Assembly: GCA_963728565.1 (NCBI GenBank)
Contig: CAVSLC010000023.1
Coordinates: forward strand, 32,001-96,000
Direction of reading: 5' to 3'
Source: an uncultured delta proteobacterium
GTDB taxonomy: Bacteria > Desulfobacterota > Binatia > UBA9968
DNA length: 64,000 bases
Shown: positions 1-64,000 of the stretch, in pieces
Position numbering within the stretch: the first letter of the stretch is position 1
Layout of the letters: each line of letters begins with the position of its first letter
The notes under the pieces: generated by a model
The model's database searches: none
What the model was told of the DNA's origin: nothing
Seen by the model: the letters and a program-made list of their open reading frames with translations, nothing else
Position numbers and translations under genes: made by a program

Positions 1-1938
1 TGTTTCGCCTTTGACATTGTAAAAAAATGCGCCGAATTGCGCTCCGGAAATTTCGCGGCCGGCATCGATAACGATTCGGACGATCTTTTTCAGATCCAGC
101 TCCGCTGCCAGCGTGTTGCCGACACGGTTGATAATTTCCAGCGAGCGAGTCCGCTGCCGCAGCATTTCTTCCCGATGCCTGCTTTCGGTGATATCCATGC
201 ACACGCCCGCCAACTTCTCCGGGTGCCCGTCGGTGCCGTACGATAGACTGGCAAAGGCCTCGACCCAGCGAATCTGACCGTCCGGGTGTACGATGCGGTA
301 GGCGACGTCGTAGTCGCTGCGAGTTTCCAATGTCGTCTGAAGTTGGCCCAGAACAGAGGCAAGGTCTTCGGGGTGAATGGTTTTCTTGAAATCCTCAAAG
401 GTTCCGCCGAAGCCGCCCCGCTTCAGGCCGTGAATCACCTCTAAACTCGACGACCACGTGACCTTGCTCGCGCTTATGTTCCATTCCCAGGCGCCCATCT
501 GTCCGGCAGACAACGCCAGCTGAAGTCGGGCTTCACTTTCGCGCAGCGCGGCTTCGGCGCGCTGGCGCTCGACGAATTGACCTAATTGTGTGCCCAGATT
601 GGCGACCATCTCCTGAAACTCGTCGTCCCGTTCTCTAGTTTCGCGGCTGAAAAACTCCAGCACGCCAAGAACCTCGTTATCGAGTTTGATCGGAAAACCG
701 ACAGCTCCATGAAAGCCTACACTGACCGCTACCGGCGCTCGTGGAAAATTAAGGTCTTTCAATACATCGGTAATCCAAGCCGGTGTCGCACTTTTCCATA
801 CGCGTCCCGGCAAACCGATGCCGGGAGCGAACTTGATCTCACGGGTGACCGCTGCAAATCCCGATAAATCAATCGAAGGGAGGCACCACATATCGACGCA
901 AGTGAGTACGTTCGAATTTCGACCGACGAGCCATAATGCGCCAAAATCCCAGGCGGCGGTTTCACAGATGGCTTTGATGATCTGCGGCGCCGCGTCGGTC
1001 ATCGTCGCAGCTTCGGACAGTATGCGGCTCACCGCGTCTTTTATTCTCAGACGCTGTTCCAACCGCTGCTGTTGCGAGACCACCGAGGCGACAATGAGAG
1101 CTGTCATGCTGATCGTGGCGATAAACAGCTGTAGCAGAAATAGTGATTCGTGCGGCTCCGATTCCGCGAACGGGCCGAGATCCCGCAGCGTGCCCCAGAG
1201 CGCAATCCCGGATGTCACGAACGCCGCAGTGACCGCGCCCCTTCGGCCAAAGCGCAAGGCGGCCCAAAGTAGCGGGACGAGAGCAAAATATTCCAAGCCA
1301 GCGGGAACCGGATTTAAAAACAGCAGCGCCGACATCGAAATCACCGCCGTCAATAACCCTGCAGCCTCGAAGATATGCCCGGATCGGACAGGCAATACGG
1401 GTTGGGTCAGCCACATCAACAGCAGAGGAGTGATGATCAGATTTCCCACGGCATCGCCGAGCCACCATGTCAGCCAGACGGCCGAGAACTCGGGCCGCGC
1501 GATGAAGCCACCGAGATATAAAGTGATCGCGCCCATCGTCGCGCCGGCAGCAGTGCTGATGATGCCGGCGAGAAATATAAAGGTGAGAATATTTCTAGTG
1601 CGATTAAAGACATGGGCGCCCTGGGCAAAGCGAGCTACCAACGTCGCTGCCAGAAGCGCTTCGGCGGTATTGCCTAGGGCGATGCCGAGCGCCGTCCAGA
1701 TCGATCCTTGTGTGACGAAGTTTACAAGAAAAGCTCCCAGAAGAATGCCCGGCCAAAGTCTAAGCCCCCAGACGAGAATCGCTGCTAGCGCGATACCGCT
1801 GGATGGCCAGACCGCAGAAGCATTGGGATTAGTAAAAGCCAGGGATAAGCCGAAGATTCCGGCGCAAAAATAGACGATAGCGAGCGCGAGGATCGCAGCT
1901 ATCGCGCGTAACCTGCAGTTGAGATCGTTCTTAGGCAT
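1..1938 (-). CDS. MASE1-GAF-PAS-GAF sensor protein (probable histidine kinase), 3' end runs off the window
   Basis: Absent from the ORF track because there is no stop in the window. Manual translation from ATG 1938 gives a MASE1 membrane domain (SAVWPSSGIALAA...TWWLGDAVG), a GAF (PGIGLPGRVW...FPR), a PAS (MGAWEW...IHPED...YRIVHPDGQIRW) and the start of a second GAF (AELDLKKIV). Confidence 0.9.
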   Translation of the reverse strand, partial: MPKNDLNCRLRAIAAILALAIVYFCAGIFGLSLAFTNPNASAVWPSSGIALAAILVWGLRLWPGILLGAFLVNFVTQGSIWTALGIALGNTAEALLAATLVARFAQGAHVFNRTRNILTFIFLAGIISTAAGATMGAITLYLGGFIARPEFSAVWLTWWLGDAVGNLIITPLLLMWLTQPVLPVRSGHIFEAAGLLTAVISMSALLFLNPVPAGLEYFALVPLLWAALRFGRRGAVTAAFVTSGIALWGTLRDLGPFAESEPHESLFLLQLFIATISMTALIVASVVSQQQRLEQRLRIKDAVSRILSEAATMTDAAPQIIKAICETAAWDFGALWLVGRNSNVLTCVDMWCLPSIDLSGFAAVTREIKFAPGIGLPGRVWKSATPAWITDVLKDLNFPRAPVAVSVGFHGAVGFPIKLDNEVLGVLEFFSRETRERDDEFQEMVANLGTQLGQFVERQRAEAALRESEARLQLALSAGQMGAWEWNISASKVTWSSSLEVIHGLKRGGFGGTFEDFKKTIHPEDLASVLGQLQTTLETRSDYDVAYRIVHPDGQIRWVEAFASLSYGTDGHPEKLAGVCMDITESRHREEMLRQRTRSLEIINRVGNTLAAELDLKKIVRIVIDAGREISGAQFGAFFYNVKGET

Positions 1939-2292
1939 CAACGGATCTAATAGCTTCGGACCTGAGCCTGTGGGCGAACCTGCGCTTGCCTATGATAGCG
2001 GATCAGATAGCTTTAATGAACACCTCTTGTTGCAAATATTGTTAAGGCACCGGCCGGTGAATCATCATCGGCGCAAAGTCTGCCGGGAAATAAGTCATCG
2101 ATGCGTATCGGGCAGCGTTGATACATCTGATGGCTCAAGTTACATCTGCCGAACAGCAACGGATCAGATCGTTCGCCGGATTACGCGTGCTCTCGCGCCG
2201 CTGAGAGCGGGTTGATTTCCTAAGATGATTTGGATGCGGCTTGGGTCAATTATCCAGGTCGCCGCAATGGAATTGTGCTGCGCGGCGATAGT

Positions 2293-3219
2293 TTACGATG
2301 AGCGCAGCTGTAGGTGCATCAGTTCCAGCGCGGCACGGCCGGCCAGTCCATAAGGATTGCCGAACGTCTCTTGCATCTCGAAATGATTGAAGCCCTCGCC
2401 GACGATCAACTGCACAGGCTTGCCTGCAGCTTTCACCGCCGCGGCAAACTCGCGCCCCTGACGCTGGAACTCCGGTGTCTCCTGGGAGCCGTAGCCAACC
2501 GTGATCGGACAGTTTAGATATTCGAGATGTCGTTGAGAGCTGAGCGCCTCTTCGGTGAGGTCGTCGAATTTCACATATTTGCTACGTGCTGACAGCCGCA
2601 CCGGTTTTAAATCATACATGCCGCTGACACATAATCCCCCCTTGATAATGTCCGCCGGTAGATCGAAGTCCCGGCGCCAATCTGTCACCAGGATCACGCC
2701 GGTGAGATGCGCGCCCGAGGAGTGGCCAGCTACATAAAGACGGTTGCGATCGCCGCCGAAGGTTTCGGCGTTCCTGTAAACCCATGCCACAGCGCGTCGC
2801 ACCTGATCCGCCATCACCATAAGATTGCCGCCGACTTCGTGTACCGCGGCAAAGTCAAGCACGACGTAATGGGCTCCGGCGTTGATGAACACCTCGGCGG
2901 GGAAAGCAAAATCTTTTGCCGATCCGTTGCGCCAAGCGCCGCCGTGGGTAAAGACCATAATTGGCGCGTTAGGGCGCGACGTCCTGTAGACGTCGAGTTT
3001 TTCGATTTCACTCGGACCGTAGGAGAGACGTAGGGCCGGCGCAAGACGCTTGATTGCAGCTTCGCTTGCCAATCGGCGCCGCTTGGCGACTTGCTCCTGA
3101 TTAGGCGCATAGACGGATTGGTTGTACGCGTCATCGAGTTCTTTCTGGTCCATGTCGAGCCAGACCAGCGGGCCTTTGGTTTTTTGATTTGTTTGAGAGG
3201 CGGCAGAATCAACAGACAT
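2293..3219 (-). CDS. Alpha/beta hydrolase, arylformamidase/HSL-like
   Basis: HGGAW oxyanion motif, GHSSG nucleophile elbow and C-terminal NHF His. Start moved to ATG 3219, which follows a GGAGG RBS. Confidence 0.85.
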   Translation of the reverse strand: MSVDSAASQTNQKTKGPLVWLDMDQKELDDAYNQSVYAPNQEQVAKRRRLASEAAIKRLAPALRLSYGPSEIEKLDVYRTSRPNAPIMVFTHGGAWRNGSAKDFAFPAEVFINAGAHYVVLDFAAVHEVGGNLMVMADQVRRAVAWVYRNAETFGGDRNRLYVAGHSSGAHLTGVILVTDWRRDFDLPADIIKGGLCVSGMYDLKPVRLSARSKYVKFDDLTEEALSSQRHLEYLNCPITVGYGSQETPEFQRQGREFAAAVKAAGKPVQLIVGEGFNHFEMQETFGNPYGLAGRAALELMHLQLRSS

Positions 3220-3275
3220 GCTCAATCCTCCAATCGAAAGCTGGTGCTGTCGACCATAGGACAAATCTATCCGCT

Positions 3276-3308
3276 GTTCAAATAGTTCAAGCAGTTCAAA
3301 ACGTTCAA
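3276..3308 (+). repeat. GTTCAA array with 9-bp period (4 units)
   Basis: GTTCAA at 3276, 3285, 3294 and 3303. Confidence 0.85.
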
Positions 3309-3478
3309 GCAGTCGGACGGGCGATTGCAAGCGTGCGGCAGCCAAACGCGGATTCCCATACCGTCCTGTAATCACTCGCGGAAGCGCATCGGACATGCTG
3401 TCACGTTTACTGCGTGAACTTGCTTGAACAATTGCGCCGGCGCGCGGGCACAGCGGTTGACCCGTTGAACAAGCGCGT

Positions 3479-3835
3479 TCAGATGAATCGTTGCGCGCCG
3501 TCCTGCGGTCTTCGCCAGATTTTTCCGATGGCGAGACCGCCGAGAAAAACGGCGCCAATCATCGCTGCGTCCAACCCCGAGAAGTCCCCTGTGAGACTTG
3601 CTCCTTTGGGTGTCAGCGGACAAACCACTTGAGCCAGTTCAGCCGGCGCGATCTGGGTCATTCGCGGAATGTCTTTGATGCCGTAGATGCACATCTCGCC
3701 TGTGGGTAGAGAACAGAATCGTTCTACAGGGCACTGTTTGAGAATTTTTTGCGGCGCCCCTTTGCCGCAAGTGGCCCCAGCTTCTCGCAACACCTGCAAG
3801 GTCACGTCAGGATACTTGGTGATTTGCTCCGGCAT
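3479..3835 (-). CDS. Hypothetical Cys-rich protein with C-terminal membrane anchor
   Basis: GGAGG RBS, 118 aa, 5 Cys, C-terminal hydrophobic stretch followed by KIWRR. Confidence 0.7.
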   Translation of the reverse strand: MPEQITKYPDVTLQVLREAGATCGKGAPQKILKQCPVERFCSLPTGEMCIYGIKDIPRMTQIAPAELAQVVCPLTPKGASLTGDFSGLDAAMIGAVFLGGLAIGKIWRRPQDGAQRFI

Positions 3836-3857
3836 AAGAACCTCCGGGTTAAAAAAG

Positions 3858-3935
3858 GTTTCAGTCGCTCCAGTCGTTCAACACGCTCCAGTCGTTCAAG
3901 AAGTTCGCGCCGCTGAAATAGCTCAAATCCTTGAA
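3858..3935 (+). repeat. Degenerate GTTCAA/GCTCCA array with 9-bp period (about 9 units)
   Basis: Units start at 3858, 3867, 3876, 3885, 3894, 3903, 3912, 3921 and 3930; GCTCCAGTCGTTCAA occurs twice. Confidence 0.75.
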
Positions 3936-4167
3936 GCGCACCATCCATGATCACAAGCCTGCCCTGATCATATCACTCAGAATTGGATGTTGAGCAACGG
4001 CGGATCGAAAGTTTGTAGGTTGAAGATTGTTCACCGGGGTGTGGATTGTTGTTGAACAGAAAAAACACTGCGGCCGTCGTAGTTGAAGGACAAGAAAACC
4101 TTCTCAAGCTGAGGATCGGCGCTTCGCGGACTAAGCGACACCGTACCGTCCCATCGTTTCTGACGGT

Positions 4168-4200
4168 TTGAACGTTTTGAACGGCTTCAACGGTTTGAAC
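4168..4200 (-). repeat. Inverted (TTGAAC) array with 9-bp period (4 units)
   Basis: TTGAAC or TTCAAC at 4168, 4177, 4186 and 4195. Confidence 0.8.
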
Positions 4201-4216
4201 GGAGTCGCGCTTGCTC

Positions 4217-5563
4217 TTACGCGCCGAGCGCTTTTCTGAGTTGCAGAAACGATGCGATTTGATCTTGATAGATCGCGATCTGATTGTCCTGCGCTTGGTA
4301 GAGGCTGCGCTGAGTTTCCAGCAGGTTCAGATAGTCGATGGCGCCGGCATCGAAGCGCGCCTTAGCGATGTCGTAGGCCGCTTGTGACTCCTTCACGGAT
4401 TCGCGTGAAATCACGGCTTGCTCGTTAGCGTTCTTGTAGGCGGCGAGGGCGTCTTCGACTTCTTGAAATGCCACCAGCACGGTTTTCTGATATTGAGCCG
4501 CCAATTCTTTTTGCCGCGCGGTGACGTCTTCGAGATTCCCCGTAATACGGCCACCCGTGAAGATCGGCGCAAGCGCGCTGCTGGCCAGCGATACTGCCGC
4601 GGCCGCAGGCCCGCCGAATCCCGCCGCCATGCTGGCATCCAAACCAAAGTTCAAAGAGGGAAAGAAAGCCGCGCGAGCCGCGCCGATGTCGGCATTAGCC
4701 GCGCGCAGAGTTGCTTCGGCTCTCTCGATGTCGGGCCGCGCAGTAAGGAGCATTGCCGGCGGCGTCAGGTTTACGTCGGGGACTTTGAGCGAAGCGAGCG
4801 TATCCCGAGGTGCTTGGAGATTTTGCGGCGCCTGGCCCAGCAGTATGGCCAAAGCGTTAAGGCTCGTGCTGCGCTGTTGATTCAGCGAAGCCAGCGAAGC
4901 GCGGAAACTGTTCACGGCGACGCGCTGCTGTGAGACCTCCAAGCCGGAGACGCTGCCGGCCTTATAGCGGGCTTCGATAATCCGCAGCACTTCTTCGGCA
5001 TTTTTCAAATTGCTTTCAGCGATGCGGATGCGCTCGTTTAAGCTAAGCACTTGGCTGTAAAAGTCGGCCGTGTCCGAGGTGACCACAAGCTCGAGTGCGT
5101 CCCGGTCGAATGCCGTTGCCTCAGCCCGATAATTTGCGGCTGTTCTGTTGCTGCGATTTCTGCCCCACAGGTCGGCTTCATAGCTGATACTGCCGATTCC
5201 GCGTGCCGTGCTGACGTTTCTCGGGTCTTGAAAGCTGCGCGATGCGCCCCCGCTGGCTTCGATCTGAGGAAAGAGCGAGGAGCCGGCAATTTTGCTTTGC
5301 GCGCGCGCCTGATCGATACGATGCAGCGCGGCCTCGAGATCCAGATTCTGGGCCAGCGCCATTTTCATGATGTTGTTCAGTTCTTCGCTACCAAGCTCCT
5401 GCCAAAAAGCCACTGTCGCCGGCTGATCGGTGACGCCGACGCGGCCAACGTTGGTCCAGCTCGCCGGCATGGCGATCTGCGGACGTTGGTATTGCGGCGC
5501 CAAACTGCACGCCGAGAGAGCGAATGAAACCGCGAGTGCGCTTTTAAATCTAAGATTTTTCAT
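4217..5563 (-). CDS. Outer-membrane efflux lipoprotein, TolC/NodT family
   Basis: Lipobox LSAC after MKNLRF; motifs SYEADLWG, RPDIERAE, AAFFPS, FQEVEDAL; lies downstream of macAB. Confidence 0.92.
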   Translation of the reverse strand: MKNLRFKSALAVSFALSACSLAPQYQRPQIAMPASWTNVGRVGVTDQPATVAFWQELGSEELNNIMKMALAQNLDLEAALHRIDQARAQSKIAGSSLFPQIEASGGASRSFQDPRNVSTARGIGSISYEADLWGRNRSNRTAANYRAEATAFDRDALELVVTSDTADFYSQVLSLNERIRIAESNLKNAEEVLRIIEARYKAGSVSGLEVSQQRVAVNSFRASLASLNQQRSTSLNALAILLGQAPQNLQAPRDTLASLKVPDVNLTPPAMLLTARPDIERAEATLRAANADIGAARAAFFPSLNFGLDASMAAGFGGPAAAAVSLASSALAPIFTGGRITGNLEDVTARQKELAAQYQKTVLVAFQEVEDALAAYKNANEQAVISRESVKESQAAYDIAKARFDAGAIDYLNLLETQRSLYQAQDNQIAIYQDQIASFLQLRKALGA

Positions 5564-5568
5564 TTTAT

Positions 5569-7509
5569 TCACTCCGAAGCTAAAGCCACCACGGGGTCCA
5601 GCCGCGCCGCCTTGCGCGCCGGCAGGTAACCAAATACCAATCCGGTCGCCGAAGCGCAGGCGAAGGCCAGCAGCGCGGGCGTGATCGAGAAAATCACGCT
5701 CATGCCGCTGTAACGCAGAATCATGCCGGCAGCCACGCCGACGAGAATTCCCAATAAACCGCCGGCGGCGCAAACCACCGCCGCTTCGATGTTGAACTGC
5801 AGCAGAATGTCGCGCATGCGCGCGCCGGTAGCCATACGGATGCCGATTTCCCGGGTGCGCTCGACCACGCTGACCAGCATTATGTTCATAACTCCGATGC
5901 CGCCGACCAGCAGCGATATGGCCGCGACCGTTCCCAGGAGCAACGTGAAGGTATCCTGAGTCTCTATGGCCGCCTGAAGGTACGACGCCATGTTGCGCAC
6001 GCTGAAGTCTTCGGTTCGATGGCGCTCGCGCAACAGGTTTTCAACCCGCTCCTGGGTCGCGGCAATGTCGGCCGCGTCAGAGACTTTAATGGTGATGCTG
6101 CTCAAATAACTCTTGCCGAATAATCGCACCAAACCGGTGCTGATCGGCGTGAAGATAACGTCATCCTGATCGCTGCCGTTGGGAGATGCGCCTTTTTCGC
6201 TCATGACGCCGATCACGAGGAAGGGAACATTCTTCAGCAGAACGTAATTTCCCACGGCCTCAGCGCCATCCGGAAAGAGCGTTTTCGCCACTGTGCGACC
6301 GAGCACGACCACCGGCGCATACTGCTTCATATCGTCGGCGTTGAAGAACTGCCCTTCGGCGACCTGCCAGTCGCGAGCTTGTGGGAAATCCTCGCCGGTA
6401 CCTTGGACTGATGTTTGATAATCGCGGTTGCCGAAACGGACGGTCATGCGGCCGCTGCGCTCGGCCAAGGCGGTCTCGATATTCGGCAATGTTTTGATGG
6501 CGGCTGCGTCCTCTGGAATCAGGGTGACGATATCGCCGGCGTTACGGATACCCGCGGCGCCCGGACGAATCAGCATCAGATTGGTCCCGAATGAACTGAT
6601 GCGGTCGAGCACCTTTTGCCGGCTGCCTTCGCCAACGGCGAGCATCGCCACGACGGCGGCGACGCCGATGATAATGCCGAGCAAGGTCAACACGGTGCGA
6701 AAGAGATTGACCCGCAGCGAGCGCCAGGCGGTCACCAGAGCCTCCTGCATGCTCGCCGCCAGAGTGACGGCGCTCTTGAGATTGAGATCGGCGCCGTCGA
6801 CCGGCATCACCTCGGGTTTTCTGACAACTCCGCTGTCGTCGAGGATTCGACCATCTTGAATGCGCACGATGCGGCTGGCGTGCTGCGCCACGTTTTCAGC
6901 ATGAGTGATGAGAATGATTGTACGGCCTTCGACGTTCAACTCTTTGAGCAGCGACAAAACTTCATCGCCGCTCCTGCTATCGAGAGCTCCGGTGGGTTCG
7001 TCGGCGAGGATCACCGGCGGGTCGTTTACCAATGCTCGGGCGATGGCAACCCGTTGCTGCTGACCGCCCGATAGCTCCGCCGGCCGATGATCGGTGCGAT
7101 CGCCGAGTCCGAGCCGCTGCAGTAAGCCCTTAGCGCGCTGCGATCTCTTCTGTTTAGGCAATCCCGCGTAAACGGATGGAATCTCCACGTTCTCGGCGGC
7201 TGTGGCAGTCGCCAGCAAGTTATAACGTTGAAACACGAAGCCGAAGGTTTCACGCCGCAAAGCTGCCAGTTCGTCGGGCGACAGGTTGGCCGCCTCTTTA
7301 CCGAGCACCCGATAGCTACCGGAACTCGGCCGGTCGAGACAACCGATAATGTTCATCAAAGTTGACTTACCCGAGCCGGACTGGCCCATGATGGCGACAA
7401 ATTCGCCGCTATGGATTTTCAACGACACGCCGTCGAGGGCGCGAACGACGGTATCGCCGTTCTGATAATGTTTCTCGATGGCGGTTAAATCCAAAATGAC
7501 ATCATTCAT
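5569..7509 (-). CDS. macB: MacB-type ABC exporter (ATPase fused to permease)
   Basis: Walker [17 protein letters not shown] signature, ILADEPTG, and FtsX-like C-terminus ([18 protein letters not shown]). Start MNDVIL at 7509. Confidence 0.93.
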
Positions 7510-7580
7510 AGCTGCGGCCCTGTTTGAAAATCGCGCATGTGACGCGAGCGCAAAAAGATTCCGGGAATCGCATCGTTCAT
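7506..7580 (-). CDS. 24-aa coupled mini-[27 protein letters not shown]
   Basis: Its start overlaps the stop of the upstream mini-ORF (ATGA) and its stop overlaps the macB start (ATGA). Confidence 0.45.
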   Translation of the reverse strand: MNDAIPGIFLRSRHMRDFQTGPQL

Positions 7581-7645
7581 AGCCTCGTTGAAGAATTGAG
7601 CGGGTGCCGCGATGGGCCAAAAAAAGCCAGAGTCGCGATGTTCAT
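7577..7645 (-). CDS. 22-aa coupled mini-ORF MNIATLAFFGPSRHPLNSSTRL
   Basis: Its start overlaps the macA stop (ATGA) and its stop overlaps the next mini-ORF start (ATGA). Confidence 0.45.
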   Translation of the reverse strand: MNIATLAFFGPSRHPLNSSTRL

Positions 7646-8862
7646 AGCTGCGGGCCCCGGTTCAGTCGAGGTGCACTGCTGCCAGCGCGCCCACGATTAT
7701 TCTGGGCCGTTGCGCTGCCCTGCCCTTGGGGACGGCTCACCAGGATACGTTCGCCTGGCTCCAGACCGGCGATGACTTCCGCCTGCGTGCGTGTCTGCAG
7801 ACCGACATGGATGATGCGTTGCTCGCGACCTTTCTCGGTAACGACGGTGACCCTGTACGCCTTGCCCGACTCATTGTCGTGCTCGGTGAGCCGGCGGGTC
7901 AGCACTTCGGCGGGAGCTATCGTGACATTCTCGGCTTTGCCAAAGATGAAAAACACCTGTGTCGTCATGCCGGTCATGAGCTGGCGGCCTTCGTTCTTGA
8001 CGTCGATCAAAACATCATAAAGCACGACTTCATTGACAATCTGTGGCGCGGGAAGAATCTGCCGAACCGTTCCCTGCCAACGATGTTCGGTATTCCCAAG
8101 GGTTGTGAAATAAACAGGCATGCCTTCCTTTAGCTTTGTGACATCCGCTTCGGCGACCTGCGCCCGCACGGTCATGGTGTCGAGGTTGGCGATCTGCAGA
8201 ATCGTCGGCGCGCTCTGGTTGGCATTTAAGGTCTGGCCTTCGCGCGCGGGTCGAGTCGTCACGGTTCCGGCCATGGGGGCGTAAATTTTGGTAAAGCTCA
8301 GATTGGTCTGATTGCCCTTGATGTTTGATTCGGTTTCCTGAATTTGTGCCTGAATCGAGGCGACCTGCGCTCGCGCGACGGCCGCTTCTGTTTCGGATTC
8401 CTGAAGGGCCTGCTGGCTGACGGCGTTGACGCCGAACAAATCGCGATTCCGGTTGAAGTTTTGCTCCGCCAAAGTCAGCTGAGCTTTCTGCTGATTGAGC
8501 TGAGCTCTCAGGCTGTTGAGCCGGGCTTGGTTGGCCTCGACTTGCGCCTGATACACCCGCGGATCGAGCTCGGCAAGCAGTTGACCTTGCTTCACCGTAT
8601 CGCCGATATCGACATGAAGTTTCTTGATCTGGCCGGACACCTGCGTGCCGACGTCAACATATTGCTTCGCTTCAAGTTTGCCTTGCGCCGTGACCACTTC
8701 CTGAATCGTCCCACGGGTAACCGTGATCGGTTGCTGAGCGTTTTGTTCCGGCTGGCGTGCCGCGCTGGCATACCAGTACCAGCCACCGGCGATGGACCCG
8801 GCTAGGGCAACTAAACTGACCAGCTTCTTGGGCCGCTGTTTGATCGCTTTCTTCCAATTCAT
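7642..8862 (-). CDS. macA: MacA-type periplasmic adaptor (membrane fusion protein)
   Basis: N-terminal TM, VDVGTQVSGQI, coiled-coil hairpin, IYAPMAGTV, VAEADV. Start MNWKK at 8862. Confidence 0.92.
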   Translation of the reverse strand: MNWKKAIKQRPKKLVSLVALAGSIAGGWYWYASAARQPEQNAQQPITVTRGTIQEVVTAQGKLEAKQYVDVGTQVSGQIKKLHVDIGDTVKQGQLLAELDPRVYQAQVEANQARLNSLRAQLNQQKAQLTLAEQNFNRNRDLFGVNAVSQQALQESETEAAVARAQVASIQAQIQETESNIKGNQTNLSFTKIYAPMAGTVTTRPAREGQTLNANQSAPTILQIANLDTMTVRAQVAEADVTKLKEGMPVYFTTLGNTEHRWQGTVRQILPAPQIVNEVVLYDVLIDVKNEGRQLMTGMTTQVFFIFGKAENVTIAPAEVLTRRLTEHDNESGKAYRVTVVTEKGREQRIIHVGLQTRTQAEVIAGLEPGERILVSRPQGQGSATAQNNRGRAGSSAPRLNRGPQL

Positions 8863-8930
8863 AGTGGCGTTGCCTTTCGTTGTCCTTATCGTGATACGAA
8901 TCAGGAACCCTTTGTCTCCGCCGTTCCGGC

Positions 8931-8961
8931 AAAAAAAAGCGCCGGTGAGACCAGCGCTTTT
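8931..8961 (-). terminator. Intrinsic terminator between the ECF trio and macA
   Basis: Minus strand reads AAAAGCGCTGG-TCTCA-CCGGCGC-TTTTTTTT. Confidence 0.75.
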
Positions 8962-8984
8962 GTGTCGATTCAAGTAAGGAACGG

Positions 8985-9419
8985 TCACCTGGGGGGCGGC
9001 GTTGGCCGTTTGAGCATCTCACCGACCGCGACGCGCTGCTCTGGCGGTAATCCTCTGACAAGCTCTTTGAGATCGTCAGAGGCACGTTGCGATATTTGCC
9101 CACGCAATTGGCTGATCTGGATTAGCTGCTTGTCGTATGCGGCTTCATCCAAAGGCTCAGCAACCAGAAGGTCGATCGCTTGATTGCGGGCCTGGCGCAT
9201 CTGCTCGCGCAAAGGATCATGACCGGCGCGAAGCTGAGCCATTTTGTCGCGAAATCGGCTGCGTGCCGGTTCGGGCAGTTTTTCGATTTCGGCGGTGAGC
9301 CGCTCTCGCCGTGAACTCTCCCGGCCGAATCCGGGACTCAACGTACCGAAGAAAATGCCCAGCAACAAAACATTCAATATTATCGAAACGATAAAGGCGC
9401 TTTTTAGTTTCGTGTTCAT
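8985..9419 (-). CDS. Periplasmic heavy-metal-sensor/Spy-CpxP-like helical protein
   Basis: N-terminal TM (SIILNVLLLG), helical body, LPPEQR motif; ATGA overlap with the anti-sigma gene. Confidence 0.8.
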   Translation of the reverse strand: MNTKLKSAFIVSIILNVLLLGIFFGTLSPGFGRESSRRERLTAEIEKLPEPARSRFRDKMAQLRAGHDPLREQMRQARNQAIDLLVAEPLDEAAYDKQLIQISQLRGQISQRASDDLKELVRGLPPEQRVAVGEMLKRPTPPPR

Positions 9420-9739
9420 AACAGTCCTTCGTCCGGATCGAGAAGACTAAGCGCCTGAACGGCGTCGACATTCTCGGGTGCGGTGTCCGACGGGACATTC
9501 AACCCGAGGACAAAACCCATCATCAACGTGCCCGCCAGGACATAGGCAGGATTCGGCAAATGCAGTTCGGCGAAGGTTTGCTTGATCCATTGCCCCAACG
9601 AAAATACCTGCGCCTGAGGCGTCATCTGCGCCTTTAAGATGATCCGCTGCGCAAGGTCCAAGCTTGCGGCCTGAACCCGGCGCGTTTTAAGCATCTCGTC
9701 GATTTTTTCGTCTGGGTGGGTAGCCATAGTAAACCTCAC
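9416..9739 (-). CDS. Putative single-TM anti-sigma factor
   Basis: Small protein with one TM, coupled to the ECF sigma gene by a GTGA overlap. Confidence 0.7.
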   Translation of the reverse strand: MRFTMATHPDEKIDEMLKTRRVQAASLDLAQRIILKAQMTPQAQVFSLGQWIKQTFAELHLPNPAYVLAGTLMMGFVLGLNVPSDTAPENVDAVQALSLLDPDEGLL

Positions 9740-10293
9740 AAGTAATTTTTCAGGCGTTCTTTAAGCGTCGTCTTGGCGCGCATAACCAGCGATTGCAAAG
9801 CCTTCAACTGGAGCCCCATCACTTGGGCGGCTTCGTGGTTGCTCAGTCCTTCATCGAAGCAGAGATTCAGTGCAATCCGCTGCCGCTCCGGCAGAGCGGC
9901 GATTTCTTTCTCAAGTACTTTGTGTTTTTCCGCCTGTAACATAGCAATATCGGGAGTTTCTCTATCATCCACGAGCGAAAGCTCCCGGTCACCAAGCTCG
10001 ATCGGTCTTTTTCTTTTCTGCCAGTCGAGACATAGATTAACCACGACCCGATAAAACCAAGTCGTGAATTTGTTGTTTCGCTCCGCTTGCCACTTGCCGG
10101 GATCTTCCCACAATTTCACGAAAGCATCCTGTACGACGTCTTCGGCAGCCTCCTTATTCTGCAGATAGCGGTAAGCGAGCCGGTAAAATCGTTCTGTGTG
10201 TCGCTGCACGAGAACAGTGAAAGCCTGTTGGCTGCCATCTTGGATAAGAGTAAGGAGCGCTTCATCGTCTTTCTCGGGCCATGCAACAGGCAT
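9736..10293 (-). CDS. ECF RNA polymerase sigma factor
   Basis: Region 2 (AEDVVQDAFVKLW, FTTWFYRVVVNLCLD) and region 4 (LPERQRIALNL...GLSNHEAA). Confidence 0.93.
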   Translation of the reverse strand: MPVAWPEKDDEALLTLIQDGSQQAFTVLVQRHTERFYRLAYRYLQNKEAAEDVVQDAFVKLWEDPGKWQAERNNKFTTWFYRVVVNLCLDWQKRKRPIELGDRELSLVDDRETPDIAMLQAEKHKVLEKEIAALPERQRIALNLCFDEGLSNHEAAQVMGLQLKALQSLVMRAKTTLKERLKNYL

Positions 10294-10678
10294 AGAGTTA
10301 TGATTTGAGTTGTCTCTCTAAGTTGGGTGAATTGATGGAGCTTCTCAATCATACATCGATCCAACCGAGAGCCAAAGCACCCGATTACTCTACACCTCAA
10401 CCGATGATACGACCGAGGTGCCGAAAGTCTTCGCTGGAAAGTAACCGTTATTACAAGAGTGGTTTAGAAACGGAGAATTCGATTGACGCTCCTCGGAACT
10501 CCGCAGTGTTTCACTGTCCAGGTTCCGGGGGGGTTGCCGCGTTCGCATCGGAATTCACTTTCAACTTCTAAACAACTGTCACTGTTACGGGCTGAACCTT
10601 GACGAACTTGACAGGCGGCAAACGGATGTCTTAGAAGCGGGAGGTAGCAGCGATGATTTTTAATAAGGCTGTAATGTC

Positions 10679-11689
10679 ATGCTTCTTAGAGCTTTCAAGT
10701 TTTGGATCGTTTGTTTTGCTGTTGCGATCAGCGTTTGCGATGCCACATCGTCATTGGCCGCGGAGAAAATAAGAGTCGCTTACGTCAGCCCCAGCGTCAG
10801 CCAGTCTCTGCCTTGGTTCGCAAGAGAATTGGGAATTCTTGCAAAGTATGATCTTACCGCCGAGGTTTTACTCATCACCGGCAGTCCCAGACTGGTTCAA
10901 TCGCTGATCGCCGGTGACGTCGACTTCGTGTTCGCCGGGGTTGCGGCATTGATTAGAGCCAGGGCCAGAGGTGCGGAAGTCGCGATACTGGGCGCGTCTG
11001 CCAATGCTTCGAGTCAAAAGATCATGATCAGCAAGACGTCGAAGATTCGCCGCATCGAAGATTTAAAGGGCGCCGTCATAGGAGTATCGCAATACGGCTC
11101 GGAGGCGGACACCTTCGCGCGGGTCGCGCTCGCGCAAGCGGGGTTAAAACCGGACAAAGATACGACGATCATTCAGCTTGGAGGTCACCCGCAAGTTGCC
11201 GCGTCTCTGGCTGCGGGCAAGCTCGAGGTTGGGGTGCTGGGCGGATTGGCGACATTGACGGCAGAGCGGGCGGGCGCCCGTCTTCTCACCAGTGCTCAAG
11301 AGTTGAACGTGTTGTCGCCGTCCGGCACATTTGCCACGACGAGGGGCTACATTCAAAAAAACAGGAGCGTGGTGGATCGGCTCATGCGCTCTTTTATCGA
11401 AGCGCTGCATTACATCAAAACCAATCGAAACGGAACGATCACTCTGCTGCAGAAATATCTTGGCGGGCTTAACGCCGAAGAAGCCGGTTACCTCTATCAA
11501 GAACAGGTAAGTACCTTAGAAGCTCTCCCCGCGCCCAACGAAAAAGCAATTCAAGCCGTGCTCGACCGCGAAAGCGATCCTAAGATTAGAAGCACGTCGG
11601 TAGCAGATGTAATCGACCCGAGCTTCTTTAAGGACATTGAGAAGAGCGGACTCATCGAACAGTTATACAAAGGTAAAGATAAGCGGTAA
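10679..11689 (+). CDS. ABC substrate-binding protein, NitT/TauT (NMT1/SsuA) family
   Basis: Signal peptide, EDLKGAVIGVSQYGS, C-terminal VIDPSFFKDIEKSG. Confidence 0.85.
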   Translation: MLLRAFKFWIVCFAVAISVCDATSSLAAEKIRVAYVSPSVSQSLPWFARELGILAKYDLTAEVLLITGSPRLVQSLIAGDVDFVFAGVAALIRARARGAEVAILGASANASSQKIMISKTSKIRRIEDLKGAVIGVSQYGSEADTFARVALAQAGLKPDKDTTIIQLGGHPQVAASLAAGKLEVGVLGGLATLTAERAGARLLTSAQELNVLSPSGTFATTRGYIQKNRSVVDRLMRSFIEALHYIKTNRNGTITLLQKYLGGLNAEEAGYLYQEQVSTLEALPAPNEKAIQAVLDRESDPKIRSTSVADVIDPSFFKDIEKSGLIEQLYKGKDKR

Positions 11690-11841
11690 GAGTAAATACC
11701 TGATCGCATGACCATGGTTGGGAAGAGCGGTTCGAGAAATTATGTCGGTATCATCTTAGGAAGACGGACCGACGGCTTACAACAATTCACAGGAAGCAGA
11801 TCGGTTTCGAGAAAAATCTGGAAGAGACAAGGAGACAAATC

Positions 11842-12204
11842 ATGGCACGCATCGCACACATCGCGCTTCTGACAAAAGATACGGAGAAATTGGCGGAATT
11901 CTACAAGACGTCCTTCGGCATGAAAGAAGTCGCACGCAGCGGCGAAGGCGGGGAGCATGGTAGAGCAATCTATGTATCCGACGGCCACATCAATCTGGCC
12001 ATTCTGCCGGCGCGCAATCGGCGCGAGGGCATCTATCATTTCGGTATTGCAGTGGACGATGTGAAGGGCGCGGTCGAAACTGCTCTGGCGGCGGGGGCCA
12101 CAGGCGGCACGGCTGAGCTACCAAAAGACGGGCGGTTCGCTGAGACCTTCGTGCTCGATCCGGTCGGCACCCGGGTCGATCTGTCGCCGGGCTGGAAAGT
12201 ATAG
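11842..12204 (+). CDS. VOC/glyoxalase family protein
   Basis: IAHIAL...FYKTSFG, GIYHFGIAVDD, DPVGTRVDL; GGAG RBS. Confidence 0.88.
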   Translation: MARIAHIALLTKDTEKLAEFYKTSFGMKEVARSGEGGEHGRAIYVSDGHINLAILPARNRREGIYHFGIAVDDVKGAVETALAAGATGGTAELPKDGRFAETFVLDPVGTRVDLSPGWKV

Positions 12205-12646
12205 ACGAGATCAGGTGACATTCAGTACAGGTAGCCTAAGGGCATGGAAAGTCCATGTAGCTAAACTGCTCAATTGCTTCGTTTCAATCGGCGTTAGAAA
12301 CAAACAGCTCTCAGAGTCAGCAGCATAGCCTCTGAATTTCACGTCCGCTGCGTGCCGTAGCCGCGGGTCAGCGCTGCGGTCGTGCATGAACGGTCTTAGC
12401 ATCGGTTTCGCCGATGTTCTACGAAGGCTCTTTCAAGCTTCCGCCGGCCCCCCGGAGGAACTGGTAACCAATTATTTTATTAGTGCGAACCGGATAAAAG
12501 CTCTCTAGTCAAAGGATTAACTCAACTCGACGAGGGCTGACGAAGTGCCCGCCCACGCATGCGCTTCTGGCGCCAATTTGACAAAAAAGTACCCCTTCGT
12601 TACGTAAAGAAGGAATAACCGAACAATCTTATGAGCAGGAGGAATA

Positions 12647-13585
12647 ATGAGCGACTTCTACAGCGCGTGGTTAGAACGGTCCAAGAGCAACCAAAAGAAG
12701 GTTGACGACGCACCGCGGGTAGCCAAATCCAAAGACCTCAAATGGGTGCGCACGCCGCAGGACTATAAGGCTGCCTTGATGATTGCTCCGGAGACCGGCT
12801 TCCCTACCGGCGGCAGCTGTCTCATGCGAGCCGAGATTCCGGTGGGCTGGCATACCGGCAAACACTTTCATGGCGAAGAGGCGATCTACGTCGAGAGCGG
12901 CGAAGGCTTTCTGATTCTGGATGAAAAACGTTACGACTTCTTCCCAGGAACGATCTTGCACATTCCCTACCGTTCACCGCATCAGCTCTTCAATAGCGGA
13001 AACGCGCCCGTCGGCTACCTTTCAGGGCTAGCTTGGCACCTGGAAGCTGACGTTTACATGGGGAAGTTGGAGCAACTCGAAGAATGCGGCGAAAATGATC
13101 CAAAGGTTTTAGCAAACATTCCTCAAGAAGAGTCCCAGTACTGGCCCGAAGACGGCCGGCGTATCTCAATGCACCAACAACAGCACGAGAAATCGGGCGA
13201 GTCGAAACACGGCGCGACTTATTTTTTGATGGGCCGAAGCGGTAAGCAGAACGGATTTCGGGCTACGGGTGTGGCAATCAGCTCGATCTTTGTCGATCTG
13301 CCGCACACCAAGAGTCACAGCCATGCGCATCCGGAAGCCTACCTGTATGCGCTGGAAGGTGACGGCTATTCGGAGATTGGCGGCAAACGTTACGATTGGA
13401 ATCAGGGCGATGCCGTCCATGTGCCTCCGGGCATGTTGCATCATCAACATTTCAACCCCTTCGACAGGGATATGAAAGAGCTCCGCTTCGAGTTCGGTGT
13501 TCGCTATTGGTTCGTCGATCAGTGGAAGAAAGGCTACACCACGGTGGACAAACACTTGAAGGCGACCACTCACATGGATGATTGA
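12647..13585 (+). CDS. Bicupin protein (gentisate-1,2-dioxygenase-like)
   Basis: Two cupin metal motifs, HFHGEE...HQLFN and HAHPEA...HQHFN; AGGAGG RBS; TTGACA-N17-TACGTA upstream. Confidence 0.8.
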   Translation: MSDFYSAWLERSKSNQKKVDDAPRVAKSKDLKWVRTPQDYKAALMIAPETGFPTGGSCLMRAEIPVGWHTGKHFHGEEAIYVESGEGFLILDEKRYDFFPGTILHIPYRSPHQLFNSGNAPVGYLSGLAWHLEADVYMGKLEQLEECGENDPKVLANIPQEESQYWPEDGRRISMHQQQHEKSGESKHGATYFLMGRSGKQNGFRATGVAISSIFVDLPHTKSHSHAHPEAYLYALEGDGYSEIGGKRYDWNQGDAVHVPPGMLHHQHFNPFDRDMKELRFEFGVRYWFVDQWKKGYTTVDKHLKATTHMDD

Positions 13586-13610
13586 GCGGTGATCAGATGA
13601 CAAGGCTTGG

Positions 13611-13643
13611 CGGCGGGTTAACGGTATCGTTGCCCGCCGTTTT
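13611..13643 (+). terminator. Intrinsic terminator after the cupin gene
   Basis: CGGCGGGTTAACG-GTAT-CGTTGCCCGCCG-TTTT. Confidence 0.65.
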
Positions 13644-13769
13644 GCGTTGAGGAGTAGATCAGCACCTTTAGATGGGATGTGCGTTCAGAAGAGAGCATCA
13701 ACAAAGAAACGCTCGCGGAAAGATAAAACTTTCTTGCAACGAATAACCAGATCTTTTATAGAGTAATCA

Positions 13770-14036
13770 ATGACGTTACGGAATCCCAAAAACGGCGCGC
13801 CAAAGATGATGCTGGGCTTCATCGTGCGCCGTTGCGCGGCCGATATCGGACATACGCCGAGTCCCGATGAATTCGCCGCGTGGGCCAACGCGCGTCGCCA
13901 GGACGGACATGAGTATTGCCTGTTTGGCAAACCAATTTCACCCTCCATCGCCAAAGTCATGTTCCAGCAGCCGGGCCGGTTAGTTACCGTCAATGGGGAT
14001 AGCTTTGAGAAACATTGGCGCGGCCCGCGCGGCTAG
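13770..14036 (+). CDS. Hypothetical protein (88 aa)
   Basis: ATG start and protein-like composition in an otherwise empty interval; no family recognised. Confidence 0.6.
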   Translation: MTLRNPKNGAPKMMLGFIVRRCAADIGHTPSPDEFAAWANARRQDGHEYCLFGKPISPSIAKVMFQQPGRLVTVNGDSFEKHWRGPRG

Positions 14037-14313
14037 ATCTCGGACCTGCTGCACTTTTTGCCAGTTTGGGCTGGCGCATTCACTGCACAACTCCCCAGAT
14101 CTAAATCTCTAGGGCACTGGCGGCGTTGGCCGTGAGTTTGACCTGATCAGCGTAGACGCAATCGAAACGATTCGTGGTTCAAGGGTTCACCATGATCGCC
14201 GGCCCTTTGTGATCCGCATCATGGCGCAGCTAATCGCCGGATAGGCAAAGTTGATCGATCCGTAACTGCCCTGTTATCTTCGCCGGCTATGCAGTTGGCG
14301 CTTTTTAACTGGT

Positions 14314-15339
14314 GTGGAGGGATACGCAGTGACTATCAAACAGCTCTTTTTTGTTGCCACCGCCATTGTGACGGTCCTGTCTGCTTTCGCAGACGGCGCT
14401 CAAGGAAAACCTGAAAAGCTCCGGATCGGTTACGCCGCGCGCGCGGTGGCGCATTCGGTTCCTTTTGTCGCGAAAGAGGCGGGATTTTTCTCCGAAGAAG
14501 GCATCGATGCGGAGGTGATCAGAACAGCGGGATCGATCGCGCCGATGGCCCTGGTTGCCAACGAAGTCGATTTCGCGATTATGTCGGCATATTTGATGAT
14601 TCCGGTGGCGGAACGGAACCGCGACGTCGTCATGCTCGGAGGATTTTCGCGCTATGCTTCGATGGTGCTGGTGGCGCGTCCGGAGATCAAGACTGCCCAG
14701 GATCTCAAGGGTAAAATCGTCGGCATCCAGCGTCCGGGCGACGCCTACGAAAAAAGCTTGCGCTTTGGTTTGCGCCATCTGGGTTTGGACGCTGACAAGG
14801 ACGTGACGATGCTGGCTCTCGGCACCAACGATGTTATGTGGGGAGCTCTGCAGACCGGCAGAGTAGCGGCAACCATTCTCTCGCCGCCTGGAACTTTGTT
14901 TGCGCGCAAGGCCGGAATGAATTTTATGGTCGATCTCACCGATCTAAAACTGGAATACCAAGGTTCGACGATTGCGACGCGGCGCTCGCTGGTTCAAAAA
15001 AGTCCGGCGCTGGCAACTCGGGCCCTGCGAGCGATCGTCAAAGGCGTCCATCTGTTTAAGACCCGCAAGGAAGATACTGTGCGCATCCTCAGCAAGTTCC
15101 TCGGCACCAGCGATCGCGAGGCGCTGCAAGAATCCTGGGAATATGCCGCGAAGATGCCGGCCAAGCCCTATGCCGTGGAGAGCGCCGTCCAGGCAGTGCT
15201 CGACCATCTAGCCGAAGGCCAACCGAGGTTCGCGCAGTATCGACCTGCTGATTTCATCGAGGCGCGTGTGCTCAGCGAAATCGACCAAAGCGGCTATATC
15301 GACAAACTCTATAGCGCTCGGGAGAGCAAAGGCCGGTAG
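14314..15339 (+). CDS. ABC substrate-binding protein, NitT/TauT family
   Basis: Signal peptide, AKEAGFFSEEGID, DLKGKIVGI. The true start may be GTG at 14329. Confidence 0.85.
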   Translation: MEGYAVTIKQLFFVATAIVTVLSAFADGAQGKPEKLRIGYAARAVAHSVPFVAKEAGFFSEEGIDAEVIRTAGSIAPMALVANEVDFAIMSAYLMIPVAERNRDVVMLGGFSRYASMVLVARPEIKTAQDLKGKIVGIQRPGDAYEKSLRFGLRHLGLDADKDVTMLALGTNDVMWGALQTGRVAATILSPPGTLFARKAGMNFMVDLTDLKLEYQGSTIATRRSLVQKSPALATRALRAIVKGVHLFKTRKEDTVRILSKFLGTSDREALQESWEYAAKMPAKPYAVESAVQAVLDHLAEGQPRFAQYRPADFIEARVLSEIDQSGYIDKLYSARESKGR

Positions 15340-15371
15340 CAGCGCGCCGACGTAATTGCTAATTTGTATCG

Positions 15372-17411
15372 ATGCTAGGCGACAGGCAACCAGGACAGTT
15401 CCGAATCATTTCGGGGTTCAGTGCGCAGGGGGATCAACCTGACGCCATCGAGAAGCTTTATTCGGGCATTGAGCAGGGGAAAAGGCACCAGGTTTTACTC
15501 GGAGTCACCGGATCGGGGAAAACTTTTACCGTCGCCAATGTCATCGAGAGGGCCAATAAGCCGACTCTGGTGTTAGCGCCGAACAAGACACTTGCCGCCC
15601 AGCTCTACAATGAATTCAAAGAATTATTCCCCGAAAACGCAGTGCGTTATTTCGTCAGCTATTACGACTACTACCAGCCGGAGGCTTATGTGCCTTCGAC
15701 GGATACCTTCATCGAGAAGGACTCCGCCATCAACGACGAGATCGACAAGCTGCGGCACTCGGCGACCAAGGCTTTGCTCGAGCGCCGCGACACCCTGATT
15801 GTTGCCAGTGTTTCATGCATCTATGGTTTGGGTTCGCCGGAGGCCTATTTCGAGTTGATGGTTTACCTCGAAGAAGGCGCCAGAGTAGAGCGCGATCAAA
15901 TGCTGCGCAAGCTCGTCGACATTCAATACCAGCGCAGCGATTTTGATTTTCATCGAGGGACTTTCCGGGTGCGCGGCGACTGTGTTGAAGTATTCCCCGC
16001 GTATGAGGACAAGTCGGCGCTACGCATCGAGTTCTTCGACGATACCGTGGAAGGCATCTATGAAATCGATCCGCTGCGCGGCAAAGTGCAGCGTCGGGTG
16101 GATAAGGCAATGGTGTATCCGGCGAGCCACTATGCGACCACGGAAAGCCGCATGAAACAGGCGACACGAGATATCCGTGTGGAGCTCAGAGAGCGTTTGA
16201 AGGAGTTACGCGATCAAAACAAGTTGCTCGAGGCTCAGCGACTGGAACAGCGCACGTTGTACGATCTCGAACTGCTGGAGGAAATGGGTTTCTGTCCCGG
16301 CATTGAAAATTACTCGCGTCATCTGACCGGACGCAGGCCGGGCGAGCCGCCGCCGACATTGCTCAGCTATTTCCCCGAAGATTTTTTGCTGGTGATTGAC
16401 GAGAGTCACGTGACCGTGCCGCAGGTCGGTGGTATGTATCGCGGCGACCGCTCGCGCAAGGAGACTCTGGTCGAATACGGCTTTCGCCTGCCTTCGGCTT
16501 TGGATAACCGGCCGTTGAATTTCGGCGAGTTTGAAGCCTGTCTGAATCAGGTTATCTATGTCTCGGCTACGCCGTCGAACTTCGAGATGGAAAAGGCCGA
16601 TGGCGTCGTTGTCGAACAGGTGATCCGCCCCACCGGATTGATCGATCCGGAGGTGACCGTCAGACCGGCCCGTAACCAGGTTGACGATCTCCTGGCGGAA
16701 GTCCGCAAACGAGTGGAGCGCAAGGAACGGGTTCTCGTCACGACCTTGACTAAGCGCATGGCTGAGGATTTGACCGACTACTATCAAGATCTCGGCGTTA
16801 AGGTGCGCTATCTCCATTCCGACATTGAAACGATCGAACGTGTGGAGATTATCCGGCAATTGCGAATGGGAGTTTTTGATGTGCTGGTCGGGATAAACCT
16901 TTTGCGCGAAGGACTCGATTTGCCGGAGGTCTCACTGGTCGCCATACTCGATGCCGACAAGGAAGGATTTCTGCGCTCCGAACGTTCGCTCATCCAGACC
17001 ATCGGCAGGGCCGCCCGTAACGTCCATGGCAAAGTCATCCTTTACGCCGATTCTATGACCGATTCGATGAACCGGGCCATCGATGAGACCAACCGGCGGC
17101 GCAGTTTACAGACAACTTTTAATAGCGAAAACGGCATCACTCCGCAGACGATCATAAAGGCCCTCGGTGCGCCGCTGGTGAAAATTTATGAAGCCGATTA
17201 TATCGAAATCCCGCTCGCCGCTGATGGCACCACGCGCTATGCTCCCGCCGATCTCACCCGGAAAATCAAACAACTCAAAAAGGAAATGAAGCAGGCATCC
17301 GGCAAGCTCGAGTTCGAAAGGGCGGCGGAGTTGCGTGACCAAATCCGCGAGCTTGAAGTCCGCGAGCTGCAGCTGCGCGAGGGCGGGCTCTCAGCCGCCC
17401 AGGAGTTTTAG
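15372..17411 (+). CDS. uvrB: Excinuclease ABC subunit B
   Basis: [36 protein letters not shown] and a C-terminal UVR domain. Confidence 0.98.
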
Positions 17412-17631
17412 CGGCGATCCCGGCGATTTCCAGGCGCGCCAACGATGCCGGGTGCCCGGTCTGCCGGTAACGCCGCGTCGTTCAATCATCCGCACCGGTT
17501 AGATTTTCCGGCGGCATCAACTTCTGCTGCAAAGCAACGCCGGCGATGAAGACGTTGACGGATCGAGCTAAATGACCGGCTTGGGGCGCAGTTGTCGCCC
17601 GGCAGCGGGACCAACTGATATACTGAGATCG

Positions 17632-19485
17632 ATGCTTTCCGTGGATGAAAAAGTGACCAACCTTCCGTCTCGCCCGGGGGTCTATCTGATGCGCGACGCG
17701 GCAGGAAAGGTGATCTATGTCGGCAAAGCCAAGGACTTGCGCGCGCGGGTGAGATCGTACTTCAATCGCAGCGATGGACGTTCACAGATTGAATTCCTGC
17801 TAAGGCGGGTCGGAGATCTCGAAACTCTGGTCACCAGCAATGACAAGGAAGCTCTGATTCTTGAAAACAATCTGATCAAGCAATACAAACCCCGTTACAA
17901 CATTCGTCTCAAGGACGACAAGAGCTATTTGAGCATCAAGGTTACCACCCGGGACGTATGGCCGCGTATTTTCACCACCCGCAAGATCGTCAAGGATGGC
18001 AGCCGCTACTTCGGTCCGTTCTCGTCCGCAGTCGCGGCGCGTGAAACTGTAGACATCATCGAGAAGCATTTTCTTTTGCGTAACTGCACGGATCACAACT
18101 TCAAGAATCGCAGCCGGCCCTGCTTACAGTATGAAATCAAGCGTTGCTTGGCGCCGTGCGTCCTGGCAGTGGATCCAGAGGAGTACCGCGAGCAGGTACG
18201 TCAGGCAAGCTTGTTTATCGAAGGGCGGCAACACGAATTGCTCGCGGAACTCCGGCAGCGCATGGCGGCCAAAGCCGAGGCAATGGAATTTGAATCGGCG
18301 GCTAAGATCCGCGATCAGATCCAGGCGGTCGAGAAAACTCTCGAAAAACAGCGAATGGTTTCTCATTGGGGCGCGGATCAGGATATTTTCGGCCTTTACC
18401 GCGAAGGCGGTTACATCGAGGCTCAGGTGCTGTTCGTGCGCCAAGGGAAACTGACCGGGACGCAAGCTTATGCACTGGAAGATTTGGATTTTTCCGATGA
18501 GGAAATCCTGGGCTCGCTGCTGACGCAGTTCTACCAAGGACAACGCTTCATGCCAGACGAAATCTTGCTGCCCGTGGAATTGGAAGATCGGGATACCCGG
18601 GCCGAGTATCTGAGCGAGCGCAAAGGCAAGAACGTGAGCCTTCATGTGCCGCAGAAGGGCGACAAGCGCAAGCTGGTCGAAATGGCGCAGCAGAATGCCC
18701 GGCAGAGCTTTACTGAACGTCACGATCAGGAGAAAGCCCGTGAGAAGATGCTTCAAGAATTGCAGGCGCAGCTGCGCTTGAAGCGCTACCCGCATCGGAT
18801 CGAGTGCTTTGACATCTCGATGATTCACGGCGCAAATGCGGTCGGCTCTCAGGTTACGTTCATCGGCGGCGAACCCGACAAGGCGCACTACCGTCATTAT
18901 CGAATTCGCACCATCGACGCTTCCGGCGGTGGCGATGATTTCGGGATGATGTTGGAAGTTCTGAAACGCCGCTTTACACGCGGCAAGCGAGAGGAAGAGA
19001 TGCCCAACCTGGTGGTGGTCGACGGCGGCAAAGGTCAATTGGCAATGGCGTTGGCGGCCATGCGTGAAGTCGGAGTCGAAGGAGTCGACGTGGTCGGTCT
19101 GGCTAAAATGCGCGTGCAATCTGCGCCACGCAGCGCCGAGATCGAGCGATCGGAGGAGCGCGTGTTCCTGCCGGGACAGAGTAATCCGGTGACGTTGAGA
19201 CGTAATTCCAATGCCTTGTTTCTCTTGCAGCGGGTGCGCGATGAGGCGCACCGTTTCGCAATTACGCACCACAAGAAACTCCGTTCCAAGCAAACTCTCT
19301 CCTCAGCCTTGGACGGTATTCCCGGGATCGGGGCGACGCGCCGGCGCGCCTTGCTGCGCGCGTTCGGCAGCGTCAAGGGGGTTGAACAGGCGAGCCTGGA
19401 TGAGTTAATGCAGGTTCCAGGCATGAACCCAAAGCTCGCCCACCAACTCTGGCAACTATTTCACCCGGCTCCGCCTCTGCAGTAA
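17632..19485 (+). CDS. uvrC: Excinuclease ABC subunit C
   Basis: GIY-YIG domain (PGVYLM...YVGKAK), RIECFDIS, VDGGKGQ, RDEAHRFA and HhH. Confidence 0.97.
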   Translation: MLSVDEKVTNLPSRPGVYLMRDAAGKVIYVGKAKDLRARVRSYFNRSDGRSQIEFLLRRVGDLETLVTSNDKEALILENNLIKQYKPRYNIRLKDDKSYLSIKVTTRDVWPRIFTTRKIVKDGSRYFGPFSSAVAARETVDIIEKHFLLRNCTDHNFKNRSRPCLQYEIKRCLAPCVLAVDPEEYREQVRQASLFIEGRQHELLAELRQRMAAKAEAMEFESAAKIRDQIQAVEKTLEKQRMVSHWGADQDIFGLYREGGYIEAQVLFVRQGKLTGTQAYALEDLDFSDEEILGSLLTQFYQGQRFMPDEILLPVELEDRDTRAEYLSERKGKNVSLHVPQKGDKRKLVEMAQQNARQSFTERHDQEKAREKMLQELQAQLRLKRYPHRIECFDISMIHGANAVGSQVTFIGGEPDKAHYRHYRIRTIDASGGGDDFGMMLEVLKRRFTRGKREEEMPNLVVVDGGKGQLAMALAAMREVGVEGVDVVGLAKMRVQSAPRSAEIERSEERVFLPGQSNPVTLRRNSNALFLLQRVRDEAHRFAITHHKKLRSKQTLSSALDGIPGIGATRRRALLRAFGSVKGVEQASLDELMQVPGMNPKLAHQLWQLFHPAPPLQ

Positions 19486-19495
19486 AAGCGGGTTC

Positions 19496-22048
19496 ATGGC
19501 GCCATCTTCTGAGCAAATCGCGCCAACGGTCCCAAGAGCTATTCGGCCATCAACTTGGCTGTTTGCGCTGACCGGCTCGCTTTTGCTGGGTCAATTGGCG
19601 GCGGCCTCGCCAGTCGTTCTCTCCGCTGATCTGGTGTGGTTATTGTTGGTTCCTTTGGTCCTCCTCATCGACCCGCTCGCTAAACTGAGATGGCTCGCGA
19701 CGCTAATCGCCGGACGCGATGTAACTAGCCAACGTAGTACGATCACTAGAAACTACCAATCCCGGGCGCTGCTCGCGATGGTAGCGGGATCGATGTTTGC
19801 TTTGGGCTATTTCCGTCATCACCAGCTGTTGCTTCCGATTTTTCCGGCGAATCACCTTCGCTCGGTCATGAACCAGAACAGCGATTTCTTTTTAGAAGGG
19901 GTGCTGCTGCGCGAACCGGAAAGACTGCCGAACCGGAGCCGATGGTATTTGCGCGCTGAACGGATATGGCACCCGACGGGCGCCGAGGAGATCTCCGGTG
20001 ATCTGCTGTTGAACGTCCGGCAGCTTCGCCGTGAGTGGCACTACGGCGATCGCATCCGCGCGCAGATTCGGCCAACTGTGCCCAAAGACAGTGGCAATCC
20101 GGGTGGGTTTAATTACGCCACGTATTTATCGCGACGTCAGATTTATGCCATCGGTTTTTTAGAGAGCGACGAAAAGATCGAGTTGGTGGAGCGCGCGCCG
20201 GATCGATTGCGTGGCGCGGTGGAAAGTCTGCGCCGAAAAATCCGTCGCTACATCGAAAGCTACTTTACTCCCGAATCCGGCGCCCTGATGAAGGCGCTGG
20301 TGATCGGAGACATGGGAGAAATTCCAAAGAAGACGCGCTCCGACTTTACGGCCGCGGGAGTGAATCATGTTTTATCGATATCCGGGCTGCATGTGGCGAT
20401 GCTCGGTTTGGTGGTGTTTTGGCTCGTGCGCTGGCTCGGTTCGTTCAACCTTTATCTGCTGTTGCGCTGCAATTTGATCAAAATTGCGACCTTTTGCTCG
20501 TTTGTTGCGGTGATTTTCTACACCGCGCTGGCCGGTGCCATGGTGCCGACGGTGCGCTCGGCGATCATGATCGGAATTTATGAATTGGCTGTCTTGCTGG
20601 ATCGAGAGGAAGAGGTTCTAACCAGTCTGACGTTTGCCGCGTTGCTAATAGCGTTGGTCTGGCCCGGCGTAATCGCCGATATCTCCTTTCAGCTTTCGTT
20701 TCTCGCGGTCTTTTCGATCGCCTGGGGAATGCGTCAAGTTTTTAGGACTGTCGCCGCGCCCGAGAAGGACCGCTTGCCTCAGGAGCGAAGCCGGATAAAA
20801 CCAAAGCTGCGCTCGATTGGAATGCATTTGGCTGTGCCGCTCCTGGCGACCATCGGCACCGGACCATTGATCGCGCACTATTTCGGTCATCTCTCGTTGG
20901 CCGGTTTCGTGTCCAATCCGATAGTCGTGCCGTTGATTGGCTTTGTCATCGTACCGCTGGGGCTTGCGATCAGTTTCGTCTCTCTGGCATGGCCGGAGTC
21001 TGTCACCGCTTTAGTCTCGATCACAGAGTGGCTTCTGTGGTTATCCGGATGGTTGGTGGAATGGTTTGCTAGCCTTCCGTTTGCTCATATCTCAGTACCC
21101 GCGCCGGATCTGTGGGAGATTGGCGCCGTGTATTTTTTGATCGCTTCTCTACTCTGGCTCAGGAAAAGCCGCCGCGCCGTGATTGCCGTCGGTTTGAGTA
21201 CGTCGATATTGATTGCGGATGTTGCCTACTGGGGCCGCGAACGCTGGGCACGCCCAGAACTCAGAGTGACTTATTTGAATGTCGGCCAGGGAGATGCGGT
21301 CGTTATCGAGTTTCCCGGCGCCAAAACTTTGCTGATCGACGCCGGAGGCACAGCCACCGGCGAGTTCGATACCGGCGAAGCGATTGTCGGTCCCTATCTC
21401 CGCTCTCGCAAGATACTGAAAGTCGATTATCTTTTAGTCAGCCACCCGCGCATCGATCACTATGGTGGAATGGCATCGATTGTCAGAGAGTTCACGCCCG
21501 AGCAATTCTGGTCGGGCGCTGCCAAGGGACGAACGCGTCGATTGGAGGAGTTGGATGAAATCCTCGACCGGTCCAAGGTCCAGCGGGTCAATTTGACCAA
21601 CGAAGCACCGTGTCGTTCGATTGAAGGAGTGAGTCTGTGTTTCCTTTATCCGCCGGCCGATCGGACCGACGACGTTTCGGTGGTACTACAGCTGCACTAT
21701 GGTAAAGCGCGCTTGCTTTTCACCGGAGACATCGACAAACGCGACGAGCAGTTTCTGTTGCAAAGCGCGGCCCGGATCAACAGCGCGGTTATGAAGGTGC
21801 CGCGTCACGGCAGCGCTTCGGCGAGCACACCGGAATTCATTTCGGCCGTGCAACCCAGGCTGGCGGTGATTTCAGGAACCACTAGAAACGCGCGCGCTCA
21901 GAAGCAAGAGCTTGCGGACCGTTATCGCGATGCCGGCGCAGAAATTCTCCGCACCGAAGAAGACGGGGCCATCATCATCACGACCGATGGCAATGACTTG
22001 CGTTACGAAAGCGTCAAGAGCGGTAAACGGGGCCAGATCAAACTCTGA
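19496..22048 (+). CDS. comEC: DNA internalisation competence protein ComEC/Rec2
   Basis: NPGGFNY, HVLSISGLHV, SFQLSF, plus a metallo-beta-lactamase domain (VGQGDA, SHPRIDHYGG, KVPRHGS). Confidence 0.95.
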   Translation: MAPSSEQIAPTVPRAIRPSTWLFALTGSLLLGQLAAASPVVLSADLVWLLLVPLVLLIDPLAKLRWLATLIAGRDVTSQRSTITRNYQSRALLAMVAGSMFALGYFRHHQLLLPIFPANHLRSVMNQNSDFFLEGVLLREPERLPNRSRWYLRAERIWHPTGAEEISGDLLLNVRQLRREWHYGDRIRAQIRPTVPKDSGNPGGFNYATYLSRRQIYAIGFLESDEKIELVERAPDRLRGAVESLRRKIRRYIESYFTPESGALMKALVIGDMGEIPKKTRSDFTAAGVNHVLSISGLHVAMLGLVVFWLVRWLGSFNLYLLLRCNLIKIATFCSFVAVIFYTALAGAMVPTVRSAIMIGIYELAVLLDREEEVLTSLTFAALLIALVWPGVIADISFQLSFLAVFSIAWGMRQVFRTVAAPEKDRLPQERSRIKPKLRSIGMHLAVPLLATIGTGPLIAHYFGHLSLAGFVSNPIVVPLIGFVIVPLGLAISFVSLAWPESVTALVSITEWLLWLSGWLVEWFASLPFAHISVPAPDLWEIGAVYFLIASLLWLRKSRRAVIAVGLSTSILIADVAYWGRERWARPELRVTYLNVGQGDAVVIEFPGAKTLLIDAGGTATGEFDTGEAIVGPYLRSRKILKVDYLLVSHPRIDHYGGMASIVREFTPEQFWSGAAKGRTRRLEELDEILDRSKVQRVNLTNEAPCRSIEGVSLCFLYPPADRTDDVSVVLQLHYGKARLLFTGDIDKRDEQFLLQSAARINSAVMKVPRHGSASASTPEFISAVQPRLAVISGTTRNARAQKQELADRYRDAGAEILRTEEDGAIIITTDGNDLRYESVKSGKRGQIKL

Positions 22049-22083
22049 GGACTCGGGTTTTACGGGAGCTGCGACGCCTTTTT

Positions 22084-23022
22084 TTAGCTCAACGCCTTGA
22101 GCTCCTCGATGTAGTCTTTGAACCCGCGTTCCAAATCATACTCTGGCTCCCACTCCAGGATTTGTTTGGCTCTGGTGATTACCATTGGCTGCTTGGCGGA
22201 ACGAGGCTTCTGCCCCGGCATTATTTCCACCTGCAGATTGGGCAGGAGTTTCTCGGCCGTGGCGACCAAATCGTCAAACTTGATGACTACGCCTGTGCCG
22301 ATATTAAGTGTCACCGGCATCGACAGAGGTGTGATCGCTGCCTTATCGAGAGCTCGGCCCAGATCTTTGTAGTAAACATATTCGAAGTCGCGCGCCACTT
22401 CTTGCGCAACCTTTACCACACCGCCGCGGATTCCGGTCTGGAGCATGTTCTGCACCATCTCACCGCCGCCGGAGCCGCCGGCAAAGTGGCCGACCCCATA
22501 GACATTGGCGAGCCGCAACGTGATCAGCTCGAAGCCATATAGCCGTTGATACGCTTCTACCATGAGTTCCTTAGCGACTTTGGAGTTGCCATACGCTTCG
22601 CCGGGCCCGCGGTGGAAACTTTCGTCAATTGGACCGGGCTCCCCGCCGCGCCGATCGTAAATGCCGAACGTGCTGATCTGTACCAGCCGCTTCACCCCGG
22701 TTAAACGTACCGCCTCGGCGACATTGATCGTGCCCATCACATTGATCTGCATGCCGGTATAGATCGGCTGCGCGACCTTGCCGCCGATCAGTCCCGCTGT
22801 GTGGATGACGGTATCAATTTTATATTTCAGGATCGTCTCGATCAGCGCCGGCAAGTCGCGGACATCGCGCTGAACAACCGTCACGTTAGCCATGCCCAGC
22901 TTATTCGCCAGGAAGTCTTTCCTTGGGGCAATATCGTAGAAAACGATGCTTTCGCCGCGTTTGAGAGCGAGTTGAGCGTAGGACGTGCCGACCAAGCCCA
23001 GCCCGGTTATTAGTGTCGCCAT
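22084..23022 (-). CDS. NAD-dependent epimerase/dehydratase (extended SDR)
   Basis: TGLGLVG Rossmann motif, YGNSK (YxxxK), LRLANVYG. Confidence 0.88.
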   Translation of the reverse strand: MATLITGLGLVGTSYAQLALKRGESIVFYDIAPRKDFLANKLGMANVTVVQRDVRDLPALIETILKYKIDTVIHTAGLIGGKVAQPIYTGMQINVMGTINVAEAVRLTGVKRLVQISTFGIYDRRGGEPGPIDESFHRGPGEAYGNSKVAKELMVEAYQRLYGFELITLRLANVYGVGHFAGGSGGGEMVQNMLQTGIRGGVVKVAQEVARDFEYVYYKDLGRALDKAAITPLSMPVTLNIGTGVVIKFDDLVATAEKLLPNLQVEIMPGQKPRSAKQPMVITRAKQILEWEPEYDLERGFKDYIEELKALS

Positions 23023-23177
23023 AGGACTCCTCTGTGACTCCGTAATTTACTCCCCTTACTCCGGCAAGCCGAAAATGTCCAGGCTGAATCCATTTCATCA
23101 GGCCTGCCGGGCCTATCAATTCGCGATTGGGTAAATTGTCGCCCAATCGCAGCAGCATGTGATATGGATTGTAAGGA

Positions 23178-23550
23178 ATGAAAGTTCCGCAACGACCTGA
23201 GAGGCCAACAAGTTCTTGGTTCTCGGGCTTTGCGAAGTTAACCGCAAGGATCACCGGCAAGCCGTTGACATTCATGATCGCTGTTTCGGTTGTCGCGGCA
23301 TGGGCGGTTACGAGTCCACTGTTCGGATTCAGCGATACCTGGCAACTGGTGATCAATACCGGAAGCACGCTCATCACTTTTTTATGGTTTTCCTCATACA
23401 AAGTACTCAAATCTTGATTCTGAGGCGAGGCAGGTGAAATTAGACGAACTCATGCGCGCGACGCACGGTGCGCATAAGGCATTGTTGGATCTGGAAGAGC
23501 TTGAAGAACAACTCGACCGGATCAAAGCAGGCGTTTTATCGTTTCGCTAA
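23178..23550 (+). pseudogene. Low-affinity iron permease (Fet4-like) family, frameshifted
   Basis: FSDTWQLVINTG / MVFLIQSTQ / VKLDELMRATHGAHKALLDLEEL are split over three frames by two 1-nt deletions (about 23383 and 23410). Confidence 0.75.
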
Positions 23551-23571
23551 GATCGAGGCCGAAGCCGACAC

Positions 23572-24288
23572 ATGCCCAATCCAACACCACAGATTATTCC
23601 CATTGGCGGCGGTGGATTTTATCGGGACCCGGAGAATCTTGCGCTCGAGCGTTACATCCTAGCGCAAACCGGCGTTGCCCAACCGCGCGTGCTCTTCGTC
23701 CCGACCGCCAGCGGCGAGCCGGACCATTATGTTGCGAGTTTCTATGCGGCATTCCTGAAACTGCAATGCCGTCCTTCGGTGTTGTCGTTGTTCAAAAGGA
23801 CGCCGGATCTGCGCTCGTTACTGCTCAGTCAAAATGTGATCTATGTCGGCGGCGGCAATACCAAGAGCATGATTGCCTTGTGGCGCGATTGGGGCGTGCC
23901 GGAATTGCTCCGAGAGGCATGGCAGTCGGGAATTATTCTCACGGGCGTGAGCGCGGGGGCGATCTGTTGGTTTGAGCAAGGGCTGACGGACTCGTTCTCA
24001 GATGGGCTGCGTCCGCTTGGCTGTCTCGGTTTCGTTCCCGGCAGTTGTTGTCCGCATTACGATGGCGAACCGCAGCGGCGGCCATCTTATCACCGGCTTC
24101 TGGCCAGCGGAGAGATTTCCGCCGGCGTGGCAATCGAAGACTGGGTCGGGATTCACTACAAAGGGGCGGAGATTCATCAAGTGATCGGAGCAAAGCCTGG
24201 CGCCCGGGCTTACAGTATGCGCAGCGTGTATGGCTCGGTGCAGGAAGTGCCGTTGCCGGTGGAATACCTGACGCAAGCCTCAGAGTGA
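23572..24288 (+). CDS. Peptidase S51 (dipeptidase E-like)
   Basis: FVPTASG, YVGGGNT, GVSAGAICW nucleophile motif, CPHYD. Confidence 0.9.
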   Translation: MPNPTPQIIPIGGGGFYRDPENLALERYILAQTGVAQPRVLFVPTASGEPDHYVASFYAAFLKLQCRPSVLSLFKRTPDLRSLLLSQNVIYVGGGNTKSMIALWRDWGVPELLREAWQSGIILTGVSAGAICWFEQGLTDSFSDGLRPLGCLGFVPGSCCPHYDGEPQRRPSYHRLLASGEISAGVAIEDWVGIHYKGAEIHQVIGAKPGARAYSMRSVYGSVQEVPLPVEYLTQASE

Positions 24289-24339
24289 GAATTTCACAAC
24301 GCTCGATTTATCAGAGTTGGCCAAACAAAAGCACGGATT

Positions 24340-25350
24340 TTATAGTTCGCGCTCGATCATGAAGGCTGCGAGATCCCCAACGCGGCAGCTATAGCCCCAT
24401 TCGTTATCGTACCACGCCAAAATTTTTGCCATTTTCTCTTCCAAGATGACAGTACATAAACCATCTACTATGGAGGAGGCCGGATTCCCGCGGAAGTCGC
24501 TGGAAACCAGCGGTTCATCGCAATAAGCCAGGATGCCGTCGAGATCACCACGGGCAGAGCTCTTCAGCGAATCGTTAATCGCTGCTGCCGAGGCCGGCCT
24601 TTTCAGGTCGACGACTAGGTCGACAATGGAAACACTCGATGTCGGCACTCTGAGCGAGAGACCGTGAAGTTTGCCTTTGAGCTCGGGCAGGACCAGTCCG
24701 ATGGCCTTGGCCGCGCCGGTGGTGGTCGGGACGATGTTGGCAGCGCCGGCCCGGGCGCGGCGCATATCGCTGTGCATCAGATCGAGAATGCGCTGATCGT
24801 TGGTGTAGGAATGTGTGGTTGTCATCAGTCCGCGCTCGACGCCGAAATTCTCATGTAAGACTTTGGCCAGCGGAGCAAGACAGTTTGTTGTGCAGGACGC
24901 ATTCGAGACGATTTGGTGTTTGTCAGGGTCGTAGGCCGACTCATTGACTCCCAAGACCACGGTGATGTCTTCATCTGTTGCGGGTGCGGTGATAATCACT
25001 TTCTTTGCCCCCGCTTCCAAATGAGCTCGCGCTTGACTGCCACTGGTAAAGAGGCCCGTGGATTCGATGACAATGTCCACCCCGAGCTTGCGCCAAGGCA
25101 GCCGCGATGGATCTTTCTCGCTTAGCACGGCGATATCCCATCCATCGATCTTGAGCTGGCCTTCGCCAATCTGGACAGTTCCCGGAAAGATTCCATAGGT
25201 CGAGTCATAACGAAACAGGTGAGCGTTCGTATGCAAGTCGGCCATGTCGTTTACGGCGACGACATTGAGCTCTTCTTTGTGACGCTCGAGCATCGCGCGC
25301 AGTCCGAGACGGCCGATCCGACCGAATCCATTGATCGCTACATTGGTCAT
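24340..25350 (-). CDS. gap: Type I glyceraldehyde-3-phosphate dehydrogenase (copy 1)
   Basis: [30 protein letters not shown]. Confidence 0.96.
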   Translation of the reverse strand: MTNVAINGFGRIGRLGLRAMLERHKEELNVVAVNDMADLHTNAHLFRYDSTYGIFPGTVQIGEGQLKIDGWDIAVLSEKDPSRLPWRKLGVDIVIESTGLFTSGSQARAHLEAGAKKVIITAPATDEDITVVLGVNESAYDPDKHQIVSNASCTTNCLAPLAKVLHENFGVERGLMTTTHSYTNDQRILDLMHSDMRRARAGAANIVPTTTGAAKAIGLVLPELKGKLHGLSLRVPTSSVSIVDLVVDLKRPASAAAINDSLKSSARGDLDGILAYCDEPLVSSDFRGNPASSIVDGLCTVILEEKMAKILAWYDNEWGYSCRVGDLAAFMIEREL

Positions 25351-25772
25351 TTATCCTCCTGCAGATTTCGGTGAAGTTGTTGTGGGTTGAATGCGAAAAA
25401 CAAAGCAAAGTTTATTCCGCTGGATCGAATCTCGCGTCACCCGCACCTTTACCTATGAAAAACCCGCTCCAGCGGCTTTTCCGCTGACCAATATTTAGTC
25501 GATGGATGTGAGATTTTTGTGCACAATAAAGAAGAATTGTACATGTTTGACATATCATGGCACGATCTAAGTGGAGCCTCTGATCACGCAGCTTGATCGA
25601 GGCGAGGCGCCAAATGACTTCACGTCGGTGGAGATAAGTCAGGCAGATCATCTAGCGTCACGTTCAACAAAGCGGCTGAAGCCTCCAAAGCATTGCATTT
25701 TTATGTTCGATCGAGTTATTGAAATGGTTTTGACCAAGGAACTGCTTTGTAATTTCAAGGAGGAAGTGTGTA

Positions 25773-26768
25773 ATGCCCTTTCGGTTTCATAATTCAAGGC
25801 TCGCAGCCACTTTGCTTCTGTCCCTGGTACTAGCCTTGGGTTCAACGGCAATGGCCGCCAACGCCGCCAAGAAAGTCAGTGTTATCTTCGCCGACTTCAG
25901 TGAACGCAGCGGACTCTTGTTTGTCGCCAAGGACCAAGGTTTCTTTGCTGAGCACGGATTGGACGCGGATATCGTGCAAGTGCGCAGCGGGCCGGTGGCG
26001 ATTTCAGCTTTGGCAGCAAACGAGGCGCAGTTCTATATCGTTTCCGCTACTGGCTCATCGCTCGGCGCTGTGGCGGCGGGATTGGATCTGGCGTATGTCG
26101 CCGGGCTGATCAATAAACTAGATGGTTATTTTGTGACATCGGCAAAAATTCGCAGTCCGGAGGACCTCAAAGGTAAAGCGATTGGCGTGCAGAGCATCGG
26201 CGGCGGGATCTGGATGTTCACACAAATGGCGCTGGATCATTGGGGCCTGAGCACTGAGAGAGACAAAATTCAGCTGCGCGTTCTCGGTGACCAGTCGGTA
26301 TTAGCTCAGGCGATGTCGACGGGATTGGTCGAGGGCGCGGTATTGGGTTACGCCTTCAGCCAGGTCGTGCAACGCAGCGGCGGCCGGGTACTGGCCGAAT
26401 TACCTAAGCTGAATATCCCATATCAGGGGGTCGGCTTGCTTGCCCGGCGCAGCTTGATTAACAGCTCCCCGGAGACGGTGGAGAAGACTCTTAGAGCACT
26501 GATCAAAGCCAATCGCTTCATACAGGACAAGAACAACCAGCCGGCGGTGCTGGCTAGCTTGCGTAAATGGTTGCGGCTTTCGCCCAATGAAGGCGGCGAG
26601 GAGTTATATGAAAGAATGCGAATTCTGTATGACCGCCGGATTATACCGAGCCGGGAGGGGATTCAAAACGCATTGCGCGTCCTGAGTAAGGCCGACCCGA
26701 AGTTTGCGAGGCTCAAAGCTGATGATCTCATCGATGATCGGATTGCGCGCAAGCTCGAGCGCGAGTGA
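25773..26768 (+). CDS. ABC substrate-binding protein, NitT/TauT family
   Basis: Signal peptide, AKDQGFFAEHGLD, EDLKGKAIGV. Confidence 0.85.
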   Translation: MPFRFHNSRLAATLLLSLVLALGSTAMAANAAKKVSVIFADFSERSGLLFVAKDQGFFAEHGLDADIVQVRSGPVAISALAANEAQFYIVSATGSSLGAVAAGLDLAYVAGLINKLDGYFVTSAKIRSPEDLKGKAIGVQSIGGGIWMFTQMALDHWGLSTERDKIQLRVLGDQSVLAQAMSTGLVEGAVLGYAFSQVVQRSGGRVLAELPKLNIPYQGVGLLARRSLINSSPETVEKTLRALIKANRFIQDKNNQPAVLASLRKWLRLSPNEGGEELYERMRILYDRRIIPSREGIQNALRVLSKADPKFARLKADDLIDDRIARKLERE

Positions 26769-26871
26769 TCGAGGCGCACTGCGCGCCACTGACCTCATTG
26801 TTCCTGAGCTGTCCCGGTGATGTGGGTCGATGCCCGCGTCGCCTTAAATTCGCCTTGAAAACTGAATCTTT

Positions 26872-27889
26872 ATGAAAAAAATGTTCATATGCTTTCTCGC
26901 CCTAGGGTTGTTCTACACTTTATCGATCAACACTGCTTTCAGTGCCGCGCCGCCGACAAAGGTCGTGATCAGTTACGCGGTATTGAGCGAGCGTGAGGGC
27001 GCGCTCTTTGTTGCGCGTGATCAGGGCTTTTTTCGTAAACAAGGGTTGGATGTGGATTTGGTTTACGTATCCAGCGCGCCTGTGGCTTTGGCGTCGATCG
27101 CCGCACGGCGATTCGCAGATCAATACGGCTTCGGTTTCCGGCGCGATTCTCGGGGCGATGGCCGGCGGCTTGGATCTGGTTTTCATCGCCGGTCTGGTAA
27201 ACCGGTTGACCGGAACGATCGTTTCCTCGCCTGAGATCAAAACTCCCGCCGAGCTGAAGGGCAAGACCATTGGGGTGACGAGCATCGGCGGTGGTAATTG
27301 GGTATTTACGATGCTCGCGCTCGAGCACTGGGGGCTCGACGTTAAGCGTGACAACATCACCATCCGGGTAATCGGTAACGACGCGGTACGCGCCCAGGCA
27401 ATGACTACCGGAGTCATCCATGCGACCCAGCTGTCGGCGTATTCGTCCGCAGCGATGCTTAAGCGCCAGGGTTACCGCGTTTTGGCTGATCTACCGGAGT
27501 TGGGCATTCCGTACCAGGGTACGACCGTGTTTGCCAGGCGCAGCTATGTCAATCAACAGCCCGAAGTCGTAGAAAAAATTCTGACCGCCATCGTCGAAGC
27601 CATCGCTTTCATACAGGACCCCGCCAACAAAGCAGCAGTCATGCGCAGCCTCGCCAAAGGCCTTCGCCTGCCCAAGCCCGAGGACACCGCCGATGGCTAC
27701 GAAATCATCAAGACGCTGTATGAGCGGAAGATCTATCCGACGGCGGACGGTATTCGAAATACCATCAGACTGTTAGGTGTGACCAACGAAAAAATTCGCG
27801 GCCTGCGCGCTGAAGATCTTATTGACGATAGAACCGTACGCAGGCTGGAGCAAAAAGGACTGTTTCAAGCGAGCCCGCGGTCACGCTAA
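26872..27889 (+). CDS. ABC substrate-binding protein, NitT/TauT family (one +1 frameshift at about 27103)
   Basis: ORFs 26872-27234 and 26993-27889 join into a paralogue of 25773-26768 if one base is removed. Confidence 0.8.
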
Positions 27890-28290
27890 TCCAACATGCA
27901 AAAGCTGGGTACGAATCCTCGCCGCCTTCTCAGCCAAGGCAGCGCTGCGGCTCAAAAGCCAATATCCTTCTGCCACTGCTGAAGTAATCTGTCCAATCGT
28001 CGAACGTGGAAATCTTTTGCGCCATCACTCATCTTCCTCTGGTATGCTCCGAATAATTTATCAGCAGACTATAGAGTCTATTGCGCAAAAGAGATGCCAC
28101 GGCATAGCGCCGGAAAAGGCGCGCTGTCGTGGAAACTTTCCGCTCCGGAGAAACTGTCGAAAAGTTTCTTAAGAACGCTGAATTTGAGGGGGAGAAGCGG
28201 CGGTTTGTTCTAGAGCCGCAGAACGATCGAACTCGTGCTGGAATTATTTTTAGGCTGAAGGAAGACTATGCAGTAATGCAGAGATGTCGA

Positions 28291-28680
28291 TCAAAGATCG
28301 TAAACCGGTGTATGGATCGCCACGTGCTTACCCAGGGCGATGGCGCTGACGATATCAGCCCGGCTGACGATGCCGACGACATTTGGGCCGCGCATCACCG
28401 GCAGCCGTTTGATCCGATGCGTGGTCATCAATCTGGCGATGTCTTCGACGGCGGTTTCTTCGGTGACGCTGATGATGTTCTTGCTCATGAGCGTTTTTAC
28501 ATCTTTGCCTCTTTTCGCAACGATGTCTGCTTCAGAAACCACGCCGATGATCTTGCCGTTCCGGCCCGCCACCGGCGCGCCGCTAATTTGGTTCTTGATA
28601 AGTGTCATGGCCAAATCTCTCTTCGTAGCTGTCGGGCTTACGGTAATCACGTCTTTCGTCATGATATCTTTAGCAAGCAT
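28291..28680 (-). CDS. CBS-pair domain protein
   Basis: AKDIMTKDVITV, ISGAPV, IKRLPV, GIVSRADIV; GGAGG RBS. Confidence 0.9.
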   Translation of the reverse strand: MLAKDIMTKDVITVSPTATKRDLAMTLIKNQISGAPVAGRNGKIIGVVSEADIVAKRGKDVKTLMSKNIISVTEETAVEDIARLMTTHRIKRLPVMRGPNVVGIVSRADIVSAIALGKHVAIHTPVYDL

Positions 28681-28689
28681 AATCGCCTC

Positions 28690-29703
28690 CTATAGGCCCT
28701 TTTGCGCCATTAATATCGCTAAATCAGCGACCCGGCAACTGTAGCCCCATTCGTTATCGTACCACGAAAGTACCTTAGCCATCTTATCCTCCAGTACGAC
28801 CGTCGATAAGCCGTCAACGATCGAAGAAGCAGGATTGCCACGAAAGTCGCTGGAAACCAAGGGTTCGTCGGAATACGCGAGGTAGCCGGCCATCTTTGCA
28901 GAGGCGGCGTTCTTTAGGGCTTCATTAATGTTACCTGCAGACGCCGGTTTTTTTAAGTTCACGACCAAATCGACCACCGATACAGTAGGGGTCGGCACGC
29001 GCAGCGAGAGGCCGTGCAGCTTGCCTTTCAATTCCGGCATGACCAAGCCGATGGCTTTTGCCGCGCCGGTGCTGGTCGGCACGATGTTAGTTGCGGCGGC
29101 GCGCGCCCGGCGCAAATCCTTATGCATCAGGTCAAGAATGCGCTGGTCGTTGGTATAGGCATGGACCGTGGTCATCAAACCTCGTTCAACGCCGAAAGTA
29201 TCGTGCAGGACCTTAGCCACCGGCGCCAGGCAATTGGTAGTGCACGAGGCGTTGGACACGATGTGATGCTGACGTGGATTATATTGTGAGTCGTTCACTC
29301 CCAGAACCACGGTGATGTCTTCGTGCGTCGCCGGTGCCGTGATGATCGCTTTCTTGGCGCCGGCATCCAGATGCGCTTTAACCTGTGCTCCGTCGGTAAA
29401 CACACCCGTTGATTCGATAACGATGTCCACCCCTAATTGCTTCCAGGGAAGCCGCGCCGGATCTTTTTGGTTATGAACTGCGATATTGTCACCGTCGATT
29501 CGAATCATCCCTTCGCCGGCTTCAACGGTCCCGGGGTATATGCCATAGGTCGAGTCGTAGCGAAACAGGTGCGCGTTGGTATGGAGATCGGCCATGTCAT
29601 TGACTGCAACAACCGCTAAATCTTTTTTGTAACGTTGCAGGATTGACCGTAAGACCAATCTGCCGATCCGGCCAAACCCGTTGATTGCGACCCTAGTTGC
29701 CAT
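28690..29703 (-). CDS. gap: Type I glyceraldehyde-3-phosphate dehydrogenase (copy 2)
   Basis: Same motifs as copy 1 ([21 protein letters not shown]). Confidence 0.96.
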
Positions 29704-29736
29704 CGATCCCCCCTTTTAGTCTAAAGCTATGATCGG

Positions 29737-31065
29737 CTAGACGCTGCCGAGAAGATCCGTTGCTAGATATTGATATCGGCTCTTGAACTCCTCAGGCGAG
29801 CAAAGTTTGTCCTTCGACGAGGCTGCCTGCGCCAGCAGCCGTAGCTTTTCACTGTCGGCGAAGTCCTCGTGCTCGAGCCGAATCATGTATTCGCGCGCTA
29901 CCTTGTAGGTGGGCTTGGTAATTCCGACCGAGCGAACGCGAGTTTTGCCGGTTTTGGAATCTTGCAAGCTGGTAAAGTCGAGATACTTCAATTCTCCATC
30001 CACTAAACACACGAGAGCGCCGGTGAGACTCGCAATTTTTGCGTCAGGATTGAGTAGAAACTCTACCGCGCCATAGCCAAGGGTGCGCACATAGTCACAG
30101 TCGAACGCAATCGGCGCCGCCGAACGGAGCTCGTAACCAATATTTTTGTGCACGATGCTCATTGAAGAGCCGCGGTTGGCGAAGCGATGCTCGACAAGAG
30201 TTTTCAATATATACGCCAAGTCAAGCTCGGCCAGGCGCAAGTGCCCATAACTGTCGTGAGCGATGCGCACCCCTTCGATGCTTTGCAGCTCCTCGGGCGG
30301 GACTCTCTCGAGCAAACCTTCGGCGATAACAGCGACACCGTCGGAACGATTCCACAACGTGGTGCGTTTCAAAATCGCGCCTTCGAGTATGTCGCAGACG
30401 CTTTCGAGATGCACCGTAGCGGGAAATTCCTCCGGAATAATCGTCAGGGTGGCGCCGGTGGACTTGCCGATTCCGAGAGCCAGATGCCCGGCTGTACGAC
30501 CCATAACCACGGCGAAATACCAGCGGCCGGTAGTGCGGGAGTCTTCCATTAGGTTTTGCACGAGAGCGCTGCCAACTTGACGGGCGGTTTCGAAGCCAAA
30601 GGTCGGTATCTCGCCAGGAAGCGGCAAATCATTGTCGATGGTCTTGGGAACATGGCAGACCCGGATGCGTCCGGCGGCATACTTGGCAACCTGGCTTGCG
30701 GCGTACATGGTATCGTCGCCGCCGATGGTCACTAGGTAACCGATCCCTAAACGGTCCAAGGTGGCGACCACCCGTTCAACATCCTCCGCCTTTTTGGTGG
30801 GGTTAGCGCGCGACGTATTGAGGATCGAGCCGCCCTGGAAGTGAATGCGCGAGACCTCATCTTTCTGCAGTTCCTTGGTCCTCGTCGTGTCGCCGCGCAT
30901 CAACCACTGAAACCCATCGTAGAGTCCGATCACTTTGCGAGCGCGATTGAGCGCTTCCAAGGTAACCGCTCCGATAACGCCATTGATGCCCGGCGCGGGT
31001 CCGCCACCTACCAGCACGCCAACGCTGGTGTTGGAACCTTTCGAAGGGACTGATTGCTTTTGCAT
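29737..31065 (-). CDS. pfp: Pyrophosphate-dependent phosphofructokinase
   Basis: GGGPAPGIN, GGDDT (Asp typical of PPi-dependent enzymes), PKTIDND, MGR, GYELRS. Confidence 0.88.
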   Translation of the reverse strand: MQKQSVPSKGSNTSVGVLVGGGPAPGINGVIGAVTLEALNRARKVIGLYDGFQWLMRGDTTRTKELQKDEVSRIHFQGGSILNTSRANPTKKAEDVERVVATLDRLGIGYLVTIGGDDTMYAASQVAKYAAGRIRVCHVPKTIDNDLPLPGEIPTFGFETARQVGSALVQNLMEDSRTTGRWYFAVVMGRTAGHLALGIGKSTGATLTIIPEEFPATVHLESVCDILEGAILKRTTLWNRSDGVAVIAEGLLERVPPEELQSIEGVRIAHDSYGHLRLAELDLAYILKTLVEHRFANRGSSMSIVHKNIGYELRSAAPIAFDCDYVRTLGYGAVEFLLNPDAKIASLTGALVCLVDGELKYLDFTSLQDSKTGKTRVRSVGITKPTYKVAREYMIRLEHEDFADSEKLRLLAQAASSKDKLCSPEEFKSRYQYLATDLLGSV

Positions 31066-31304
31066 GATTAAACCTGCCGCGCTGCAGTTTACACCTACTG
31101 AAAATGGTACATGAAGTTTATCGTTTTGGCACGCAAATCCAAGATGTCTGCGGCGAGTTTTCCTAGCGCCGGGAAGCTTGGACTGACGTCCGCAGATTTC
31201 CCCGAAATTTTCTCATACGAAACCGCATTATTGCTGGATTCCCTGGCACAGCCGTTGCGCAAGTTTTCTTGACGATGCTAGATGCGGCCGAAATGAAGGG
31301 AGAT

Positions 31305-31462
31305 GTGGAGATTCAAGAAACGATCATCCTAAAGGAACCGGCAATTTCGCGGCTGCTGTTTGTAGGCTCAATGGGCTCGATCGCTGGGTACTGCCGGTTC
31401 TCGGCACACCCTGGAAACCGGGTCGCTTCTTTCGAGGAAATCGCGTCAGGAATGTGAGGTAA
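31305..31462 (+). pseudogene. Internally deleted DoxX-like gene remnant
   Basis: An N-terminal-like segment (EPAISRLLF) is joined out of frame to a C-terminal-like segment (GLDRWVLPVLGTPWKPG). Family assignment is from recall. Confidence 0.45.
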
Positions 31463-31818
31463 TTGAATCGGGACTTCGAATTATCGGTGCTGATGATTGA
31501 CGTCGAGTCGACGAGTTTGCGGCCATCAAAGCATTCGCGACAACTTCCTCGAGCACAACCGGGAACTGATCACACGGGGCCATACGACACTGGGTCCGCG
31601 ACGGGCACGGCGATTTTCATTGCGAGCATGTCTGTGTTGCGTCGGAAGGAATTCAGATCTTGGACTGCATAGAATCCGATCCGCAACTGCGCTTGAATGC
31701 TCTCCCGAGGTCTGCCTCGATCTGTGTGCGCACAGATCAATTAAAAATCTCAGGCATTCGAGCGAATGGTTGCCAGGCCGATTGTCTACTACGGTTGGTA
31801 ATACGGGCTGACCCTGCT

Positions 31819-32157
31819 TCAGTGTTCTTGCAGCGACTGACACGAAGGGCAATGCTCTGATTCAGGCGAAAGCTCTAGATGTTCCATCCCGATGGGCTTA
31901 TGGCAAGCAACGCAAAGACCGTAGCGCTTATCCTTGACCCGGGTAAGGGCTTTATCAATCTGGGCCATCTCGCTACGGTACCACGCGGTGACACGATCAA
32001 GGAGACTTATTCGCCTTTTGTAGGCGGTGTAATTCAGCCACTCGGTGTTGCTTTCGACCTGATGCCTCTCGGTCGAAAGATGTCCGAGAGTCTTCTCGAC
32101 CTCCAGACGCCGGCTTCTCAAGCGGGCTGCGTAAGTCGGCTCAATATTGCTCTGCAT
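31819..32157 (-). CDS. TraR/DksA C4-type zinc-finger protein
   Basis: Coiled coil followed by YGLCVACHKPI...HCPSCQ. Confidence 0.82.
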   Translation of the reverse strand: MQSNIEPTYAARLRSRRLEVEKTLGHLSTERHQVESNTEWLNYTAYKRRISLLDRVTAWYRSEMAQIDKALTRVKDKRYGLCVACHKPIGMEHLELSPESEHCPSCQSLQEH

Positions 32158-32485
32158 CGCAGCGGTCTCCTTCCGTTAGAAGAGAATTCCGTTAAGACAT
32201 TAATCAGATATCATCTGTATGTTGGATTCAGGGGAAGCCTACGGCTGCCTGGGTCAGGAATAAGGCACACAACTGCGACGATTGGCGAAGTAAAAACCGC
32301 AAAAAAGATGCCATAAGTGGCCGACTTGTTGGCTCTTATGCTGCTTGGCTTTTGCAGATCCGGCAGTGCCGGGCTGTCCTGGATATGAGAATAATCTCTT
32401 AATATTTTCTCAAAGCTGATACATCGCTCCGATTTCACGGCAATGACTCCGCATGGAACTAGGGTCTACCACCAAGGGAGGAACT

Positions 32486-33388
32486 ATGTTTAGCCGAATG
32501 CTGATTCCGTTGGACGGCTCAAAGACGGCCGAGGACGTGCTGCCCTACGCGCGGCGACTCGCGGCTGGTGCCCGCGTTACGGTCGAATTGCTCGGTGTAG
32601 TTGAAATGGCTGACATTGCCGAAGACATTGCCTCCAGCCAAGCTGCATATGCAGGAGCGCTGATTAGAGAAGCTGTACGGAACAGCACGGAGTACCTCGA
32701 AAAGTTAGCGCAATCGTTTCACAACGGGAAGGTACGTTGTCGCGTGGAACAAGGCCGGCCCGAGGATATTATCATTGCGGCCGCGTCCGCGGACAGGGGC
32801 ACCTTGATTGCCATGGCCACTCATGGCCGTTCGGGTGTGACTCGCTGGCTGCTGGGCAGTGTCACTGAAAAAGTTTTGCGCGGCACGGTCAATCCGCTTC
32901 TGGTGGTGCGTGCGCCTGGAAATTCGAAGACCGAAGGCGAAGCAGCATTGCGTTCGGTTATCGTGCCCCTTGATGGTTCGGACGTAGCCGAAACCATTCT
33001 TTCGCCTGTTGCGGCTTTGGCCAAGGCTCTGGATCTGCAGGTCCTTCTGATGCGAGTTTACGGGCTGCCGCTGCCGACATACGGCGGAGATGATTACTTC
33101 GTGCCTGACTATCTTGAACTCAAGGATCAGATAAGAGACGAAGCTCAGGACTATTTGAACTCCAGAGCTAGTTTGTTACGGGCACAAGGAGTTGTGGAAG
33201 TTTCTACAGTAGTAGCCGAAGGGTCAGCCGCGGATGCGATTATCAACCTGGCGCGCAAGACACCGGACAATCTGGTCGCCATGTCTCCTTACGGCCGTTC
33301 AGGATTACAGCGCTGGGTGCTGGGCAGCGTCACTGAAAAGGTCGTGCGACATTGTCAAGATCCGGTGTTGATAGTGCGCGGATCATAG
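32486..33388 (+). CDS. Tandem universal stress protein
   Basis: Two USP domains (IPLDGS...MATHGRSG...LGSVTEKV, repeated); GGAGG RBS. Confidence 0.93.
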   Translation: MFSRMLIPLDGSKTAEDVLPYARRLAAGARVTVELLGVVEMADIAEDIASSQAAYAGALIREAVRNSTEYLEKLAQSFHNGKVRCRVEQGRPEDIIIAAASADRGTLIAMATHGRSGVTRWLLGSVTEKVLRGTVNPLLVVRAPGNSKTEGEAALRSVIVPLDGSDVAETILSPVAALAKALDLQVLLMRVYGLPLPTYGGDDYFVPDYLELKDQIRDEAQDYLNSRASLLRAQGVVEVSTVVAEGSAADAIINLARKTPDNLVAMSPYGRSGLQRWVLGSVTEKVVRHCQDPVLIVRGS

Positions 33389-33523
33389 CTGAATTTAGAC
33401 TTTGATCCCGGATGCTGGGCTTTCACGCCGCCGGATCGGACCTTACTATATTGATTTTTCGTATCCACCCTAGTTGCTTCAACGCTCCCCGGTTGTTACA
33501 CGTACAAAGAGGAGGACTCAACT

Positions 33524-33835
33524 ATGATACGGAATCTAAAATCAATTGCGGTTGTGATCGTGCTGCTCGGATTTCTCGGAGGGTGTCAGGCGATGACCGG
33601 CCGGACAGCCGGCGAGAATGTCGATGACGCGACCATCACCACAACGGTGAAGGCTCGCTTGGCGCAAGATAAGCTCGGTACGTTGACCCGTGTCGATGTC
33701 GATACCACCAGCGGTGTGGTTTCGCTAAATGGAGTCGTTAAGACGCCGCAGGACAGATCCCGCGCGGAAGAGGTAGCGCGCGGCGTTGGCGGCGTAAAAA
33801 AAGTAACCAACAATCTCCAGGTTCAGAAGAGTTAA
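33524..33835 (+). CDS. BON-domain lipoprotein
   Basis: Lipobox LGGC, DDATITTTVKARL, GVVSLNG, GVKKVTNNLQV. Confidence 0.92.
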   Translation: MIRNLKSIAVVIVLLGFLGGCQAMTGRTAGENVDDATITTTVKARLAQDKLGTLTRVDVDTTSGVVSLNGVVKTPQDRSRAEEVARGVGGVKKVTNNLQVQKS

Positions 33836-33860
33836 CAGCCGGAGGATGCCAGTGATTGCT

Positions 33861-33897
33861 ATGCGGCCTCGCGTGAGTTAGTCGCGCGGGGCCGCAT
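33861..33897. terminator. Hairpin between convergent genes
   Basis: ATGCGGCCTCGCGTGA pairs with TCGCGCGGGGCCGCAT. Confidence 0.6.
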
Positions 33898-33963
33898 CTG
33901 CGGAGATGCCCTGTCCGCGCATTCCGCTACCAGCCGTATCGGTGCCGGGCTATCTGCTGCCCA

Positions 33964-34950
33964 TCATTTGTACACCGAATCAATAAAGCCGTTCTTTTCG
34001 AGTTCGTCCACGATAGACATATCGACAAAGTTTTCCGGTTTGGGCAGCGGTGTCTTGCCTTTGAACTGAAACTCAATCAAAAACTGAACGGCCTTGGGGG
34101 AGGGGCGTGGGACTTTTTGAATCGTCGGCGCATAATCCTGCCAAGTGCCTTCCAAAAGATCATCTTCAGTAATCTTGCCGTACTTTCCTAGAACGCGTTT
34201 GCTAAATTCCTTGTCGCTACGATAGCGGTGTGCGCCGCGTATGTAAGCCCGGATAAAGCGGGTGGCAGTATCACGATGCTGCGCAATATAAGACCGGGTG
34301 GTGATGACCCCGCCGTTGACGTCTTCCACTCCAAGGTCACCGAAGTTAATCAATTCGCGCATTCCCAGTTGGGCTGCTTTCGCGTAAAGCGGATAGCTTA
34401 AGGCCGCCACTTGCACCGCGCCGCTTTGTAATGCGGCAAACGCCTCCGGCTGGGCGCCCAACGATAGAATCGCCACATCTTTATTTGGCTCTAAATTGAA
34501 TTTCTGCAGCGCTATGCGAACCACCTGATCCGACGTTGATCCGAACGTGGTGATGCCGGCTCTTTTCCCTTTTAGGTCTGAAGGCTGCTTGATATCCGGT
34601 CGGGCCATCAAACGAAACGGCGATACGTTCCCCGTAGCGGCGATAATAACGACATCGCTTCCGGCGGCCGTGGCGGCGATTGCCGCAGCAGCACCGGCTT
34701 GAATGATCGGCGCGCTTCCTCCCAACATCGCTGCCACCATCCTGGTGCTGCCTCCGACCCGAATGAGTTCGACGTCAAGTCCCTCGGCGGAAAAATAGCC
34801 GGCCTCTTTGGCGATCCAGGGCGTCGCCCAGGTGCCACCAAAGCTAGGATATAGAACCCGCATCGACGTCGACGCGGCAAAAACTGGTCTGTCAGGCGTT
34901 AGCAGAAAAGCAGCCAGTAATCCGATTATAAAAACGACTTTCGTTAGCAT
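33964..34950 (-). CDS. ABC substrate-binding protein, NitT/TauT family
   Basis: Signal peptide, AKEAGYFSAEGLD, DLKGKRAGITTFGS. Confidence 0.85.
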   Translation of the reverse strand: MLTKVVFIIGLLAAFLLTPDRPVFAASTSMRVLYPSFGGTWATPWIAKEAGYFSAEGLDVELIRVGGSTRMVAAMLGGSAPIIQAGAAAAIAATAAGSDVVIIAATGNVSPFRLMARPDIKQPSDLKGKRAGITTFGSTSDQVVRIALQKFNLEPNKDVAILSLGAQPEAFAALQSGAVQVAALSYPLYAKAAQLGMRELINFGDLGVEDVNGGVITTRSYIAQHRDTATRFIRAYIRGAHRYRSDKEFSKRVLGKYGKITEDDLLEGTWQDYAPTIQKVPRPSPKAVQFLIEFQFKGKTPLPKPENFVDMSIVDELEKNGFIDSVYK

Positions 34951-35441
34951 AGTGATTTTATCTCCTGAAAAAGGTGGGTTGTTGGTTGTTCGAATTGTAA
35001 GCATAAAGTTTACTCGACGTGTTTGCTATTTTCGGTCGTCGACAGCGACGATTTAACAGCTCGGCGGGAACTAATGCAAACTCTCCGTGTGGTTCTTCTG
35101 ATGTCGGATAATCGCTGGATGAGGCAAATACCAGTTTGCTGAAATCGCCCCTGGTGACATTCCAGTAAAGGGTCACTTGCCTGTCGGAATTTTGGCTGCT
35201 TTGAAGAGTCAGATGACCGCAAAATTCAGCAGCTTAAGCGGCAAACCGTTGCCTTAAGATGATGAAATTAATGAAACTCTCAGAGCGATTTTTCGCCGGA
35301 GAGGTTTCAAATTGTTTGCAACCGAATCTGGAGTTGCGCGAGATCTCCGGTATACTTGCAGTAGTGTCTACACGGCGGACTTCTGCTCGACGACACCGCC
35401 GTAAACCCCAGCACAACTTTTTCAACAAAGGGACCTACTGA

Positions 35442-36578
35442 ATGTCAGAACCTGATACAGCGCGCATCCATCAACTTCTTAGTCTTCTGGCCCAGCAGTC
35501 GAAAGAGCACGCTTTTGTGCTTTTAGATGCGGATGCGCACGTTCTGTGGTGGAGCCCGGGAGCCGGGATATATCTTCGACCGCAGCTCAAACGAGATGGT
35601 AGGCCAGTCTCTTGGAATTCTGTTTACCCCGGAAGATAGGGAGAGGGGAATTCCCGATCAGGAAATCCGAACTAGCGGTCAATTTCGGCAAAGCGGAAGA
35701 TGATCGATGGCAGATTGCGTCGAGACGGCTCTCGATTTTGGGCGACCGGTATACTGATAGCCCTGCGTGATCAGAACCAGAATCTCTTAGGCTTTGGCAA
35801 GATCCTTCGCAACCGCACGGATCTGCGCGAGCAACTCGAAGCATTGCGCAACCAAGTACAGGCACTGACTGCAGCGAATCAGCGAAAGGATAACTTTTTA
35901 GCCACTTTCTCGCATGAGCTTCGTAATCCGATGGCGTCGATATGCACGGCGGTGGAACTCATCAGTAGAACAGCCTCTCGCAACCCCGATCTAGAAGGTT
36001 CGCTCAAGCTCATCGAGGAGCAGTTGGGTTTCGTCCGCCGGATGCTTGATGACTTATTGGACGTGACGCGCATCAGCACAGGCAAGGTTCGCTTAAATAT
36101 CGGACCTGTCGTGCTTCAGGAAGTTATCGAAAAGGCTGTGGAGTCGGCGCGGCCCAAGGTTGACGAACGCCGTCAGAGAATCCAGGTAATCGGGCCGTGG
36201 TCCGCGATCGTGCTGCGAGGCGATCGTGATCGATTGCAGCAGGTCTTCTTGAATCTATTGAGTAATGCGGTCAAGTACACTCCGGAGCACGGCGCTATCT
36301 CTATCAAGGTGACCACCGAGGCCGACGAGGCCGTGGTCCGGATCACGGACACCGGAGTGGGAATTCCTCACGATATGTTGCCGCGAATATTCGATCTATT
36401 CACGCAGGTGGAAACCCAGCTTTCGCATGGCGGACTCGGCATCGGCTTGGCCTTGGTCAAAGACTTTGTAGCGCTCCACGGTGGTTCGGTCCAGGTTCGC
36501 AGCGAGGGCGTTGGTAAAGGCAGCGAGTTTATGGTGCGACTCCCGCTCCAAGTTCAGCCCACAAACGCCGACCTGTGA
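35442..36578 (+). CDS. PAS-domain sensor histidine kinase (three +1 frameshifts in the PAS domain)
   Basis: H-box FSHELRNP, N-box NLLSNAVKY, G-boxes DTGVGI and GLGIGL. The PAS domain can be rebuilt by removing single bases at about 35567, 35668 and 35714. Confidence 0.85.
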
Positions 36579-36645
36579 AGATCCTGAATATTCTTGTGAG
36601 ATAATCACCGCGAATCTGGGTTCAACTCTTCGCGCGGAGGGCATG

Positions 36646-37535
36646 ATGAAATTGGGACTTCAGATACCGTCTTTTACTTGGCCGGCGGGGACATCGGGCT
36701 TTAGCATCGACTCTGGCTCGCGTCGGTCAAGCAGCGGAGGAAGCCGGATTTGCAAGTCTCTGGGTGATGGATCATTTTTTTCAGATCGAGATGATCGGTA
36801 AACCCGAAGAACCAATGTTGGAAGGCTACAGCGCGCTTAACTTTCTGGCCGCCGTGACCAAGCAAATCCGCCTTGGGACACTCGTTAGCGGGGTGATTTA
36901 CCGTCACCCCGGCATTCTCGTCAAAACCGTAACATCTCTCGATGTTCTATCCGGAGGCCGGGCTTACTTCGGCATCGGGGCCGGCTGGTATGAACGCGAG
37001 GCTATCGGCCTTGGCGTTCCCTTTCCGCCGTCTGAAGGAGCGCTTCGAGCGTTTAGAGGAAACCCTCCAGATCGCTCTGCAGATGTGGTCAGGAAAAATT
37101 GGGCCCTATAGCGGCAAGCACTATCGACTGGCCGAGACGCTTAATTCACCTCAGCCGCTATCCGAACCGCATCCACCTATTCTGATTGGCGGCGCCGGCG
37201 AGAAGAAGACCCTGCCTCTGGTGGCGAAATACGGCGATGCTTGCAATCTCTATGCGTTCGACGGTCTGGAGGTCGTTCGCGCCAAGCTCGAGGTGCTGCG
37301 AAAAAGTTGCGACGCCATCGGCCGACCTTATGACGAGATCGAGCGCACCGCCATCGGCAGGCTCGATGTCGGTGGTTCAAACAGCGTGCGCGAGGCTATA
37401 GAATACTGCCGATCCGTCAATGACGCCGGCATCGAGCACTTGATTATCAGCGTACCTAACGATCACGAGATAACGCCCATCGAACTGATCGGCAAGCAAA
37501 TCATTCCTGTGGTCGCTAACTTCGCAGCCGCGTGA
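36646..37535 (+). CDS. LLM-class (putatively F420-dependent) oxidoreductase (two +1 frameshifts)
   Basis: SLWVMDHFFQI, LDVLSGGRAYFGIGAGWYERE, PPILIGGAGEKKTL; breaks at about 36700 and 37031. Confidence 0.85.
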
Positions 37536-37747
37536 GAGAGGATACTCCGGATCAAGCAGCTTGATTTTGATTCATTTCCGATTTGCTCCGCGCGCGATCC
37601 CGCCGGGGGACATCGCTTATGAGTTCGGCCTCTTCGCCGTCCATTTCCCAGGTTAACTGCGGAATATTGGCGATCGGCGGATAGATCAGATACTGCAGTA
37701 GAATCGATTTGCTAAAGTGCGGCATCGGTTCGGATAAAAGGGCGAGT

Positions 37748-38068
37748 ATGCTGAGAACACCAGTCGGCCGGCTTCGATTGATTGGAATCGTCGAGGCCGT
37801 TTCATTCCTGCTGTTGCTGGGAATAGCGATGCCGCTAAAACATTTTGCCGAAATGCCGGAGGCGGTTCGTATTGTCGGATGGGTGCACGGAATCCTGTTT
37901 ATCGGGTTTGTCGTTGCCTTGATGCTGGCACGGGATGCCATGCGCTGGAGCTTTCGGTGGACGGGTCTCGTGCTCCTGGCGGCGTTGCTTCCGTTTGGGC
38001 CGTTTGTGATTGACGGGCGCTTGCGCAAAGAGGAGGAAGGATCGATATCTCAGTCGCCAAGCCTCTGA
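37748..38068 (+). CDS. DUF3817-family membrane protein
   Basis: EAVSFLLLLGIAMPLK, GWVHGILF, LLPFGPFVID. Confidence 0.8.
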   Translation: MLRTPVGRLRLIGIVEAVSFLLLLGIAMPLKHFAEMPEAVRIVGWVHGILFIGFVVALMLARDAMRWSFRWTGLVLLAALLPFGPFVIDGRLRKEEEGSISQSPSL

Positions 38069-38127
38069 GTTCTAAGTTGAATGTCAAGAAAAGAGGTTGA
38101 GCGCGCCGCGCGCCGAGAGGGCTTAGT

Positions 38128-38595
38128 GTGAGACTCGCGTCGCCAATCATAGGTACCCTTTTGCTCTCGATGCCGTTATTCTCATGCGCAAGCGAGCGAC
38201 CCACCAGTCTTGGAGTTGAGGCGTCGCGTTTAACGTCTTGTCCTTCGTCACCCAATTGCGTTTCAAGCGATGCCGTTGATTCAACGCACTCGATTGCGGC
38301 ATTGGCACTGGCAATTCCGCCGGGTGACGCATGGCTTGCTGTCCGTGGATCTGTTGAAAGTCTTCCGCGTACCAAAATCATTGCTGCGACTGCTGATTAT
38401 ATTCACGCCGAATGCACCAGCGCGGTCTTCGGCTTTGTCGACGATCTCGAACTTCACTTGCGGATCGCTGAGGGAGTTATTGCGGTGAGGTCGGCATCAC
38501 GGCTCGGCTACAGCGATCTAGGCGTTAATCGCCGGCGGATTGAAGATTTAAGGGCACTACTGATAAGGCGGGGTATCGTAGGTCCGCTTGCCTGA
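38128..38595 (+). CDS. DUF1499-family protein
   Basis: CPSSPNCVSS, FGFVDDLE, VRSASRLGYSDLGVNRRR. Confidence 0.88.
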   Translation: MRLASPIIGTLLLSMPLFSCASERPTSLGVEASRLTSCPSSPNCVSSDAVDSTHSIAALALAIPPGDAWLAVRGSVESLPRTKIIAATADYIHAECTSAVFGFVDDLELHLRIAEGVIAVRSASRLGYSDLGVNRRRIEDLRALLIRRGIVGPLA

Positions 38596-38634
38596 GGGTG
38601 AGGGCTGCGAGCATCGGCCAGGGCAAGCTGGAAT

Positions 38635-39996
38635 TTACCGGGTCATTGCCGGGCGCCGCCGTTTTCGCCTTCCGCCGACATGGGTCGTTGAGGAGCCGGC
38701 CTCAAGCTGCTTGAGCTTTTTCGCGATGAAAATCTGTTCCGACTTGATGGTGGTCAGTTCCAGGGATTTCCGGAAGTAGTCGCCGGCGGCTTTTTTATTG
38801 TTCAGATCCGCCTCAAACTCCGCCAGAACTGCATAGAGTAGATAATATGAATTCAACTCCTGCCGATTTTGAATCGACTGTAGCGCTTCGATGCCTGCCC
38901 TCGGACCGTGCAGGTTGGCGAGAGCTACGGCACGATTGAGGACGATCACGGGCGAATCATTCAGCTCAAGCAACCGGTCGTAAAGCGAAAGGATCTGCGC
39001 CCAATCGGTGGATTCGTAATCCTTGGCAGCGCAGTGGCAGGCGGCAATGCCGGCCTGCAGATGATACTCACTGACTTCGTCGCCGGCCATGGATTGCATC
39101 AGATGAAACAACCCGCGCGCGATCATCGCCTGGTCCCAGTTTGAGCGGGTCTGTTCCTGCAGTCGAAGAATGTTTCCATCCTGGTCCAGTCGCGCCTTCA
39201 ACCGTGCCCCGTTCAGTAACATCAGCGCCAGCAAGCCGTGAGTTCGGGGACGATTGCCTGCGGGATGTTCAGCCAATAAACCACCTAGGCGGATGGCTTC
39301 ATGACAGAGCGCTTCTCTGATCAGTTGGTCTCCTGTTGAAGCTTTGTAGCCTTCGTTGAAAAGCAAATAAAGCGTTTGCAGCACGCCGTCGAGCCGCTGC
39401 GCCAGCTCGTCGCCTGCCGGAATTTCAAACGGCACGCGCGCGTCGCGGATCTTGTGCTTGGCCCGGGTCAGCCGTTTGGCAATCGCCGCTTCAGATGTGA
39501 GAAATGCTCGGGCAATCTCGCCGGCGCTAAAGCCGCAAAGCGTCTTGAGCGCCAGCGCCACGTGGGCCTCTCGCGGAAGCACCGGATGGCAGCACACAAA
39601 CATCATACGAAGACGGTCATCGGTAATTTCCTTTTCACCGATTCGAGCATTCTCGGCTGTGGCCGTCGGCGATTCCTGGTCTATCAAGCGCGCGATCTCG
39701 ATTTGTTTATTGTGAAAAATCTTTTCGCGGCGGATGAGATCCAGAGCCAAGTTTTTCGCTACCTGCGTGATCCAAGCGGCGGGATTTTGCGGGATTCCGT
39801 AATAGGGCCATGTTTGCAATGCCCTGGCTAAGGTCTCCTGAACTACGTCTTCGGCCCGGTTAATATGCTCGATGCCAAAAATTCTGGTCAAGGTCGAGAT
39901 TATCTTTCCGGACTCATGCCGAAAGCAATGCTCCACCACCTGAGTAACTTCTTCAGAGCACGGCACCGGACTCTTGGTATTGGATGTCGTCTTCAT
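38635..39996 (-). CDS. ECF42-type sigma factor with C-terminal TPR extension
   Basis: DDRLRMMFVCCHP, LYLLFNEGY, YHLQAGIAACH, LNRAVA; lies downstream of a DGPF gene. Confidence 0.9.
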   Translation of the reverse strand: MKTTSNTKSPVPCSEEVTQVVEHCFRHESGKIISTLTRIFGIEHINRAEDVVQETLARALQTWPYYGIPQNPAAWITQVAKNLALDLIRREKIFHNKQIEIARLIDQESPTATAENARIGEKEITDDRLRMMFVCCHPVLPREAHVALALKTLCGFSAGEIARAFLTSEAAIAKRLTRAKHKIRDARVPFEIPAGDELAQRLDGVLQTLYLLFNEGYKASTGDQLIREALCHEAIRLGGLLAEHPAGNRPRTHGLLALMLLNGARLKARLDQDGNILRLQEQTRSNWDQAMIARGLFHLMQSMAGDEVSEYHLQAGIAACHCAAKDYESTDWAQILSLYDRLLELNDSPVIVLNRAVALANLHGPRAGIEALQSIQNRQELNSYYLLYAVLAEFEADLNNKKAAGDYFRKSLELTTIKSEQIFIAKKLKQLEAGSSTTHVGGRRKRRRPAMTR

Positions 39997-40253
39997 TAAT
40001 GAGCCATTCTGCGACCGTCGCAGGCGCGATCGGCAACGCTAGGCTTCAGCTCGACCGCCGCATTCACGGCGATCCAACAGTGAGCTCAAGCGTTAGGCCG
40101 CTTGACCGCGTCCGGGCTGAAATTTTTTTGACTCCTCCCGCCGGCTCACCGCGAACCGAAAGGATTCGGACATCGAAATTCCGAAACTTCCGCTCGTGGC
40201 GAGCCTGTGGGATTTTGTGCAACAGGCGGTGACGCGCGTTGAAAATCTGAAAA

Positions 40254-40667
40254 TCACGCGCCCGCGCGAGCCGGTTGTACCGCGCTCTGCTCCATTGGGC
40301 TTAGCGCCAATGGGCATTCAGGCGCCACTGGCCTAACTTCCACGGTGGCGCCGAAATTCAATCCTGGAAACTCCTTGGCGATCTCCGCCGCCTCTTCTAA
40401 ACTGGCGACCTCGAGCAGAAAGAATCCGGCGATGGCTTCTTTGGATTCGGCAAACGGACCATCCGCGACTGACCGGCCTTTCTTTTGTGAGACGATTTTA
40501 CCCTCGGGAAATAGGGGTTTGCCGGCTTTGGCCTTGCCCTCTGCGGTCAGGCGGTCAAGCCAGGCGTACATTTGTTTCACCACCTCCTGAATTTCCTCCG
40601 GTGACAGCCCTTTGTGCCAGTCCGTGCCGCGGAATAACAACATGCATTCGGTCGTCTGCGTGCTCAT
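40254..40667 (-). CDS. YciI/DGPF-family protein
   Basis: DGPFAESKEAIAGF, VEVRP; AGGAGG RBS. Confidence 0.9.
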   Translation of the reverse strand: MSTQTTECMLLFRGTDWHKGLSPEEIQEVVKQMYAWLDRLTAEGKAKAGKPLFPEGKIVSQKKGRSVADGPFAESKEAIAGFFLLEVASLEEAAEIAKEFPGLNFGATVEVRPVAPECPLALSPMEQSAVQPARAGA

Positions 40668-40700
40668 GATTTCCTCCTAGAAATGTGCTTTCATTGAGTC

Positions 40701-40727
40701 GACGAATGAGCAATGACATTCAGGACA
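40701..40727 (-). promoter_or_regulatory. Candidate ECF42 promoter
   Basis: TGTCCT-N17-CGTC upstream of the DGPF gene, resembling the TGTCGA/CGTC-type ECF42 motif. Confidence 0.55.
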
Positions 40728-41074
40728 GGCCCGCGATGTTTTCCGTTCGATAATGCCGGCAGCATGGCGCGCCTTTCATTCATCTACTTCTTGTAAGACA
40801 AACCCTGGACCTCGAACAATTCGAAAACCGGATATAGCTGACGATCGTTACAAACCATCGAGCCTTGGAACCGGCTTCGATTGCGAAATATCTCTGGACG
40901 GTCAAGTTGAAGCGGTCCGATACTCCTTCAGGATCTGCGATTTTCATCATCTGAAAAGATCCGCATCTGGAATCTTCGGCGTTACACATTAATTACGCGA
41001 TCTGGCGCGAGGGTCAACCAAGCGGCTGAAGCTGAGTTCCGGTTAATTCGAACCTAATGTAAGGAGATTTTCTA

Positions 41075-41470
41075 ATGACGTTCATGGCTAAGCATATCAG
41101 TGTGTCCATCGAGCGCCGCGCCGCGGAGGTTTATGAATTTGCATCGAACCCTGAGAACCTCCCTCAATGGGCCGGAGGACTCGGCGGTTCCATAAAAAAG
41201 GTCGATGATGAATGGATAGCCGAGGCGCCGATGGGGACCGTGAAAGTTAAATTCGCCGAGCAAAACAAATTTGGGATTCTAGATCATAACGTGACTTTAT
41301 CGTCCGGGGCCAAATTCTATAACCCCATGCGTGTCTTCCCGAATAACGACGGCAGCGAAGTGATTTTTACGCTGTACCGCCAGGCCGGCATGTCGGATCA
41401 AAAGTTTGCCGATGACGCGGGATCTGTCGAGAGGGATCTAAACAAACTGAAGACCTTACTCGAAAAATAA
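41075..41470 (+). CDS. SRPBCC/polyketide cyclase family protein
   Basis: VYEFASNPENLPQWAGG, GILDH, NPMRV; AAGGAG RBS. Confidence 0.85.
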   Translation: MTFMAKHISVSIERRAAEVYEFASNPENLPQWAGGLGGSIKKVDDEWIAEAPMGTVKVKFAEQNKFGILDHNVTLSSGAKFYNPMRVFPNNDGSEVIFTLYRQAGMSDQKFADDAGSVERDLNKLKTLLEK

Positions 41471-41473
41471 ACT

Positions 41474-41793
41474 TCATCCAGGCTTGAATCGACCAATGGG
41501 CAAGATGAACGCACTAATGTAAGCGGGACCAACACTCAACGGCACAGATAACCTGATCCAACCGGGCCCCTTGGGCGGGGCCTGCAGTATCGTGGCGCCG
41601 CCCGATGCGATCATCGATATCTGGATGATCTGTCTGGCTTGTTCACGGCCGCCGCCGAAAGACGTGATGATGAAGACCACAAAGATCCAACCACCGAAAT
41701 CACAAATACATGCTGTAGACCGAGCAGAACGGCGCTCCCAACCGGCGGCTTATCCGTGACGCGATATACTAGGTTGGGTGGTTTCTTGACCAT
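41474..41793 (-). pseudogene. N-terminal fragment of an NCS2 (xanthine/uracil) permease
   Basis: DKPP...LLGLQHV followed out of frame by SMIASGGATILQA; the remainder of the gene is absent. Confidence 0.6.
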
Positions 41794-42288
41794 GACGCTT
41801 TAGCAGAGCCTTCGGTCTGACGAATTCGTTCCCAGTTCTGGCGCAGTAAAAATAGCAAGGCTGCTCTGATTCACCCGGTCATCTCCGATGCCAACATCAG
41901 TCGACAGCGAAATGGAACGCGCCAGTACTGACCGGCCAAAAGTCTCGATTCAGTGACCGCATGCGATAAGGCTGAGCTCAGCCCTGGGGAATAGGCCGGC
42001 TCAGAGAAACAGCCGGGGCCGTGCGTGGCGTAGCCGCCATTTACGTCTGTTGAAGCCGATGAGGCACGAGGGAAGAAGAAGCGGTGTTGTTGCCAGGCGG
42101 TGAGTGACCGAACTCGGCAATCACTTCGCCTGGCCGACTGTTCCAGCCGTTTGTGTTCACATTCCTGATCGTTTTATTACTTTGTCCCTTGACAGTTGCA
42201 CCGCCGGGCTAATATGAAACTGACAGATCGGCCGAGTGACGAGCTGACCTGTGAAGTGCTGTAGAGATCGAAACTGACCGCATAAGCT

Positions 42289-42319
42289 CAAGTAAATTAT
42301 CATCAGCAAGTAAATTATC
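42289..42319 (+). promoter_or_regulatory. 13-bp direct repeat upstream of the molybdo-hydroxylase operon
   Basis: CAAGTAAATTATC at 42289 and 42307. Confidence 0.45.
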
Positions 42320-42329
42320 GGGGGAACTG

Positions 42330-43203
42330 ATGGAATACTTTGAACCGAAATCCATAGAGGAGGCTTTGTCCTTGCTCACCACGCACGGCGCCGAAGCCAA
42401 GGTGATTGCCGGCGGCACCGACGTGATGGTGGACATCAAGTATAAGGAAGAGCCGGGCTGCCTCATCAATATCAAAAAGATCCCGGGGCTAACCGGTATT
42501 CACGAAAACGGCGGTAGTCTGCGCGTCGGGCCATTGGCGACCATCCGCGAGCTGGAGACCAACGCTATTCTGCGCGACAAGCTGCCGGTGCTTTGGGAAG
42601 CGTCGCATCAATTCGCGTCCTTACAGGTGCGCAACACCGCCACCATCGGCGGCAACATCTGCCGCGCTTCACCGTCGGGCGAAACCTTGGCGCCGCTGCT
42701 GGTGCTCGAAGCGAGCGCCAAGTGCGCTTTTTCGGAAGGCGAGAGAAACCAGCCGTTCTTGATCATTTTTTCAGGGACCGGGTAAATCCGTTCTCGGCGC
42801 GAAAGGTCTGCTGACTGAAATCGATGTGCCCTATCCGCCAGCCGGCAGCAAAGGCGTCTACTTGAAGCATGCGGTGCGCGGCGCAATGGATATCGCCATG
42901 GTCGGTGTGGCGGTCTTGATGACGCCGGATGCCGGGAAGAGCAATATACAAGATGTTCGCATCGGCTTGGGCGCGGTAGCACCGACCCCGGTTCGCGCGC
43001 CGAAGACCGAAGCGCTGCTGCGCGGCAAGCCGCTGACCGCGGCACTTTTAAACGAAGCCGGCGCGCTGGCCGCGACCGAAGCGAGTCCGATCGACGATCA
43101 GCGCAGCAGCGCCGAGAACCGGCGCTGGATCGTCGAAGCCCTGACCCGGCGAGGTCTAGAACAAACCTGGAAGGCCGCGACCGGCAAGGAGGTAGGTAAA
43201 TGA
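42330..43203 (+). CDS. Xanthine-dehydrogenase-family FAD subunit (CoxM-like; +1 frameshift at about 42760)
   Basis: IAGGTD, QVRNTATIGGN, IGLGAVAPTP, PIDDQRSS. Confidence 0.88.
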
Positions 43204-43673
43204 GTGTCACCATCAACACGAAAATAAACGGTCAGTCGATCAGCGCCAGCACGGATGCCTCCACCTCGCTGTTGGAGTTTCTCCGCGACACGTTGGAAAT
43301 GAAGGGCAGCAAGCTCTGCTGCAACACCGGCGAGTGCGGCGCTTGCACCGTGATTTACAACGGCAAGCCGATCAACTCGTGCGTGACCATGGCTGCCGAC
43401 GCCAACGGTGCTGAGATCATCACTATCGAGGGATTAGCGGACGGCGATAAATTACATCCTGTGCAGCAGGCGTTCATCGACACCGGCGCGGTACAGTGCG
43501 GCTACTGCACGCCGGGCTATATTATGTCGGTGAAAGCGCTGCTCGATCGGACCACGAAACCCACGGCGGCGGACATCGAAGAGGCGGTCTCCGGCAACAT
43601 CTGCCGATGCACCGGCTACAACAAGATCGTTGATGCGATCCATCTCGCCGCGCAAAAGCTCCAGGTGAGATGA
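43200..43673 (+). CDS. Xanthine-dehydrogenase-family 2x[2Fe-2S] subunit (CoxS-like)
   Basis: CCNTGECGACTV, QCGYCTPG, GNICRCTGY. Confidence 0.95.
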   Translation: MSVTINTKINGQSISASTDASTSLLEFLRDTLEMKGSKLCCNTGECGACTVIYNGKPINSCVTMAADANGAEIITIEGLADGDKLHPVQQAFIDTGAVQCGYCTPGYIMSVKALLDRTTKPTAADIEEAVSGNICRCTGYNKIVDAIHLAAQKLQVR

Positions 43674-43689
43674 ACCGACAAAAAAAGAT

Positions 43690-43762
43690 TCTTTGCGCAG
43701 AGCGCAAAGACGCGGAATGTGCGCATGCGATTTTACCTTTGCGCCTTCCGGCTTGCGGGACA
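43690..43762. repeat. Degenerate palindromic intergenic element (CGCAAAGACGC...CTTTGCG)
   Basis: Imperfect inverted repeat between coxS and coxL. Confidence 0.4.
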
Positions 43763-43791
43763 ATTTCCTAATCCGATAAGGAGACCATGGT

Positions 43792-46081
43792 ATGGCAAAA
43801 GCTGAATTCAGAGTTGTCGGCACAAGTCCAGCCAGAATGGGCGGCGTCGAGCGTGTCATCGGCAAGGGCGTTTACGGCATCGATTTGATGCTGAAGGATC
43901 AATTGCACGGCGCCATCCTCCGCAGTCAACACGCCCATGCCAAAATCGTCAGCATTGACACCAGCGAAGCGAAGAAGGTCGCCGGCGTTCATGCCGTGGT
44001 CACTGCCGCCGATGCGCCCAACGTGCGTTACGGGCGCAGCTACATGGATCGGCATATTCTGGCGCGGGATAAAGTGCGTTTTATGGGCGACCCTGTCGCC
44101 GCGGTCGCCGCCGAATCTCCGGCGATCGCCAAACAAGCCCTTAAGAAAATAAAAGTCGTTTACGAGCCTCTGCCGGTGGCGCTCGATCCCGAAGAGGCCA
44201 CCAAACCAAATGCGCCGACCCTGCACGAAGACATGCCGCTGCCGAAAACCATTGCCGCAGACGCCGGGCCTTAAAAATATTTGCGGCCACACCGTTGTTC
44301 ATGTTGGCGATGCGGAAAAAGCGATGGCCGAAGCGGATATCGTGGTCGACGAAGTCTACGAGACCAAGATGATCCATCCGCAGTATCTGGAGCCGCGCAT
44401 CGCCGCGGCGCAGATGGAACCGAACGGCCGCCTCACGGTCTGGGCCAATGCCCAGGCGCCGTTCCCGGTGCGCCAGGAGGTGGCGAAAATGTTGGGGCTG
44501 TCGCTCAACAATGTGCGCGTGATCTCCGCCGGGCTCGGCGGCGGTTTCGGCGGCAAGGGCAGCGGCATAACCTCGGGCGCCGCCGTCGAACCGATCTGCG
44601 GGCTGTTGGCGATGAAAGCCAAGCGGCCGGTGATGATCGTCCTCGACAAAGCCGAAGAAACCATTTCGACGACGATCCGTTCCGGCGCCCGCATGTACAT
44701 CAAAACCGGCGTCAAAAAGGACGGCACCATCGTCGCCCGCACTGGCAAAGTTTTTTACGACGCGGGTGGCTACTCGGGCTTCGGCGTGCAAGCCGGCGGC
44801 CGCTGCACCAACATGCTCGGCGGCTGGTACTTGATGCCTAATTGCCACATCGAGGGCTACAGCATTTACACCAACAAGCAGGTCTGCGGCCCGGTGCGCG
44901 GTCCCGGCGGCCCGCAGGCTGCGTTCGCCGTGGAATCGCATATGGATTCCATCGCCGCCAAGCTCGGCATGGATCCGGTTGAATTCCGTCTTAAGAACGT
45001 TCCTAAAGCCGGGGACAGGATCGTCGGCGTGCCCAAGCTGCGCGATGTTTCGTTGGGTGAAACTATCCGCATCGCCAAGGAAAAAATCGGCTGGGGCAAA
45101 GTTAAACTGGAAAAAAACCAGGGCATGGGCCTCGCGACCGGGTCATGGATCGAGAGCGCCGGTCCCGGCGGCGGCGCCATCGTGAAAGTCAACGAAGATG
45201 GCTCCGTGACGGTGCATATCGGCAAAATCGACATGGGCACCATTCCCGGGTTTGGTATTCCCATGATCGTCGCCGAAGAGCTGGGCATTCCAGTAAGCGA
45301 TGTCACCGTAGTCAATGTCGACACCGACGCCAGTCCGTGGGATGCCGGCACGGTCGGCAGCCGCGGCATTCTGGTTTCCGGCACCGCATCTCGACTCGCT
45401 GCCATCGACGCGCGCAACCAGCTTTTCAAAATGGCCGCCCGCCAGCTCGAGGCGAGTCCGGACGATCTCGAGATCGTCGACAAGCAGATCCGGGTCAAAG
45501 GCACGCCAGCCAAGGCAGTAGCGCTGGCGACCGTTGCGACCAATGCGCACAACGTCATCGGCGAAGTGATCGGCCGCGGCTACTGCGACAATCTCGAATT
45601 GATGGCTGAGGAAAAAGCCCACGGCAGCTCGCAGCCGTTCACCGCGCATGCCTGCATCGTCGAGGTGAGTCCGGACACCGGCAACGTGAAGATTGTGAAA
45701 TACGTGGCTGTCCACGACATCGGCCAACCGATCCATCAAGCCGCCGTCGAAGGTCAAATCGAAGGCGCCACCGCCATGAGCATCGGCCAGGCCCTCTGCG
45801 AACAAGTCGTGTTCGACAACAACGGGAGAACGTTGAATCCTTCGTTCGTGGATTACTTGATGCCGACGATCAACATGATGCCGCGCATCGAAACGACTCT
45901 GGTGCCCGGCTATCCAGGGGCCGGTCCCTACGGCGCGAAAGGCGCCGGCGAAATCGCCTGTGTCCCGCCGATGGCCTGCATCGCCAACGCGATCTTCAAC
46001 GCCACCGGCGTGCGCATCTACAAGTTGCCGCTGAGTCCTGAGAACGTTTTGCGGGGATTGAAAGCCGCCGGCAAAACATAA
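43792..46081 (+). CDS. Xanthine-dehydrogenase-family molybdopterin subunit (CoxL-like; +1 frameshift at about 44268)
   Basis: LRSQHAHAKI, GGGFGGK, VRGPGGPQ, GTVGSR, EGQIEG, GAKGAGE. Confidence 0.9.
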
Positions 46082-46280
46082 GCTGCGGCAACGATGTGAC
46101 AAACGGATAGATCACAACAGTTCACATCACAGTGATCTCAGTCCATAGACGACGTGCTGCGGTTGATGTTACTGAGAGCCCGCTGCGTGGCGCGATAGGA
46201 ACATCAACCACCGGCAGCCGATGATCCGTAGGCTGCCCTGAAATTGGACAGCCGATTTGGGTAGATTAGATTCGCAGTAC

Positions 46281-46745
46281 TTAATCTCTGATCTGCAAGA
46301 TGACTTCGGTTTCGACCGGCGCTTCGTTGGCGAGAGAGGCAACTCCCACCGCGGCGCGGGCGTGCTGTCCTCGTTCCCCCCAAATTTCGATGAACAGATC
46401 GGACGCGCCATTGACCACTTGAGGCATCTTGGTAAAACCTGGAGCAACATTTACAAAGCCGAGCAGTTTGACAAAGCGCTCCACCCGATCGAGATCGCCC
46501 AACGCCGACTTGATGATTGCCAGATGATTTAGGGCGCAATGACGCGCCATCTGATAGGCTTGTTCCAGAGTTACCTGATCGCCTACTTTGCCGGCGTATA
46601 GGTGCGGCTGGCCATTGAGCCTGCCGGTGTTGCCGCCGACAAACAAGAGATTACCGACTTGAACGCAGGGAATGTAATGAGCCGCCGGTACCGGCGGCGC
46701 TGGCACTTCGATCCCAAGTTCTGCTAACTTCCTCTCAATCTCCAT
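46281..46745 (-). CDS. RidA/YjgF family protein
   Basis: GKVG, VKLLGFVN, VVNGASDL, GQHARAAVGV; AGGAGG RBS. Confidence 0.9.
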   Translation of the reverse strand: MEIERKLAELGIEVPAPPVPAAHYIPCVQVGNLLFVGGNTGRLNGQPHLYAGKVGDQVTLEQAYQMARHCALNHLAIIKSALGDLDRVERFVKLLGFVNVAPGFTKMPQVVNGASDLFIEIWGERGQHARAAVGVASLANEAPVETEVILQIRD

Positions 46746-47057
46746 AATCGTCTCCTCCTGCAAGTTTGGCAGCGATTCTATGCGAGAAACCAGCTGAACA
46801 ACAAGCATTAAGTCGAACTTGTATAGCAGGAGAGCCGATGTCGAATGCTTGAATGGAGGTTTAGCAAGAGTGCATAAGATTAATATGTTCTTCTATCTTT
46901 TCTTCTATCTCATCCCAGCCATCGCTTGTTAAGAGATCTAGCAGCGCGGTCGATCAAGAATCAGCCGGCAGACCACGCCCGGACCGCATATGATAGCCTT
47001 AACGCGGTGATCCCAGTTTCACGCCTTGCGCATACAAGAACGTTTCCTGCTTAGGAT

Positions 47058-47606
47058 CTATTGATCCGCCGCCGGTTTGGCCAAGCTCGATTCGACGTAG
47101 CCAGGCTGCTTGCCTCGTTTTGACTCTACCTTTATCCAGCCTTTGTCTTCTTCGACGACGTTGATAATCGTCCCTTTTGAAACCTCCGCAACCACCGGGT
47201 AATGAAGCCCGGGTCCGCTATGGAGCCGGGTATTTGCCAGTATTTCATACTTTCCGCCGACTGTCGGATCGCCGGTTGCGATCTCTTCGCCTTCACCCGG
47301 TTTGACCGAAGCCATTTCGATGAAACCTGGAATGTTGCCTTTCTTTGACACGATCAGCACCCAGTCTCCATCTCTGCCGACCACGTGAACCTTCGCTCGA
47401 GGCGGCACTTCGCCAGTAGCTCTGAACTGCGGTCCCGGCCCGGTGCGGACTTTTGTGCTTGCAACGGTGATGTAAGGGCGGAGCTGTTTATTGATATCCG
47501 GGAGGTCGTCAGGATTAGCGAGCTCCTCGCCGTTTCTGCAGCCGAAGACAGTTAGACAGACCATTGCGAACGACCATAAGATAATGTTGCTTCTTATCAG
47601 GCTCAT
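47058..47606 (-). CDS. Lipoprotein with two bacterial SH3 domains
   Basis: Lipobox VFGC; VRTGPG...DWV...GFI and LHSGPG...GWI...GYV. Confidence 0.82.
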   Translation of the reverse strand: MSLIRSNIILWSFAMVCLTVFGCRNGEELANPDDLPDINKQLRPYITVASTKVRTGPGPQFRATGEVPPRAKVHVVGRDGDWVLIVSKKGNIPGFIEMASVKPGEGEEIATGDPTVGGKYEILANTRLHSGPGLHYPVVAEVSKGTIINVVEEDKGWIKVESKRGKQPGYVESSLAKPAADQ

Positions 47607-47695
47607 CGTGCTCCTCCGGTTTTTGGGTGAATGATTATAGCACGTTTTCGATCGAGTGACCGATTAGCTGGTGCAGAAGACTCTAGATAGCGGTG

Positions 47696-48116
47696 CTAAT
47701 GTATTTCTTTCCAAACCTTGGCAAGGCTTTCACCATAGACTGATAAATCCCATTCGCAGAAATAGCCGAATGGGGTGATTCGAACGTGATAGCCGCTTTG
47801 GTTGAGCCGGTCTCCGATACTCTGGATAAGCGGCTCGGCGAAGCGCGGATCTGCAGTGTCGCCGCCGAGGTGAGTAAATGAATGGAGAACAATGGTTTCT
47901 CAGATCCCGTTTGTTTGCCAGCCATTTGATATGCTTGACCGCTTTGCGCCTGATCGAGTCCAGATGTTGCTCCGGCGTATCGGCCGCTTCGGCTTGGACG
48001 AAAATAACTACCCCATCGGTAATTTCTTCCTCGGCTTCGAGATCCGGAATTTCGGGGAGGGTTTTAGAGTGAGTTTTCCAACGGAACCGTTTCGCTTGGA
48101 AACATAGAAGTCTCAT
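47696..48116 (-). CDS. Stand-alone archaeal-type threonyl-tRNA synthetase editing domain (+1 frameshift at about 47894)
   Basis: MRLLCFQ...VVIFVQAE...KHIKWLANK joins IVLHSFTHL...ITPFGYFCEWDLSVYGESLAKVWKEIH, matching the ThrRS-ed/DTD-like fold motifs. Confidence 0.75.
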
Positions 48117-48130
48117 GACGGACCCGTTTA

Positions 48131-48697
48131 TCAATAGTAGTCTAAAAAGTTTTGTAGGACTTTCTTGCCTTCCTCGGCAAGTATCGATTCGGGATGAAAC
48201 TGGACGCCTTCGACCGGCATTTTTTTGTGCCGCACCGCCATGATAACGCCGTCCGCAGTCTGCGCGCTTACGGTTAAATCGTCCGGCAGGTTCTGTCGAT
48301 CAATTACCAATGAGTGATAACGCATTGCGGCAAACGGGTTTTTAATGCCGCGGAAAATGGTTTGCGAATCGTGAGCTACTTCCGAGAGCTTGCCATGCAT
48401 GATCGCCGGCGCTCGGACGATCTCACCGCCAAAAGCCGCTCCGATCGCCTGATGGCCAAGGCAGACGCCTAATGTTGGGATTCGCGCGCCGAAGTGGCGG
48501 ATTACGGCACAGGAAATCCCTGCTTCTTTAGGCGTGCAGGGGCCGGGAGAAATAACGATCTTCTCTGGCCCTAGCTCGGCTATTTGGTCCAAACTGATTT
48601 TATCGTTCAGATAAACTTTTACATCCGCCCCGAGCTCGCCCAGGTAGTGGTAAAGGTTGTAAGTAAATGAATCGTAATTGTCGATAAGCAGGATCAT
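48131..48697 (-). CDS. trpG: Anthranilate synthase component II (glutamine amidotransferase)
   Basis: [36 protein letters not shown]; ATGA overlap with trpE. Confidence 0.93.
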
Positions 48698-50182
48698 GCC
48701 TTGCTCCATTGTTCGGCGAGCTCCACGGCGCGAAACATCGCCCGCGCCTTATTCAGGGTCTCCTGATACTCCATCTCCGGGTCGGAGTCGGCGACAATTC
48801 CAGCTCCCGCATTGATGAATACTTTGCTGCCTTTCATCACAATCGTCCGAATGACGATGCAGGTATCCAGGTTGCCGTTATAGCCGAAGTATCCGATTGC
48901 GCCTGCATATAGCCCGCGTCTTTCCGGCTCCAGCTCGCTAATGATCTGCATCGCGCGAATCTTGGGCGCTCCAGAAACCGTTCCCGCAGGGAAGGCCGAG
49001 ACAAATAGATCAAATGGGCTCTTATCGAGCCTCGAGCTTGCCGCGCACGTTGGAAACGATGTGAATGACATGAGAGTAGCGTTCGATGCCCATGAGCTCG
49101 TTGACTTCGACACTGCCGATCTCCGCGACGCGCCCGACGTCGTTTCGTCCCAGATCGACCAACATGATGTGCTCAGCGCGTTCTTTAGGGTCGCCAAGCA
49201 GGTCGGCTTCAAGCGTCTGTTCTTCTTCCGGTGTGGCGCCCCGCGGCCGGGTTCCGGCAATCGGCCGGAGCTCAATCGTGTCGCCGGTTAGTCGCACCAT
49301 CGTTTCAGGCGACGAGCCGATGATCCGTAAATCCTCGAGCTCGAGATAGAACATGTACGGCGAAGGATTGATAAAGCGCAGAGCCCGATAAATTTCAAAG
49401 GCATCCGCAACCGTTTGGGTCTCGAGCCTCTGACATAGGACTGTTTGAATGATATCGCCCGCCTGGATGTATTCCTTGGCCTTGATAACCGCTTTCTGAA
49501 AACCGTCGCGGTTCAGATTGGAGTGAAACTGCTTCTGCGCTTTGCCATCGCTCAACTCACGAGGCTCGATTCCGCGTGGTTTCTTCTGTAGCGAGGAGAT
49601 AATTTTGCGGATTCTCTCGCTCGCTTCCTCGTAGGCGGTTCGAAGATCAGTTCCTGTTTCTAAATGGACATTGTCGATGATCTTGATGGTATGTTTCAGG
49701 TTATCGAAAGCGATGAGAGTTTGAACGAACAGAAAGAAAATCTCCGGCGCATCAAGCGGAGGGTGTTTGTTGTTGGCAATCCCGTGAAATTGCTCGACGG
49801 CATCGTAGGCGACATAACCCAGGGCGCCACCGAAAAAGGGCGGGACACCCGGTACTGTAACCGGTCGATAGTTACCCACGAGCTGTTTCAGAGTATCGAG
49901 GGGCATTTCGGAGTCTAGCTTTCTTATCTTACCGTCTTCGATGATTTCGATCTGCTTGCCTTGGCTTTTAAAAACAAGCCGGGGCCGGCTTCCCAAAAAA
50001 GAGTAACGCGCCCAACGTTCGCTACCTTCAACACTTTCCAGTAGAAAAGCGTAGCGATCCCGTTCGAGGCGCTTAAAGAATGAGAGCGGCGTTTCCAAGT
50101 CCATGAGCAGTTCCTGATAAACCGGAATCAGGTTGCCTTGCTCCGCCAGCCGGCAGAATTCTTCAAATGTCGGGTGAATCAT
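48694..50182 (-). CDS. trpE: Anthranilate synthase component I (+1 frameshift at about 49035)
   Basis: LLES and NPSPYM Trp-feedback motifs, [29 protein letters not shown]. Confidence 0.93.
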
Positions 50183-50190
50183 AGGCTCAC

Positions 50191-50227
50191 AAACAAAAAG
50201 GGCCATAAGCTAACCGCCTACGGCCCT
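50191..50227 (-). terminator. trp attenuator terminator hairpin (3:4)
   Basis: AGGGCCGTAGG-CGGTTAG-CTTATGGCCCT followed by TTTTGTTT, ending 8 nt upstream of the trpE ATG. Confidence 0.88.
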
Positions 50228-50253
50228 CCTCAATGTTAGTAAACTGACTGGAA

Positions 50254-50334
50254 TTAGCCACAGGCCGATCGGAGCGACTGCTGCCTGCGCCACCAGCTTT
50301 CAACCAAGACAACAAATCCCGACCGCTCAGTCAT
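50254..50334 (-). CDS. trpL: trp operon leader peptide MTERSGFVVLVESWWRRQQSLRSACG
   Basis: Tandem TGG TGG codons immediately before mutually exclusive hairpins and a terminator upstream of trpE. Confidence 0.88.
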   Translation of the reverse strand: MTERSGFVVLVESWWRRQQSLRSACG

Positions 50335-50340
50335 GGCACG

Positions 50341-50369
50341 AGTGTGCCTTATTGTCTTATATCGGTCAA
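50341..50369 (-). promoter_or_regulatory. Sigma70-type promoter for the trp leader
   Basis: TTGACC-N17-CACACT, 6 nt before the trpL ATG; no SD sequence. Confidence 0.6.
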
Positions 50370-50457
50370 GACGAACTGAGAGGGAGGTCGACTATCTGGA
50401 TGCAGCCAGGATAAGCTTTCGGTAATGGCGGCTATCAGCGTCTGTTTTTGGCTTTCG

Positions 50458-50486
50458 TTGACAAGGTGCGGTTGGCGATATAGGTT
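50458..50486 (+). promoter_or_regulatory. Sigma70-type promoter for the IclR gene
   Basis: TTGACA-N17-TAGGTT. Confidence 0.55.
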
Positions 50487-50559
50487 AAAACGCTTTTTTG
50501 GAACGGCCAGTAGCAGTGTATTTGGGGTTATCCGTACACAGACTGAGGCAGGAGGAGAT

Positions 50560-51339
50560 ATGGTTCGCCGCGAGAAATCTAATTACGTAATTCAATCCGT
50601 ATCGCACGCCCTGGATGTTCTCGAGCAGTTCAACGGAAATGTTGATGAGATAGGCGTAACTGAGTTGAGCAAACGATTGAAGCTCCACAAGAACAACGTT
50701 TTTCGTCTGCTGGCCACGCTTGAGGCGCGCGGTTACATCGAACAAAACAAAGTCTCGGAAAATTATCGCCTCGGCCTCAAGTGTCTGCAGCTTGGGCAAA
50801 CGTTCATACACCAGATGGGTTTGTTGTTGCAGGCCCGCGCAACTCTAGAAGAGCTGGCGAAGTCAGCTAAAGAGAGTGCGTTCGTGGCGATTCGAAAAGG
50901 CGCGGGGATTGTGCCGCTGGACTTTGTCGAGCCGGCGCGACCGGTGCGAGTTGTCTCGTTTCTAGGCTCGGTGCTGCCGCCGCATTGCACCGCGGTAGGT
51001 AAGGTATACCTTGCTTTTGAGTCGGATGGGGGTGTGTCGCTCGGCGACCTTGACCCTTTGAAGCGTTACAACGATAAGACGATTACCGATACCAGAGGGC
51101 TGGCTCAGCAGGTCAAAGAAACCGGAGAGATCGGCTATGCCATCGAGGACGGAGAGTTTATCAATGAGATCAGTTCGATCGCTGTCCCGGTCAGAGACTA
51201 CACCAGGAGTCTGGTCGGCGCACTGGCTATAGTGGGACCGAGTGATCGATTGACTCTGGAGAAGCTCCGAAACGATGTCTCGCCTTTGATTCTTGATTCC
51301 GGACGCGATCTTTCAAGACGGTTGGGGTACGCCGGATGA
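50560..51339 (+). CDS. IclR-family transcriptional regulator
   Basis: IQSVSHALDVLE, wHTH, HCTAVGKV, SIAVPVRD; AGGAGG RBS. Confidence 0.93.
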   Translation: MVRREKSNYVIQSVSHALDVLEQFNGNVDEIGVTELSKRLKLHKNNVFRLLATLEARGYIEQNKVSENYRLGLKCLQLGQTFIHQMGLLLQARATLEELAKSAKESAFVAIRKGAGIVPLDFVEPARPVRVVSFLGSVLPPHCTAVGKVYLAFESDGGVSLGDLDPLKRYNDKTITDTRGLAQQVKETGEIGYAIEDGEFINEISSIAVPVRDYTRSLVGALAIVGPSDRLTLEKLRNDVSPLILDSGRDLSRRLGYAG

Positions 51340-51551
51340 TTCGCTGATTGATAGGACTGCTGCACAGCTCTCGGAGGTCCGCCCGTTGATTCATAAATAC
51401 TGCTTCCTGTAGAGTCAACTTATTTACCCGACTCAGTTTGCGGCACTGGTTCGCCACATTTCGTGATGATTTACCAGCGCCGGGTTCAGTCAGGTCATCA
51501 GCTTCATTCAAATTCGATAAAGTAGACAGAGCCGGAGGTTAATAAGCGCTA

Positions 51552-53547
51552 ATGCTTACGTCGCTCGAAAAAATACTTTTCTTTCTGTTGTTGGCGGCAT
51601 CGTTCTACTACGGCGGGCGGAGATTTTACGACGTTTATCGAAGCATCGCTCGAGGCAAGCCGGATGGCCGCTTCGATCAGCTACCTAGGCGGGTCATCAA
51701 TGCTGTGGTGAATGTTGTTCTTCAGCGATCGGTCTTTCGGACGCGGCCGCTGGTTTCTTTCTTTCACGCTCTGGTTTTCTACGGATTCGTTTTTTATTTT
51801 TTAGTCAATTTAGTCGATGTGCTCGAGGGTTATGTAGCCTTGCACTCCCGGGGCGGTCTGTGGAACGCATTTAATCTGACCGCCGATATCCTAACCGCAG
51901 CTGTATTGATCGGCATTATTAGTTTGGTGATCCGGCGTTTCTTTGTCCGCCCTAAGGATTTCGACTTTCCCGCGAACGTGCCGGTCCGAGAGGGAGTACG
52001 CAAAGGCATTCGCCGCGATTCGGCGATTGTTTCGGCTTTTATACTTTTTCATGTGGGCAGCCGGCTGATGTACAAGGCCTCCCAGCTTGCCCTCGAAGGC
52101 GTGGACCCCTGGCAACCCGTGAGCACGGCATTTGCGGCGCTATTTTCCGGGATGACTCCAGGCGCGCTCGAGATTTTCCATCATTTCTTTTGGTGGGGCG
52201 CTTTAGGGTCGATCCTGGTTTTCATTCCGTACTTCCCGCGCACCAAACACATCCATTTATTCATGGCGCCGATCAATTTAGCGCTACAGAAAAAGAATCC
52301 GGGTGTGCTGCAGCCCATGGATTTTGAGAATGAGGAAGTGTTCGGCGCATCCAAATTGGAGGAGTTCGCGTGGCCGCGCCTGATGGATGCGTACAGCTGC
52401 ATCATGTGTAACCGCTGTCAGGATGTCTGTCCCGCGACCAACACCGGCAAGGCACTTAGCCCGGCAGCGATATTGATCAACGAACGATTCGAGCTAAACG
52501 ATCTTTTCCCGAAGTTTGCTGCGGGGGCGGAGAGCCCGCGCCCTTTACTCGATTTCGCTCTCAATGAAGAGGCTGCCTGGGCTTGCACCACCTGCAACGC
52601 TTGTATCGAGGTTTGTCCGGTGGGCAATGAGCAGATGCTGCACATTATCGATGTGAGGCGTGAACGCGTGTTGAGCGCCGCCGAATTTCCCAACGGCCTT
52701 AAAAACACATTCAATCAGATGGAAAAGGCAGGAAACCCATGGGGGATCGCCGCGGAGGAGCGGCTGGTCTGGGCGAAGGACTTGCCCTTCCCGGTGCCGA
52801 CGGTTGACCAGAATCCCGATCCTGAGGTGCTTTATTGGGTTGGCTGCGCGGTCTCGTTCGATCCTCGCGCACAGAAGATCGCGCGCAATATGGCGGAAAT
52901 TCTCCATTCGGCCGGTTTAAATTGGGCAGTACTAGGCAAGACTGAAAAGTGCACGGGCGATACCGCTCGCCGTACGGGCAACGAATATCTGTTTGCCCAG
53001 ATGGCCGACGAGAACGTCGCGGCGTTAAATGCTATCAAAGCGCAAAGTCATCGTCACGACTTGTCCACACTGCTTTCACACAATTGGCAATGAATACCCG
53101 CAGTTTGGCGGCAACTACGTAGTAAGACATCACACTGAATTCATTAGCGAGTTGATCCGTGATGGCAAGCTCAAGATTGAGCCAAATTCTGCTGCCGCGG
53201 TAACTTATCACGACCCTTGCTATCTTGGGCGTCACAATGGAATCTTCGAGCAGCCTCGTTCGCTGATCGAGATGACAGGCGCCAATCTCATTGAGCCTGA
53301 ACGGACTCGTAACAATAGTTTTTGTTGCGGCGCCGGTGGTGGACAGTTCTGGAAGGATGAGGAGAGAGGCAAAGAGCGGGTGAGTACCAATCGGTTTCGT
53401 GAGCTCAAGCAAACCGGCGCGCAAACTGTCGCGACCGGTTGTCCATTTTGTCTGCGAATGCTTACCGAGGAGACAGCTAAAGAAGACGGTAGCGGGCCGG
53501 AGGTGTTCGATATTGCAGAACTGGTCACAAAAAGAATTCGTAAATAG
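51552..53547 (+). CDS. Membrane Fe-S oxidoreductase, FadF/HdrD-like (+1 frameshift at about 53040)
   Basis: N-terminal TMs, two CxxCxxCxxxCP motifs and CCG domains (YWVGC, TTCPHC, YHDPCYLGRH, CCGAGGG, CPFC). Confidence 0.9.
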
Positions 53548-53578
53548 AGGACGGTCCTGGATTAAGTATGCTGGAGCT

Positions 53579-54017
53579 TTGGTATTGAGCTCGGTATTTT
53601 CAATAATTCCAATCGCTTGCAAGGGACAACCCAGAGTGACCATTGAAACCACCAAAGGTGAGGTTAGCTTTCAGGTTGAGATCGCCGCCACGCCTGAAAA
53701 GCGCGAGGTTGGCCTGATGTATCGGCGCGAGCTACCGCCCAATCACGGAATGTTGTTTATTTTTCCAAGCGAGAAAATCAATTCGTTCTGGATGAAGAAC
53801 ACGCCGATTCCTCTCGACATGATTTTCATTAGCCACGATCGCAAAATCGTCGGCATCGTCCATGAAACCGTGCCGTTTTCCTTAGATGGCCGTTCGGTAT
53901 CGGTTCCGAGTCAGTATGTACTCGAAATTAACGGCGGACTTTCACGCCGATACGGTTTCAAAGCCGGGGACGCGGTCAGGTTTGATGATGTCGCCGCGGA
54001 GAGCGGTGAGGGAATAG
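53579..54017 (+). CDS. DUF192-family lipoprotein (start uncertain; probable +1 frameshift near the 3' end)
   Basis: IPIAC lipobox-like motif, GLMYR, GMLFIF, FWMKNTPIPLDMIF, YVLEINGG. Removing one base gives a stop at 54015-54017, where a terminator-like hairpin begins. Confidence 0.8.
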
Positions 54018-54042
54018 AACGGCGCCGAGCCGCGCCGTTCTA
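54015..54042. terminator. Perfect 11-bp hairpin between convergent genes
   Basis: TAGAACGGCGC pairs with GCGCCGTTCTA. Confidence 0.65.
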
Positions 54043-54049
54043 TGAAAGG

Positions 54050-55117
54050 TTAGATCTCGTTGAAGAAGTAATCTCGAACCGGGCTCAGCTTCTCCTCGTA
54101 AGAGTCTGGATACAAAAACCACATGGTTGCCGCCAAGCTACTGAATAGCGAATTGCCGTCCTGCGGGGTAAAGCAAGTGCCGATGATTTCGCGGTCTCCT
54201 CTCATCGCCAGGCTTTGTGTGACGATCACGGTTTGATTCAAAATACGGCCGAAGAGCCCGTGATCCCTGCCGAAGGAGAAGACCGAAGCGGATGATTTTT
54301 TGTTGGTCATCGCGACCCTGCCGTTGGACTGCAGTCGCCGCATCAATTGATCTTTGTCAATGCCGCGCCGTAACTTAAGGTCGAAATGAATTGTGTGCAT
54401 ATACTGGGTGTTTAGCTTGAGAGCCGAGGAGTAGATATTCAGGTCCATGCCCAGTGTCTTGAACAGATAATGCGCGTCTCGGCCTTGATGAGTCCCGAAC
54501 TCGGTATCATCGTGCTTGCCTGCTTCTGGCGCCGGGATGAAATCCCCTTCCTGACTGATGTCGTTAGCGCGGCGCATGCAGACAAACCGGCTTTCTTCCA
54601 AATTGTCTTCCTTTTCCGGGCCCAAGGCGATGGTGTCGATGAGCACGGCCAAATTGTGAGTATTGCAGCTCACGACCTGGATGAACTGGTCTTCACCCTT
54701 GATCAAAGCCTTGTCGTTGATGCCCCGCGCATACATCTTGCCGAATCCGTACTCACTGCCTTGAGCGATGAACCCGCGGCCGTTATTAGCGTACTTGTTG
54801 TAGAGCTTCTCTTTGTTATCGTTACCGACCGGTGTGCAGTCGATAATTACGCTTGCGCGCTCGATGGCTTCCTCAGCTTCATAGGTCGGGGTCATACCCA
54901 TTTCGGTGAATTTTTGCCGCCGCTCTTTATCGACGCAAAGTTGCGCGCCGCGTTTGCATAGGACCATGACCTTTGAACGGTCGGTGAGAAGCGGTGTCCG
55001 TTTATGAAAAGTCACCTCATCGATGCCGAACTGTTCCTTGAAGGTGCAGAGAATCCCGATGAGGGGCTCGCCAATAGTTCCGGTGCCGACCACATGAATG
55101 ATTTTTCTTTGTGCCAT
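54050..55117 (-). CDS. Divergent type II (archaeal-like) GAPDH-family oxidoreductase
   Basis: GTGTIG, IDCTP, AQGSE, VVSCNT catalytic Cys, RRAND, THQGRDA, MHTIH. Confidence 0.7.
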   Translation of the reverse strand: MAQRKIIHVVGTGTIGEPLIGILCTFKEQFGIDEVTFHKRTPLLTDRSKVMVLCKRGAQLCVDKERRQKFTEMGMTPTYEAEEAIERASVIIDCTPVGNDNKEKLYNKYANNGRGFIAQGSEYGFGKMYARGINDKALIKGEDQFIQVVSCNTHNLAVLIDTIALGPEKEDNLEESRFVCMRRANDISQEGDFIPAPEAGKHDDTEFGTHQGRDAHYLFKTLGMDLNIYSSALKLNTQYMHTIHFDLKLRRGIDKDQLMRRLQSNGRVAMTNKKSSASVFSFGRDHGLFGRILNQTVIVTQSLAMRGDREIIGTCFTPQDGNSLFSSLAATMWFLYPDSYEEKLSPVRDYFFNEI

Positions 55118-55282
55118 TGTCCTCACCTAGGTTTTGATGCAGCGGATTCTAACCCATACGATTCGAACGATCAACCGAGTGTTTTAGGCCATGTTTCGGT
55201 AGAGCAGGTCAATCCAATGCCGTAAGCGAACGTCTTTAAAGCAAGGGTTTGAGGTGGTACAAATCGTCAAGGGAGAATTGAT

Positions 55283-56734
55283 ATGGCAAATGAAATGGTT
55301 CCCGCGAAATCTTTTTTCGGCCAAAATTTTGGCATCGATTCTAAAGATCTGGACAAGGTTCTGGCGACTGCGCTGGCAAAAAAAGCCGACTATGCCGATC
55401 TTTATTTTGAATACCGCAAGAACGAAGGGATCAGCCTGGAGGAGGGATTGGTTAAAAATTGTTCTCAATCGTCTTCCAATGGGGTCGGCGTTAGGGTGCT
55501 GGCTGAGGCTAAGACAGGTTATGCCTTTACCGATGATATTACGATTGAAAAACTTGAAGTAGCGGCGCGCACGGCGCAGTACATCGCGCAAAACCCATCA
55601 TCTCAGGTTCCGGCCCCGATCAACCAGCCTCAGGTCCAGGCTCATGATCTTTACCCCATCAAGACCTCTGTGACTGCTATTCCTCTCGACACAAAAATTT
55701 CCTTGCTGTACGAGATCGACAAGTTCGCCCGTAGCTTGGATTCGCGCGTGAAGAACGTCTTTGTGTCGTTGGGAAGCGAGGACAAAGTCATGCTGGTGGC
55801 TTCATCGCAAGGAGCGGTGATAGGAGACGTTCAGCCACTCACGCGGCTAAACGTGACGGTTATTGTCGAAGAAAATGGCAATCGACAAGTGGGCAGCTTC
55901 GGTGGCGGCGGCCGTGTCGAATATGATTTCTTTGTCGGCAACCGTGAGTACGAGCGCTATGCGCGGGAAGCGGTTCGGCAAGCAGTCCTCAATCTTGGCG
56001 CGCGAAGTGCGCCGGCGGGTACGATGGACGTGGTATTGGGGCCGGGGTGGCCGGGCATCTTGTTACACGAAGCGATTGGCCACGGCTTGGAGGGAGACTT
56101 CAATCGCAAGAAGACCTCGGCCTTCAGTGATCGAATCGGTCAAAGAGTAGCCTCCGAGTTATGCACCGTGGTTGACGATGGCACGATACCGTCGCGCCGC
56201 GGATCGATCAATGTCGATGATGAGGGCACGCCCACCAGTCGAACTGTTTTGATTGAGAACGGTATTCTCAAAGGCTATCTGCAGGATAGACTCAACGCCG
56301 GACTGATGAAAATGCCTTTGACCGGCAATGGACGCCGCGAGAGCTATGCCCATATTCCCATGCCGCGCATGACCAATACCTTTATGCTGGCTGGGAAAGA
56401 TGCTCCCGAGGACATCATCCGGTCAGTGAAGAAAGGGCTGTATGCGGTTTCGTTCGGCGGCGGCCAAGTCGATATCACCAATGGCAAATTTGTTTTCTCC
56501 ACCAGCGAGGCTTATTTGATCGAAGACGGCAAAGTGACCGAGCCGGTGAAAGGCGCGACTCTGATCGGTAATGGCCCCGATGTGCTAACCCGAGTATCAA
56601 TGGTCGGGACCGACCTGAAGTTGGATGAAGGCGTCGGCACTTGCGGCAAGGACGGACAATCGGTGCCGGTGGGTGTGGGGCTGCCGACCATCAAGATCGA
56701 TGGTTTAACCGTCGGTGGTACCGCGACCCAGTGA
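55283..56734 (+). CDS. tldD: Metalloprotease TldD
   Basis: LHEAIGHGLEGD, GNGRRESYAHIPMPRMTNT, CGKDGQSVPV. Confidence 0.95.
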   Translation: MANEMVPAKSFFGQNFGIDSKDLDKVLATALAKKADYADLYFEYRKNEGISLEEGLVKNCSQSSSNGVGVRVLAEAKTGYAFTDDITIEKLEVAARTAQYIAQNPSSQVPAPINQPQVQAHDLYPIKTSVTAIPLDTKISLLYEIDKFARSLDSRVKNVFVSLGSEDKVMLVASSQGAVIGDVQPLTRLNVTVIVEENGNRQVGSFGGGGRVEYDFFVGNREYERYAREAVRQAVLNLGARSAPAGTMDVVLGPGWPGILLHEAIGHGLEGDFNRKKTSAFSDRIGQRVASELCTVVDDGTIPSRRGSINVDDEGTPTSRTVLIENGILKGYLQDRLNAGLMKMPLTGNGRRESYAHIPMPRMTNTFMLAGKDAPEDIIRSVKKGLYAVSFGGGQVDITNGKFVFSTSEAYLIEDGKVTEPVKGATLIGNGPDVLTRVSMVGTDLKLDEGVGTCGKDGQSVPVGVGLPTIKIDGLTVGGTATQ

Positions 56735-56773
56735 TCGGCCCGGAATAGTTCAGGCAGTCAGCGGGAAGGAATC

Positions 56774-58129
56774 ATGGAACGACTCGATCTCAGTCAGGAA
56801 TTGGCGCGCGCGGTTCTCGACACGGCCAAAGCTAAAGGAGCGACTCAGGGCGACATCGTCATGGTGGAGGGAGACTCTTTCTTTGTCACCGTTCGTCTTG
56901 GCGAAGTCGAGAAAATTAGCCAGGCTCAAGAAAAGCGGTTGGGTTTGCGGTTGTTTTACGGCAGTAGCTCCGCCTCCGCCTCAACTTCGGATATCTCGAG
57001 ACAAGCCATCGACAAACTTGTTGAGGATACCATCAATATGGCCCGGTTTACCGCTCAAGATCCCTTCAGCGGCTTGCCCGACGCTTCATTGTTGGCTCGA
57101 GATATTCCCGACATGGATCTCTTCGATGATGCGGCGGGTTCAGTTTCTGTCGATGACAAAATCGCCATCGCGCTGGCGGCCGAGAAGGTGGCGATGGAAT
57201 TCGATCCTCGCATTACCAACTCTGAAGGGGCGGAATTCTCCAATCAATCCGGTCGGGTTATCTACGCCAGCAGTCACGGATTCTGCGGTGAGTATCAAGG
57301 ATCGAATTTTGGTCATTCGGTCGCTCCGGTGGCATCGCAAAATGGTTCGATGCAGAGAGACTATTGGTATTCGTCCAATCGAAAATTTGCCCGATTAGAT
57401 TCGGCGGAGAGCGTCGGCAAAAAAGCCGCCCAACGGGTATTGCGCCGTCTCGGCGCTCGCAAGATTAAAACTTGCGAGGTGCCGATTGTTTTCGATCCCG
57501 ATATGGCGGCGTCGCTGTTGCGAAATCTGTCCTCGGCGTTGTCGGGATACTCTCTGTATAAAGGCGCATCCTTTCTAAACGGCCAGCTCGGGAACAAGAT
57601 CGCGTCGGATCTAACCACGGTTTGGGATGATGGAACCATTCCCGGAGCGCTCGGCTCGAAACCATTTGACTCCGAAGGCTTGCCGATTACGAGAAAGGCT
57701 GTAGTTGAGAATGGGTTCTTACGCAGCTATCTGCTCGACACTTACAGCGGCAAAAAGTTGAACATGGCTTCGACCGGAAATGCTTCCCGCTCGATAGGTG
57801 AACCGCCGGGTGTAGCACCCACCAACTTTTATCTTGCTTCCGGCAAGCACGCGCCTGACGAGATTATCGGCTCTGTCAAACAGGGCCTCTATTTGACCGA
57901 AACCATCGGCTTCGGTGTTAATCTCGTAACCGGCGATTACTCGCGCGGCGCTGCCGGCATCTGGATCGAAAACGGCGAGCTGGCGTATCCCGTCGAAGAG
58001 GTGACCATCGCGGGGAATCTCAAAGAGATGTTTCAAAATATCGAGATGATCGGCAACGATCTCGAGATGAGAGGCCGCATCGCCGCGCCTACGATTAAAA
58101 TTTCTAAGATGACTGTGGCCGGAGAGTAA
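56774..58129 (+). CDS. pmbA: TldE/PmbA protein
   Basis: MQRDYW, PFDSEG, STGNA, NLVTGDYSRGAAG; no HExxxH motif; follows tldD. Confidence 0.93.
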   Translation: MERLDLSQELARAVLDTAKAKGATQGDIVMVEGDSFFVTVRLGEVEKISQAQEKRLGLRLFYGSSSASASTSDISRQAIDKLVEDTINMARFTAQDPFSGLPDASLLARDIPDMDLFDDAAGSVSVDDKIAIALAAEKVAMEFDPRITNSEGAEFSNQSGRVIYASSHGFCGEYQGSNFGHSVAPVASQNGSMQRDYWYSSNRKFARLDSAESVGKKAAQRVLRRLGARKIKTCEVPIVFDPDMAASLLRNLSSALSGYSLYKGASFLNGQLGNKIASDLTTVWDDGTIPGALGSKPFDSEGLPITRKAVVENGFLRSYLLDTYSGKKLNMASTGNASRSIGEPPGVAPTNFYLASGKHAPDEIIGSVKQGLYLTETIGFGVNLVTGDYSRGAAGIWIENGELAYPVEEVTIAGNLKEMFQNIEMIGNDLEMRGRIAAPTIKISKMTVAGE

Positions 58130-58134
58130 GTACC

Positions 58135-58163
58135 GTTCAACGGTTCAACATTCAAACGTTCAA
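58135..58163 (+). repeat. GTTCAA array (4 units, 7-8 bp spacing)
   Basis: GTTCAA or ATTCAA at 58135, 58143, 58150 and 58158; an inverted TTGAAC lies at 58261. Confidence 0.7.
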
Positions 58164-58200
58164 TCCGTACGCTGTCGCTCCGGAATGATTTAAAGTAAAC

Positions 58201-58233
58201 AGGCTCGGGACGGACACTGCGGGTCCCGAGCCT
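58201..58233. terminator. Perfect 11-bp hairpin between convergent pmbA and HMA genes
   Basis: AGGCTCGGGAC pairs with GTCCCGAGCCT. Confidence 0.65.
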
Positions 58234-58271
58234 CGCAGCTTAGCCTAGAACGCGAAACGGTTGAACGGCTG

Positions 58272-58481
58272 TTAGCTTACTTTAAATCCCGCCTTCAAGA
58301 CTGCGCGCAGAAAATCGTCAAGGTGAGACTGTTTGGGATCGAAGTCAATCACCGCGACCTTGCGCTCCAGGCTGAAATCTAAACTCTGAACTCCAGGCAA
58401 TGTGCCGAGTGCTTGGCGCAGCGCCGGCAAATTATCCGAATTTAAATCGTCGATAGAGATGATCGCTGTCTTTGTTTCCAT
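58272..58481 (-). CDS. HMA/CopZ-fold protein lacking CxxC
   Basis: 69 aa with an HMA pattern (ALGTLPGV...AVIDFDP...AVLKAGFKV); the metal loop reads LNSDNL. Confidence 0.7.
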   Translation of the reverse strand: METKTAIISIDDLNSDNLPALRQALGTLPGVQSLDFSLERKVAVIDFDPKQSHLDDFLRAVLKAGFKVS

Positions 58482-58698
58482 GTGCCCCACTTTAGGGTGT
58501 AGCTTGACAAAAGTTACTTCGTTACACAATTCAAGTCGCGCTATGCGTGCACACTCTAATTCTCATCTACGATTTTCTACAGCCGTAGGAAATTTTCTTG
58601 ACGTCGGGCGCGGTGGTATGAGATTAGTCGTCGTTAGCCGTTTCAGCGAGTGACATCTTCCTAGAATCTGTATCTAATGGGAGGAGGAAAAAACTACC

Positions 58699-59136
58699 AT
58701 GGCTTACGATGTCGAGAAGCTTTTGAGCATGTCGCAAGCGGACCTCGACGACCTTTTCGGCAAATGCGCCGTGGGCGAGATTCCAAACGGCGAAGCGGAT
58801 GGAACCGCGATCGTTGCGCCCGGCACAAAGTTCAGTTCGAACATTGCCAAGTTCATCAGTAACTTTGCCTGGCAAGGTAAAGTTTTCGATGCCGGCAAGG
58901 GAGTTCTGAAAAACCGAATTCTTCCTTTTGGTCTCAATGCCATTATCGCCAAAGTTTACAAAGGACCTAGTTGGCTCGACGGCAAAGACTGTATTGTTTT
59001 GGATTACTCCGAAACCTCCATTATCGCTCAGTGGATACGTGATGAGATCCGCCAAATTGAACCCGGCCTCTACTTGGGGAAGGTCTATTGGGAGAAAAAG
59101 CGATTGATTGATTTTGCCCTGAAGTTTAACTCCTAG
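58699..59136 (+). CDS. Conserved hypothetical protein (WQGKVF / SWLDG / LDYS / IRDEIR motifs), probably beta-barrel
   Basis: GGAGGAGG RBS; no signal peptide; aromatic beta-strand pattern. Confidence 0.85.
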   Translation: MAYDVEKLLSMSQADLDDLFGKCAVGEIPNGEADGTAIVAPGTKFSSNIAKFISNFAWQGKVFDAGKGVLKNRILPFGLNAIIAKVYKGPSWLDGKDCIVLDYSETSIIAQWIRDEIRQIEPGLYLGKVYWEKKRLIDFALKFNS

Positions 59137-59349
59137 TCAGATAAAGCGATGCTGTGAACCTGACACCGCGGTTTGGGGCGATCCTGCCGCGGGGGCCACC
59201 ACGATCGAAGCCATAATCTCCACGAACAACTCCAGCTATTTCGATCTCGAGCCAATCTTCAATCGATTCACGTCAAACGACGGCAATAACTTTTTGATGA
59301 TCGTGACAACGCCAGTGCAGCGAGTAACCATTGCGGGGGGAGAACGTCT

Positions 59350-60870
59350 ATGGCGCAGCCTGAACTAGCGTCGCCGGGCGAACGTATTCTGAAGCGCATC
59401 GGTTGGATCACTGTTGTGGTGCTGCTGCTGGGTATGGTGGGGGGGGCGTTGTTGCTGGGACGTTTCGGCGCCGACACTCCGGTGGTTTACAAAGACGATC
59501 TCGAGCATTTCAAGTATGGCTCCCTCGGCAGCGAGCACGAGTTTGGCGTGCCGTATTGGATTTGGCGCGCGTTACCTGAGCTGTTCGAAGACAAGTTGCC
59601 GCAGCCCGGCCGTGGCTGGCAGTCGGTCGGCTTTGTTTTCGAGAAGGGGAAAAGTCTTCCGGTCGGCATGTCCCAGCGCCGCTATCTCGGCTTTGACGTA
59701 GTGTGGCTCAACTGTGCCTTTTGCCATGCCGGAACCGTGCGCGAAAGCGCCGAAAGCGAGCCCAAGGTTTATTCGGCAATGCCGGCCAATACTTTTGATT
59801 TTCGCGCCTTCATGAGATTTCTGTTTGCGACCGGAGAGGACAGGAGATTTACGCCAAGGGACATCCTGCGGCAGATTAAGGTCATCCGAGAACGCGAAGG
59901 TCTGAACGATTTACCCTTGATCGATCGACTGGCACTGCGTTTCTACGGCATTTATTTCATGCGCGAACGGATCCTGACCTTGCGCGATCGGCTGGATTTC
60001 ATCAAAGAGCAACCCGAGTGGGGTCCGGGGCGAGTCGACACCTTCAACCCGTTGAAGGCTTATTTTAATTTTCCGCCCGATCGACTGTCGCAGGAGGAAC
60101 GAATTGGCACGACGGATTTTCCGTCCATCTGGAATCAGGGCCAACGCGAAAGTCTCAAAATGAACTTGCATTGGGACGGTAACAACGTGTCGCTGGAGGA
60201 GCGTAACCGCAGCGCCGCGATGGGCACCGGCATCACGCCGCCCACCGGCGACCGGGCCAGCTTGAAACGGGTCGCCGACTGGGTCCGCGATCTCGCCGCG
60301 CCAGCCTATCCGTTCGCGATCAACAATAATCTCGCCGCCCAAGGCGCGCCGATCTACAAAGAGTACTGTGCGAAGTGCCATGGCGCCGATGGCAAGGATT
60401 TCCGCGGCGAAGATGTCGGCAAGGTGGTGCCGATCAAGGATATCGGCACCGACCGCGCACGTCTCGACTCCTACACCTATGAGGTTGCCGTCAATCAAAA
60501 TCTGATTTTCGCCGGATACGCCGAAGAACGCTTCAGGCACTTCCGCAAGACTTTCGGTTACGCCAATAGCCCGCTCGACGGGCTCTGGCTGCGGGCGCCG
60601 TATTTGCACAACGGCTCGGTGCCGACATTGCGCGACTTGCTTGAGCCCAGTGACAAGCGACCAAAAACTTTTTACCGCGGCTACGATGTCTACGACCAGA
60701 AGAAGGTTGGCTTTGTTGGCGATGTCAGCGAAGAGAGAGGCCGGAAATATTTTCTTTACGATACGGCTGAGCCCGGCAATTCCAATCAAGGTCACGAAGG
60801 AAAGCGCTACGGCACCGAGCTGCCGGCCGCAGACAAAGACGCTTTGATCGAGTACCTCAAGACTTTTTAA
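59350..60870 (+). CDS. RoxA-like di-haem cytochrome c (bCcP/MauG superfamily), membrane-anchored
   Basis: N-terminal TM, CAFCH, PSIWN, CAKCH, LWLRAPYLHNGSVPTL, GNSNQGHE. Confidence 0.88.
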   Translation: MAQPELASPGERILKRIGWITVVVLLLGMVGGALLLGRFGADTPVVYKDDLEHFKYGSLGSEHEFGVPYWIWRALPELFEDKLPQPGRGWQSVGFVFEKGKSLPVGMSQRRYLGFDVVWLNCAFCHAGTVRESAESEPKVYSAMPANTFDFRAFMRFLFATGEDRRFTPRDILRQIKVIREREGLNDLPLIDRLALRFYGIYFMRERILTLRDRLDFIKEQPEWGPGRVDTFNPLKAYFNFPPDRLSQEERIGTTDFPSIWNQGQRESLKMNLHWDGNNVSLEERNRSAAMGTGITPPTGDRASLKRVADWVRDLAAPAYPFAINNNLAAQGAPIYKEYCAKCHGADGKDFRGEDVGKVVPIKDIGTDRARLDSYTYEVAVNQNLIFAGYAEERFRHFRKTFGYANSPLDGLWLRAPYLHNGSVPTLRDLLEPSDKRPKTFYRGYDVYDQKKVGFVGDVSEERGRKYFLYDTAEPGNSNQGHEGKRYGTELPAADKDALIEYLKTF

Positions 60871-60906
60871 ATCGCGGGTGCGCTCCTTTACAGCCCTGGA
60901 GGTGCG

Positions 60907-62367
60907 ATGGTTGCAGGACAAAAAAAATCCTGGTGGAAAACTTGTTTGGTGCTTGTGCTCGTGTTCGTTGCTGTCGGAGGCACGATCGGCTGGTATAAAT
61001 TCCTCCGTGAGGAGCCGCAACCTAGCTGGGTGACCGCGACACCCGACATGCGCTTTAAATACGGCTCCATCGGCGCGGAGCACGACGCCGGCATACCGTA
61101 CTGGATCTTCTTCGTACTCCCGCGCATGTTTCCGGAAAAGCTGCCGGGGCCTGGCGGTTACGCTTCCTTGGGAGTCGCGTGGGAGCAGGGTCAGGAGCTG
61201 CCGATCGGTTTCACTAAAAAAGTGATCGGCTTTCCACGCGTGGCTAATAACTGCGCCTCATGCCACACCGCCAGCTATCGTAAGAGCGCCGATGAAAATC
61301 CCGTGTTTGTGCCGGCGGGGCCCAATCACACGCTCAATCTGCAGGCTTTTTTCCGCTTCGTCGTGGACTGCGCCAGGGATCCGCGCTTCAACGCCGATGA
61401 GATCATGAGCGAAATCGCGCTGGTTTATGAGTTGCCGCTGTTGGATCGGCTGATTTATCGCTACGTGCTGATTCCGATCACCAAAAAGCGTTTGCTCGAA
61501 CGCGAAGCGCAATTCAAGTGGGTGTATCACGAGGAGTTCCCGTTGTGGGGCCGGGGGCGCGATGATGCCATGAATCTCACCAAATATTTCCTACTCAACT
61601 GGCCGATGGACGATACGATTGGTCCTACCGACATGCCGTCGGTCTGGAACTTAAAAAAGTACCAGCCGGAGAAAGGCATGCTAATGAACCTTGCCGGTGA
61701 CAGCCATGATGCGCGTTCGGTGATCATCGATTCGGCCTTGGGGCTGCTCAATGCCGAGCCGCACGATCGCGACGATTTCATGGAGCAGATTGACTGGCTG
61801 GTGAAATACTTGAGCGAACTGCAGGCGCCAAAGTATCCATTCCCGATCAAGGCGGAACAGGTCAAAGTGGGCAAGACTATTTTTGATGCTAATTGCGCCA
61901 GTTGTCACGCGAGCGAGCGCACCGGCACCCGCGTGCCGGTTGAAGAGGTCGGCACGGATCGCGAGCGGCTAAAAACCTGGAGTAAGCAGGCAGCCATTGA
62001 GTCCAACAAAGTCGTGCGCAATTTCGGCATCGAGCGGCGCGGTCTGGTCGAAAATGAACCAAGTGGATACATCGCGCAATTCTTGGACGGCATCTGGCTG
62101 CGCGCGCCTTATCTGCACAACGGTTCGGTGCCGACTCTGCGCGATTTGCTCAAAGCGGTCGCCGAGCGGCCAAAGGTATTCTATCGCGGTTATGACGTTT
62201 ACGATCCGGAGAATGTCGGGTTCGTTAGTCAAGGTCCGGAGGCTCAACGAATCGGCACCAAATATGATGTCAGTGAACGCGCCAGCGGCAACCAGGGTCA
62301 CGAATTCGGCGTCAACTTGTCGGCCCCGGAAAAAGACGCGTTGATCGAATATCTGAAGAGCCTTTGA
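60907..62367 (+). CDS. RoxA-like di-haem cytochrome c, membrane-anchored paralogue
   Basis: N-terminal TM, CASCH twice, PSVWN, IWLRAPYLHNGSVPTL, GNQGHEFG. Confidence 0.88.
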   Translation: MVAGQKKSWWKTCLVLVLVFVAVGGTIGWYKFLREEPQPSWVTATPDMRFKYGSIGAEHDAGIPYWIFFVLPRMFPEKLPGPGGYASLGVAWEQGQELPIGFTKKVIGFPRVANNCASCHTASYRKSADENPVFVPAGPNHTLNLQAFFRFVVDCARDPRFNADEIMSEIALVYELPLLDRLIYRYVLIPITKKRLLEREAQFKWVYHEEFPLWGRGRDDAMNLTKYFLLNWPMDDTIGPTDMPSVWNLKKYQPEKGMLMNLAGDSHDARSVIIDSALGLLNAEPHDRDDFMEQIDWLVKYLSELQAPKYPFPIKAEQVKVGKTIFDANCASCHASERTGTRVPVEEVGTDRERLKTWSKQAAIESNKVVRNFGIERRGLVENEPSGYIAQFLDGIWLRAPYLHNGSVPTLRDLLKAVAERPKVFYRGYDVYDPENVGFVSQGPEAQRIGTKYDVSERASGNQGHEFGVNLSAPEKDALIEYLKSL

Positions 62368-62452
62368 GATTCGGTAAATCAAAACAGATCTATTGCCGAA
62401 AAGCTGGCCGATTCTTTGGAAGGGCAGCGTTGTGGTTGAGGAGAAACAAACA

Positions 62453-64000
62453 ATGGAAATCCGTCGTCTGAACCTTTCTGCGCTAGCAATACTCATCATC
62501 CTCGGCGCTGCCGGATGCGGAAAAGGATCGTCCGAACCCGGCTCGGTTAAGGACGAGGCGTTAACGGTTGGGCGCACTGCGGAAAGCTTGCCGGCTGCCG
62601 ATGAGGATTATTTCAAAGAAATGGATGGCGCGGTGGAACTCACGGCCAATGAGGTGAAGGGACGCAACAATTGGATTGTCTGGAGCGGTGGCAACGACCG
62701 CTTCTGGGATCACCTTGTTAGCGAGAGCTTTGGCGCGGTAGATCTACTAAAGATTCTTTCATCTCATCCCAACATCAAGCACCTGAGCCGGGACACCCGT
62801 TGGCGACAACTTGGCCTGGTTAACGAGCCCTGCTTTGATAAGCCACAGACCGCGAACAAAGATCGGTTCGGCCTGTGGCTGGATACGCGCCGCAAAGAGT
62901 GCCCGCCGGACCCGTTCGAAAACGAACAGAAGTACCCCGGCGTACAAATTGGCGCGCGCGGTAAGAACATTCCCGTGGGATCGTTGTACGGCTATGCGTC
63001 GGGAATCGTCGGCCTGCGCCTGTTTCCGAATCCGGACTTCGACGAAGCGGCGCAAAAGAAATGGGATGCGGAAAAATTTTATACCGACCCCGACTACTAT
63101 AACGATAAGAAGCTGATTCGTCCGTACCGGGTCGGCATGTCTTGCGGTTTTTGCCATGTCGGACCGAGTCCGGTTAAACCGCCGGCGGATCCGGAAAATC
63201 CCAAATGGGAAAACCTCAACTCGAATCCCGGCACCCAATATTTCTGGGTGGACCGGATTCTTTTCTGGGAAAAGGACGACGCGAATTTCATCCAGCAACT
63301 GCTCCATACGTCGTTGCCGGGTACTTTGGACACATCGTTTATTTCCACCGACTACATCAATAACCCGCGCACGATGAACGCCGTCTACAGCGTGGCGGCG
63401 CGTTTGAAGGCCGCCGAACGCTGGGGCGAGGAAAAACTCGCCGGAGGAGGAGTCAAGAACAAGCAGTTCCAGGACTTCAAGCAAACCGCGCCTTTGGCGC
63501 AGTACCATACACCGCCCGACACCGTCCGGACCCCGCGTATTTTGAAAGACGGCGCCGATTCCGTCGGCGTGCTCGGTGCGCTGAATCGTGTGTTCATCAA
63601 CATTGGGCTGTTCAGCGAGGAGTGGCTGCTGCACTTCAATGCTCTAGTAGGCGGCAAAAAAATCACGCCCATCAGGATTGAGGATGCCGAAAAAAATTCG
63701 AGCTACTGGAACGCGACCGTGGCCCAGACTCCGGATGTTGCGTTATTTTTCCTCAAGACGGCGCAGCCGGATCTGCTCAAGAATGCTCCGGGCGGCGAGC
63801 AATATCTGACCAAGGATCAAGCTCAGCTGGCCCGCGGCAAGACGGTGTTCGCGGAGACTTGCGCGCGCTGTCATTCGAGCAAGATTCCCGCAGCGCCGAG
63901 CGATATCGAGGAACGGGACTGGGAGCAATACTGGAAATGGACCAAGACCGACGACTTCAAGAAAAAAATGACCGAGATCGTGATGGCGGATGATTTTCTC
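62453..64000 (+). CDS. Large di-haem c lipoprotein (divergent RoxA-like), 3' end runs off the window
   Basis: Absent from the ORF track. Manual translation from ATG 62453 (GAGGAG RBS) stays open to the window end: lipobox AAGC, GMSCGFCH, PGTLDTS, RGKTVFAETCARCH. Confidence 0.85.
   Translation, partial: MEIRRLNLSALAILIILGAAGCGKGSSEPGSVKDEALTVGRTAESLPAADEDYFKEMDGAVELTANEVKGRNNWIVWSGGNDRFWDHLVSESFGAVDLLKILSSHPNIKHLSRDTRWRQLGLVNEPCFDKPQTANKDRFGLWLDTRRKECPPDPFENEQKYPGVQIGARGKNIPVGSLYGYASGIVGLRLFPNPDFDEAAQKKWDAEKFYTDPDYYNDKKLIRPYRVGMSCGFCHVGPSPVKPPADPENPKWENLNSNPGTQYFWVDRILFWEKDDANFIQQLLHTSLPGTLDTSFISTDYINNPRTMNAVYSVAARLKAAERWGEEKLAGGGVKNKQFQDFKQTAPLAQYHTPPDTVRTPRILKDGADSVGVLGALNRVFINIGLFSEEWLLHFNALVGGKKITPIRIEDAEKNSSYWNATVAQTPDVALFFLKTAQPDLLKNAPGGEQYLTKDQAQLARGKTVFAETCARCHSSKIPAAPSDIEERDWEQYWKWTKTDDFKKKMTEIVMADDFL

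Follow-up and report, generated by a model that had tools for sequence, protein, structure and literature searches.

What do three exported di-haem c proteins do when they are encoded in tandem behind a small protein of 145 amino acids? The question is raised by four genes at the right end of the window, the whole stretch of 64,000 nucleotides analysed here. A preliminary description had found no characterised function for this gene set, and the open-access literature likewise yielded no paper on the cluster, subscription papers and supplements lying outside the search.

Organisation of the locus

All four genes were verified as open reading frames on the same strand, and the operon indeed runs past the window, through the end of D3 to a GMC flavoprotein gene, which is followed by the convergent gene POX (Table 1). 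Hydropathy, the only measure used here, gives one hydrophobic N-terminal segment in each of D1 and D2 and none in S, in agreement with the earlier view that the small protein has no signal peptide. Promoter and terminator scans of the locus remained at chance level (6 against 5.8 and 18 against 15.4, respectively). In four of the 22 RNA runs listed, each of the genes and the flanks are partly covered by contigs from relatives, which is no proof of transcription or co-transcription. The host genome carries four desaturase, one patatin and three cytochrome c assembly genes; genes of the patatin, catalase-like and DyP types seen in the clusters were not found by tblastn in this genome, which is 80.6% complete.

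Table 1. Genes of the cluster (window positions; contig positions are prefixed C23).
Gene	Position	Strand	Product
S	58699..59136	+	145 aa, without hydrophobic segment (by hydropathy)
D1	59350..60870	+	506 aa, N-anchored di-haem c protein
D2	60907..62367	+	486 aa, N-anchored di-haem c paralog of D1
D3	62453..64849	+	798 aa, di-haem lipoprotein; first 516 aa inside the window (to 64000), end at C23:96849 beyond it
GMC	C23:96878-98737, beyond the window	+	619 aa, flavoprotein
POX	C23:98810-101596, beyond the window	-	928 aa, alpha-dioxygenase-like, accessory, convergent

D1 and D2 as a predicted heterodimer

D1 and D2 are di-haem paralogs (40% identical) with CxxCH motifs at 122 and 340 (spacing 218) and at 116 and 330 (spacing 214), respectively. 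The CxxCH pair is invariant in the alignments of D1 (54 rows), D2 (31 rows) and D3 (83 rows), which have little depth and consist mostly of close relatives. The features first reported for the two paralogs, namely two CxxCH, PSxWN and the MauG motif PYLHNGSVP, are all present, but the PSxWN tryptophan had been misassigned as the bridging residue. It corresponds to W261 in D1 and W247 in D2, which align to W291/W292 of RoxA. The true position of the RoxA inter-haem W302 is W275 in D1 (54/54 rows), L262 in D2 (31/31) and K365 in D3 (83/83, by motif alignment only); only D1, and not D2 or D3, keeps the equivalent. At the other RoxA positions D1 has H274 (F301), M291 (F317), H420 (H517) and H482 (H641), and D2 has N261 and L278 at the F301 and F317 positions together with H404 and H465. 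H274, adjoining the bridging Trp, is invariant, and the F317 position of D1 is occupied by Met, Phe and Tyr in 42, 8 and 4 of the 54 rows. His is found at the RoxA H641 position (haem 2) in every row of the D1, D2 and D3 alignments.

Complex prediction gave an ipSAE of 0.92 for D1-D2 against 0.00 for the best of three controls, the mark used being reached by 116/157 solved pairs and 2/215 mismatched pairs. The prediction runs agreed in at least 98% of contacts, with a partner pLDDT of at least 90, and the predicted interface residues are barely above average in conservation (0.86 vs 0.83; 0.94 vs 0.91). D1 and D2 are predicted to form a heterodimer, and to this extent the heteromeric complex suggested before finds support.

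D3 and the assignment to the RoxA branch

D3 is a divergent lipoprotein with two CxxCH motifs, as had been recognised: the hydrophobic N-terminal segment ends in AAGC, with Cys22 in 71/83 homologs, and the motifs lie at 231 and 470 (spacing 239). Past the window end, PFLLNNSVG stands in place of PYLHNGSVP; the MauG-motif His position is Leu in 63, Gln in 10, His in 9 and Val in 1 of the 83 homologs. L364, I384, L606 and H770 occupy the F301, F317, H517 and H641 positions of RoxA in a motif-based mapping, the profile comparison having aligned the haem-2 region only. Foldseek with D3 returned nothing significant, and neither D3 nor S, searched as a sequence profile, had a significant relative among solved structures. 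When the predicted model (pLDDT 87) was compared with 48161 chains, the top seven were hydrazine synthase chain C, MauG, YhjA, BccP, RoxA, a MauG-like protein and BthA (Z 8.9-6.6, rmsd 4.0-4.9, 232-365 residues aligned; next Z 3.9), RoxA giving the longest alignment (365 residues, Z 7.8, rmsd 4.8). D3 is a predicted divergent member of the bCcP/MauG fold, to which D1 is assigned by sequence, its best PDB match being RoxA (4B2N, E 1.3e-10).

The original placement in the RoxA-related branch of the bCcP/MauG superfamily is upheld, and so is the view that the proteins are not RoxA/RoxB members: D1 and D2 score 55-90 bits with the RoxA/B/C models NF050033/NF050034/NF051462, against cut-offs of 900-1000, and full D3 does not match these models. 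The distal-pocket Phe 317/301 of RoxA/RoxB is replaced by M/H in D1, L/N in D2 and, by motif, I/L in D3, and His takes the place of the Tyr ligand of MauG/BthA on haem 2 in all three. D1 (186.9 bits) and D2 (156.1 bits) narrowly pass NF040606 (cut-off 150), whereas D3 stays below it with 43 bits; scores of 450-530 bits are typical of the core members, against 187 and 156. Judged by name and residue pattern, this is probably the family of PA2077/PA2078 (FadCcp). In a quick-mode tree of 58 rows (three near-duplicates dropped from 61; PA2077/PA2078 and full RoxA absent, no characterised anchors), D1/D2 form a clade (SH-aLRT 99) apart from NF040606-core proxies (99) and D3 (100). None of 251 genomes of the phylum of the Sorangium genome passes the RoxA cut-off.

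The small protein S

The model of S is a beta-barrel with N-terminal helices (pLDDT 83). The best fold match is Thermomonospora curvata Tcur_1030 (PDB 4MVE; Z 12.5, TM 0.68, rmsd 3.1, 133 aligned), whose fold is alike at an identity of 14-16%; generic barrels come next, and allene oxide cyclase is not among the 50 fold matches listed. S has no Pfam match at E 0.1 (PF14231/PF14232 included) and no NCBIfam family. The nearest named Atlas cluster, GXWXG/DUF4334 (0.87, 165 shared features), is a lead only, and no function turned up in the literature for Tcur_1030 or GXWXG/DUF4334 proteins. S carries invariant Trp, Tyr and Cys residues. The 54 longer homologs include 12 near-full GMC-S fusions and 10 full S-D1 fusions, in which the S portion lies before the membrane anchor; P0142 is an S-patatin fusion. 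In a sample of its own phylum S gave 5 matches among 301 genomes, the only strong one being its own copy. The predicted barrel agrees with the earlier suggestion of lipid binding, and S is likely a lipid carrier; the fold matches speak neither for nor against the cyclase role proposed at the same time.

Neighbouring enzymes

GMC contains a WGHHA motif and an invariant H113 (70/70), whose counterpart in choline oxidase lies in the motif of the covalently FAD-linked His. No hydrophobic export segment is seen in GMC, the DyP-type protein or the catalase-like protein. POX belongs to PF03098 and matches the rice and Arabidopsis alpha-dioxygenases (E 1e-50 and 2e-48); its H287, Y607, H610 and R826/R827 align with alpha-dioxygenase residues that we take to be the distal His, catalytic Tyr, proximal His and substrate Arg. 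An alpha-dioxygenase-like gene occurs in 15/78 D3 loci, 14 of these 15 from close Binatia-like kin. A patatin-like gene adjoins D3 in 7/78 loci, and a catalase-like gene, which is fused to D1 in loci L041 and L063, is present in 17/78. In the PDB the catalase-like protein matches coral allene oxide synthase only, and weakly (E 0.011), and it has Asn at the expected distal His. On plasmid pRL11 of Rhizobium johnstonii 3841, patatin and NADH:flavin oxidoreductase genes flank D1-TM-D-D3-GMC.

Recurrence of the cluster and the exchange of D1/D2

We compared 158 fetched loci, 78 from genomes (anchored on D3) and 80 from metagenomes. The order S-D1-D2-D3-GMC recurs in 20/158, so the gene set is not a product of chance, and the neighbourhood is conserved across genomes as first supposed. 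GMC adjoins D3 in 67/78 loci, and D3 occurs without D1/D2 in 58/78, some of which end at contig ends. D1/D2 are present in 20 and a c4/DyP pair in 18 of the genome loci, and in 47 and 16 of the metagenome loci, both together in none; since the two pairs never coincide in the 158 loci, they look interchangeable. Both versions were found in Binatia-like and in Acidobacteriota loci. In whole but incomplete assemblies, a full-length D1-type match was seen in 0/5 c4/DyP genomes (partial matches to other superfamily members in 2/5), and a c4 match in 0/5 D1/D2 genomes, the latter without positive control. No alignment was obtained between the profiles of c4 and DyP, and c4 has no PDB match. The cluster recurs in soil bacteria of several phyla, with a patchy prevalence: the D1 profile is found in 9/60 relatives of genome G304 and the D3 profile in 9/251 genomes of the phylum of G302.

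Proposed function and alternative mechanisms

We infer the link of the cluster to lipids by guilt by association. The hydrophobic substrate suggested before is plausible, and the patatin, catalase-like and alpha-dioxygenase neighbours incline us, if only slightly, towards fatty-acid oxygenation and hydroperoxide processing. On balance we favour, by a narrow preference, a modular S-D1-D2-D3-GMC cluster whose enzymes would add oxygen to fatty acids at the envelope and then convert the hydroperoxides formed, much as the oleate dioxygenase and diol synthase of Pseudomonas do. D3, which travels with GMC and is non-polar at both RoxA oxygen-pocket positions, would add O2 to the fatty acid. D1-D2, polar at one pocket position and exchangeable with the DyP-type peroxidase pair, would reduce or rearrange the hydroperoxide. 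The role of GMC would be to oxidise the product, a hydroxy compound or an aldehyde, or else to provide H2O2 priming the haems; S would ferry the lipid between the enzymes, and patatins, in clusters having them, would release the fatty acid. Several points count against this reading. GMC and S appear to be cytoplasmic and the haem c domains must be exported, which would oblige the lipid to pass through the inner membrane. Cluster-type patatin, catalase-like and DyP genes were not found in this genome by tblastn, POX lies on the opposite strand and has 14 of its 15 loci in close Binatia-like kin, D1/D2 score far below the core members of NF040606 and form a separate clade, they have no Gln at the F301 position, the catalase-like partner has Asn for the distal His, and pairs of DyP and GMC also fit aromatic oxidation. 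The fatty-acid route would be a bacterial oxylipin pathway absent from the papers searched. A bolder version, which we regard as possible but doubtful, is a widespread oxylipin pathway in which D3, as a new di-haem lipoprotein family, would oxygenate lipids of the cell's own envelope without an inter-haem Trp, the obligate heterodimer of Trp-bearing D1 and Trp-less D2 would be the equivalent of the unrelated DyP pair, and S, as a new lipid-binding barrel, would connect the steps on either side of the membrane; the outcome would be a novel signal or a remodelled lipid in the Binatia, the Acidobacteriota, myxobacteria and rhizobia.

An oxidase-peroxidase relay on a non-lipid substrate, in which H2O2 from GMC would drive the oxidation of aromatics or other compounds of the soil by the haem proteins (or by the DyP pair), seems unlikely. 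It agrees with the choline oxidase-type H113 of GMC, the exchange of D1/D2 with a DyP-family protein, the invariant His beside the bridging Trp of D1 and the many records from soil-type lineages, but it leaves the patatin, alpha-dioxygenase-like and allene-oxide-synthase-like neighbours and the S fusions unexplained, and a hydrophobic segment for export is missing from GMC, from DyP and from the catalase-like protein. Isoprenoid or polyprenyl cleavage by membrane-tethered enzymes in the manner of RoxA/RoxB is very unlikely: by sequence D1 matches RoxA best in the PDB, and RoxA aligns over the greatest length with D3 and has the same His/His haem 2, yet the RoxA/B/C scores lie far below the cut-offs, the F301 and F317 that RoxA activity requires (PMC6797691) are changed in D1, D2 and D3, and the lipoprotein RoxC showed no rubber cleavage (PMC10837239).

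Less likely still is a dehydrogenase in which GMC, a small subunit and membrane c-cytochromes would feed the respiratory chain, Met291 closing haem 1 of D1. The flavoprotein, the small protein and the anchored cytochromes c do share one operon, a set similar to that of membrane-bound sugar dehydrogenases, and Met is found at the F317 position in 42/54 D1 rows; against this, the remaining 12/54 have Phe or Tyr, S and GMC have no export signal, the D3 fold is that of CcP/MauG enzymes and not of a tri-haem dehydrogenase subunit, and the DyP swap is hard to square with an electron wire. We give the lowest probability to an oxidative modification of a partner protein such as S in the manner of MauG/MbnH, a role that had been considered earlier and is now disfavoured. 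The inter-haem Trp kept in D1, the invariant Trp, Tyr and Cys of S, its fusion to D1 in 10 proteins and the presence of MauG among the top D3 fold matches would suit it, but haem 2 has His in all rows and not the Tyr that is the MauG ligand (PMC6797691), and the position of S upstream of the anchor in the S-D1 fusions would separate it from the haem domains by the membrane.

The papers found describe two chemistries for the RoxA branch, rubber cleavage and the oleate oxygenation of P. aeruginosa; the cluster contributes two uncharacterised subfamilies to this branch and a predicted heterodimer where characterised enzymes are reported monomers, and it bears on lipoprotein members such as RoxC. 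The natural swap between di-haem c proteins and a DyP-type peroxidase hints at the role of both, and the version in R. johnstonii 3841, a genetically tractable symbiont, makes the function directly testable.

Comparison with known systems

RoxA, RoxB and RoxC (PDB 4B2N; PMC10837239, PMC6311187, PMC6797691) have the fold branch, the C-terminal His ligand and the MauG motif in common with D1/D2; unlike them, D1-D3 cluster with GMC and S and have a changed F301/F317 pocket. D3 resembles RoxC as a lipoprotein without assigned function. Active RoxB has V294 instead of W302 (PMC10837239, Table 1), and therefore the Trp pattern cannot tell dioxygenase from isomerase.

The closest characterised relatives, overlooked in the preliminary description, are PA2077/PA2078 (OdsA/OdsB) of P. 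aeruginosa, a tandem di-haem pair acting as oleate 10S-dioxygenase and 7,10-diol synthase (PMC4496055); in the literature searched, they are the sole characterised non-rubber RoxA relatives. D1/D2 are like them tandem RoxA-branch di-haem paralogs, about 40% identical, with the MauG motif, a His/His haem 2 and the bridging Trp in one partner only (PMC4496055, Table 1). The P. aeruginosa proteins differ in length (624-634 aa, against 486-506), in haem spacing (235-245, against 218 in D1, 214 in D2 and 239 in D3) and at the F301 position (Gln, against His in D1, Asn in D2 and Leu in D3). They are reported monomers, whereas D1/D2 are apparently membrane-anchored and a predicted heterodimer, and their operon, as described in PMC4496055, has no counterpart of D3, GMC or S.

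The 10S-dioxygenase/lyase pair of Nostoc punctiforme (PMC13049297) belongs to other protein families than the core of the present cluster, whose catalase-like partner has Asn for the distal His and is absent from the version in this window. Related clusters do hold dioxygenase-like and catalase-like genes, like the Nostoc pair of a dioxygenase and a catalase-related hydroperoxide lyase, which joins a dioxygenase with a hydroperoxide-converting haem enzyme.

Gene Content and Neighbourhood of the Cluster

The four plus-strand genes of the preliminary description, namely that of the 145-aa protein S and those of the di-haem c proteins D1, D2 and D3 (506, 486 and 798 aa), are present at its coordinates, and the unit runs on past the window as it had anticipated, with a GMC flavoprotein gene directly 3' of D3 in the genome and the alpha-dioxygenase-like gene POX beyond. 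D1 and D2 are 40% identical and share a reading frame, with one stop codon and 36 bases between them (window 60868-60907). No hydrophobic segment was found in S or GMC. Upstream lie a tldD/pmbA pair (window 55283-58129, plus strand), which is common to close Binatia-like relatives only and seems to have no relation to the cluster, and a small heavy-metal-associated-domain gene (58272-58481, minus strand). An Fe-S oxidoreductase-like gene (window 51552-53547) lies in two ORFs overlapping near 53040; its L003 homolog is uninterrupted, and the split appears to be a frameshift or assembly error.

Genes of the cluster and its 3' flank (window = G000:C23:32001-96000)
Gene	Position	Strand	Features
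S	window 58699-59136	+	ORF, 145 aa
D1	window 59350-60870	+	ORF; two CxxCH, PYLHNGSVP, one N-terminal hydrophobic segment
D2	window 60907-62367	+	ORF; two CxxCH, PYLHNGSVP, one N-terminal hydrophobic segment
D3	window 62453 onward, end at C23:96849	+	ORF; lipobox-like Cys22
GMC	C23:96878-98737	+	flavoprotein, 619 aa; starts 28 bases after D3 end
POX	C23:98810-101596	minus	haem protein, 928 aa; convergent, beyond GMC

Neighbourhood conservation, which the preliminary description had proposed as a check, was tested by searching species genomes with D3 (164 confirmed stretches, 78 loci kept) and metagenomes with S (476 confirmed, 80 loci kept), the closest relatives being labelled mostly Candidatus Binatia or uncultured deltaproteobacteria. 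Among the 78 D3 loci, many of which stop at a contig end, GMC is present in 67 and S in 34. D1 or D2 is found in 20 of them, and another 18 have a DyP-family gene together with that of the unannotated protein c4. A catalase-like gene was seen in 17 loci, POX in 15 and a patatin-like one in 7; the taxa on the labels of the 78 loci are Binatia, Acidobacteriota, Sorangium, Rokubacteria, Methylomirabilota and Geobacter. The exact order S-D1-D2-D3-GMC is found in 20 of the 158 loci, all close relatives. Among the 80 metagenome loci D1/D2 occurs in 47 and c4/DyP in 16, and the two modules occur together in none of the 158 (kin not being independent); each of them is found in Binatia-like loci (L012 vs L019) and in acidobacterial ones (L041 vs L035). 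A single run on pRL11 of Rhizobium johnstonii 3841 consists of a flavin oxidoreductase gene, D1 (49%), the gene of a membrane protein with four helices, another D-type gene (40%), D3 (45%), GMC (50%) and a patatin; S was not found in this cluster. The linkage and module exchange observed in these loci are accompanied by gene fusions: among the 54 longer S homologs, GMC-S fusions (near-full) account for 12 and S-D1 fusions (full) for 10, one is patatin-S, and several others look like assembly frameshifts; in L041 and L063 D1 lies C-terminal to a fused domain, catalase-like by motif.

Family Placement and Active-Site Residues

D1 and D2 match PF21419 and narrowly pass NF040606 (186.9 and 156.1 bits, cut-off 150), on which D3 reaches 43 bits. 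On the RoxA/B/C rubber oxygenase models D1 and D2 reach only 55-90 bits against cut-offs of 900-1000, placing them outside RoxA/RoxB proper in line with the preliminary description. The name of NF040606 agrees with the term fatty-acid di-haem cytochrome c peroxidase, by which PMC4496055 defines Pseudomonas aeruginosa PA2077/PA2078, and its high scorers L087, L169 and L170 carry Gln at the RoxA F301 position with Trp or Tyr next to it at W302, near what that paper describes; we infer that NF040606 is the family of this pair. A quick tree lacking characterised anchors separates three groups, namely D1/D2, D3 and the core of NF040606. The predicted D3 fold (AlphaFold, pLDDT 87) has as its top seven matches among 48161 chains members of the bCcP/MauG superfamily (Z 8.9-6.6), the first match outside these being at Z 3.9. 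The cluster should be filed neither under RoxA/B/C nor under FadCcp (PA2077/PA2078) proper.

The published RoxA numbering (F301, W302, F317, H517, H641) was recovered in the RoxA alignment, and the haem-2 His is conserved in every row of the D1, D2 and D3 alignments. The PSxWN tryptophan, previously read as the bridging one, does not hold that position: W302 aligns instead with D1 W275 (54/54), D2 L262 (31/31) and D3 K365 (83/83), the D3 positions here and below being by motif alignment. At F301 stand D1 H274, D2 N261 and D3 L364, and at F317 D1 M291 (F or Y in 12/54), D2 L278 and D3 I384; therefore the pocket of D1/D2 would be more polar than that of RoxA, and the pocket of D3 non-polar. Trp in D1 and none in D2 parallels W251 of PA2077 and S243 of PA2078. 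Since RoxB, according to PMC10837239, is active with Val at the W302 position, this pattern cannot assign roles to D1 and D2.

Predicted Complex and Protein S

Prediction of D1 (40-506) with D2 (28-486), made on shallow alignments, gave ipSAE values of 0.92, 0.91 and 0.92, whereas the best of three controls stayed at 0.00; in a prediction of this kind paralogs can pass as cousins. The ipSAE mark is reached by 116 of 157 solved pairs and 2 of 215 mismatched ones. Contact agreement between runs is at least 98% and partner pLDDT at least 90, and the paralogs use different regions (D1 236-247, 296-298 and 377-402; D2 69-99, 129-132 and 171-175). The model supports a putative D1-D2 heterodimer and, within the three-enzyme heteromeric complex suggested earlier, covers this pair.

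S matches no Pfam or NCBIfam model. Its predicted structure (pLDDT 83) is a beta-barrel with helices, agreeing with the small beta-rich protein first described, and its best fold match is 4MVE, with 133 residues aligned at rmsd 3.1 (Z 12.5); the matches ranked below it are generic barrels, lipocalins among them. The simplest reading is that of a lipid carrier, a shared fold by itself showing no function.

Related Variants and Partner Families

A second D3 paralog in tandem (42-45% identity, ~715 aa), retaining the His of the MauG-like motif, is seen in L026, L035, L043, L047, L059, L060, L071, L072 and L143. A further variant (L220:494-9512 and L221:1015-11666) combines D1 and D2 with an S-like protein of greater length and a D3 that is divergent (27%); the S-like protein of L220 has an N-terminal hydrophobic stretch, and GMC is present in L221. 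The catalase-like family (alignment A5, e.g. L060:8518-9729) has an invariant RxGNTKT and Asn at the catalase-fold distal His position; it matches nothing in Pfam or NCBIfam, and its sole PDB match is coral allene oxide synthase, weakly (E 0.011). c4 (alignment A6, e.g. L059:4509-5807) has 433 aa, with a hydrophobic segment in the middle and two copies of the HFxR motif; it has no convincing match to any family or PDB entry and occurs in the same 18 loci as the DyP gene. D1/D2-clade genes adjoin a GMC gene with a part that is alpha/beta-hydrolase-like by eye (L086:3810-9353, L214, L215). This arrangement is found in Ralstonia, where 127 plasmid records match, and also, with the D1/D2-clade genes as tandem pairs, in two genomes from the phylum of the Sorangium genome. 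Other RoxA-branch di-haem genes (set L087:6918-10868, L216, L218) stand next to a patatin in Sinorhizobium fredii and adjoin the catalase-like gene in Sorangium and an acidobacterium.

Proposed Function

By analogy, lipid oxygenation is the function that we favour by a small degree. A fatty acid or a lipid of the envelope is the presumed substrate, since oleate is oxygenated by the closest characterised relatives and since the genes that recur nearby encode patatins, the catalase-like protein with its weak match to allene oxide synthase, and the alpha-dioxygenase-like protein (for POX, E 1e-50 to the rice enzyme). The host genome contains desaturases and cytochrome c assembly genes. However, the lipase and catalase-like genes are missing from this version of the cluster, which counts against lipid oxygenation, as does the two-compartment layout of the proteins. 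Less certain than this general function is the role of each protein: D3 would add O2 to the lipid, D1-D2, or c4/DyP instead, would convert the hydroperoxide, GMC would oxidise the product or supply H2O2, and S would transfer the lipid.

Searches of the open-access literature turned up no account of this gene cluster. The present locus adds the D1/D2 version and the observation that it and the DyP module exclude each other, besides the residue mapping and a heterodimer prediction. By hypothesis, the cluster may work like OdsA/OdsB (PA2077/PA2078), the oleate dioxygenase/diol synthase pair of P. aeruginosa.
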